Shown: positions 1 to 64,000, counted from the stretch's first letter. The stretch is 64,000 nucleotides of DNA from Dendronephthya gigantea (GCF_004324835.1 NW_021163190.1:191242-255241), one strand, 5' to 3'. Made by a program: numbers and translations. Notes: generated by a model not told the origin, from the letters alone.

Positions 1-1028
1 ATATAGAAGGAAAACACGAAGCGGTTAACAACGAAGTAAAAGGATTGAAAACAGCTTTGGTCAGAGCTTTTCATGAAATGAAGGACGTTCTTATCACGAT
101 GGAGGGCAAGATAGAAGAAAACACAAGAAAAGTAAGAAATAGACCAAGTGGTGATAAGGAAAATATAATTGTTGCTGGAGGTTTTTGGATTAACTCTGTA
201 AAGATGTTTAACTGGCGTTAAAGAACATGGTCGCCATTACAATCAATGCGAAAGAATTGTTGGGGAGCGACTTCATTTATTTATAACAATCATATGACTA
301 TAGCTGGGGGTTGGTGTGATTGGTATGACATTGTTGATGATATGATTAGAATGAATATTGACCCAAACCCTGATCTCTCAACACACTGGAGTGGCTGTCC
401 TGTTAAACTACCTGATAAGTTGACATGCCACAGCAGTGTGCTGTATAATGACCAGCTGATAGTCTCTGGAGGTCGTAATGGAAATGGTTCATCTGACTTG
501 ATCAGAGCAGTCCAGCTTGTTCCTCCCTATACTGTGAAGACCTTATCAAGAATGCCAGAACCAAGACAATGTCACAGCATGGAAATATTTGATGATAATT
601 TGTTGATAGTTGGTGGAAGTACAACTGGCTATACTGAAGACAACCTCAGCAGTGTTGTACTGTACGATATAAAGAAGAATGAGCTGAAACAGTTCTCACC
701 ACTGCCGTATGAAGTGAGTGATATGGCAACTGTGAGATGGGGAGACAACATTGTTGTTATTGGTGGCGTTGACAAACATTGGCAGCCATTAGATACAGTT
801 ATCATTTACAATGTCAAGACAGAACAAAGTCACATGCTGCCATCAATGAGATGTAAGAGGGGTGGATGTACTGCAGTTGTTATTGAAAACAACATTGTAG
901 TCCTGGGAGGGAGGGGTGAGCATTTAGTGTTAAATTCAGTTGAAGGTTTCAACTTTGAAAGGTATTCTTGGGAAGAACTTCCAGAAATGTCTAAAGCAAG
1001 AATGTGGCACACTGCTGTTGTTGTGTGA
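1..1028 (+). pseudogene. RING-zfTRAF-coiled-coil-Kelch gene, copy 1 (5' end outside window); in-frame TAA at 219-221 replaces the conserved CAA (NWRQRTW in all other copies)
   Basis: Same frame as other copies from position 3 (..EGKHEAVNNEVKGLKTALV..IIVAGG..). Nonsense codon TAA at 219-221. Downstream ORF 246..1028 encodes Kelch blades ending TAVVV*. Confidence 0.7.
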
Positions 1029-1489
1029 ACAATATGTAAAGTATTAAGTGAAAACTCCTAACATATTATGAACAATTGAAATGAACTATAAGATTTTCAC
1101 AAAGTTATAGAAATAGATTGTAGCATTCTAAGTTGATTGTCAGACATATACTGATTTGTATTTTTATGTTTGAATTTAAATTGTGTCAGTTCTTAGAATT
1201 ATATATTAAAGAACAATAACAAATCTATGAAATAAATTTTTTCATTGAGGAAGGTTTAAAATGAAACATCAAATAAAACATTTGAAATAATATTTTCTGC
1301 ACCCCCTCCACATAGGTTTTTCACCCCCTTCCTCCCACAGGTTTTTTCACACCCCTCCTACCACCTAGGTTTTTTTAGCTATAACCCCACACTCCCACCT
1401 AGGTTTTTTCAGCCACAACCTGACCCCTCCCCACCTGGGTTCTTCTGCCCCAGCCCCCAGACCAAGAATCCTAACTGAGCCTCTGGCTC

Positions 1490-3225
1490 CATATTAAGCC
1501 CAGACAAATAAGTCGGCCATTTACTATACAACTAGTTACGTAACTTACTATATTATGGGAAAGGAAGAAAACTCTCGCCTCATTTTTCAACATGTTGACA
1601 AATTAAAACACAAATTACTATAGTAAAACGGCACGTCGGCTGCTAAATGCCTTCCGTAGGTTTAAGTTGAATAATCAAACTATACTTTCATAGTAAAAAT
1701 AGTGCTGAATTCAAAGGAAAGCCCTGGAAAAACCAGTGAGCTCCACATATATCTGGAGTAAGAACTTAAGACTTCCGTGAGGCCAAAAAGTGAAGCCAAA
1801 GATGGCGGATATTGAGGCGCTATAGTACGTCAGTTTCAGTCCTCCTACTGTGCACGGTCAAATAAATTCGTATTTTTCAACTTTAGTTTTTTCCTATTTT
1901 TGAGTAAAAAATGAGCGGAATTTCAATGATAGGTATAATACAAATGCTTTGTATTGAGATATTTTTATATTTCAATTAAATTAACAAAGAAATAAGCGAT
2001 ATCTTACACGGAAAGCTAAGGAGTGACGGATTGTTGATGTTTTCGGCTTTTCGCAAATCACAACATTTACTCGCAGAATATGCTTCCCAAAAACATAAAT
2101 AAAACTTTTCTAAGTTTAATTCATTTATATAAGGCTTTCATCCATGTAAAAAATTAATAGGAAAGAAAATTATGCCGAAAAACGTACGAGTTTAAAATAA
2201 TACTAATATATGATTATGAAATTTATAAACAAGAGTCAAGACTCATATTAAATGCAGGTATAAAAGAAACCTTAAAAAGAGCCCTATGCTAGGAAAGCTG
2301 GCCAAAAAATAAAGGAAAACTAGTGTTAAGGCGTTTCAAAACCAAAAGCGAAACCAGAAACTCAAAACATAAGGTGGAAATATATGAAAATAACTCAAAA
2401 TTAAACAAATCTGAAATGCGTATTTGAATTTATGGCGAAAAATACATATTTACTCACACGTACAGTCGGAAAATGCGGCACCTACATCGGGTAGATGCAG
2501 AGAAACAGATTCCCAGTAAAATTAATCTATTTTTTCCATTCTTGTGCTCTCAAAATGATGAAAAACACGAAAATTTGAGGGTTTCGGGAACCGTCACTCC
2601 CGGTCAAAAACAATGAGAAATATTTGGCCGCGCGAGTAAGGGGACTGAAACTGACGTACTATAGCGCTTCAGTGTCCGCCATCTTTGGCTTCACTTTTTG
2701 CACCCAAAGTTCTTACTCCAGATATATGTGGAGCTCACTGGGAAAAACGTACACAAACTTTGTAAATTTGACGAAATTTTCGTGAATACATGCGGGATGT
2801 AAGTACGTACCCAAATCGGCGACGGCAGAAGAATCTGATTGGTCGAGAAACGTAAACAAAATATGATCAACCAATCTGATTGGTCGTGAAAGGTAAACAA
2901 AGTATGAACGACCAATCAGATTCTTCTGCCACTGCCAGCCACCATTTTGGGTACGTACTTACATCCCGCACGAAAATTTCGTCAAATTTACAAAGTTTGT
3001 GTACGTTTTTCCAGCGCTTTGCTTTGAATTCAGCACTATTTTCATTATGAAAGTATAGTTTGATAATTCAACTTAAACCTACGGTAGGCATTTAGCAGCC
3101 GACGTGCCGTTTTACTATAGTAATTTGTGTTTTAATTTGTGAATATGTTGAAAAATGAGGCGAAAGTTTCCATCCTTCCCAATAATATAGTAAGTTACGT
3201 CGTAGATTTGTCTGGGCTTCCTATG
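1490..3225. mobile_element. ~1.7-kb foldback-like element with ~360-bp terminal inverted repeats and a nested internal palindrome (2750-3010); TSD CTGGCTC (7-8 bp)
   Basis: Left end CATATTAAGCCCAGACAAAT matches reverse complement of right end CATAGGAAGCCCAGACAAAT. 1497-1860 pairs with 2641-3235. CTGGCTC at 1483-1489 and 3226-3232, but only once (ctgcctc) in uninterrupted paralogous spacers. No ORF. Confidence 0.7.
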
Positions 3226-4189
3226 CTGGCTCAAGAAATAGCTCAGTTACCTATTTGAAATATCAGCCTGTCTGTAAATGATGTCTGTGTCTGTCAGACT
3301 GCCACAGACGAAGTCATATTTTAAAATTTATCAATTAACAAGATTTGGAGAGATAGTTTTACTCTTTATTAAAACAGAACCCTGATTAACTAATATAAAT
3401 TGGTTTGTCAACTAAAATAAAATTCTTGTTTCAAGTTTGCTCACAGATTGTTTTGTAATTTCACGTATTCCATCGCGTCCTTGAAGGCTTTTAGTACAAG
3501 ATTTACATTATCTTTTGTACTGTTCAACCCCATCAGACCATCACGCCATATCTGAAAAATTTCACCACAAAAAGTAAGGTTTTTCACAGAAAAAAATTTA
3601 CGATTATGGAGCGAATATCTGCGAATATGAAAAAGAAAATTGTGAATATGGATACCTTTCCAGCAGATCTTCCAAGACCACCTAAAATATCCATTTTATA
3701 TCTGAAAAAGAAATTGATTATTCAATTTTAACACTCTCCCTCTTTACTGGACCTCTATGAATCACCCCCCTGCAAGTATTAAAAATGCAGTTGTTAGCAG
3801 GGGGTAGTCTTCCCGAAATTTATCACTCAGCAGGTACCAAAAATGGAAGGAATTGCCCCCCTGCCCCTATTAAAAATGGGGCAGTTGGCAGGGGGGTGAT
3901 TGCCTTCTTTACGGGTACTTTCTGAGTGACGGAACCACTCATCCAAAAAACTATGGAGTTGTTCTTCTGATAGGTATTCTGTGCCTACACTTTCTTTTAT
4001 TTTTATTGTATTTTTATCTTTACTTGAAAGCACGACATGAAATTACGATTTAGACCTAACCCGGGGGATGACGGGAGTCAATGACCAAATTCATTACTCA
4101 TTCTTTTTCGAGAAATGCATTATAGTTTAAAATTTAGTTTAGCCAAATTCATATTAGAGGCGGGAAACTCGTCTTACAAGGTCAAGGAA

Positions 4190-4440
4190 AACAGGAAACT
4201 CGTCTTACAGGGGAAACTCCTCTTGGAAACTCATCTTAGACGGGAAACTCGTCTGATGTGAATCAGGCCACAGACGGGTTTCTCGTCAGAATTTTCCCGC
4301 CTAACTTTCCCGTCCAAACAAACGGTTAATTTGAACGGGAATCCCTTCTGGACGAGAAACTCGTCTTAAATTCGCATTTAGACGGATAAATCAGACGAGT
4401 TTCTGAAATATCAACACGGTCAAGGACGGAACAAGGGTAA
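4190..4440. repeat. MITE-like foldback module rich in GGGAAACTCGTCT / AGACGAGTTTC inverted subrepeats; present in most array units
   Basis: gaggcgggaaactcgtcttac...gacgggtttctcgtcagaattttcccgcctaa. Copies at 10250-10500, 16190-16440, 21100-21350, 31480-31735 and 47750-47990. Confidence 0.7.
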
Positions 4441-4916
4441 AGCCCGCCGCACAAGAGAGCTATCAGCTGAACTAACGACCTCGCGAGGCATTTAACTCAG
4501 CCTGAAAACTATCCGCACACGATAGAAACTTGCCTCTCGAGGCGAATTCCTCACGAGAAACTATCCGCACACGAGAGTAACTTGCTGAGCTAACAGCCTC
4601 GGGAGGTCTTTACCTCAGCTACCAGCTCTAGTGTGAGGCGCGCTTAACTGAGAAAATAAACAAAATTATTATCGTAATACTCACGATACCTTTTTAGCAT
4701 TACCCGACCCATCACACGTGTAAATTTTATATCCATTCCAAGTCATATTAAGACGGGTTTTTACAATCAACTTTCATGTCTAAGATGAATTTCCCGTGCC
4801 TAATATGAATCTGGTTGTTAATGTGAGAGAGATGATACCTTCGGCTTCTCCGCTTCCTTGAATATACAATCCATTGTTATATGGTTTGTTGTTGTTTGAA
4901 TAAGAACGTATTTTTC

Positions 4917-5346
4917 GTCAAATCTTCGCAGCAAATGGTGTCATGACAGAGCTCTCTGGTTTGCAAATTATGTCGACACCATTGTGTGTACGAGAACCTC
5001 TGTATAATGATAAATTCACGTTAATTTAATTGTTTTGTAAGATTATAAGAATATTATCGATTCGCTGTGTTGTTACAAGGTTACATCTGGTCTTACCTTG
5101 GTGTTCCGAAATCACCACAACCCTGACTGTCACATTCACGGATTGAATTTCTACCATTTGAGCTGCAAAGCTGACCAAGTTTAAAACATTCAACCGCATT
5201 ATCTAGAAAAATAAATACAGAAAAACACGATGAAGAATAACAAAGTGATACTTGAGAATTCTATGAACAAAGATATATATCACAATATGTATTCCAGTAC
5301 CTGCAAAGACTAGGAATATAACAACGATCTTAACAACTCCAAACAT
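4917..5346 (-). CDS. Candidate 3-exon gene for a ~78-aa signal-peptide, cysteine-containing peptide (exons 5346-5301, 5202-5097, 4998-4917), divergent from the downstream Kelch gene
   Basis: Minus-strand ATG at 5346. Exon 1 MFGVVKIVVIFLVFAG, donor CAG|gtactg. Acceptor tttttctag| then DNAVECFKLGQLCSSNGRNSIRECDSQGCGDFGTP, donor AAG|gtaaga. Acceptor ttatacag| then RGSRTHNGVDIICKPESSVMTPFAAKI*. Splice sites conserved in copies at 16932-17360 and 21850-22278; other copies truncated or frameshifted. The protein is an inferred conceptual splice. Confidence 0.4.
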
Positions 5347-5637
5347 CTTTGATCTGCTAAAATTTAATCTTCTAGCTTGAAATAGCTTTTCATCGATATA
5401 ATGACCGCACTTATACAGGATGTTTAAAAAAACACAACACTTAATATTTATGAATATTTTGATACGCTATACGATCTTTTGTGATCAAAACGAAAGTGAA
5501 TTTCATAAACACTTTGAAAATGCGTTTTTTTTATTCACCACAGCTGTAGATCAATCCACAAAATATCCTGAACCATTTGTGTGTTGATGAAAACTCATTT
5601 AGATTGGAATATTATTGCACCGCGAAAATATTCAACT

Positions 5638-6605
5638 TGACTTAGACAGAGTAAAATACTAAAGTAGGTCACATCTGGGTGCATTGCAAGCTAATGGGTT
5701 AACAAGAGACACTGACAAATAGTTTTGTTAACTCGTTAACTGACAGTATTCTTCCACTGATGAGTAAAATCATCTGACATTAGACAGAGTAAAATACTAA
5801 AGTAGGTCACATCTGGGTGCATTGCAAGCTAATGGGTTAACAAGAGACACTGACAGATAGTTTTGTTAACTTATTAACTGACAGTACTCTTCCACTGATG
5901 AGTAAAATCATCTGACATTAGACAGAGTAAAATACTAAAGTCGGTCACATCTGGGTGCATTGCAAGCTAATGGGTTAACAAGAGACACTGACAGATAGTT
6001 TTGTTAACTTATTAACTGACAGTATTCTTCCACTGATGAGTAAAATCATCTGACATTAGACAGAGTAAAATACTAAAGTAGGTCACATCTGGGTGAATTG
6101 CAAGCTAATGGGTTAACAAGAGACACTGACAGATAGTTTTGTTAACTTATTAACTGACAGAACTCTTCCACTGATGAGTAAAATCATCTGACATTAGACA
6201 TAGTAAAATTAAGTAGGTCACATCTGGGTGCATTGCAAGCTAATGGGTTAACAAGAGACACTGACAGATAGTTTTGTTAACTTGTTAACTGACAGTACTT
6301 TTCCACTGGTGAGTAAAATCGTCTGACATTAGACAGAGTAAAATACTAAAGTAGGTCACATCTGGGTGCATTGCAAGCTAATGGGTTAACAAGAGACACT
6401 AACAGATAGTTTTGTTAACTTATTAACTGACAGTACTCTTCCACTGATGAGTAAAATCATGTGACATTAGACAGAGTAAAATACTAAAGTAGGTCACATC
6501 TGGGTGCATTGCAAGCTAATGGGTTAACAAGAGACATTGACAGATAGTTTTGTTAACTTATTAACTGACAGTACTCTTCCACTGATGAGTAAAATCATCT
6601 GACAC
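5638..6605. repeat. 138-bp satellite, ~7 tandem units, in the divergent promoter region upstream of the gene at 6996
   Basis: Period measured: GACATTAGACAG recurs at 5776, 5914, 6052. Unit: gacattagacagagtaaaatactaaagtaggtcacatctgggtgcattgcaagctaatgggttaacaagagacactgacagatagttttgttaacttattaactgacagtactcttccactgatgagtaaaatcatct. Confidence 0.9.
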
Positions 6606-6829
6606 GATTAGGAAAAATCAAGGTTCATAATGCTGGATCATGCAGTTTGACCCAATCACTTTGCATACATAGCTCAGTGCGTTATACTCCAGTCCCAGTT
6701 CTCTCTCTCAGCTCGCGATATTTATTAATTTATTTGTGGAAACACCGGAGCAAATTCCAAGAATTCCTGACAGCAAATGATGCATTTTATGCTCACGCTT
6801 TATTAGGAAGAAATATTTGTCTTCATAAA

Positions 6830-6995
6830 CCGATCATTTTGGAGAAGATTTCGATAAAATACAAACACAGACTTCACCAAGAACGAACACTGTATCTATA
6901 TTCAGTCTATACAGCGAGGTTTTTACTACAGAGCGACAAACAACACAGAACTTGCTTTTTTTATTTATTATTACGACACAAGAACGACGTGAAAT
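6830..6995 (+). promoter_or_regulatory. Conserved proximal promoter / 5'UTR block present upstream of every Kelch gene copy
   Basis: Near-identical ~170 bp ending ..ttattacgacacaagaacgacgtgaaatATG at 13050-13210, 17500-17664, 22420-22584, 28350-28519, 32680-32841, 40080-40245 and 50400-50570. Contains the TATA-like string tctatattcagtctatacag. Confidence 0.55.
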
Positions 6996-8618
6996 ATGGC
7001 TTCATATATACAAGGCTACGATAAAGAAAGGTTTGTCGACAAAATCAATCAAAATTTTCATTGCCAGATTTGCTTCAACGTCTTGAAAGAGCCGGTTATG
7101 TGTTCGAGAAACCAGCATTCTTTTTGCCGTTGTTGTATTACGAAACATCTGGAAAATTCTCAAACATGTCCAACGTGTGCTGATGAACTGACCGTAGAGA
7201 CTTTGATCGAACCACCGCGAATGGTTAAAGATTTTTTGAAAGAATCAAAAATTCGTTGCGTTTACATCGACAGAGGTTGTCAAGAAGTTGTAGAATTACA
7301 GCATCTTGACCGCCATGAAGATACATGTGGATATACACCAGCCGTTTGTACAAACCAAGGCTGTGGTTTAATTGTCAACAAGCGTGATCTTATTCACCAT
7401 GAAAGTGAAGTCTGTGAATTCCGAAAGTTGAAGTGTCACTCGTGCGGAGAAATAACGAAAACTTTGGCAGATATGGAGGAAAGAATGGCGAATATCGAGA
7501 AAAATAATGTAACAATTGAAACTAAAATAACAAATTTAGAGAAAAATATGGCGAGAAATACAACAGTCGCAGTCGCAGATTTAAAAGCAGATATGGAAGG
7601 AAAACACGAAGCGGTTAACAACGAAGTCAAAGGATTGAAAACAGCTTTGGTCAGAGCTTTTGATGAAATTAAGGACGTTCTTATCACGATGGAGGGCAAG
7701 ATAGAAGAAAACACAAGAAAAGTAAGAAATAGACCAAGTGGTGATAAGGAAAATATTATTGTTGCTGGAGGTTTTTTGACTAATTCTGTAGAGATGTTTA
7801 ACTGGCGTCAAAGAACATGGTCGCCATTACAATCAATGCCAAAGGATCGTTGGGGAGCGACTTCATTTATTTATAACAATCATATGACTATAGCTGGGGG
7901 TAGCTGTGCTGGGTCTGACATTGTTGATGACATGATTAGAATGAATATTGACCCAAACCCTGATCTCTCAACACAGTGGAGTGACTGTCCCGTTGAACTA
8001 CCTGATAAGTTGCAAAACCACAGCAGTGTGCTGTATAATGATCAGTTGATAGTCTCTGGAGGTGATTGCAAAAATGGTACATCTGACTTGATCGGATCAG
8101 CCCAGCTTGTTCCTCCCTATACTGTGAAGACCTTATCAAGAATGCCAGAACCAAGACAAGGTCACAGCATGGAAATATTTGATGATAATTTGGTGATAGT
8201 TGGTGGATTTTCAAATCGCCAATACAATGACATCCTCAGCAGTGGCATGCTGTACGGTATAAAGAAGAATGATCTGAAACAGTTATCACCACTGCCGTAT
8301 GAAGTGTGTGGTATGGCAACTGTGAGATGGGGAGACAACATTGTTGTTATTGGTGGCACTGATAATCATGGCAAGACATTAGATACAGTTATCATTTACA
8401 ATGTCAAGACAGGACAAAGTCACATGCTGCCATCAATGAGATGTAAGAGGAGGGGATGTACTGCAGTTGTTATTGAAAACAACATTGTAGTCCTGGGAGG
8501 GTGTGGTGAGGAAGGAGAGCTGAACTCAGTTGAAGGTTTCAACTTTGAAAGGTATTCTTGGGAAGAACTTCCAGAAATGTCTGAAGCAAGATGCTTGCAC
8601 AGTGCTGTTGTTGTGTGA
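6996..8618 (+). CDS. RING (C3HC4) - TRAF-type zinc finger - coiled coil - 6-blade Kelch propeller protein, 540 aa, intronless
   Basis: ORF track. RING: CQICFNVLKEPVMCSRNQHSFCRCCITKHLENSQTCPTC. zf-TRAF-like Cys/His spacing: CVYIDRGCQEVVELQHLDRHEDTCGYTPAVCTNQGCGLIVNKRDLIHHESEVCEFRKLKCHSCGE. Six GG-doublet blades: IIVAGG, MTIAGG, LIVSGG, LVIVGG, IVVIGG, IVVLGG. TGA stop followed by AATAAA-like signals. Confidence 0.85.
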   Translation: MASYIQGYDKERFVDKINQNFHCQICFNVLKEPVMCSRNQHSFCRCCITKHLENSQTCPTCADELTVETLIEPPRMVKDFLKESKIRCVYIDRGCQEVVELQHLDRHEDTCGYTPAVCTNQGCGLIVNKRDLIHHESEVCEFRKLKCHSCGEITKTLADMEERMANIEKNNVTIETKITNLEKNMARNTTVAVADLKADMEGKHEAVNNEVKGLKTALVRAFDEIKDVLITMEGKIEENTRKVRNRPSGDKENIIVAGGFLTNSVEMFNWRQRTWSPLQSMPKDRWGATSFIYNNHMTIAGGSCAGSDIVDDMIRMNIDPNPDLSTQWSDCPVELPDKLQNHSSVLYNDQLIVSGGDCKNGTSDLIGSAQLVPPYTVKTLSRMPEPRQGHSMEIFDDNLVIVGGFSNRQYNDILSSGMLYGIKKNDLKQLSPLPYEVCGMATVRWGDNIVVIGGTDNHGKTLDTVIIYNVKTGQSHMLPSMRCKRRGCTAVVIENNIVVLGGCGEEGELNSVEGFNFERYSWEELPEMSEARCLHSAVVV

Positions 8619-8885
8619 ACAATTTGTAAAGTATTAAGTGAAAACTCCTAACATATTATGAACAATTGAAATGAACTATAAGATTTTCACAAAGATATAG
8701 AAATAGATTGTAGCATTCTAAGTTGATTGTCAGACATATACTCATTTGTATTTTTGTAATTGAATTTAAATTGAGTCAGTTCTTAGAATTATATATTAAA
8801 GAACAATAACAAATCTTTGAAATAGATTTTTACTTTGAGAAAAGGTTTAAAATGAAACACCAAATAAAACATTTGAAATAAGCTT
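8619..8885 (+). other. Conserved 3'UTR with AATAAA-type signals (gaaataga.. / caaataaaacatttgaaataag) ~200-250 nt after the stop; repeated after each copy
   Basis: Near-identical 3' flanks after every copy (1029-1290, 14816-15075, 19309-19565, 24208-24440, 30158-30425, 34468-34620, 45423-45690, 52212-52475). Confidence 0.6.
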
Positions 8886-11627
8886 TTCTGCTCCTCCCAC
8901 CAACTTAGGTTTTTCAACCCCCCCCCCCACCTGTTTTTTACCCCCCCCTACCTAGGTTTTTCACCCCCCTTTCCATCTAGGCTTTTCACACTCACACACA
9001 CCCTCGCACCTACTTTTTTTAGCCATAACCCCAACCCTCCCCACCTAGGTTCTTCTGCCCTGGTCCCCTAGACCAAGAATCCTAACTGAGCCTCTGCCTG
9101 AAGAAATAGCTCAGTTACCTATTTTAAATATCAGCCTGTCTGTAAATGATGTCTGTGTCTGTCAGACTGCCACAGACAGTCATATTTTAAAATTTAACAA
9201 TTAACAAGATTTGGAGAGACAGTTTTACTCTTTACTAAAACAGAACCCAGAAAATTCTTGTTTCAAGTTTGCTCACAGATTGTTTTGTAATTTGACGTTT
9301 TCCATCGCGTCCTTGAAGGCTTTTAGTACAAGATTTACATTATCTTTTGTACTGTTCAACCCCATCAGAGACCAACACGCCATGTCTGAAAAATTTCATG
9401 ACAAAAAGTAAGGTTTTTCAAAGGGGAAAAAATTTACGATCATGAAGCGAATATCTGCGAATATGGAGAAGAAAATTGTGAATATGGGTACCTTTCCAGC
9501 AGATCTTCCAAGACCGCCTAAAATATCCATTTTAGATCTGAAAAAGAAATTGATTATTCAATTTTAACACTCTCTCTCTTTACTGGACCTCCATGAATCA
9601 CCCCCCTGCAATGCTAAAAAATGCAACTGTTACCAGGGGGGGATTTTCCCAAGATTCATCACTCAGTACGTAAGTCGGTAAGTACGTAAGTAGTATTACT
9701 GAGCAGGTACAGTAAATGGAAAATACAATGCTTTTGCAATATACAATGATATTTTTGTTGAAATAAAACCATATACGGTAGAAATAACTACAAAACCCTG
9801 CTCCAATTTACCAATGCAACAACTATTATTACAAATAGTGTTTTGGGTTTACGATTAAACCATTCTTATAAAGTTGTAAATGAAAATGTTGTGTTATTCC
9901 TGAGTAAGGAATTTCCTGCGATTTTCTCAACACTGAACCTTCATCAGCGAACCCTGAAGACTTCAAAAGGGTGAAATAAAATATTTGCACTAAAACCTAT
10001 CAAAAATGAATGAAGTGAATTACTCTAGTGCAATACACGGGTCTACGCGGTTGTTCTCAAGTCATGCAACGATGAACCTTCCATATTTCATTTTAAAATT
10101 TATGGCTTTATTGTTGAAGAAAATGAAAGCGAAAAAGAGAAATTGTTTACAAGTAAAATAGTCAGATTGTCTTTTAAATTGTTGTGGAAAACTCATTTTG
10201 TTTCGAGAAATGCATTATAGTTTCAAATTTAGTTTAGCCGAATTCATATTAGAGGCGGGAAACTCGTCTTACAAGGTCAAGGAAAACAGAAAACTTGTCT
10301 TACAGGGGAAACTCCTCTTGGAAACTCATCTTAGACGGGAAACTCGTGTGATGTGAATCAGGCCACAGACGGGTTTCTCGTCAGAATTTTCCCGCCTAAC
10401 TTTCCTGTCTAAAGAAACGGTTAATTTGAACGGGAATCCCTTCTGGACGAGAAACTCGTCTTAAATTCGCATTTAGACGGATAAATCAGACGAGTTTCTG
10501 AAATATCAACACGGTCAAGGACGGAACAAGGGTAAAGCCCGCCGCACAAGAGAGCTATCAGCTGAACTAACGACCTCGCGAGGCAGTTAACTCAGCCTGA
10601 AAACTATCCGCACACGATAGAAACTTGCCTCTCGAGGCGAATTCCTCACGAAAAACTATCCGCACACGAGAGTAACTTGCTGAGCTAACAGCCTCGCGAG
10701 GTCTTTACCTCAGCTACCAGCTCTCGTGTGAGGCGCACTTAACTGAGAAAATTAAACAAAATTATTATCGTAATAATCACGATACCCTTTTTAGCATTAC
10801 CCGACCCATCACACGTGTAAATTTTATATCCACTCCAAGTCATATTAAGACGGGTTTTTACAATCAACTTTCCTGTCTAAGATGAATTTCCCGTGCCTAA
10901 TATGAATTTGGTTATTAATGTGACAGAGATGATACCTTCGGCTTCTCCGCTTCCTTGAATATACAATCCATTGTTATATGGTTTGTTGTTGTTTGAATAA
11001 GAACGTAATTTTCGTCAGATCTTCGCAGCAAATGGTGTCATGACAGAACTCGCTGGTTTGCAAATTATGTCGACATCATTGTGTGTACGAGAGCCTCTGT
11101 ATAATGATAAATTCACGTTAATTTAATTGTTTTGTAAGATTATAAGAATATTATCGATTCGCTGTGTTGTTACAAGGTTACATCTGGTCTTACCTTGGTG
11201 TTGCGAAATCACCACAACCCTGACTGTCACATTCACGGAATAAATTTCTACCATTTGAGCTGCAAAGCTGACCAAGTTTAAAACATTCAACCGCATTATC
11301 TAGAAAAATAAATACAGAAAAATGAGAATAACGAAGTGATACTTGAGAACTCTATGAACAAAGATATATATCACAATATGTATTCCAGTACCTGCAAAGA
11401 CTAGAATTTTTATTATTTCTGGTTTCGAGCATTTGAATCGGTGTTAAAGCATTTAGCTAACACGTGTTTTTTTCCTAAGCCATTGTTTGGATCACTGACA
11501 TGCTTGTACAGGAACATCATGATCTGAGTCAATAATAATGTGGTCACACTCATCGGTCACATGCAGAATGTCTTCATTCACGTGATCAGTTATATTAGTA
11601 ATTTCGTGTGGTATATCGTAAGGAAAG

Positions 11628-11731
11628 CTGAAGTCAGTTGAAGGTTTCAACTTTGAAAGGTATTCTTGGGAAGAACTTCCGGAAATGTCTGAAGCAAGAT
11701 GGTGGCACACTGCTGTTGTTGTGTGAACAAT
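11628..11731 (+). pseudogene. Orphan 3' fragment of a Kelch gene copy (KSVEGFNFERYSWEELPEMSEARWWHTAVVV*) with its 3'UTR, interrupted by a GC-rich insertion
   Basis: Matches the last ~100 nt of the family CDS. The 3'UTR acaatatg is split by a ~137-bp GC-rich insert (11741-11877) flanked by ATATG on both sides. Confidence 0.6.
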
Positions 11732-13210
11732 ATGCAAGGACCGCGGAGACGGGGGGCTGGGGGGGGGCTTTAGCCCCCGCACATCTTGTTAAGTTTCTCT
11801 TAAAGTGCAGGAACACAGTTTTCTGAGCTGTTTTTTTTATGATTTAGCCCCCCACCTTCTAATGCGCTCCGCAGGCCCTGATATGTAAGGTAAAACTCCT
11901 AACATATTATGAACAATTGAAATGAACTATAAGATTTTCACAAAGTTATGGAAATAGATTGTAGCATGCTAAATTGATTGTCAAACATATACTGATTTAT
12001 ATTTTTGTGATTGAATTTAAATTGAGTCAGTTCTTAGAACAATAATAAGTCTTTGAAATAGATATTTTCATTGAGGAAGGTTTAAAATGAAACACGAAAT
12101 AAAACATTTGAAATAAGCTTTCTGTACCCCCTGCACCTAGGGTTTTTCACCCCCCCTCCCACATAGGTTTTTCAGCCACAACCCCACCCCTCCCCAGTTG
12201 GGTTCTTCTGCCCCAGACCAAGAATCCTAACTGAGCTTCTCCCTGAAGAAATAGCTCAGTTACCTATTTTAAATATCAGACTGTCTGTAAATATTTTGTA
12301 AATAGATTTTATTTGTAAATAGATGGTGTGTGCCTAAATCCATCATCATCTATACGCGTTTAGAAAAAGTTAGTTAAGACTACCTCGTTTTCAATATTGT
12401 ACAAGTGTTTTATCATTTTTCGATGGTGAGTACTGAGTAGGAGCGAAAAGTGTTATAAGCAGTAGAAATCCCTGTTCGACGCTATATTTTCAAACATATT
12501 TCATTTAAAAAGTATTAGTGTGTGAATATCTTTACATTGAATGGCATTTCCTGTACAAATCAATAAATGTACATATATTCCACTTCATTTGAACACATCG
12601 TGCAGTTTTTCACTTCCAATTCAGTTTGGCTCCATTTTGAAATAAGCATTTCGGGGGGGGGGGGGGGGTGTGAATGCCTCTAGTCACTTGTTAAGCATGC
12701 GCAGCAAACGATGCGCAGTGACGAATCGCTTACGCTTTTTAGTCAGAAGAGAAACATCAGGGTATTAATCTGTGGCCATATGATCTATCTATAAACTATT
12801 TATTACGACTGATTTTTCTTAGTATAAAGTATCATTTTCTTCGAACTCATTTCCATATAATGAAATAAGAAATTCCTAGCAACATAAACACAAGCAATTG
12901 CAAGTCAACATTGAATAAACAACAGGTACTCAGCTTTTGTCACAAGACAATAATAATAACATAGTTAATTTATACCACAAATTCCTGTCCACAAAAAACT
13001 CTTTAAAAACTTTAAAAGGAAGAGAAGAGATATTTCTCTGCTGTTCTAAACAGATAATTTTGCAGGAAATACATTGAGAAAATACAAACACAGACTTCTT
13101 CAAGAACGAACACTGTATCTATATTCAGTCTATACAGCGAGGTTTATACTACAGAGCGACAAACAACACAAAACTTGCTTTATTATTACGACACAAGAAC
13201 GACGTGAAAT

Positions 13211-14815
13211 ATGGCTTCATATATACAAGGCTACGATGAAGAAAGGTTTGTGGACAAAATCAATCAAAATTTTCATTGCCAGATTTGCTTCAACGTCTTG
13301 AAAGAGCCGGTTATGTGTTCGAGAAACCAGCATTCTTTTTGCCGTTGTTGTATTACGACACATCTGGAAAATTCTCAAACATGTCCAACGTGTGCTGATG
13401 AACTGACCGTAGAGACTTTGATTGAACCACCGCGAATGGTTAAAGATTTTTTGAATGAATCAAAAATTCGTTGCATTTACATCGACAGAGGTTGTCAAGA
13501 AGTTGTAGAATTACAGCATCTTGACCGCCATGAAGATACATGTGGATATACACCAGCCGTTTGTACAAACCAAGGCTGTGGTTTAATTGTCAACAAGCGT
13601 GATCTTATTCACCATGAAAGTGAAGTCTGTGAATTCCGAAAGTTGAAGTGTCACTCGTGCAGAGAAATGACGAAAACTTTGCCAGATATAGAGGAAAGAA
13701 TGGCGAAGAATAATGTGACAATTGAAACAAAAATAACAAATTTAGAGAGGAATATGGCAAAAAATACCGCAGATATAAAAGCAGATATGGAAGGAAAACT
13801 CGAAGCGGTTAACAACAAAGTCGATGGATTGAAAACAGCTTTGGTCAGAGCTTTTGATGAAATGAAGGACGTTCTTATCACGATGGAGGGCAAGATAGAA
13901 GAAAACACAAGAAAAGTAAGAAATAGACCAAGTGGTGATAAGGAAAATATAATCGTTGCTGGAGGTTTAGGAATTAACTCTGTAGAGATGTTTAACTGGC
14001 GTCAAAGAACATGGTCGCCATTACAATCAATGCCAGAGGATCGTTATGGAGCGACTTCATTTATTTATAACAATCATATGACTATAGCTGGGGGTTGCTG
14101 TGGTGTTTGGTTTGTCATTGTTGATGATATGATTAGAATGAATATTGACCCAAACCCTGATCTCTCAACACACTGGAGTAACTGTCCTGTTAAACTACCT
14201 GATAAGTTGAAAAACCACAGCAGTGTGCTGTATAATGATCAGTTGATAGTCTCTGGAGGTGATAATGGAAATGTTTCATCAGACTTGATCAAATCAGTCC
14301 AGCTTGTTCCTCCCTATACTGTGAAGACCTTATCAAGAATGCCAGAACCAAGACAATGTCACAGCATGGAAATATTTGATGATAATTTGTTGATAGTTGG
14401 TGGAAGTACAACTGGCCATCACAAAGACAATCTCAGCAGTGTCGTACTGTACAATATAAAGAAGAATGAGCTGAAACAGTTGTCACCACTGCCGTATGAA
14501 GTGAATGATATGGCGACTGTGAGATGGGGAGACAACATTGTTGTTATTGGTGGCGAAGACAAACAAAGTTATAAATTAGATACAGTTATCATTTACAATG
14601 TCAAGACAGAACAAAGTCACATGTTGCCATCAATGAGATGTAAGAGGTGGGGAAGTACTGGAGTTATTATTGAAAACAACATTGTAGTCCTGGGAGGGAG
14701 GGGTGAGGACGAATACCTGAAGTCAGTTGAAGGTTTCAACTTTGAAAGGTATTCTTGGGAAGAACTTCCAGAAATGTCTGAAGCAAGATACTTGCACACT
14801 GCTGTTGTTGTGTGA
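13211..14815 (+). CDS. RING-zfTRAF-CC-Kelch paralog, 534 aa
   Basis: ORF track; same architecture. Shorter coiled-coil module and variant GG-loops (IAGGCCGVWFVIVDD). Confidence 0.85.
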   Translation: MASYIQGYDEERFVDKINQNFHCQICFNVLKEPVMCSRNQHSFCRCCITTHLENSQTCPTCADELTVETLIEPPRMVKDFLNESKIRCIYIDRGCQEVVELQHLDRHEDTCGYTPAVCTNQGCGLIVNKRDLIHHESEVCEFRKLKCHSCREMTKTLPDIEERMAKNNVTIETKITNLERNMAKNTADIKADMEGKLEAVNNKVDGLKTALVRAFDEMKDVLITMEGKIEENTRKVRNRPSGDKENIIVAGGLGINSVEMFNWRQRTWSPLQSMPEDRYGATSFIYNNHMTIAGGCCGVWFVIVDDMIRMNIDPNPDLSTHWSNCPVKLPDKLKNHSSVLYNDQLIVSGGDNGNVSSDLIKSVQLVPPYTVKTLSRMPEPRQCHSMEIFDDNLLIVGGSTTGHHKDNLSSVVLYNIKKNELKQLSPLPYEVNDMATVRWGDNIVVIGGEDKQSYKLDTVIIYNVKTEQSHMLPSMRCKRWGSTGVIIENNIVVLGGRGEDEYLKSVEGFNFERYSWEELPEMSEARYLHTAVVV

Positions 14816-15074
14816 ACAATATGTAAGGTATTAAGTGAAAACTCCTAACATATTATGAACAATTGAAATGAACAATAAGATTTTCATAAAGTTATAGAAA
14901 TAGATTGTAGCATTCTAAGTTGATTGTCAGACATATACTGATTTGTATTTTTGTGATTGAATTTAAATTGAGTCAGTTCTTAGGATTATTAATTAAAGAA
15001 CAATAACAAATCTGTGAAATAGATATTTTAATGGAGGAAGGTTTAAAATGAAACACCAAATAAAACATTTGAAT

Positions 15075-15200
15075 TAATATTTTCTGCACCCCCTCCACCT
15101 AGGTTTTTCACCCCTCCTACCACCTAGGTTTCACTCCCCCCCTCCCACCTAGGTTTTTCAGCCACAACCCCACCCATCCCCACCTGGGTTCTTATGCCCT
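15075..15200. repeat. C-rich VNTR (unit ~CCCCTCCCACCTAGGTTTTTCA, 4-7 units) immediately 3' of the gene's poly(A) signals; the same element follows every gene copy
   Basis: Read directly. Other copies at 1290-1460, 8885-9060, 12120-12215, 19565-19665, 30425-30515, 45690-45860 and 52475-52550; unit number and exact sequence vary between copies. Confidence 0.85.
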
Positions 15201-15745
15201 GGTCCCCCAGACCAAGAATCCTAACTGAGCCTCTGCCTCAAGAAATAGCTCAGTTACCTATTTTAAATATCAGCCTGTCTGTAAATGATGTCTGTGTCTG
15301 TCAGACTGCCACAGACCAAGTCATATTTTAAAATTTAACAATTAACAAGATTTGGAGAGATAGTTTTACTCTTTATTAAAACAAAACCCTGATTAACTAA
15401 TATAAATTGGTTTGTCAACTAAAATAAAATTCTTGTTTCAAGTTTGCTCACAGATTGTTTTGTAATTTCACGTTTTCCATCGCGTCCTTGAAGGCTTTTA
15501 GTACAAGATTTACATTATCTTTTGTACTTTTCAACCCCATCAGACCAACACGCCATATCTGAAAAATTTCATGACAAAAAGTAAGGTTTTTCACAGGGAA
15601 AAAAATTACGATTATGGAGCGAATATCTGCGAATATGGAGAAGAAAATTGTGAATATGCATACCTTTCCAGCAGATCTTCCAAGACCACCTGAAATATCC
15701 ATTTTATATCTGAAAAATAAATTGATTATTCAATTTGAACACTCC
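15200..15745. repeat. Conserved ~560-bp spacer module ('module C') found after every gene copy; contains the inverted repeat GTCTGTG..CACAGAC
   Basis: >95% identical copies at 3236-3735, 9062-9590, 19665-20215, 30515-31070, 38370-38930, 45875-46410 and 52545-53100. A partial inverted copy lies at 31737-31880. Confidence 0.8.
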
Positions 15746-15749
15746 CCGT

Positions 15750-15950
15750 TTTTATTCGACCTCTATGAATCCCCCCTGCAATTATAAAAATGGCGCTGTT
15801 GGCAGGGGGTACTCTTCCCAAGATTAATCCCTCAGCAAGTACCGTAAATGGAAGGAATCACCCCCCCTGTCCATATTGAAAATGGGCCTGTCGGCAGGGG
15901 GGTGATATCCTCCATTTACAGTACTTGCTGAGTGGATGAACCACTTATGG
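15750..15950. repeat. Two adjacent near-perfect palindromes (~60 and ~100 bp); the second has a ~36-bp stem (CTCAGCAAGTACCGTAAATGGAAGGAATCACCCCCC / reverse complement)
   Basis: cagcaagtaccgtaaatggaagg...cctccatttacagtacttgctg and ccccctgc...gcaggggg pairs. Copies at 3770-3935, 20225-20340, 31065-31250, 39365-39490 and 46425-46600. Confidence 0.8.
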
Positions 15951-16931
15951 AAAAAACAATGGAGTTGTTCTTCTGATAGGTATTCTGTGCCTACACTTTC
16001 TTTTTTTTTTATTTTTATTGTATTTTTATCTTTACTTGAAAGCACGACATGAAATTACCATTTAGACCTAACCCGGGGGGGTGACGGGAGTCAATGGCTA
16101 ATTTCATTACTCATTCTGCTTGGAGAAATGCATTATAGTTTAAAATTTAGTTTAGCGGAATTCATATTAGAGGCGGGAAACTCGTCTTACAAGGTCAAGG
16201 AAAACAGGAAACTCGTCTTACAGGGGAAACTCCTCTTGGAAACTCATCTTAGACGGGAAACTCGTCTGATGTGAATCAGGCCACAGACGGGTTTCTCGTC
16301 AGAAGTTTCCCGCCTAACTTTCCCGTCTAAACAAACGGTTAAATTGAACGGCAATCCCTTCTGGACGAGAAACTCGTCTTAAATTCGCATTTAGACGGAT
16401 AAATCAGACGAGTTTCTGAAATATCAACACGGTCAAGGACGGAACAAGGGTAAAGCCCGCCGCACAAGAGAGCTATCAGCTGAGCTAACAACCTCGCGAG
16501 GCAGTTAACTCAGCCTGAAAACTATCCGCACACGATAGAAACCTGCCTCTCGAGGCGAATTCTTCACGAAAAACTATCAGCACACGAGAGTAACTTGCTG
16601 AGCTAACAGCCTCGCGAGGTCTTTACCTCAGCTACCAGCTCTCGTGTGAGGCGCGCTTAACTGAGAAAATAAACAAAATTATTATCGTAATAATCACGAT
16701 ACCCTTTTTAGCATTACCCGACCCATTACACGTGTAAATTTTATATCCATTCCAAGTCATATTAAGACGGGTTTTTACAATCAACTTTCCTGTCTAAGAT
16801 GAATTTCCCGTGCCTAATATGAATTTGGTTCTTCATGTGAGAGAGATGATACCTTCGGCTTCTCCGCTTCCTTGAATATACAATCCATTGTTATATGGTT
16901 TGTTGTTGTTTGAATAAGAACGTGATTTTCG

Positions 16932-17360
16932 TCAGATCTTCGCAGCAAATGGTGTCATGACAGATCTCCCTGGTTAGCAAATTATGTCGACACCATTGTG
17001 TGTACGAGAGCCTCTGTATAATGATAAATTCACGTTAATTTAATTGTTTTGTAAGATTATAAGAATATTGTCGATTCGCTGTGTTGTTACAAGGTTACAT
17101 CTGGTCTTACCTTGGTGTTCCGAAATCACCACAACCCTGACTGTCACATTCGCGGATTGAATTTCTACCATTTGAGCTGCAAAGCTGACCAAGTTTAAAA
17201 CATTCAACCGCATTATCTAGAAAAATAAATGCAGAAAAATGCGATGAAGAATAACGAAGTGATACTTGAGAATTCTATGAACAAAGATATATATCACAAT
17301 ATGTATTCCAGTACCTGCAAAGACTAGGAATATAACAACGATCTTAACAACTCCAAACAT
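16932..17360 (-). CDS. Second copy of the candidate small secreted Cys-peptide gene (premature stop after ..VDIIC)
   Basis: Same exon/intron layout as 4917-5346; the C-terminal exon carries TAA where copy 1 has AAA. Confidence 0.35.
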
Positions 17361-17664
17361 CTTTGATCTGCTAAAATTTAATCTTCTAGCTTGAAATGGC
17401 TTTTCATCGATATAATGACCGCACTTATACAGGATGTTTAAAAAACGCAACACTTAATATTCATGAATATTTTGATACGCTATACGATCTTTTGTGATCA
17501 AAACGAAAGTGAATTTTCGAGAGGGTTTCGAGAAAATAAAAACACAGACATCTTCAAGAACGAACACTGTATCTATATTCAGTCTATACAGCGAGGTTTA
17601 TACTACAGAGCGACAAACAACACAGAACTTGCTTTATTATTACGACACAAGAACGACGTGAAAT

Positions 17665-19308
17665 ATGGCTTCATATATACAAGGCTACGATGAAGAAAGG
17701 TTTGTGAACCAAATCGATCGAAATTTTCATTGTCAGATTTGCTTCAACGTCTTGAAAGAGCCGGTTATGTGTTCGAGAAACCAGCATTCTTTTTGCCTTT
17801 GCTGTATTACGAAACATCTGGAAAAATCTCAAACTTGTCCAACGTGTGCCGATGAACTGACCGTAGAGACTTTGGCCGAACCAAATAGAATGGTAAAAGA
17901 TTTTTTGAATGAATCAAAAATTCGTTGCGTTTACATGGACAGAGGTTGTCAAGAAGTTGTAGAATTACAGCATCTTGACCGCCATGAAGATACATGTGGA
18001 TATACACCAGCCGTTTGTACAAACCAAGGCTGTGGTTTAATTGTCAACAAGCGTGATCTTATTCACCATGAAAGTGAAGTCTGTGAATTCCGAAAGTTGA
18101 AGTGTCACTCGTGCGGAGAAATGACGAAAACTTTGGCAGATATGGAGGAAAGAATGGCGAATATCGAGAAGAATATGGTAACAAATAACATTGAAACTAA
18201 AATAACAAATTTAGAGAAAAATGTTGCCACTGTTGCGAATAATATGGAGAAAAACACGGCAGATTTAAAAGCAAATATAAAAGCAGATATGGAAGGAAAA
18301 CTCGAAGCGGTTAACAACAAAGTCGATGGATTGAAAACAGCTTTGGTCAGAGCTTTTGATGAAATAAAGGACGTTCTTATCACGATGGAGGGCAAGAAAG
18401 AAGAAAACACAAGAAAAGTAAGAAATAGACCAAGTGGTGATAAGGAAAATATAATTGTTGCTGGAGATGTAGTAACTAACTCTGTAGAGATGTTTAACTG
18501 GCGTCAAAGAACATGGTCGCCATTACAATCAATGCCAAAGGATCGTTTTGGAGCGACTTCATTTATTTATAACAATCATATGACTATAGCTGGGGGTTAC
18601 TGTGATGTCATTGTTGATGATATGATTAGAATGAATATTGACCCAAACCCTGATCTCTCAACACACTGGAGTGACTGTCCTGTTAAACTACCTGATAAGT
18701 TGAGATTCCACAGCAGTGTGCTGTATAATGATCAGTTGATGGTCTCTGGAGGTGATATTGAAAATGGTTCATCTGACTTGATCAGATCAGTCCAGCTTGT
18801 TCCTCCCTATACTGTGAAGACCTTATCAAGAATGCCAGAACCAAGACAAGGTCACAGCATGGAAATATTTGATGATAATTTAGTGATAGTTGGTGGAAGT
18901 ACAATTAGCAGTTACAAAGGCAACCTTAGCAGTGTCGTACTGTACGATATAAAGAAGAATGAGCTGAAACAGTTGTCACCACTGCAGTATGAAGTGAGTC
19001 ACATGGCAACTGTGAGATGGGGAGACAACATTGTTGTTATTGGTGGCGATGACAAACATGGCAAGACATTAGATACAGTTATCATTTACAATGTCAAGAC
19101 AGAACAAAGTCACATGTTGCCATCAATGAGATGTAAGAGGTGGGGATGTGCTGCAGTTGTTATTGAAAACAACATTGTAGTCCTGGGAGAGGATGGTGAG
19201 GAAGGAAACCTGAAGTCAGTTGAAGGTTTCAACTTTGAAAAGTATTTTTGGGAAGAACTTCCAGAAATGTCTGAAGCAAGATTGTGGCCCACTGCTGTTG
19301 TTGTGTGA
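17665..19308 (+). CDS. RING-zfTRAF-CC-Kelch paralog, 547 aa
   Basis: ORF track. Longest coiled-coil (extra IEKN/VATVANNMEKN modules). Last blade reads LGEDGEEG, not LGG. Confidence 0.8.
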   Translation: MASYIQGYDEERFVNQIDRNFHCQICFNVLKEPVMCSRNQHSFCLCCITKHLEKSQTCPTCADELTVETLAEPNRMVKDFLNESKIRCVYMDRGCQEVVELQHLDRHEDTCGYTPAVCTNQGCGLIVNKRDLIHHESEVCEFRKLKCHSCGEMTKTLADMEERMANIEKNMVTNNIETKITNLEKNVATVANNMEKNTADLKANIKADMEGKLEAVNNKVDGLKTALVRAFDEIKDVLITMEGKKEENTRKVRNRPSGDKENIIVAGDVVTNSVEMFNWRQRTWSPLQSMPKDRFGATSFIYNNHMTIAGGYCDVIVDDMIRMNIDPNPDLSTHWSDCPVKLPDKLRFHSSVLYNDQLMVSGGDIENGSSDLIRSVQLVPPYTVKTLSRMPEPRQGHSMEIFDDNLVIVGGSTISSYKGNLSSVVLYDIKKNELKQLSPLQYEVSHMATVRWGDNIVVIGGDDKHGKTLDTVIIYNVKTEQSHMLPSMRCKRWGCAAVVIENNIVVLGEDGEEGNLKSVEGFNFEKYFWEELPEMSEARLWPTAVVV

Positions 19309-21849
19309 ACAATATGTAAGGTAATATTAAGTGAAAACTCCTAACATATTATGAACAATTGAAATGAACTATAAGATTTTCACAAAGTTATAGAAATAGT
19401 TTGTAGCATTCTAAGTTGATTGTAAGACATATACTGATTTGTATTTTTGTGATTGAATTTAAATTAAGTCAGTTCTTAGAACAATAATAAATGTTTGAAA
19501 TAGATATTTTCATTCTGGAAGGTCTAAAATGAAACACAAAATAAAAAATTTGAAATAAGCTTTTCTGCACCCACTCCATCTAGCTTTTTTCAGCCCCTCC
19601 CCTCCCACCTAGGTTTTTTAGCCACAACCCCACCCCTCCCCACCTAGGTTCTTCTGCCCTGGTCCCCCAGACCAAAAATCCTAACTGAGCCTCTGCCTCA
19701 AGAAATAGCTCAGTTACCTATTTTAAATATCAGCCTGTCTGTAAATAATGTCTGTGTCTGTCAGACTGCCACAAACCGAGTCATATTTTAAAATTTAACA
19801 ATTAACAAGATTTGGAGAGATAGTTTTACTCTTTATTAAAACAAAACCCTGATTAACTAATATAAATTGGTTTGTCAACTAAAATAAAATTCTTGTTTCA
19901 AGTTTGCTCACAGATTGTTTTGTAATTTCACGTTTTCCATCGCGTCCTTGAAGGCTTTTAGTACAAGATTTACATTATCTTTTGTACTGTTCAACCCCAT
20001 CAGACCAACACGCCATATCTGAAAATTTTCAGGACAAAAAGTATGCTTTTAAGAGGGAAAAAAAAATTTCCGATTATGGAGGGAATAACTGCGAATATGA
20101 AGAAGAAATTGTGAATATGGATACCTTTCCAGCAGATCTTCCAAGACCACCTGAAATATCCATTTTATATCTGAAAAAGAAATTGATTATTCAATTTTAA
20201 CACTCTCCCTCTTTATTGGACCTCTATGGATCACCCCCCTGCAAGTCTTAAAAATGCAGCTGTTAGCAGCGGGGGGACTCTTTCCCAAGATTCATCACTC
20301 AGCAAGTACCGTTAATGGAAGGAACTACCCCCTGACCATATTAAAAATGGAGCACTTGCTGAATGAGGGAATCACTTATGCAAAAAACTATGGAGTTGTT
20401 CTTCTGATAGGTATTCTGTGCCTACACTTTCTTTTATTTTTATTGTATTTTTATCTTTACTTGAGAGAACGACATGAAATTACCATTTAGACCTAACCCG
20501 GGGGGTGAAGGAAGTACAATCATCAAATTCATTACTAATGGTAGTATATATACAATTAAATTGACTTTTGCAAAATACAATGACATTTTCGTGCAAATAA
20601 AACCAAATACGGTAGAAATAACTACAAAACCATGCTCCATTTTACCAATACAACAACTATTATTACAAATAGTCTTTTGGGTTTACGATTAAACCATTCT
20701 TATAAAATTGTAAATGCAAATGCTGTGTTATTCCTGAGTAAGGAATTTCCTACGATTTTCCTAACACTGAACCTTCATCAGCGAAGCCTGAAGACTTCGA
20801 AGGCGTGAAATAAAATATCTTTGCACTAAAACCTATAAAAAATGAATGAAGTTAATTACTCTAGTGCAATACACGGGTCTACGAGGTTGTTCTCAAGTCA
20901 TGCAACGATGAACCTTCCATATTTCATTTTAATATTTATGGCTTTATTGTTGAAGATAATGAAAGCGAAAGAGAGAAATTGTTTACAAGTGAAATAGTCA
21001 GATTGTCTTTTAAATTGCCGTGGAAAACTGATTTTGTTTCGAGAAATACATTATAGTTTAAAATTTACTTTAGCCGAATTCATATTAGAGGCGGGAAACT
21101 CGTCTTACAAGGTCAAGAAAAACAGGAAACTCGTTTCACAGGGGAAACTCCTCTTGGAAACTCATCTCAGACGGGAAACTCGTCTGATGTGAATCAGGCC
21201 ACAGACGGGTTTCTCGTCAGAATTTTCCCGCCTAATTTTCCCGTGTAAACAAACGGTTAATTTGAACGGGAATCCCTTCTGGACGACAAACTCGTCTTAA
21301 ATTCGCATTTAGACGGATAAATCAGACGAGTTTCTGAAATATCAACACGGTCAAGGACGGAACAAGGGTAAAGCCCGCCGCACAAGAGAGCTATCAGCTG
21401 AGCTAACGACCTCGCAACGCAGTTAACTCAGCCTGAAAACTATCCGCACACGATAGAAACTTGCCTCTCGAGGCGAATTCCACACGAAAAACTATCCGCA
21501 CACGAGAGTAACTTGCTGAGCTAACAGCCTAGCGAGGTCTTTACCTCAGCTACCAGTTCTCGTGTGAGGCGCGCTTAACTGAGAAAATAAACAAAATTAT
21601 TATCGTAATAATCACGATACCCTTTTTAGCATTACCCGACCCATCACACGTGTAAATTTTACATCCATTCCAAGTCATATTAAGACGGGTTTTTACAATC
21701 AACTTTCCTTTCTAAGATGAATTTCCCGTGCCTAATATGAATTTGGTTGTTAATGTGAGAGAGATGATACCTTCGGCTTCTCCGCTTCCTTGAATATACA
21801 ATCCATTGTTATATGGTTTGTTGTTGTTTGAATAAGAACGTGATTTTCG

Positions 21850-22278
21850 TCAGATCTTCGCAGCAAATGGTGTCATGACAGAACTCCCTGGTTTGCAAAT
21901 TATGTCGACACCATTGTGTGTACGAGAGCCTCTGTATAATGATAAATTCACGTTAATTTAATTGTTTTGTAAGATTATAAGAATATTATCGATTCGCTGT
22001 GTTGCCACAAGCTTACATCTGGTCTTACCTTGGTGTTCCGAAATCACCACAACCCTGACTGTCACATTCACGGATTGAATTTCTACCATTTGAGCTGCAA
22101 AGCTGACCAAGTTTAAAACATTCAACCGCATTATCTAGAAAAATAAATCCAGAAAAATACGAGGAAAAATAACGAAGTGATACTTGAGAATTCTATGAAC
22201 AAAGATATATATCACAATATGTATTCCAGTACCTGCAAAGACTAGGAATATAACAACGATCTTAACAACTCCAAACAT
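21850..22278 (-). CDS. Third copy of the candidate small secreted Cys-peptide gene
   Basis: Same layout; exon 3 reads ..GVDIICKPGSSVMTPFAAKI*. Further 5'-truncated copies at ~11040-11400 and ~48490-48830. Confidence 0.35.
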
Positions 22279-22584
22279 CTTTGATCTGCTAAAATTTAAT
22301 CTTCTAGCTTGAAATGGCTTTTCATCGATATATTGACCGCACTTATACAGGATGTTTCAAAAAACACAACACTTAATATTCATGAATATTTTGATACGCT
22401 ATACGATCTTTTGTGATCAAAACGACAATATCATTTTCCAGAAGATTGCGAGAAAATACAAACACAGACTTGTCCAAGAACGAACACTGTATCTATATTC
22501 AGTCTATACAGCGAGGTTTAAACTACAGAGCGACAAACAACACAGAGCTTGCTTTATTATTACCACACAAGAACGACGTGAAAT

Positions 22585-24207
22585 ATGGCTTCATATATAC
22601 AAGGCTACGATGAAGAAAGGTTTGTGGACAAAATCAATCAAAATTTTCATTGTCAGATTTGCTTCAACGTCTTGAAAGAGCCGGTTATGTGTTCGAGAAA
22701 CCAGCATTCTTTTTGCCGTTGTTGTATTACGAAACATCTGGAAAATTCTCAAACATGCCCAACGTGTGCTGATGAACTGACCGTAGAGACTTTGGCCGAA
22801 GCACCGCGAATGGTTAAAGATTTCTTGAATGAATCGAAAATTCGTTGCGTTTACATCGACAGAGGTTGTCAAGAAGTTGTAGAATTACAGCATCTTGACC
22901 GCCATGAAAATACATGTGGATATACACCAGCCGTGTGTACAAACCAAGGCTGTGGTTTAATTGTCAACAAGCGTGATCTTATTCACCATGAAAGTGAAGT
23001 CTGTGAATTTCGAAAGTTGAAGTGTCACTCGTGCGGAGAAATAACCAAAACTTTGGCAGATATGGAGGAAAGAATGGCGAATATCGAGAATAATATCGAG
23101 AAGAATAATACAACAGTTGAAATTAAAATAACAAATTTAGACAGAAAAATAGACAAAAACACGGCAGATATAAAAGCGGATATGGAAGGAAAACACGAAG
23201 CGGTTAACAACAAAGTCGATGGATTGAAAACAGCTTTGGTCAAAGCTTTTAATGAAATAAAGGACGTTCTTATCACGATGGAGGGCAAGATAGAAGAAAA
23301 CACAAGAAAAGTAACAAATAGACCAAGTGGTGATAAGGAAAATATAATTGTTGCTGGAAGTTATGGAACTAACTCTGTAGAGATGTTTAACTGGCGTCAA
23401 AGAACATGGTCGCCATTACAATCAATGCCAGAGAATCGTTGTGGAGCGACTTCATTTATTTATAACAATCATATGACTATAGCTGGGGGTTGGTGTGGTG
23501 GGTCTGGCATTGTTGATGATATGATTAGAATGAATATTGACCCAAACCCTGATCTCTCAACAGACTGGAGTGACTGTCCTGTTAAACTACCTGATAAATT
23601 AATATTCCACAGCAGTGTGGTGTATAATGATGAGTTGATAGTCTCTGGAGGTGATAATGGAAATGGTTCATCTGACTTGATCAGAGCAGTCCAGCTTGTT
23701 CCTCCCTATACTGTGAAGACCTTATCAAGAATGCCAGAACCAAGACAATGTCACAGCATGGAAATATTTGATGATAATTTGTTGATAGTTGGTGGAAGTA
23801 CAATTAGCAGTTACAAAGGCAACCTTACCAGTGTCGTACTGTACGATATAAAGAAGAATGAGCTGAAACAGTTGTCACCACTACCGTATGAAGTGAGTCA
23901 CATGGCAACTGTGAGATGGGGAGACAACATTGTTGTTATTGGTGGTATTGACAAACATGGCAAGTTATTAGATAAAGTTATCATTTACAATGTGAAGACA
24001 GAACAAAGTCACATGCTGCCATCAATGAGATGTAAGAGGTGGGGATGTACTGCAGTTGTTATTGAAAACAACATTGTAGTCCTGGGAGGGGAGAGTGAGC
24101 AAGCAATGCAAACGTCAGTTGAAGGTTTCAACTTTGAAAGGTATTCTTGGGAAGAACTTCCAGAATTGTCTGAAGCAAAATGGATACACACTGCTGTTGT
24201 TGTGTGA
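22585..24207 (+). CDS. RING-zfTRAF-CC-Kelch paralog, 540 aa
   Basis: ORF track; same architecture; loop variants IAGGWCGGSGIVDD and LGGESEQAMQTSVEG. Confidence 0.85.
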   Translation: MASYIQGYDEERFVDKINQNFHCQICFNVLKEPVMCSRNQHSFCRCCITKHLENSQTCPTCADELTVETLAEAPRMVKDFLNESKIRCVYIDRGCQEVVELQHLDRHENTCGYTPAVCTNQGCGLIVNKRDLIHHESEVCEFRKLKCHSCGEITKTLADMEERMANIENNIEKNNTTVEIKITNLDRKIDKNTADIKADMEGKHEAVNNKVDGLKTALVKAFNEIKDVLITMEGKIEENTRKVTNRPSGDKENIIVAGSYGTNSVEMFNWRQRTWSPLQSMPENRCGATSFIYNNHMTIAGGWCGGSGIVDDMIRMNIDPNPDLSTDWSDCPVKLPDKLIFHSSVVYNDELIVSGGDNGNGSSDLIRAVQLVPPYTVKTLSRMPEPRQCHSMEIFDDNLLIVGGSTISSYKGNLTSVVLYDIKKNELKQLSPLPYEVSHMATVRWGDNIVVIGGIDKHGKLLDKVIIYNVKTEQSHMLPSMRCKRWGCTAVVIENNIVVLGGESEQAMQTSVEGFNFERYSWEELPELSEAKWIHTAVVV

Positions 24208-24769
24208 ACAATATGTAAGGTATTAAGTGAAAACTCCTAACATATTATGAACAATTGAAATGAACTATAAGATTTTCACAAAGTTATAGAAATAGATTGT
24301 AGGATTCTAAGTTGATTGTCAGACATATACTGATTTGTATTTTTGTAACTGAATTTAAATTGAGTCAGTTCTTGGAGTTATATATTAAAGAACAATGACA
24401 AATGTATGAAATAGATATTTCCATTCAGGAAGGTTTAAAATGAAACATCAAATAAAAGAATTCAAACAATAGGTAGGTGCATGAGTAAAAAAAATTTGAT
24501 TAAATATTGACCATGTTGGATCAGAGTTATTAGTTTCTATTAACTGCGGTTTGGATTTAAAAAATTCAACTTTCCTAGAAGCATAAATATTTCTGGGAGG
24601 AGACATAAAATGAAAGGGTAAACTTACGATGTTTCAGAGCATGTGATGCAGGGAATATTTCTGATGTTAGATTTCAACATTGATAATGGCGTTTGTTCAT
24701 CTCTACCATGATGTTCTCCACATTTGAAATAAAATTCCTTTGAAAGAACAAAAAGTTTGTGATCGACCT

Positions 24770-25190
24770 ACTTTAGTATTTTAATCTGTCTAATGTCAGA
24801 TGATTTTACTCATCAGTGGAAGAGTACTGTCAGTTAATAAGTTAACAAAACATTCTGTCAGTGTCTCTTGTTAACCCATTAGCTTGCAATGCACCCAGAT
24901 GTGACCTACTTTAGTATTTTACTCTGCCTAATGCCAGATGATTTTACTCATCAGTGGAAGAGTACTGTCAGTTAATAAGTTAACAAAACTATCTGTCAGT
25001 GTCTCTTGTTAACCCATTAGCTTGCAATGCACCCAGATGTGACCTACTTTAGTATTTTACTCTGTCTAATGTCAGATGATTTTACTCATCAGTGGAAGAG
25101 TACTGTCAGTTAATAAGTTAGCAAAACTATCTGTCAGTGTCTCTTGTTAACCCATTAGATTGCAATGCCCCCAGATGTGGCCCACTATTG
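24770..25190. repeat. Same 138-bp satellite, ~3 units, inverted orientation
   Basis: Reverse-complement monomers (tactttagtattttactctgtctaatgtcagatgattttactcatcagtggaagag...). Confidence 0.85.
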
Positions 25191-25619
25191 TATTTTAGGT
25201 CTGATAGGTCTTACAGCTGTTTTTCCATGACAGTTTGTATTGGATTCACATTGTCCCTGCAAGCGGCCTTTGATCAATACATCATCCCAACCATTTGGAC
25301 CCTTGCAAGAAACCATAAATATTGTGTAAACAAGATATTTGTTGACATTCAAAAGCTTTCACAGCAAGCTTGTAAACAAGTTGAAACAATGTCAACATTT
25401 AATTTACAAAGTTGTACATAAATCTGCTGTGGTTTTTTACAAGTTGTTTATAAGCAAAGAGTAAATACCTGTGATAGAACAAAGCTTCCTTCCTTGCAAT
25501 TTGAACATCGACATCGCAATTTTCCTCGTGTTAGTTTCTTGCAAGTTTTACAATAAACAAAGAAGAAACTTTGCTTGCCTGAGATGAGAGAGGATGAAAA
25601 GTTTGGATTATTAAAGAAG

Positions 25620-25960
25620 CCCTGGTGTAGAGAGATGAGCTTATTAGAAAGAGATTATTAATATTAAAGAGAAAGGGGCTTATTAGAGAGAGAGGCCTAT
25701 TAGAGAGAGAGGGGCTTATTAGAGAGAGAGGCCTATTAGAGAGAGAGGGGCTTATTAGAGAGAGAGGCCTATTAGAGAGAGAGGGACTTATTAGAGAGAG
25801 AGGGGCTTATTTGAGAGAGAGGCCTATTAGAGAGAAATGGGCTTATTTGAGAGAGAGGCCTATTAGAGAGAGAGGGGCTTATTAGAGAGAGAGGGGCTTA
25901 TTTGAGAGAGGGAGGGGCTATTAGAGAGAGAGGGGCTTTTTAGAGAGAGAGAGGGTGGGG
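25620..25960. repeat. ~17-bp minisatellite (CTTATTAGAGAGAGAGGGG), ~18 units, then ~600 bp of degenerate purine-rich ~70-bp repeats (to 26560); a diverged copy of the purine-rich block lies at 35470-36120
   Basis: Read directly; sits inside the intron of the minus-strand UBL gene. Confidence 0.85.
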
Positions 25961-26652
25961 CTTTATGGATAAAGTATAATAAGATTAGGGGGAAAGGCAG
26001 GGTAGAGAACCCCCTACCCAGGTTTCTCCATGAGGAAAATGCAAGGGTATTCAGGTAAGGGGGTATGGGCAAGGGTGGGGTGAGTTAATTGGAAAAAGAG
26101 TTTTTAGAGAGGAGGCATATTAGAAAGGGGCATGCTAGTAGGGAAGGGTATAGGGGATTGGCTATAGAGGGTTAATTAGAGAGGGATATAAGAGTTCTAA
26201 GAGGTACATTAGGGAGGGGCATACTATTAGGGAAGGGAATAGAGAATGATTTGAGGGTTAATTAGAGAGGAATATTAGAGAAGAGGTACATTAGGGAAGG
26301 GCATTGTGACAGAGAGGAATAGAAGTGATTTGAGGGTTAATTAGAGATGGCTGTTGAGAAGGATATTTTATAGAGGACAAACTAGAGAAAGGGTTATTAC
26401 AAAAGACGTGTATTAGACAGGAATACAATACAAGGAACAGACATGAAAAAGATGTTATTATAGTGGATTAACTAGAGAGAGGTTTATCAGGAAAGAGGTT
26501 TATTAAATCAGGTCATATCAGAAAGGGAGAGGAACGAGGGTGAACATAGTGGGAACATATTGGAGGTATTTATTGAGGGTGTAAAATTAGGAAGGGGATT
26601 AAACAGGGTGGGGTCACACCATTGAGAGGTTTATGAAAGATCTCGTCACCAC

Positions 26653-26800
26653 CTGATTGTTGAGATTCACCATCTTCATCTTTGTCATCCTGTGTCAGTT
26701 TCACTTTCGTCAAACCATCATTCGCATTGTAAGTTGCATCAACTGAGATCTGACCAGATTTCTGAACAGCATGAATGACGCTGTGGTTCATCTCTGCATT
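26653..26800 (-). CDS. Exon 2 of the UBL-domain gene (NAEMNHSVIHAVQKSGQISVDATYNANDGLTKVKLTQDDKDEDGESQQS..)
   Basis: Acceptor ttttatag|AATGCAGAG, phase 0. Completes the UBL fold (..SVIHAVQK). Candidate donor CAG|gtggtg at 26652. The paralogous copy diverges exactly after that site, as expected for an intron. Confidence 0.55.
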
Positions 26801-27227
26801 CTATAAAACACAGTTTCAGATCTCTGAATGCCAGACTCATCGTGGACTGATGGCAATTTAAAGACTGAGAATTTTGAGAATCATCTGAAAAATCCTGGAA
26901 ACTGTCCATGAGTGAAAATTCACATAAGTTTGGGTCAGGTTTTAGTGGAGAAAGATGGCTTTGAAAAATGTCTTAAAATATCATTTTATCAAGATTCAGA
27001 CACTGTGATATTCTGAGATGGACTGACTCAAGCAAGACAAGCTGTATCATAATCTATCTCAGATTTACTATAACGAAGATGCTCGCTTTAAACATCAAAA
27101 TCCCGAACTAAAAAAAACCTCATTTATGAAATCATTTAAACATTTCACAGTAAAGCTTTCGTTATTTCTTTGAAAATTGTTATATAAATCACATTAAAAG
27201 CTTGATATTTTCCTAAAAATCACTCAC

Positions 27228-27401
27228 CCCGAGTGTTAATTCATCGGGTAATTCTCGACCGGCAAAAATGATTTTAATTCCAGCAGTTTTGACATTTTTC
27301 TTGCGAGCAATTTCCCGTTTTAGTTGAGCGATTGTCCAGGATGGTTGAAAACGAAGGTTAAATGATTTGCCGTTGAAGTTTACGGTCACGTCGTGCGACA
27401 T
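27228..27401 (-). CDS. Exon 1 (start codon, 58 codons) of a ubiquitin-like-domain protein gene
   Basis: MSHDVTVNFNGKSFNLRFQPSWTIAQLKREIARKKNVKTAGIKIIFAGRELPDELTLG has the ubiquitin beta-grasp pattern (..IFAGKEL.., Parkin-UBL-like). In-frame upstream TAG. Ends with a perfect donor GGG|gtgagt. Confidence 0.65.
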
Positions 27402-28519
27402 ATTTCGCTAGAAAAGCTCGTGTATTTCCTTGCAATTGAGAGAAAATAATTCAAAATATTTTGCTTCAAAACGAAAGTTTGGAAAAGAAATGTTTGAAAA
27501 TTGAAAGTTTAAAACGACGGTTGCTTCCACTTACCAAAACAAACTTCCTCTTTTTCCCTTGAAATTTCACTCCCTAGCAGTTTTCTGATCTCTTGGAACA
27601 CTGGAATGTTCAGCGTTTTCTATGTTGGCAATCAATATAATTCCAGAGATTAGGTTAGGATTAGGGTTAAATTTAGGATTAGGTTTAACCCTATTTAACA
27701 ATAAACATAGGACCTAATCTTAACCCAAATCGTAACATAATCTCAAATAACAAATAATAAATTAGTCTGACGGATAGTTTTTTTAACTCATTAACTGCCA
27801 AAACAAACTTCCTCTTTTTTCCTTGAAATTTCACTCCCTTGCAGTTTTCTGATCTCTTGGAACACTGGAATGTTTAGCGTTTTCGAAGTTGACAATCAAT
27901 ATAATTCCATTTAATCCTTAAGATTAGGTTAGGATTAGGGTTAAAATTAGGAATGAGTCTCACCCTATTAAACTATAAACCTAAAACATAATCTTAACCC
28001 AATTCCTAAGATAATCCCAAAGATTAAATTCGTGTATTTAGGATTTAGTGAACATGGAGTTTTATATTAAAAACTATCGCAGCATCGTCAGCACTTTTGA
28101 AAGTGTAAATTCGCATTTTAATAGAACAAGTTAAAGCTTTTAGAGTCGACTTAAATTACTGCAAAATAACATTTCTCTAAAATCTACTGAAAATATCAGA
28201 AAAAGGTTTCATTTGGCTCCAGCTCTCTCCGTCAGCTCGTAACATTTTCAAATTCATTTTTGGAAACACCGCATCAAATTCCAGGAATTCCTGAGTCCTG
28301 ACAGGAGAGGACGCGTCTTATGCAAATACTTTATAAGGAAAAGATATTTGTCTTCATAAACTGATCATTTTGGAGAAGATTTCGAGAAAATACAAACACC
28401 GACTTCTCCAAGAACGAACACTGTATCTATATTTCAGTCTATACAGCGAGGTTTATACTACAGAGCGACAACACAACACAGAACTTGCTTTATTATTACG
28501 ACACAAGAACGACGTAAAT

Positions 28520-30157
28520 ATGGCTTCATATATACAAGGTTACGATGAAGAAAGGTTTGTGGACAAAATAAATCAAAATTTTCATTGTCAGATTTGCTTC
28601 AACGTCTTGAAAGAGCCGGTTATGTGTTCGAGAAACCAGCATTCTTTTTGCCGTTGTTGTATTACGAAACATCTGGAAAATTCTCAAACATGCCCAACGT
28701 GTGCTGATAAACTGACCGTAGAGACTTTGGCCGAACCTTCACGAATGGTAAAAGATTTTTTAAATGAATCAAAAATTCGTTGCGTTTACATCGACAGAGG
28801 TTGTCAAGAAGTTGTAGAAGTGCAGCATCTTGACCGCCATGAAGATACATGTGGATATACACCAGCCGTTTGTACAAACCAAGGCTGTGGTTTAATTGTC
28901 AACAAGCGTGATCTTATTCACCATGAAAGTGAAGTCTGTGAATTCCGAAAGTTGAAGTGTCACTCCTGCGGAGAAATAACGAAAACCTTGGCAGATATGG
29001 ACGAAAGAATGGCGAATATGGAAAAGAACATAGGGAAGGAATAGTATAACAATTGAAACTAAAATAACAAATTTAGAGCGAAATGTTGCACGGAATATCG
29101 AGAAAAACACGGCAGATATAAAAAGCAGATATGGAAGGAAAACACGAAGCGGTTAACAACAAAGTCGATGGATTGAAAACAGCTTTGGTCAGAGCTTTTG
29201 ATGAATGAAGGACGTTTTTATCACGATGGAGGGCAAGAAAGAAGAAAAACAAGAAAAGTAGGAAATAGACCAAGTGGTGATAAGGAAAATATAATTGTTG
29301 CTGGTGGAGGTTTTTTGAATGAGTCTGTAGAGATGTTTAACTGGCGTCAAAGAACATGGTCGCCATTACAATCAATGCCAAAGGATCGTTGGGGAGCGAC
29401 TTCATTTATTTATAACAATGATATGACTATAGCTGGGGGTTTCTGTGGTTTGTCTGGCATTGTTGATGATATGATTAGAATGAATATTGACCCAAACCCT
29501 GATCTCTCAACACACTGGAGTGACTGTCCTGTTAAACTACCTGATAAGTTGAAATACCACAGCAGTGTGCTGTATAATGATCAGTTGATAGTCTCTGGAG
29601 GTGATAATGAAAATGTTTCATCTGACCTGATCAGAGCAGTCCAGCTTGTTCCTCCCTATACTGTGAAGACCTTATCAAGAATGCCAGAACCAAGGCATGG
29701 TCACAGCATGGAATTATTTGATGATAATTTGTTGATAGTTGGTGGAACTACAACTGGCTATACCAAAGACAACCTTAGCAGTGTCACGCTGTATGATATT
29801 AAGAAGAATGAGTTGAAACAGTTGTCACCACTGCCGTATGAAGTGAGTCACATGGCAACTGTGAGATGGGGAGACAACATTGTTGTTATTGGTGGTGATG
29901 ACAAACATGGCAAGACATTAGATACAGTTATCATTTACAATGTCAAAACAGAACAAAGTCACATGCTGCCATCAATGAGATGTAAGAGGTGGGGATGTAC
30001 TGCAGTTGTTATTGAAAACAACATTGTAGTCCTGGGAGGATCTGGTGAGCAAGGAAAGATGAAGTCAGTTGAAGGTTTCAACTTTGAAAGGTATTCTTGG
30101 GAAGAACTTCCAGAAATGTCTGAAGCAAGATACTGGCACACTGCTGTTGTTGTGTGA
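28520..30157 (+). pseudogene. RING-zfTRAF-CC-Kelch paralog disabled by several indels in the coiled-coil region (~29030-29230); Kelch half still reads as an ORF
   Basis: ORF splits into 28370..29044 and 29198..30157. Versus other copies: atagggaaggaatagtataacaattg instead of ..aataatgtaacaattg, and tgatgaatgaaggacgttttta missing bases. The RING/TRAF part and the Kelch part are in different frames. Confidence 0.7.
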
Positions 30158-32841
30158 ACAATATGTAAGGTATTAAGTGAAAACTCCTAACATATTATGA
30201 ACAATTGAAATGAACTATAAGATTTTCACAAAGTTATAGAAATAGATTGTAGCATTCTAAGTTGATTGTCAGACATATACTGATTTGTATTTTTGTGATT
30301 AAATTTAAATTGAGTCAGTTCTTAGAATATTATATTAAAGAACAATAACAAATCTTTGAAATAGATTTTTTCATTGAGGAAGGTTTAAAATGAAACACCA
30401 AATAAAAAATTTTAAATAAGCTTTTCTGCATCCCCTCCACCTAGGTTTTTCACCCCCCCCCTACCACATAGGTTTTTCAGCCACAACCACCCCCCCACTG
30501 GGTTTTTGCCTGGTCCCCCAGACCAAGAATCCTAACTGAGCCTCTGCCTCAAGAAATAGCTCAGTTACCTATTTTAAATATCAGCCTGTCTGTAAATGAT
30601 GTCTGTGTCTGTCAGACTGCCACAGACCAAATCATATTTTAAAATTTAACAATTAACAAGATTTGGAGAGATAGTTTTACTCTTTAATAAAACAAAACCC
30701 TGATTAACTAATATAAATTGGTTTGTCAAATAAAATAAAATTCTTGTTTCAAGTTTGTTCACAGATTGTTTTGTAATTTCACGTTTTCCATCGCGTCCTT
30801 GCAGGCTTTTAGTACAAGATTTACATTATCTTTTGTACTGTTCAACCCCATCAGACCAACACGCCATATCTGAAAAATTTCACAACAAAAAGTACGGTTT
30901 TTCACAGGGGAAAAATTTACGATTATGGAGCGAATATCTGCGAATATGGAGAAGAAAATTGTGAATATGGATACCTTTCCAGCAGATCTTCCAAGACCAC
31001 CTGAAATATCCATTTTATACCTGAAAATGAAATTGATTATTCAATTTTAACACTCCCTCTTTATTGGACCTCAATCACCCCTCTGTATGTATTAAAAATA
31101 TAGGTGTTGGCAGGGGGGGTAGAAATTCCAAAGTCTATCAATCAGCAAGTACCGTTAATGAGAGGAATCACCCCCCTGCCCGTATTAAAAATGTATCTGT
31201 TGGCAGGGGGGTGATTGCTTTCATTTACCGTACCTGCTGAGTGACGAACCTCTTATGCAAAAAACTATGGAGTTGTTCTTCTGATAGGTATTCTGTGCCT
31301 ACACTTTCTTTTAGTTTTATTGTATTTTTATCTTTACTTGAAAGCACGACATGAAATTCCCATTTAGACCTAACCCGGGGGATGACGGGAGTCAATGACC
31401 AAATTCATTACTCATTCTGTTTCGAGAAATGCATTATAGTTTAAAATTTAGTTTAGTTGAATTCATATTAGAGGCGGGAAACTCGTCTTACAAGGTCAAG
31501 GAAAACAGGAAACTCGTCTTACAGGGGAAACTCCTCTTGGAAACTCATCTTAGACGGGAAACTCGTCGGATGTGAATCAGGCCACAGACGGGTTTCTCGT
31601 CAGAATTTTCCCGCCTAACTTTCCCGTCTAAACAAACGGTTAATTTGAACGGGAATCCCTTCTGGACGAGAAACTCGTCTTAAATTCGCATTTAGACGGA
31701 TAAATCAGACGAGTTTCTGAAATATCAAAAACTTGACAAACCAATTTATATTAGTTAATCCGGGTTTTGTTTTAATAGAGAGTAAAACTATCTCTCCAAA
31801 TCTTGTTAATTGTTAAATTTTAAAATATGACTTGGTCTGTGGCAGTCTGACAGACGCAGACATCATTTACAGACAGGCTGATATTTAAGAAAAACTTGAA
31901 ACGGTTAACAACGAGGTCATCCTAACTGAATCTTCATATCCACACTGTGTAGCCATATCACAGATTAATACCCAGATATCCCACTTCAGATTAAAAAAGC
32001 GTAACCCCTTGTTCAGCAAGTGGCTAGACGCATTCACCCTCCCGAAATTTCAAAATTGAGCGGAACTATTTTGTATATGAAAATAAACTCCTCTCATTTG
32101 CTAGAGAAAGGGACTGTATGATTAAGTTTGTGCCTAAATCCATCATCATCTATACGCGCTTTGAAAAAGTTAGTTAAGAGTACCTCGTTTTCAATATTGT
32201 AGAAGTGTTTTATCTTTTTTCGATTGTCGTAGGAGCGGAAAATTATAAGCAGTAGAAATCACTGTTCGACGGTATATTTTCAAACATATTTCATTTAAAA
32301 AGTACTAGTGTGTGCATGAATATCTTTACATTGAATAGCCTTTCCTGTACAAATCAATAAATGTACATATATTCCGTTTCATTTGAACACATCGTGCAGT
32401 TTTTAACCATATGCTCTATCTATAAACTATTTATTACGATTGATTTTTCTTAGTATAAAGTATCATTTTCTTTGAACTCATTTCCATATAATGAAATAAG
32501 AAATTCCTAGCAACATAAACACAACCAATAGCAAGTCAGTATTTAAATAAACAACAGGTACTCAGCTTTTGTCACAAGACAATAATATTAACATAATTTT
32601 TTTATACCACAAATTGCTGTCCACAAAACACTCTTTAAACACTTTAAAAGGAAGAGATATTTCTCTATTGTTCTAAACAGATAATTTTGCAAGAAATATA
32701 TTGAGAAAATACAAACACATGCAGACTTCTTCAAGAACGAACACTGTATCTATATTCAGTCTATACAGCGAGGTTTATACTACAGAGCGACAAACAACAC
32801 AGAACTTGCTTTATTATTACGACACAAGAACGACGTGAAAT

Positions 32842-34467
32842 ATGGCTTCATATATACAAGGCTACGACGAAGAAAGGTTTGTGGACAAAATCAATCAAAA
32901 TTTTCATTGCCAGATTTGCTTCAACGTCTTGAAAGAGCCGGTTATGTGTTCGAGAAACCAGCATTCTTTTTGCCGTTGTTGTATTACGAAACATCTGGAA
33001 AATTCTCAAACATGCCCAACGTGTGCTGATGAACTGACCGTAGAGACTTTGATCGAACCACCGCGAATGGTTAAAGATTTTTTGAATGAATCAAAAATTC
33101 GTTGCGTTTACATCGACAGAGGTTGTCAAGAAGTTGTAGAATTACAGCATCTTGACCGCCATGAAGATACATGTGGATATACACCAGCCGTTTGTACAAA
33201 CCAAGGCTGTGGTTTAATTGTCAACAAGCGTGATCTTATTCGCCATGAAAGTGAAGTCTGTGAATTCCGAAAGTTGAAGTGTCACTCGTGCGGAGAAATA
33301 ACGAAAACTTTGGCAGATATGGAGGAAAGAATGGCGAATATCGAGAAGAATAATGTAACAATTGAAACTAAAATAACAAATTTGGAGAAAAACGTTGCCA
33401 CTGTTGCAAATATCGAGAAAAACACGGCAGACTTAAAAGCGAATATGGAAGGAAAACACGAAGCGGTTAACAACGAAGTCAAAGGATTGAAAACAGCTTT
33501 GGTCAGAGCTTTTGATGAAATAAAGGACGTTCTTATCACGATGGAGGGCAAGAAAGAAGAAAACACAAGAAAAGTAATAAATAGACCAAGTGGTGATAAG
33601 GAAAATATAATTGTTGCTGGAGGTTATTTGACTAACTCTGTAGAGATGTTTAACTGGCGTCAAAGAACATGGTTGCCATTACAATCAATGCCAGAGAAAC
33701 GTTATGGAGCGACTTCATTTATTTACAACAATCATATGACTATAGCTGGGGGTTGCTGTTTTCCTAACATTGTTGATGATATGATTAGAATGAATATTGA
33801 CCCAAACCCTGATCTCTCAACACACTGGAGTGACTGTCCTGATAAACTACCTGATAAGTCGAGATTCTACAGCAGTGTGCTGTATAATGATCAGTTGATA
33901 GTCTCTGGAGGTGAAGAGAGAAACGATTCATCTGACTTGATCAGAGCAGTCCAGCTTGTTCCTCCCTATACTGTGAAGACCTTATCAAGAATGCCAGAAC
34001 CAAGACAATGTCACAGCATGGAAATATTTGATGATAATTTGTTGATAGTTGGTGGAAGAACAACTCACAGACACACAGACAACCTCAGCAGTGTCGTACT
34101 GTACGATATAAAGAAGAATGAGCTGAAACAGTTGTCACCACTACCGTATGAAGTGAGTCTCATGGCAACTGTGAGATGGGGAGACAACATTGTTGTTATT
34201 GGTGGCATTGACAAACATGCCAAGACATTAGATACAGTTATCATTTACAATGTCAAGACAGAACAAAGTCACATGCTGCCATCAATGAGACGGAAAAGGA
34301 GGGGATGTACTGCAGTTGTTATTGAAAACAACATTGTAGTCCTTGGAGGGTTTGGTGAGCGACGAGAGCTGAAGTTAGTTGAAGGTTTCAACTTTGAAAG
34401 GTATTCTTGGGAAGAGCTTCCAGAAATGTCTGAAGCAAGATACTGGCACACTGCTGTTGTTGTGTGA
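32842..34467 (+). CDS. RING-zfTRAF-CC-Kelch paralog, 541 aa
   Basis: ORF track; same architecture; loops IAGGCCFPNIVDD, SGGEERNDSSD, LGGFGERRELKLVEG. Confidence 0.85.
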   Translation: MASYIQGYDEERFVDKINQNFHCQICFNVLKEPVMCSRNQHSFCRCCITKHLENSQTCPTCADELTVETLIEPPRMVKDFLNESKIRCVYIDRGCQEVVELQHLDRHEDTCGYTPAVCTNQGCGLIVNKRDLIRHESEVCEFRKLKCHSCGEITKTLADMEERMANIEKNNVTIETKITNLEKNVATVANIEKNTADLKANMEGKHEAVNNEVKGLKTALVRAFDEIKDVLITMEGKKEENTRKVINRPSGDKENIIVAGGYLTNSVEMFNWRQRTWLPLQSMPEKRYGATSFIYNNHMTIAGGCCFPNIVDDMIRMNIDPNPDLSTHWSDCPDKLPDKSRFYSSVLYNDQLIVSGGEERNDSSDLIRAVQLVPPYTVKTLSRMPEPRQCHSMEIFDDNLLIVGGRTTHRHTDNLSSVVLYDIKKNELKQLSPLPYEVSLMATVRWGDNIVVIGGIDKHAKTLDTVIIYNVKTEQSHMLPSMRRKRRGCTAVVIENNIVVLGGFGERRELKLVEGFNFERYSWEELPEMSEARYWHTAVVV

Positions 34468-34924
34468 ACAATATGTAAGGTATTAAGTGAAAACTCCTAA
34501 CATATTATGAACAATTGAAATGAACTATAAGACTTGCACAAAGTTATAAAAATAGATTGTAGCATTGTAAGTTGATTGTCAGACATATACTGATTTGTAT
34601 TTTTGTGATTGAATTTAAATAAAAGAATTCAAGCAATAGGTAGGCGCATGAGTGAAAAAAATTTGATTAAATATTGACCATGTTGGATCAGAGTTATTAG
34701 TTTCTATTAACTGTTGTTTGGATTAAAAAATTCAACTTTCCTAGAAGCATAAATATTTCTGGGAGGAGACATAAAATGAAAGGGTAAACTTACGATGTTT
34801 CAGAGCATGTGATGCAGGGAATATTTCTGATGTTAGATTTCAACATTGATAATGGCGCCTGTTCATCTCTACCATGATGTTCCCCACATTTGAAATAAAA
34901 TTCCTTTGAGAGAACAAGAAGTTT

Positions 34925-35225
34925 GTGATCAACCTACTTTAGTATTTTACCCTGTCTAATGTCAGATGATTTTACTCATCAGTGGAAGAGTACTGTCAGT
35001 TAACAAGTTAACAAAACTATCTGTCAGTGTCTCTTGTTAACCCACTAGCTTGCAATGCACCCAGATGTGACCTACTTTAGTATTTTACTCTGTCTAATTT
35101 CAGGTGATTTTACTCATCAGTGGAAGAGTACTGTCAGTTAATAAGTTAACAAAACTATTTGTCAGTATCTCTTGTTAACCCATTAGCTTGCAATGCACCT
35201 AGATGTGACCCACTATTGTATTTTA
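34925..35225. repeat. Same 138-bp satellite, ~2 units, inverted orientation (paralogous to 24770-25190)
   Basis: Sequence identity to 24770-25190. Confidence 0.85.
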
Positions 35226-36142
35226 GGTCTGATAGGTGAATAACTTACCGCTGTTGTTCCCTGACAGTTTGTATTGGATTCACATTGTCCCTGCATGCAG
35301 CCTTTGATCAATACATCATCCCAACCATTTGGACCCTTGCAAGAAACCATAAATATTGTGTAAACGAAATGTTTGTTGACATTCAAAAACTTTTACAGCA
35401 GCTTCCTTCCTTGCAATTTGAACATTGACATCGCAATTTTCCTCGTGTTAGTTTCTTGCAAGTTTTACAATAAACAAATTAGAAAGAGAGTGGCTTATTA
35501 GAGAGAGAGGGTGGGGTTTTATGGAAGAAGTATAATAAAATTAGGGAGGAAAGGCAGGGTAGAGAAACCCCTAACCAGGGTTTCTCCGTGAAAAAAATGT
35601 AAGGGTATCAAGCTGGGGATAGGGGTTTATTGGAGATGGACAATTAGAAAAGTGGTACAGTACTGTATTAGACGACACCCAGGTAAGGGGATATGGACAA
35701 GGGTGGGGTGGGTTAATTAGGAAAAGGGTTTTTAGAGAAGAGGCATATTAGAAAGGCGTATGCTAGTAGGGAAGGGTATAGGGGATTGGCTATAGAGGGT
35801 TATTTATAAAGGGATGTAAGAGAAGAGGTACATTAGGGAGGGGCTATCAGGATAGGGAATAGAGAATGATTTGAGGGTTAATTAGAGAGGAATATTAGAG
35901 AAGAGGTATATCAGGGAAGGGCATTATGAGAGAGGGGGATGGAGAGTGATTTGAAGGTTAATTAGAGATGGCTTTTGAGGAGGATATTTTATAGAGGACA
36001 AACTAGAGAAAGGGTTATCGGAAAAAAGGTGTATTAGACAGGGATACAATACAAGGAACAGACATGAAAAAGAGGTTATTATAGTGGGTTAACTAGAGAG
36101 AGGTTTATCAGGAAAGAGGACTTTATTAAATCTCATAACCAC

Positions 36143-36290
36143 CTGATTGTTGAGATTCACCATCTTCATCTTCGTCATCCTGTGTCAGTTTCACTTTCGT
36201 CAAACCATCATTCGCATTGTAAGTTGCATCAACTGAGATCTGACCAGATTTCTGAACAGCATGAATGACGCTGTGGTTCATCTCCGCATT
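36143..36290 (-). CDS. Exon 2 of the second copy of the UBL-domain gene
   Basis: Paralogous to 26653-26800 with the same acceptor and donor context. Confidence 0.5.
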
Positions 36291-36467
36291 CTAGAAAAAA
36301 ACACAGTTTCTGATCTCTGAATGTCAGACCCATTGTCGACTGATGGCAATTTAAAGACTGCTTTTCATTAAGTTAACTTTGCCTGCATGGGTGAAACAGC
36401 CTTCAGACAAATCTGCAGGTGCAGTTGTGACACGCCTCAAGAAAGAACAGGCAGCACCGTAGCGAGA

Positions 36468-36607
36468 AACTTAATTGACCTTTTTCATAATGACGTCAAA
36501 TGCGGAAAGTCTGATGTTACACAAAGTTTCATTGGTTTCATAGTTTTGTGGAGCCAATCAAATTTCGTGTAACATCAGGCTTTCCGTGTTTGAGGTCAGT
36601 ATAAGAA
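36468..36607. mobile_element. ~140-bp palindromic MITE-like element (second copy at 48961-49110)
   Basis: gacctttttcataatgacgtcaaatgcggaaagtctgatgttacac...gtgtaacatcaggctttccgtgtttgaggtcagtataagaaaggtc folds on itself. Copy 2 interrupts the ttaggattagggttaaa repeat. Confidence 0.55.
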
Positions 36608-37495
36608 AGGTCCATTACAGGCGTACATTCATATACTTGTTTATGCCCAACAAATTTCTTTTGTAAGCTATTGTTCCTATCATATGTAAACATGAATGTA
36701 CGAATATACACCCTTCAATTAAGCTGTCTAGCCATGGCACTGACGCAAAGTTAATGTAATGAAAACCACCTTCAGGAATACAAATATTTCATGTTCTGAA
36801 ACTTCACTTTCTGATGCAACTTTAAAAAGCCAAGCATTTGTTAAAATGGTAAAAATTTGTAGATCTTTCACTTAAACTTGCTTTCAAATCAGTCTACCAT
36901 AAAAAAGCCAACCAGATTTCTCTCTTTTTTGAAAGCCCAGCTGTGCACAGACCATCTATTGTAGTCAACTCTCCAGTATTTGCAAAGAAATTTAAAAAGA
37001 TTTCACTGATGAGGTAATAGTGCTAAATAATCTCACATTTCAGTGAATTATTTTGTAAATACATTCACAATGACAATGTTGGTTGCTTTACTTTTGAGCC
37101 ATATTCCAAGACACCTGAAGCCTGGCTAGAATCTGAGAATTTTGAGAATCATCTGAAAAATCCTGGAAACTGTCCATGAGTGAGAATTCACATAAGTTTG
37201 GGTCGGGTTTTAGTGAAGAAAGATCGCTTTGAAAAATGTCTTAAAATATCATTTTATCAAGATTCAGACACTGTGATATTCTGAGATGGACTGACTCAAG
37301 CAAGACAAGCTGTATCATAATCTATCTCAGATTTACTATAACGAAGATGGTCGCTTTAAACATCAAAATCCCGAACTAAAAAAAACCTCATTTATGAAAT
37401 CATTTCAACATTTCACAGTAAAGCTTTCGTTATTTCTTTGAAAATTGTTATATAAATCACATTAAAAGCTTGATATTTTCCTAAAAATCACTCAC

Positions 37496-37669
37496 CCCGA
37501 GTGTTAATTCATCGGGTAATTCTCGACCGGCAAAAATGATTTTAATTCCAGCAGTTTTGACATTTTTCTTGCGAGCAATTTCGCGTTTTAGTTGAGAGAT
37601 TGTCCAGGATGGTTGAAAACGAAGGTTAAATGATTTGCCGTTGAAGTTTACGGTCACGTCGTGCGACAT
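37496..37669 (-). CDS. Exon 1 of the second copy of the UBL-domain gene (segmental duplicate)
   Basis: ORF track 37481..37669: identical protein except A25S; same gtgagt donor. Confidence 0.65.
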
Positions 37670-38961
37670 ATTTCGCTAGAAAAGCTCGTGTATTTCCTTC
37701 CAATTGAGATAAAATAATTCAAAATATTTTGCTTCAAAACGAAAGTTTGGAAAAGAAATGTTTGAAAATTGAAAGTTTAAAACGACGGTTGCTTCTACTT
37801 ACCAAAACAAACTTCCTCTTTTTTCCTTGAAATTTCACTCCCTGACAGTTTTCTGATCTCTTGGAACACTGGAATGTTTAGCGTTTTCTAAGTTGACAAT
37901 CAATATAATCCATTTAATCCTTGAGATTAGGTTAGGATTAGGGTTAAACTTAGGATTAGGTTTATCCCTATTTAACAATAAACTTAAAACCTAATCTTAA
38001 CCCAAATCGTAACATAATCTCTGATCTCTCGCAACACTGGAATCTGATCTCTCGCTACACTGGAATGTTTGGTGTTTTCGATCCCGGCAGTATTATCCAT
38101 TTAATCCTTGAGATTAGGTTAGGATTAGGGTTAAATTTAGGATAAGTTTAACCCTAATAAACTATAAACCAAAAACATAATCTTAACCTAATTCCTAACA
38201 TAATCCCAAAGATTAAATTCGTGTATTTAGGATTTAGTAAACATGGAGTTTTATATTAAAAACTATCGCAGCATCGTCAGCACTTTTGAAAGTGTAAATT
38301 CGCATTTTAATAGAACAAGTTAAAGTTTTCAGCCACAACCTCACCTGGGTTCTTCTGCCCCGGTCCCCCAGACCGAGAATCCTAACTGAGCCTCTGCCTC
38401 GAGAAATAGCTCAGTTACCTATTTTAAATATCAGACTGTCTGTAAATGATGTCTGTGTCTGTCAGACTGCCACAAACCAAGTCATATTTTAAAATTTAAC
38501 ATATAACAAGATTTGGAGAGATAGTTTTACTCTTTATTAAAACAAAACCCTGATTAACTAATATAAATTGGTTTGTCAAATAAAATAAAATTCTTGTTTC
38601 CAGTTTGCTCACAGATTGTTTTGTAATTTCACGTTTTCCATCGCGTCCTTGAAGGCTTTTAGTACAAGATTTACATTATCTTTTGTACTGTTCAACCCCA
38701 TCAGACCAACACGCCATATCTGAAAAATTTCACCACAAAAAGTACGGTTTTTCACAGGGAAAAAAATTTACGATTATGGAGTGAATATCTGCGAATATGG
38801 AGAAGAAGATTGTGAATATGGATACCTTTCCAGCAGATCTTCCAAGACCACCTGAAATATCCATTTTATATCTGAAAAAGAAATTGATTATTCAATTTTA
38901 ACACTCTCCCTCTTTACTGGACCTCTAAGAATCACCCCCCCTGCAAGTATTAAAAATGGGG

Positions 38962-39345
38962 CTGTTGGACACCGCAGAAATTGGCGTTTAAGACGTTTCA
39001 ACCCGAAAATCTAATCGCTGGTTCACAATTGTGCATTTCTGTATCGCCCTATCAAAGAGAAACCTTTTGAATATCTTAAAAAAGTTCAATTTTTCTTCTG
39101 AATACGCATTCTGCAATCTTTTGACAGCTCATCATACACATCTGACCGCTGTGAAATGGCCATTTTGAGGCTTAAAGTATACACAAGGTTATTAATTCAG
39201 ACGATTCGTTTTTACCGTGAGCAAGCTTCAAATCTTTTGTGCAAGACATATTTTCTTGAATATTTATGAATCTTTTTCCTCACCAAGTTTGAAGTCTAAG
39301 TATCGAGAATTGCGGCTAAGCCTATACCAATTTCCGCGGTGTCGG
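38962..39345. mobile_element. Dispersed repeat (SINE-like?) inserted into the palindrome module; related copy at 58790-59040
   Basis: Shared ~250-bp core (aaaagttcaatttttcttctgaatacgcattctgcaat..ttgaggcttaaagta..accaagtttgaag.ctaagtat.gagaat). The insert splits gggctgttgg|..|gggctgttggcaggg. Confidence 0.45.
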
Positions 39346-40245
39346 GCTGTTGGCAGGGCGGTGACTTATTCCCAAGATTCACTCAGCAAGTACCGTAAAT
39401 AGAAGGAATCACCCCCCTGCCCATATTAAAAATAGTGCAGTTGGCAGGGGGGTGATTGCCTCCATTTGCAGTACTCCACTTATGAAAAAAACAATGGAGC
39501 TGTTTGTCTGATAGGTATTCTGTGCCTACACTTTCTTGATACGCTATACGACCTTTTGTGATCACTGATCAAAACGAAAGTGAATTTCATGAACACTTTG
39601 AAGTTGCGTTTTTCTTATTCACCACAGCTGTAGATCAATCCACAAGATATCCTGAACCATTTGTGTGTTGATGAAAACTCATTTAGATTGGAATATTATT
39701 GCACCGCGAAAATATTCAACTTGACTTAGACAGAGTAAAATACTAAAGTAGGTCACATCTGGGTGCATTGCAAGCTAATGGGTTAACAAGAGACACTGAC
39801 AGATAGTTTTGTTAACTTATTAACTGACAGTATTCTTCCACTGATGAGTAAAATCATCTGACACGATTAGGAAAAATCTAGGTTCATAATGCTAGACAAT
39901 GCAGTTTGACCCATTCACTTAGCATACATAGCTCAGTGCGTTATACTCCAGTCCCAGTTCTCTCTCTTAGGTCGCGATATTTTTAATTTATTTGTGGAAA
40001 CACCGCAGCAAATTCCAGGAATTCCTGACAGCAAATGATGCATTTTATGCAAACACTTTATAAGGAAGAGATATTTGTCTTCATAAACTGATAATTTTGG
40101 GAACGATTTCGAGAAAATACAAACACAGACTTCTCCAAGAACGAACACATTATCTATATTCAGTCTATACAGCGAGGTTTATACTACAGAGTGACAAACA
40201 ACACAGAACTTGCTTTATTATTACGACACAAGAACGACGTGAAAT

Positions 40246-40397
40246 ATGGCTTCATATATACAAGGCTACGATGAAGAAAGGTTTGTGAACCAAATCGATC
40301 GAAATTTTCATTGTCAGATTTGCTTCAACGTCTTGAAAGAGCCGGTTATGTGTTCGAGAAACCAGCATTCTTTTTGCCGTTGTTGTATTACGAAACA
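40246..40397 (+). pseudogene. 5' fragment (Met1..CCITKH) of a RING-zfTRAF-CC-Kelch copy, cut off by a transposon insertion
   Basis: MASYIQGYDEERFVNQIDRNFHCQICFNVLKEPVMCSRNQHSFCRCCITKH, then non-homologous GAATAC-rich sequence. The gene resumes at 43943. Confidence 0.8.
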
Positions 40398-43300
40398 CTG
40401 CATGAAAAACCGCGTATTCACAGGTGAATACGTGCGAATATGAGTTCGAATATGGTCCATATTCACACGTATTCACAGATATTCACTGTGAATATCCTCG
40501 GAATATTGGGGGTATTCCGATGTGAATACCTGTGAATAAAACACACCGCGTATTCTGACCTAGAATACCTTCGAATACTCTGTGAATATTTTTCAAGACC
40601 TAGTATTCACACTTCGGCATAGAAAATGTGATTGTACGCATGAATACTGGATAATCAACGAGTTATATTGTGTAAATATTGCAGGAAATGCGTTTATATA
40701 CCACGGAATAGGCAATTAAAGGTTGTTTCAGTTCAATGCCGGTGTCAACTGTTATCCAGCATTTCTTCTCATCACGGTCACAAATTGAAATTGCACTTGA
40801 TTTGTTTAGGCGACAGACAATAAATGTTACCAAACGCACGATGATTTTTATTTGATTAATTTTTTTGCTGCCGCAGGGATGTCGAGTATCGTATATCCTC
40901 AGTCGATGAGCGCTGAGTAGCCTCGTAAGTCGTAAAAAAGCTGTATAAAAAGAGAAATATCCATCAATTTCTTTTATTACCTGTGTAAAAGAAGTTATAT
41001 ATAAAAAAAATACTTTTATTTTTGCTTGGATACGTAAACACATGGGTAGAAAGTTGATGATTCTGTATCGTCAAAAGCATCCGTAATATAAACAGTTCAG
41101 TGTTGGGAAATCGTAGGAAATTTCCTTTGGGAAATTTCCTCTTCGACATGTTAGTGACAATTTTTGCGCCAAGGAATTGCGGCGAAATTGCGAATAAATG
41201 GCGAAATTCGGAGGTCGTATAACAATAACAAATAAATGTCTTTAAATGATTCCTCGCAAAAGTTGTCCAGTTCCCTTTGTTTACAAAACGATAACATGGC
41301 ACAAATGTCAATTGGTTTCAACCAGGGCGCTTATATATAAATGCGTGGTTTCAACAGAAGTTCAAGCTGTTCAACTTTGAATTGTTAAAGATGTTCGCGA
41401 TGCCCCAAAATAATTCTTGTGGCGGCGCTAAAATCAGGTAAGTTATTTAATAATAACAAGAGTTATGTCATACTATAGTCCTGAAACAACACAACACAAC
41501 AACAATAGTGCGAGGCCAACGCTTTTACGGCTGGGCTCATCACTTTTTTTGTTTTTATTAATATAAATAGATTACGATTGTGTTTATTGTAGCTAATTTG
41601 TACACAGCTAACTGTACCTGCTTGTAGATAAATAAATTGTATGATGGTTTTCATCAATCCTACCTCCATCACACACTAATTATAGTAGGTACAAATGTTT
41701 GCCATTTCAAAGCCATACTCAATACAAACAAAATTTAAAAGTTTGCCAATACTGAAAAGGGACATTACTTTCTTACCTACCACAAATATTCAGAAAGCTG
41801 CTGTAATCATAACTTTAACATAACATAACCCTTAGATAGACGTTTCAAGATGCATTGAAATGAGGTGCATTGGTACATTTCATGAGGGTTTTTTATATTT
41901 TAGGCAAAATTTATATATTATAGATATATATTGTTATATAATTGTCACAGAATAGCTAATGATTGATTGCCAAAAGATTGAAATCTTAACAATCAGCTGC
42001 CCAAAGACAGAAATCTTAACAGCTTAGAAATCAAAGCCAGACTGTGTTTTTTAGTTATATATAATACATATTTTTTAACAAAATAATGGCCTATATTTTT
42101 CCTTTTAGCATATATGAATTATATTTAAACTAATATTTACCACAGAATAGCTATTGAACTGGTTGCCAAAAGATAGGAATCTTAACAACCAGCTGCCCAA
42201 AGACAGAAATCTTAACAGCTTAGAAGTTCATGCTAGACTGTGTTTTTAAGTGAAGCCTTTTAACATTGCCCTCATCATAATTTATAACTGAGACTGTTTA
42301 CTGATTTGTACATATACATTCTCCTAGGAATATTATAATTTCATTACACTGCATAAAATCTATGCACAACAATAAAAACAAATGGCCATGCATGCAACAT
42401 CAGCTTTTACCATTATCATTAACCTTTCGGATAATAATCTATTATAGCTTAAGAAAGTTTGCTATGTATTTTGTTCAATAATTGCTTTAAGGTGGTTTTA
42501 ATTGTTTTTAGCCATCAGGGGTTGCAAGATTGAGAAAATTCCCAAAAGAGTTGGCCTTAACTTTGCTAAAGATGAAGAGGATTTTTCACCCAGTGAAAGA
42601 AGTTCCTGATTCATTATCTGCTCACCTATAGTTTTTAATATCTTACCAAGTGAAAAAACATCACTTGCTTTGCTCAACAATTTACTATTAAGTATAATTT
42701 CTGACATACTCCAGGAGCAATGTGTTTCATATAATACTAAAACAACATTGCTTATAAATTAAACAATCAGCTGATGAAAGATTGAAAATCATAACAGCTT
42801 AGTAGAAGTTCATGATAGGCTGTGTTTTTGCTACATATTTTGAACAATTTGTGATGTTCCAATAATATTTTTATAAAATGTGAAATGTTGTAACCCATCA
42901 CATGTACATGTGATCTGTTAAGGACTGTATAAAATTTAAATAATTGACTGAAATCTTAGTATTGCATTTGATCAACCTTGATAAAACACATTAACTGTGG
43001 ATAAACCTACCATTGCAATGTGTATGACTGCTATGCAAATTAACATGGCAACCTAAAGATTATGCATGTTGTTCATATTGATATTTTCCTTAATGGACAG
43101 ACTTGAGGGACAATAAATGCCTAAACATTCGCACAGGCTGCGAACGCATAACCCATTAACCTCTTATCACCAGGTAATTTGTTAATAAAATGTTGAGATT
43201 ACTCCCAACATGGTCATCGGGTATAGTCTATAGACCGGCTATTGAATTCAACTGCACGATATTTAGTCACTCACCGAAGAGGTCCCTTACGCACAAACAG

Positions 43301-43942
43301 TATATGCGTTTTCGGTTTTGAACAATAAAAAATCCTTGAAATACGGTTAATATTCGTTATCATTTTACACGTATTAGCGAACATAAGGTGCTGTAGCAAT
43401 CGCGCCATGCAATCTCATTTCTATTTCGCGCATTTTCTTCATCAGACTTCGTGGGAATCGTAGCATACAAATACTCGCCGGCATGCTCTTTAACTGCGAC
43501 CAGAGTTTCCAGACTTTACCAAGCCCTTGGCATCCTTCACTCTCTTCCCTTATTTGTAAGCGCCAAAAAGATTTCTTACAGCCACAAACGCACGATCTCC
43601 TCGTTCAATGTTTATTAAACTCGAAAGCGCGCTTTTTGGTTTTTGCGCCAAATTATTTATAAAATTCCACTTCAATTTTTCAGCATTCAAAATAAAGTTT
43701 AAAAATGTCAGCTGATGAATTTATTTTGTGGAAACACGGATTAAGTGAGAAGTGAGATATTCCAAGTGTGAATATTGGTCAGAATACGCGGCATATTCAC
43801 GGCGTATTCACACTTAGAATACTGAAGAATACGATGCCGTATTCACACTAATATTCCATGTCGGAATACGCTTGCAATATGTGTTTTATTCACACCCGTA
43901 TTCACATGTGAATACCTTGGAATACGGCGCTTTTCATGCAGT
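40398..43942. mobile_element. ~3.5-kb non-autonomous TIR DNA transposon inserted in the RING-coding part of a Kelch gene copy; TSD GAAACA (6 bp, possibly a degenerate 8 bp)
   Basis: Termini CTGCATGAAAAACCGCGTATTC ... GGCGCTTTTCATGCAGT are inverted. Dense subterminal GAATAC/GTATTC repeats at both ends. Host sequence GAAACA present on both sides (40392-40397 and 43943-43948). Internal ~85-bp repeats near 41940 and 42130. No transposase-like ORF. Confidence 0.75.
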
Positions 43943-45422
43943 GAAACATCTGGAAAATTCTCAAACATGCCCAACGTGTGCTGATGAACTGACCGTAGAG
44001 ACTTTGGCCGAAGCACCGCGAATGGTAAAAGATTTCCTGAATGAATCAAAAATTCGTTGCGTTTACATCGACAAAGGTTGTCAAGAAGTTGTAGAATTAC
44101 AGCATCTTGACCGCCATGAAGATACATGTGGATATACACCAACCGTTTGTACAAACCAAGGCTGTGGTTTAATTGTCAACAAGCGTGATCTTATTCACCA
44201 TGAAAGTGAAGTCTGTGAATTCCGAAAGTTGAAGTGTCACTCGTGCGGAGAAATAACGAAAACTTTGGCAGATATGGAGGAAAGAATGGCGAATATCGAG
44301 AAGAATATCGAGAAGAATAATACAACAGTTGAAATTAAAATAAGAAATTTAGACAGAAAAATAGACAAAAACACGGCAGATATAAAAGCAGATATGGAAG
44401 GAAAACACGAAGCGGTTAACAACGAAGTCAGAGGATTGAAAACAGCTTTGGTCAGAGCTTTTGATGAAATGAAGGACGTTCTTATCACGATGGAGGCCAA
44501 GAAAAAAGAAAACATAGCAAAGGTAATAAATAGACCAAGTGGTGATAAGGAAAATATAATTGTTGCTGGAGGTATAGGAATTAACTCTGTAGAGATGTTT
44601 AACTGGCGTCAAAGAACATGGTCGCCATTACAATCAATGCCAGAGGGTCGTTATGCAGCGACTTCATTTATTTATAACAATCATATGACTATAGCTGGGG
44701 GTAGCTGTCGTGGTTTTTCTGGCATTGTTGATGATATGATTAGAATGAATATTGACCCAAACCCTGATCTCTCAACACACTGGAGTGACTGTCCTGTTAA
44801 ACTACCTGATAAGTTGAATAACCACAGGAGTGTGCTGTATAATGATCAGTTGATAGTCTCTGGAGGTGATAATGAAAATGGTTCATCTGACTTGATCAGT
44901 TCAGTCCAGCTTGTTCCTCCCTATACTGTGAAGACCTTATCAAGAATGCCAGAACCAAGAAAATATTACAGCATGGAAATATTTGATGATAATTTGTTGA
45001 TACTTGGTGGAAGAACAACTGGCAGTGCCAAAGACAGCCTCAGCAGTGTCGTACTGTACGATATAAAGAAGAATGAGCTGAAACAGTTGTCACCACTACC
45101 GTATGAAGTGAGTCACATGGCAACTGTGAGATGGGGAGACAACATCGTTGTTATTGGTGGTGCTGACAAACATGGCAAGTTAATAAATACAGTTATCATG
45201 TACAATTTCAAGACAGAACAAAGTCACATGCTGCCATTAATGATATGTAAGAGAAGTGCATGTACCGCAGTTGTTATTGAAAACAACATTGTAGTCCTGG
45301 GAGGGTGTGGTGAGCAAGGAGAGCTGAAGTCAGTTCAAGGTTTCAACTTTGAAAGGTATTCTTGGGAAGAACTTCCAGAAATGTCTAAAGCAAGATACTG
45401 GCACACTGCTGTTGTTGTGTGA
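43943..45422 (+). pseudogene. 3' portion (LENSQTCPTC...TAVVV*) of the same transposon-disrupted RING-zfTRAF-CC-Kelch copy
   Basis: ORF 43872..45422 becomes homologous to the family exactly at HLENSQ after the duplicated GAAACA. The remainder is a complete zfTRAF-CC-Kelch reading frame. Confidence 0.8.
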
Positions 45423-46637
45423 ACAATATGTAAGGTATTAAGTGAAAACTCCTAACATATTATGAACAATTGAAATGAACAATAAGATTTTCACAAAGTT
45501 ATAGAAATAGATTGTAGCATTCTAAGTTGATTGTCAGACAAATACTGATTTGTATTTTTTTAATTGAATTTAAATTGAGTCAGTTCTTAGAATTAAATAT
45601 TAAAGAACAATGACAAATCTTTGAAATAGATTTTTTCTTTGCAGATGGTTTTAAATGAAACATGAAATAAAGAATTTAAAAAAAGCTTTTCTGCACCCCC
45701 CACCATTTTTCACACCCCCCCCTCCCACCTAGGTTTTTTCATCCCCTCCCTCCCACATATGTTTTTTCTCTTCCCCCTCCTGCCTAGGTTTTTCAGCCCC
45801 CCCCTGCCATATAGGTTTTTCAGCCACAACCCCTCCCCTCCCCACCTGGGTTCTTCTGCCCCAGCCCCCAGACCAAGAATCCGAACTGAGCCTCTGGCTC
45901 AAGAAATAGCTCAGTTACCTATTTTAAATATCAGCCTGTCTGTAAATGATGTCTGTGTCTGTCAGACTGCCACAGACCAAGTCATATTTTAAAATTTAAC
46001 AATTAACAAGATTTGGAGAGATAGTTTTACTCTTTATTAAAACAAAACCCTGATTAACTAATATAAATTGGTTTGTCAACTAAAATAAAATTCTTGTTTC
46101 AAGTTTGCTCACACATTGTTTTGTAATTTTACGTTTTCCATCGCGTCTTTGAAGGCTTTTAGTACAAGATTTACATTATCTTTTGTACTGTTCAACCCCA
46201 TCAGACCAACACGCCATATCTGAAAAATTTCACCACAAAAAGTATGGTTTTTCACAGGGGAAAAAAATTACAATAATGGAGCGAATATCTGCGAATATGG
46301 AGAAGAAAATTGGGAATATGGATACCTTTCCAGCAGATCTTCCAAGACCACCTGAACTATCCATTTTATATCTGAAAAAGAAATTGACAATTCCATTTTA
46401 ACACTCTCCCTCTTTACTGGACGTCTATGAATCACCCCCCTGCAAGTCTTAAAAATGGGTTAGTTGGCAGGGGGTAGTCCTTCCCAAGATTCATCACTCA
46501 GCAAGTACCGTTAATTGGAAACACCCCCCTTGCCCATATTAAAAATAGGGTTGTTGGCAGGGGGTTGATTGCCTCCATTTACGGTACTATCTGAGTGACG
46601 GAACCACTTATGCAAAAAAAACAATGGAGTTGTTCTT

Positions 46638-47552
46638 CTGGGGCCGGTTGTTCGAAAGATGGATAACTTATCCAACGGATAAGTCCTATCCAACGGATAA
46701 ATCTGCTATCCAGTGGATAGTTATTCATTGGATAAAAACGCGTTGCACGAAGCGTGGATAGTGAAGTGGATAGCTATTCAATAGATAAGTTAAAATTTAC
46801 CGGAAGAAAACAGGATTATCCTGAAATTTCGTACCACAACGTCAGCTGTTGCTAAGCATTTACAACATTGAATTCATAATCATTACGAATTCTCGAGTAT
46901 AGTTACTGAATGGAAAAGACTTGAACAAGTGATTTGCTCGAACTTTGCACTTCATAACATAGTGATTTTATTAATTAAACACATTGCAATTTTATTCCTT
47001 GACCTTGCAACGCTTTGCTATTCGGTTCCATAGCAAATTTAGGAACATTATTTTAATGTTCGTGAATGAAATTACTTAGATATTAGCAAGTTTCCTTGGA
47101 ATAGGTTGAATCTTTCTTTGCATATTCGCGTTTATAAACTGATTAGAAGCGTATAGTAAATTTACCGCATGTTATAAATGCGAGAATGTCCAAAAAATCG
47201 CCGCTCGGAACGGAATGTGTAGGCAACGTGAAACGCTGCTGCGACAAATTGCATTTCGAAAACATTTCTAATAGTGAATACAATCATGATATGTATTAGT
47301 TTGTTGAAACACAGTAACAGGATTATTGCATTTTTGTCCTATTTTATATAAATGTTTACAGTGTTATCTTGTATCTATGAATTTATCCACTGGATAGTGG
47401 ATTTAAACCACCTCCGGACCTTGGATAAATTTATCCGGTAGATAGCGATTTTTATCCGCTGGATAAAGTTATCCAAGCTTCGTGCAACGCAAATCACACG
47501 CTGGATAAAACTTATCCGTTGGATAGCGACTTATCCACCTTTCGAACAACCG
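46638..47552. mobile_element. ~0.9-kb non-autonomous TIR element (termini GGCCGGTTGTTCGAAAG, subterminal GGATAA/TTATCC repeats) inserted in a spacer module
   Basis: Interrupts the conserved string gttcttctgataggtattctg. Ends are inverted repeats ~150 bp long. TSD ambiguous. Confidence 0.6.
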
Positions 47553-49249
47553 GCTCTAGATAGGTATTCTGTGCCTACACTTTCTTTCATTTTTATTGTA
47601 TTTTTATCTTTACTTGAAAGCACGACATGAAATTACCATTTAGACCTAACCCGGGGGGTGAAGGAGTCAATGACCAAATTCATTACTCATTCTGTTTCGA
47701 GAAATGCATTATAGTTTAAAATTTAGTTTAGCCGAAATCATATTAGAGGCGGGAAACTCGTCTTACAAGGTCAAGGAAAACAGGAAACTCGTCTTACAGG
47801 GGAAACTCCTCTTGGAAACTCATCTTAGACGGGAAACTCGTCTGATGTGAATCAGGCCACAGACGGGTTTCTCGTCAGAATTTTCCCGCCTAACTTTCCC
47901 GTCTAAACAAACGGTTAATTTGAACGGGAATCCCTTCTCGACGAGAAACTCGTCTTAATTTCGCATTTAGACGGATAAATCAGACGAGTTTCTGAAATAT
48001 CAACACGGTCAAGGACGGAACAAGGGTAAAGCCCGCCGCACAAGAGAGCTATAAGCCGAGCTAACGACCTCGCGAGGCAGTTAACTCAGCCTGAAAACTA
48101 TCCGCACACGATAGAAACTTGCCTCTCGAGGCGAATTCCTCACGAAAAACTATCCGCACACGAGAGTAACTTGCTGAGCTAAAACCTCGCGAGGTCTTTA
48201 CCTCTACCAGCTCTCGTGTGAGGCGCGCTTAACTGAGAAAATAAACAAAATTATTATCGTAATAATCACGATACCCTTTTTAGCATTACCCGACCCATCA
48301 CACGTGTAAATTTTATATCCATTCCAAGTCATATTAAGACGGGTTTTTACAATCAACTTTCCTTTCTAAGATGAATTTCCCGTGCCTAATATGAATTTGT
48401 TTCATAATGTGAGAGAGATGATACCTTCGGCTTCTCCGCTTCCTTGAATATACAATCCATTGTTATATGGTTTGTTGTTGTTTGAAAAGAACGTGATTTT
48501 CGTCAGATCTTCGCAGCAAATGGTGTCATGACAGAACTCTCTGGTTTGCAAATTATGCATGTCGACACCATTGTGTGTACGAGAGCCTCTGTATAATGAT
48601 AAATTCACGTTAATTTAATTGTTTTGTAAGATTATAAGAATATTATCGATTCGCTGTGTTGCTACAAGGTTACATCTGGTCTTACCTTGGTGTTCCGAAA
48701 TCACCACAACCCTGACTGTCACATTCACGGATTAAATTTCTACCATTTGAGCTGCAAAGCTGACCAAGTTTAAAACATTCAACCGCATTATCTAGAAAAA
48801 TAAATACAGAAAAATACGATGAAGAATAACGAAGAATGTTTAGCGTTTTCTATGTTGGGAATATATATAATTCCATTTAATCCTTGAGATTAGGTTAGGT
48901 TTAGGGTCAAATTTAGGATTAATTTTAGCCCTATTAAACTATAAACCTAAAACATAATCTTAACCCAATAGACCTTTCTTATAATGACGTCAAACGCGGA
49001 AAGTCTGATGTTACACGAAATTTGATTGGCTCCACAAAACTATCGAGCTAATCAAACTTCATGTAACATCACACTTTCCGCGTTTGACGTCATTATGAAA
49101 AAGGTCTTTTCCTAACATAATCCCAAAGATTAAATTTGCGTATTTAGGAATTAGTGAACATGGAGTTTTATATAAGTTAAAGCTTTCAGAGTCGACTTTA
49201 ATTACTGCAAAATAACAGATCACTGAGTTATATTCATTTCACTAGTACT

Positions 49250-50150
49250 GGTCTGGCCACATCACGAGCGTTCTTTGAGAGCGCCCGCAGTAACTTCGTA
49301 ACGCGGACATATTTGAATACCAGGGGGTACTTGATATAAAGCGGTATTGTGAACTAAAGTTGATTAGGGTCATTTGGGCTATTTATACTATATAGCTCTG
49401 GGGCCGGTTGTTCAAAAGCCGTTTAACGCTAACCCAGGGTTAAAAGTGCCTAATCCAGGGTTGAATTTTAAACCTCGGTTGATTTGCGTTGCAAAAAACC
49501 CGGTTAGCTTTAACTCTGGGTTAAAATAAAAAAAAAATTAACCCTGCTAGCTAGGTGGTTTAACTTTTTAATCCTGGATTAACTTCGATTCAAAATGGAT
49601 GAATAAGGAGCGGAAACACGTAAACTCGTATAATTCTTTATGAATTAAACACTTTTGAAAGATTTTACGAACAGTTTCTGACAGCAAAAAATTATTTAAG
49701 TTTGACTTTCAGCTGATGTATTGATTTATTTATCTTAATTCGCTTCAATGGAATAAGTAAATACAAATTGAGACATCGCTATCGAAATATTTGTTTTCGA
49801 TGCCTTTCTATCAGGTATCTTAGCTGATCATTGTATTTCAAACTTCAACTGAATCTCGATTCTCTTGATTGGCAATGGTAATTGTTTCAGAATTTAATAA
49901 TCAAACATTTTCTCAAATTCTAAAATCGATTGTTTATAATTTGCTTAAATAATTTTATTTCACATCGTTTATTAACATACTAATTAGCCTTTCATTTCGA
50001 AAATGTTTCCCATAATATTTTAAAAACGACAAACGGACAAAGTTCCCGCAATTACTATGAATGTCTGCTGACCGGAAAGATTGCTAATAGCATTTATCCG
50101 CAATACAAAGTTACTGCGGGCGCTCTCAAAGAACGCCCGTGATGCCATAG
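49250..50150. mobile_element. ~0.9-kb element bounded by ~48-bp inverted repeats (CACGAGCGTTCTTTGAGAGCGCCCGCAGTAACTTCGTAACGCGGA). It contains a nested fragment that starts GGGGCCGGTTGTTCAAAAG, with GGGTTAA subrepeats
   Basis: 49258-49305 is the reverse complement of 50098-50147. The internal fragment at 49395 shares its terminal 17-mer with the 46638 element. Confidence 0.5.
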
Positions 50151-50570
50151 AGATTATAAATAACACTAGAGGAGGCATTGGTACGAAAAACACAATGAAC
50201 TCCATATATTAAATATATATATAAAACATCAGTCAAGAAAGGCGGCGCGATTATGGCGGGCAAATTAAGTCCCGGATGCAAGCAGCGCTGATTGGGTAGA
50301 TCAACGCCTCCTTAGCAACCACGTTGTTTATAATTTCTATGCGCGATGCAGCAGAAAGGACGCGTCTTACGCAAACACTTTATAACGAAGAGAGATTTGT
50401 CTTCATAAACTGATCATTTTGGAGAAAATTTCAAAAAAACAAACAAACACAGACATCTTCAAGAACGAACACCATATCTATATTCAAGTCTATACAGCGA
50501 GGTTTATACTACAGAGCGACAAACAACACAGAACTTGCTTTATTATTACGACACAAGAACGACGTGAAAT

Positions 50571-52211
50571 ATGGCTTCATATATACAAGGCTACGATGAA
50601 GAAAGGTTTGTGAACAAAATCGATCGAAATTTTCATTGCCAGATTTGCTTCAACGTTTTGAAAGAGCCGGTTATGTGTTCGAGAAACCAGCATTCTTTTT
50701 GCCGTTGTTGTATTACGAAACATCTGGAAAATTCTCAAACATGCCCAACGGTGCTGATGACTGACCGTAGAGACTTTGACCGAACCTTCACGATGGTAAA
50801 AGATTTTTTAAATGAATCGAAAATTCGTTGCGTTTACATCGACAGAGGTTGTCAAGAAGTTGTAGAATTACAGCATCTTGACCGTCATGAAGATACATGT
50901 GGATATACACCAGCCGTTTGTACAAACCAAGGCTGTGGTTTAATTGTCAACAAGCGTGATCTTATTCACCATGAAAGTGAAGTCTGTGAATTCCGAAAGT
51001 TGAAGTGTCACTCGTGCGGAGAAATAACGAAAACTTTGGCAGAAATGCAGGAAAGAATGGCGAATATCGAGAAGAATATGGTAACAAATAAAACAGTTGA
51101 AACTAAAATAACAAATTTAGAGAAAAATGTTGCCACTGTTGCGAATAATATGGAGAAAAACACGGCAGATATAAAAGCAGATATGGAAGGAAAACACGAA
51201 GCGGTTAACAACGAAGTCAAAGGATTGAAAACAGCTTTGGTCAGAGCTTTTGATGAAATGAAGGACGTTCTTATCACCATGGAGGGCAAAAAAGAAGAAA
51301 ACACAAGAAAACTAATAAATAGACCAAGTGGTGATAAGGAAAATATAATTGTTGCTGGAGGTGGTTGGTCTAACTCTGTGGAGATGTTTAACTGGCGTCA
51401 AAGAACATGGTCGCCATTACAATCAATGCCAAAGGATCGTTCTGGAGCGACTTCATTTATCTATAACAATCATGTGACTATAGCTGGGGGTTGCTGTGAT
51501 GTTTGGTCTGGGATTCTTGATGATATGATTAGAATGAATATTGACCCAAACCCTGATCTCTCAACACACTGGAGTGACTGTCCTGTTAAACTACCTGATA
51601 AGTTGAGATACCACAGCAGTGTGCTGTATAATGATCAGTTGATAGTCTCTGGAGGTGATAATGGAAATGGTTTATCTGACTTGATCAGTTCAGTCCAGCT
51701 TGTTCCTCCCTATACTGTGAAGACCTTATCAAGAATGCCAGAACCAAGACAAGGTCACACCATGGAAATATTTGATGATAATTTGTTGATAGTTGGTGGA
51801 ACTGCAACTGGCGGATGCAAAGACAACCTCAGCAGTGTCGTACTGTTCAATATAAAGAAGAATGAGCTGAAACAGTTGTCACCACTGCCGTATGAAGTGA
51901 GTGATATGGCAACTGTGAGATGGGGAGACAACATTGTTGTTATTGGTGGCGCTGACAAACATGCCAAGCCATTAGATACAGTTATCATTTACAATGTCAA
52001 GACAGAACAAAGTCACATGCTGCCATCAATGAGATGTAAGAGGAGGGGATGTACTGCAGTTGTTATTGAAAACAACATTGTAGTCCCGGGAGGGGATGGT
52101 GAGCGACGAGAGCTGAAGTCAGTTGAAGGTTTCAACTTTGAAAGGTATTCTTGGGAAGAACTTCCAGAAATGTCTGAGGCAAGATGGCTGCACACTGCTG
52201 TTGTTGTGTGA
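50571..52211 (+). CDS. RING-zfTRAF-CC-Kelch paralog, 546 aa; three separate 1-bp deletions (net -3) destroy the end of the RING (CPTCADELTVETLAEPSRM becomes CPTVLMTDRRDFDRTFTM)
   Basis: Alignment against copy at 28680-28750: ccaacgtgtgctgatgaactgacc vs ccaacggtgctgatgactgacc, and cacgaatggtaaaag vs cacgatggtaaaag. The rest of the ORF is intact. Confidence 0.7.
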   Translation: MASYIQGYDEERFVNKIDRNFHCQICFNVLKEPVMCSRNQHSFCRCCITKHLENSQTCPTVLMTDRRDFDRTFTMVKDFLNESKIRCVYIDRGCQEVVELQHLDRHEDTCGYTPAVCTNQGCGLIVNKRDLIHHESEVCEFRKLKCHSCGEITKTLAEMQERMANIEKNMVTNKTVETKITNLEKNVATVANNMEKNTADIKADMEGKHEAVNNEVKGLKTALVRAFDEMKDVLITMEGKKEENTRKLINRPSGDKENIIVAGGGWSNSVEMFNWRQRTWSPLQSMPKDRSGATSFIYNNHVTIAGGCCDVWSGILDDMIRMNIDPNPDLSTHWSDCPVKLPDKLRYHSSVLYNDQLIVSGGDNGNGLSDLISSVQLVPPYTVKTLSRMPEPRQGHTMEIFDDNLLIVGGTATGGCKDNLSSVVLFNIKKNELKQLSPLPYEVSDMATVRWGDNIVVIGGADKHAKPLDTVIIYNVKTEQSHMLPSMRCKRRGCTAVVIENNIVVPGGDGERRELKSVEGFNFERYSWEELPEMSEARWLHTAVVV

Positions 52212-53099
52212 ACAATATGTAAGGTATTAAGTGAAAACTCCTAACATATTATGAACAATAGAAATGAACTATAAGATTTTCACAAAGTTATAGAAATAGA
52301 TTGTAGCATTCTAAGTTGACTGTCAGACATATACTGATTTGTATTTTTGTGATTGAATTTAAAGTATTTTCTTAGAATTATATATTAAAGAACAATAACA
52401 AATCTTTGAAATAGATATTTTCATTGAGGAAGGCTTAAAATGAAACACCAAATAAAACATTCGAAATAAGCTTTTCTGCACCCCCTCCACATAGGTTTTT
52501 CAGCAACAACTCCACCCCTCTCCACCTGGGTTCTTCTGCCTTGGTCCCCCAGACCAAGAATCCTAAGTGAGCCTCTGCCTCAAGAAATAGCTCAGTTACC
52601 TATTTTAAATATCAGCCTGTCTGTAAATGATGTCTGTGTCTGTCAGACTGCCACAGACCAAGTCATATTTTAAAATTTAACAATTAACAAGATTTGAAGA
52701 GATAGTTTTACTTTTTATTAAAACAAAACCAAAAACTGATTAACTAATATAAATTGGTTTGTCAACTAAAATAAAATTCTTGTTTCAAGTTTGCTCACAG
52801 ATTGTTTTGTAATTTCACGTTTTCCATGGCGTCCTTGAAGGCTTTTAGTACAAGATTTACATTATCTTTTGTACTGTTCAACCCCATCAGACCAACACGC
52901 CATATCTGAAAAATTTCACAACAAAAAGTACGGTTTTTCACATGGAAAAAAAATTACGATTATGGAGCTAATATCTGCGAATATGGAGAAGAAAATTGTG
53001 AATATGGATACCTTTCCAGCAGATCTTCCAAGACCACCTGAAATATCCATTTTATATCTGAAAAATAAATTGATTATTCAATTTTAACACTCTCCCTCT

Positions 53100-53520
53100 T
53101 TATTGGACCTGTAGGAATAACCTTTATTGTTGACCTCTAGAAAGAACAATTTAGAGCTATCCAGTATAAATAAAGTTGGTTTAGTTTAGGTTTCCTCCTG
53201 TAGTAACACTGGATCATTAAGAGATGATCCTTACTGAACCTCTAGGAAGAACAGTTTAGAACTGATAGAACTATCCAGTAAAAATAAAATTAGTTTAGTT
53301 TAGGTTTCCTACTGTAGTAACACTGGATCAATAAAAGATGATCCTTACTGAACCTCTAGGAAGAACAGTTTAGAACTGATAGAACTATCCAGTAAAAATA
53401 AAATTAGTTTAGTTTAGGTTTCCTACTGTAGTAACACTGGATCAATAAAAGATGATCCTTACTGGATCTCTAGGAAGAACAGTTTAAAACTGATAGAGCT
53501 ATCCAGTATTAAGAAAGTTA
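53100..53520. repeat. ~115-bp tandem repeat, ~3.5 units
   Basis: cctctaggaagaacagtttagaactgatagaactatccagtaaaaataaaattagtttagtttaggtttcctactgtagtaacactggatcaataaaagatgatccttactgaa repeated. Confidence 0.85.
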
Positions 53521-53535
53521 GTTTAGTAAACATAC

Positions 53536-53618
53536 TTTTCGCCAATGAATGCTGAAACTTTCTTCCAGTCGACTCCTTGTGGAATAACAACTCCAGTGAT
53601 GGTAGATAAGCGATGGCG
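53536..53618 (-). CDS. AGXT: AGXT-like exon 8 (RHRLSTITGVVIPQGVDWKKVSAFIGE..); terminal exon(s) not located in this window
   Basis: Matches [27 protein letters not shown]. Acceptor ctcatag|, donor AA|gtatgt. No downstream coding exon found through the 115-bp repeat block. Confidence 0.55.
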
Positions 53619-53698
53619 CTATGAGAGAAAATGGAAGATTAATCCTTTAAACTACGATTAACATTTCTGCATGGACATCACTAAAATATTTCTCAAAC

Positions 53699-53794
53699 CT
53701 TGTCTTGAACAAATAAGGTGAATCCCATTTTCTCGAAACCTTCGCGTAAAAGTTCAGCACATTTCTGATGTCTTGCAATAAAGTTTTCAAGACC
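53699..53794 (-). CDS. AGXT: AGXT-like exon 7 (GLENFIARHQKCAELLREGFEKMGFTLFVQDK)
   Basis: Matches [31 protein letters not shown]. Acceptor atttag|, donor AAG|gtttga. Confidence 0.65.
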
Positions 53795-53800
53795 CTAAAT

Positions 53801-54590
53801 ATGAGAGTTGACAAGCGAGAGTTTACATGAGAGTTTCATCAACTATCATTGCTTCATCAAACGAGAACAAGAGTTACATGAGAGTTGACAAGCGAGAGTT
53901 TACATGAGAGTTTCATCAACTATCATTGCTTGATCAAACGAGAACAAGAGTTGCATGAGAGTTGACAAGCGAGAGTTTACATGAGAGTTTCATCAACTAT
54001 CATTGCTTGATCAAACGAGAACAAGAGTTACATGAGAGTTGACAAGCGAGAGTTTACATGAAAGTTTCATCAACTATCATTCCTTGATCAAACGAGAACA
54101 AGAGTTACATGAGAGTTGACAAGCGAGAGTTTACATGAGAGTTTCATCAACTATCATTGCTTGATCAAACGAAAACAAGAGTTGCATGAGAGTTGACAAG
54201 CGAGAGTTTACATGAGAGTTTCATCAACTATCATTGCTTGATCAAACGAGAACAAGAGTTGCATGAGAGTTGACAAGCGAGAGTTTACATGAGAGTTTCA
54301 TCAACTATCATTGCTTGATCAAACGAAACAAGAGTTGCATGAGAGTTGACAAGCGAGAGTTTACATGAGAGTTTCATCAACTATCATTGCTTGATCAAAC
54401 GAGAACAAGAGTTGCATGAGAGTTGACAAGCGAGAGTTTATATGAGAGTTTCATCAACTATCATTGCTTGATCAAACGAGAACAAGAGTTGCATGAGAGT
54501 TGACAAGCGAGAGTTTATATGAGAGTTTCATCAACTATCATTGCTTGATCAAACGAGAACAAGAGTTGCATGAGAGTTGACAAGCGAGAG
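53801..54590. repeat. 77-bp tandem repeat, ~10 units (in AGXT-like intron 6)
   Basis: atgagagttgacaagcgagag recurs at 53801 and 53878; unit gagagttgacaagcgagagtttacatgagagtttcatcaactatcattgcttgatcaaacgagaacaagagttgcat. Confidence 0.9.
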
Positions 54591-54629
54591 TTAATATATA
54601 ATCCAGTCAAAAACGTTGTTTAAACAAAC

Positions 54630-54699
54630 CTCCTCAACCACAAGTGAAAGAGCTTCTCGTAAAGCATATACCGAATTTGTTGGTCCAGTATGATGGTAT
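54630..54699 (-). CDS. AGXT: AGXT-like exon 6 (YHHTGPTNSVYALREALSLVVEE)
   Basis: Matches [25 protein letters not shown]. Acceptor ccttag|, donor GAG|gtttgt. Confidence 0.65.
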
Positions 54700-55261
54700 C
54701 TAAGGATTATATTGAAACAGGCAATATTAGTCATATTACTGTTGAATTTATAATGGTTGCACTGAGTGAATTTGTGATTTCACACCAAAATTGCACGACA
54801 CAAAGTGCAATTTCCACTTTATTATATTCATTTTGAAATCATACAAAAGATTAAACAAATTCAAAACGATTTATTGGCTGAAAGAACCGTAAACGCGGTG
54901 TAAAATGTGAGCAATTTTCATTTATTTTTGTGAAGAAATTTTGCGGGGCATTTAAAATTCAAAATAATAAAATTTTGTTCCATATTTTCCCGTGTAATTT
55001 GATTGGATGGTTACACTGAAATACTAAATCTGATTGGTTATTGTGGTGCAGAGCTTCAATCTTATTGGCTTATAAATGATGTGATTAATGCTCAAAAATA
55101 GTGCGATTTGGGAATTAATCACAGTATTTTTAACCAATCAGATTGCAAGAAACACCATTGATTTCAAAATGAATATAATAAAGTGTAGTATGTTACTGGT
55201 GTTCATAATTATCATGTCTGGAAAATCAATAACAGCAACATATGAAGATGGTTTGTCTCAC

Positions 55262-55339
55262 CTGCGTGGCCCATCATCACAACCCCAGTAATTTGCAATC
55301 ATTGTGAGATCAAAGTAGAATGAGGGTACTTTAGTTTTC
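55262..55339 (-). CDS. AGXT: AGXT-like exon 5 ([26 protein letters not shown])
   Basis: Matches [25 protein letters not shown]. Acceptor atccag|, donor CAG|gtgaga. Confidence 0.7.
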
Positions 55340-55920
55340 CTGGATTGCAATTTCTTCCTAGAAATATCAGAAATATCTTTCTCAGGTAGTTCTGACACAA
55401 ACCATGACAGCTTATTGTAGAATACTACCTACACTGGACCACCAGGTTTGAGATATCTTGCTCAGGTAGTTCAGACACAAACCACGACAGCTTATGTAGA
55501 ATACTACCTACACTGGACCACCACATTTGAGATATTTTTCTCAGGTAAATCAGACACAAACCACGACAGCTTATTGTAGAATACTGCCTACACTGGAACA
55601 CCACATTTGAAATATCTTTCTCAGGTAGTTCAGGCACAAACCAGGATAGCTTATTGTAGAATACTACCTACACTGAACCACCACGTTTGAGATATCTTTC
55701 TCAGGTAGTTCAGACACAAACCAGGATAGCTTATTGTAGAATACTACCTACACTGAACCACCACGTTTGAGATATCTTTCTCAGGTAGTTCAGGCACAAA
55801 CCACGACAGCTTATTGTAGAATACTACCTACACTGGACCACCACATTTGAGATATCTTAATTATCTTTCTCAGGTAGTTCAGACACAAACCACTACAGCT
55901 TATTGTAGAATACTACAGTA
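55330..55920. repeat. ~80-bp tandem repeat, ~7 units (in AGXT-like intron 4)
   Basis: ctcaggtagtt recurs at 55381, 55461, 55540. Confidence 0.85.
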
Positions 55921-55983
55921 CACTTGACCACTATGACCATTGAGACATGGTTTTTCAGGACAAATTAGTTCAACCAATACTTA

Positions 55984-56178
<195 letters not shown>

Positions 56179-64000: not shown

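Follow-up and report, generated by a model that had tools for sequence, protein, structure and literature searches.

Transposons of the CMC (CACTA-Mirage-Chapaev) cut-and-paste superfamily have as hallmarks, in the CMC/Chapaev description, invariable 5'-CAC...GTG-3' ends and target-site duplications (TSDs) of 3-4 bp (PMC4079192); CACTA elements have 13-bp terminal inverted repeats (TIRs) and 3-bp TSDs, and their asymmetric subterminal direct and inverted repeats make stem-loops and are bound by TNPA-type proteins (PMC2613891). TIR sequences have been tabulated for En1/Tpn1, Tam1 and Cs1 (Table 2 of PMC3193017). Splice sites in the termini of En/Spm make dSpm an intron in A2 (Menssen et al., 1990, as cited in PMC4219821). 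CMC elements are known in cnidarians, an example being Hydra EnSpm-4N1_HM.

The insertion analyzed here lies in a 64-kb stretch of DNA, called the window throughout. It resembles maize En/Spm and dSpm/I in its TIR of the form CACT-CA-GAAAA, which has the same length as that of the plant reference En1/Tpn1 (CACTACAAGAAAA) and is identical to it at 11 of 13 positions, and in the 3-bp flanking duplication of the reading preferred below. As in En/Spm, subterminal regions of ~200-300 bp carry a short motif in direct and inverted orientation and are capable of forming hairpins, and the termini can be read as splice sites (TTTTC.TG.AG/TG, the slash marking the splice junction); as in dSpm/I, we are dealing with a non-autonomous derivative without transposase genes. 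It differs from En/Spm in its host, an animal (octocoral-like) instead of a plant, in the fifth base, which is G (CACTG) where En/Spm has A, in its motif, (T)GTGAATAY instead of the 12-bp TnpA box, and in that no tnpA/tnpD remnant is detectable. Compared by description, the animal CMC elements (Repbase EnSpm, Chapaev and Chapaev3, and EnSpm-N of Hydra) share the 5'-CAC...GTG-3' termini and, in the preferred reading, the 3-4-bp TSD. Unlike the present element, which is flanked by AAA lying between G and C, Chapaev3 has TWA as its insertion site, with A and T as the flanking bases, and in Hydra the 'Spongebob'/TRC-type elements begin with CCC and have 2-bp TSDs. The hAT element Ac/Ds also has a short TIR finishing in ...ATGAAA and dense subterminal hexamers, which in Ac/Ds are bound by the transposase, but it generates 8-bp duplications and has YAG/YARNG ends, whereas here the duplication does not exceed 6 bp and the symmetric ends start with CAC.

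The interrupted gene and its insertion site

The window is eukaryotic, and its + strand contains a tandem array of ~9 intronless genes, each coding for a protein of ~540 aa in which a RING finger and a TRAF/Sina-type zinc finger are combined with a coiled coil and a kelch propeller. A protein search showed that the closest database proteins are 69-74% identical to the array proteins; those named are the 'RING finger 151-like' and 'E3 ubiquitin ligase NRDP1' proteins of the octocoral Paramuricea clavata, which makes an octocoral the probable source of the DNA. One gene of the array is split in two: using the reconstructed protein as query, tblastn located it at 40246-40398 and 43944-45419. Seven paralogues (6996, 13211, 17665, 22585, 28520, 32842, and 50571) are uninterrupted at the insertion point according to tblastn. 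All other family members are without introns. The features of the interrupted locus are as follows:

40246..40395, + strand: 5' part of the host gene, codons 1-50, with most of the RING finger, ending with the left target copy (tblastn, 100% over aa 1-51; paralogue alignment)
40393..40395: left TSD in the preferred reading, AAA; the largest possible is GAAACA at 40392-40397 (paralogue empty versus filled site)
40396..40408, + strand: left TIR, CACTGCATGAAAA, 13 bp; the inverted-repeat arms begin at 40396 and finish at 43943
40409..40647: left subterminal region, 17 (T)GTGAATAY in both orientations; palindrome GTATTCACAGGTGAATAC at 40414-40431; hairpin z = -5.9
40421..40429, + strand: candidate 5' splice site, CAG/GTGAAT, inside the element (sequence inspection and in-frame test)
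40441..40443, + strand: first in-frame stop on read-through, TGA; the ORF 40246..40443 would give a protein cut to 65 aa
40648..43756: interior, AT-rich (34% GC) and non-coding, with only three GAATAY motifs
43757..43925: right subterminal region, 13 (T)GTGAATAY in both orientations; palindrome GTATTCACATGTGAATAC at 43898-43915; hairpin z = -3.9
43931..43943, - strand: right TIR, TTTTCATGCAGTG on the + strand; TTTTCATGCAG/ there is also a candidate 3' splice site
43944..43946: right TSD in the preferred reading, AAA
43947..45422, + strand: 3' part of the host gene, codons 51-541 plus stop (tblastn, 100% over aa 50-541)

The empty site reads ATTACGAAACATCTGG in six of the seven paralogues, all six being intact or near-intact; that of 13211, ACGACACAT, differs by one base. 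In the interrupted copy it is filled, reading ATTACGAAACA-CTGCATG...CATGCAGT-GAAACATCTGG (more fully, ATTACGAAACA-CTGCATGAAAA...TTTTCATGCAGT-GAAACATCTGG), with ~3.55 kb of extra DNA exactly at the empty-site point. A previous sequence-only reading of this DNA had proposed a non-autonomous TIR transposon inserted in the RING-coding region and bounded by duplicated host sequence. Both proposals were borne out: paralogues are continuous at this point of the RING-coding exon, TIRs are present and recognisable coding capacity is lacking, as expected for a non-autonomous class II element, and the paralogue alignment showed that the segment 40398-43942 literally has GAAACA on either side. Those coordinates had been taken as the limits of the element, and they were shifted to 40396-43943 by the positions of the inverted arms.

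Without the insert, and with the duplication reduced to a single copy, the gene yields a 541-aa ORF whose register is identical to that of the paralogues. The 3' part, in which codons 51-541 occupy 43947-45419 and the stop codon 45420-45422, retains an intact frame coding for the end of the RING finger, the TRAF/Sina-type zinc finger, the coiled coil and the kelch propeller. Since reading through from the 5' part halts at the TGA at 40441 after 65 aa, the host copy would be inactivated if the element is not removed by splicing. The nearest paralogue of the interrupted copy is 22585 (dS = 0.058). Dating the insertion by decay of the host copy was uninformative, since its private substitutions (5 synonymous and 27 non-synonymous) fall within the range of the other copies.

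Ends, subterminal arrays and superfamily assignment

The TIR is a perfect 13-bp repeat, CACTGCATGAAAA at 40396-40408 and its reverse complement at 43931-43943, and the only two exact matches to it within the 64-kb window are the two element ends. The inverted termini noticed earlier are thus real, although their extent had been given two bases short of this 13/13 repeat. Beyond the TIR, inverted similarity continues at 69-71% over ~170 bp and is made up of the repeated motif described below.

The junction permits as duplication any substring of GAAACA, up to a maximum of 6 bp. Only two of these readings are symmetric: AAA, with CACTG...CAGTG ends and a 13-bp TIR, and GAAAC, with ACTGC...GCAGT ends and a 12-bp TIR. 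The register starting with CAC, in which CACTG begins at 40396 and CAGTG runs to 43943, is the only one to yield the full 13-bp perfect TIR. Its CAC...GTG ends are directly flanked by AAA on both sides, and the same single junction also fits GAAAC (5 bp) and GAAACA (6 bp); for CMC elements a TSD of 2-4 bp is expected, and for CACTA one of 3 bp. The 6-bp TSD originally proposed places the ends one base out of register (5'-CTGCATG versus ACTGCATG at the opposite end, with a T unpaired) and is not supported, as it leaves asymmetric ends, while with AAA the element is perfectly symmetric. If the duplication is 3 bp long, its apparent extension to 6 bp requires three chance base identities, about 1 in 64, and the probability of a random 13-mer matching one given sequence at 11 or more of 13 positions is, by simple arithmetic, ~1e-5. 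Since the TIR coincidence far outweighs the junction coincidence, the 3-bp CACTA reading is preferred. The likely TSD is therefore AAA, the most parsimonious reading of the one copy on which it rests, and under these boundaries the element should span 40396-43943 (3548 bp).

Adjacent to the TIRs, the sequence-only reading had counted more than 15 GAATAC/GTATTC hexamers. This count was reproduced: exact copies number 9 in the first 250 bp and 9 in the last 250 bp, with none in the interior of the element, and 1199 background windows of 250 bp contain a mean of 0.19 and a maximum of 3. The degenerate GAATAY occurs 16 times in the first 250 bp and 13 times in the last (shuffle mean 0.4, maximum 4-5 in 5000 shuffles; background 0.6 per 250 bp, maximum 4). 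The underlying unit is longer than the hexamer, a 9-bp motif (T)GTGAATAY present in both orientations; 17 copies lie in the leftmost 252 bp of the element and 13 in the rightmost 187 bp. Neighbouring copies are mostly 10-13 bp apart, approximately one helical turn (~11 bp). The first copy is located 19 nt from each terminus, and near each end two copies form a tail-to-tail palindrome, GTATTCACA(G/T)GTGAATAC. Hairpin folding of both subterminal regions far exceeds that of shuffled sequences (z values listed above). Judged by their sequence, these arrays look like protein-binding sites, which supports the role that had been attributed to the GAATAC-type repeats. Subterminal repeats are found also in hAT, P and Mutator elements.

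The interior includes direct repeats of ~119 bp (41938-42055 and 42133-42251) with a partial third one (42762-42829). The claim that the element contains no transposase ORF was sustained: its longest ORFs have 126 and 115 aa, a six-frame Pfam scan revealed no domain in the element at E<=1, and its ORFs of at least 38 aa, searched as a concatenate, had no relatives among 5.8 billion proteins at E<=10. The only Rfam match, to mir-76, was discarded as sub-threshold (27 bits versus a gathering score of 75) and due to the motif hairpin. A presumed autonomous partner must lie elsewhere.

In addition to the En1/Tpn1 match, the TIR is identical at 10 of 13 positions to those of Tam1 and sorghum Cs1, both also plant references. 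Repbase applies a strict rule for placing non-autonomous elements, which allows at most one mismatch over positions 1-11; compared with the plant TIRs, the element fell outside it, with two mismatches to En1. CMC membership was examined on structural features of an element known from one copy: its termini are 5'-CAC...GTG-3', its short ~13-bp TIR resembles CACTACAAGAAAA at 11/13, and its subterminal motif arrays are both direct and inverted. Taken with the likely 3-bp TSD, these features indicate that 40396-43943 probably belongs to the CACTA/EnSpm branch of the CMC superfamily, as a member that is internally deleted or non-coding for another reason. The superfamily had been left open in the sequence-only reading on the grounds that a 6-bp TSD is atypical for hAT (8 bp); the CAC...GTG ends and the likely 3-bp TSD point to CACTA/CMC.

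Alternative readings of the insertion

The affinity to hAT, Mutator or P elements suggested earlier was rejected, since all of them need duplications of 7-11 bp and the junction allows at most 6 bp. For hAT (8-bp TSD and YARNG ends), the 8-mers flanking the ends as first stated are ACGAAACA and TGAAACAT. Mutator/MULE elements would require a TSD of 8-11 bp and a long TIR of ~100-200 bp, and P elements a TSD of 7-8 bp and a 31-bp TIR, where the present element has a perfect TIR of 13 bp. Two further superfamilies were discarded on the duplication: Transib combines CAC termini with a 5-bp TSD, but with a CAC start the 5-bp flanks are CGAAA and AAACA, GAAAC requiring ACTGC ends; and PIF/Harbinger has a 3-bp TWA TSD, the duplication here being AAA.

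Some other superfamily with 5- or 6-bp duplications, such as a short-TSD hAT lineage or an undescribed family with ends ACTGC...GCAGT or CTGCATG...CATGCAGT, is unlikely. It would account for flanks that share up to 6 bp (GAAACA), the 5-bp GAAAC being perfectly symmetric. Subterminal hexamer arrays are typical of Ac/Ds, the TIR of Ac/Ds contains ...GATGAAA, and the inner part of the present TIR, ...ATGAAAA, loosely recalls it. Against this, an 8-bp duplication is impossible at this junction, the 6-bp reading demands asymmetric ends, and both readings would leave to coincidence that the ends are CAC...GTG, that the TIR is 13 bp long and that it matches En1 at 11 of 13 positions.

A different question, compatible with the transposon origin, is whether the element now acts as a newly acquired spliceosomal intron; dSpm is an example of this in the A2 and bz alleles of maize, and splice sites are documented in the En/Spm termini. 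The candidate donor, CAG/GTGAAT, lies in the first motif palindrome and agrees with the usual consensus MAG/GTRAGT at 8 of 9 positions. Predicted splicing from 40424 to TTTTCATGCAG/ (43941), the donor/acceptor pair of best consensus, would leave 33 nt behind, which are in frame and contain no stop. The predicted product would have 552 aa, with 11 extra residues (HCMKNRVFTVK) in the loop between C6 and C7, zinc ligands six and seven of the RING finger. In RING fingers this loop is usually quoted as 4-48 residues long, and the predicted lengthening from 10 to 21 residues would stay inside that range. The host ORF shows no extra decay either, but a recent insertion explains the intact frame equally well. 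Several observations speak against splicing: every other family member is intronless, the remnant would put an extra Cys and an extra His within a zinc-binding domain, and precise removal is impossible, as a GT...AG pair is lacking in all seven registers by which the original mRNA would be restored. We regard a present function as intron as improbable, and that the CACTA terminus (TTTTC.TG.AG/TG) with the donor in the first GTGAATAC repeat makes up a putative ready-made intron as slightly more doubtful still. If true, a member of an intronless, fast-evolving family of E3 ligases would have gained a 3.5-kb intron and an 11-residue RING-loop insertion in one step. Such a gain would parallel, in an animal, the maize alleles in which dSpm serves as an intron, and CMC elements could in this way introduce introns into cnidarian genes. 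Introner-like elements are spliced out precisely together with one TSD copy and occur as many near-identical genic copies. That class was discarded for the present element, which has no restoring register with GT...AG and whose best splice pair leaves 33 nt.

Further copies of the transposon were searched for. Within the 64-kb window there is no second copy, blastn of the element giving self-matches and trivial matches of 24-34 bp. A GAATAC-rich spot at 55300-55900 turned out to be an unrelated tandem repeat of ~60 bp, and TIR matches with two mismatches (CACAGCATGGAAA) correspond to a conserved stretch of kelch codons in the paralogues. Four related octocoral loci around homologues (85 kb) contain no TIR, motif cluster or blastn similarity. 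The pattern CACTGCATGAAAANNNNCGTATTC had no matches in metagenome and viral contigs. A relaxed pattern with a variable gap had 67 matches in metagenomes and 34 in prokaryote genomes, equal to chance expectation, none of them with a motif array: these loci (L005-L105) carry at most 5 motifs per 250 bp, versus 13-17 in the element. The collections searched exclude the source genome, no intact paralogue being recorded there, so these negative scans are uninformative on copy number there. Although no second copy appeared in the window, the 85 kb of octocoral loci or the public collections scanned, it is very improbable that the insertion is a non-mobile, one-off filler from repair or rearrangement or an assembly artefact: repair or misassembly would not yield a perfect 13-bp TIR exactly at the breakpoints with a flanking direct duplication, nor arrays of exact hexamers that occur symmetrically at the two ends but not in between.

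Proposed transposition and implications

For the preferred CACTA/EnSpm reading, a transposition scheme can be proposed after the example of En/Spm. An autonomous relative would provide in trans a CMC DDE transposase that recognises and cleaves the CAC...GTG ends. A sequence-specific DNA-binding activity, which may reside in an accessory protein similar to TnpA or in a domain of the transposase, would occupy the GTGAATAY arrays on one face of the helix and pair both ends. The element would then have been excised and integrated at a 3-bp staggered cut, with the resulting duplication of AAA. With its TIRs and duplication perfect and the host frame intact, the insertion is consistent with a fairly recent event that postdates the duplication from which the host copy arose. 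The perfect TIRs and duplication also suggest that the element family was recently active, and its autonomous partner may still function.

The insertion is a real yet ordinary mobile-element event in one gene of a tandem family. For annotation, this gene copy is to be flagged as transposon-disrupted and not given an intron model, and the element ends with the GTGAATAY motif can seed a repeat library for the source genome. There is nothing unexpected in the finding itself: CMC elements were already known in cnidarians. The element provides a clean En/Spm-like end structure in an anthozoan, consisting of a 13-bp CACT.CA.GAAAA TIR and arrays of putative binding sites spaced by a helical turn, and shows the conservation of the CACTA terminus between plants and animals.

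Interior of the element

Three direct-repeat tracts and one promoter-like segment lie inside the element, a non-coding CACTA/CMC-like transposon:

41330-41445, + strand: TATATATAAA box, followed about 50 bp on by ATGTTCGCGATGCCCCAAAATAATTCTTGTGGCGGCGCTAAAATCAG|GTAAGT
41938-42055: direct repeat, ~119 bp, in the AT-rich interior
42133-42251: direct repeat, ~119 bp, in the AT-rich interior
42762-42829: partial third repeat copy, in the AT-rich interior

The segment at 41330-41445 looks like a promoter and a brief initial exon that ends in a consensus splice donor; the transcription unit of the parent element may have left it behind. No homologue was found when the concatenated element ORFs of at least 38 aa were compared with 5.8 billion proteins (E<=10). 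The two ~119-bp repeats share 87% identity at a spacing of 196 bp. An internal satellite is one possible source for them and the partial copy, a short repeat nested in the element another.

Repeats and transposons around the gene arrays

Besides the element, the sole local GAATAC excess in the window was a tandem array of about nine ~60-bp units:

55300-55900: tandem array, …cttattgtagaatactacctacactggaccaccac…

It is unrelated to the element and was rejected as a further copy. A Ty3/Gypsy-type retrotransposon encoding protease, RT-RNaseH and integrase adjoins a host-gene homologue in the assembly of a related octocoral (locus L004, 3432-8446); therefore, RING-kelch gene arrays are located in transposon-rich surroundings.

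Divergence and apparent damage of the RING-kelch paralogues

Octocoral assemblies contain very many members of this family: 1444 of the 8000 candidates scored were matches. Two window paralogues appear damaged, a transposon being involved in neither: the 28520 copy (28370-30157) is broken into two ORFs, and the 50571 copy (50571-52211) has lost its last RING Cys pair through two 1-bp deletions (it reads CPTVLMTDRRDF... versus CPTCADELTVETL...), despite which it retains a 546-aa ORF. Seven of the tandem paralogues were compared pairwise by the Nei-Gojobori method:

6996-8618: RING-kelch paralogue
13211-14815: RING-kelch paralogue
17665-19308: RING-kelch paralogue
22585-24207: RING-kelch paralogue
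32842-34467: RING-kelch paralogue
40246-45422: RING-kelch paralogue, host copy of the element
50571-52211: RING-kelch paralogue

Most differences between them were amino-acid changes. dN/dS was 0.94-2.02 in the kelch half, exceeding 1 in 20 of the 21 pairs, and 0.13-0.64 in the RING/zinc-finger/coiled-coil half, while dS was low (0.05-0.11). These values suggest that the family, which is E3-ligase-like and expanded recently, is under diversifying selection in its propeller.
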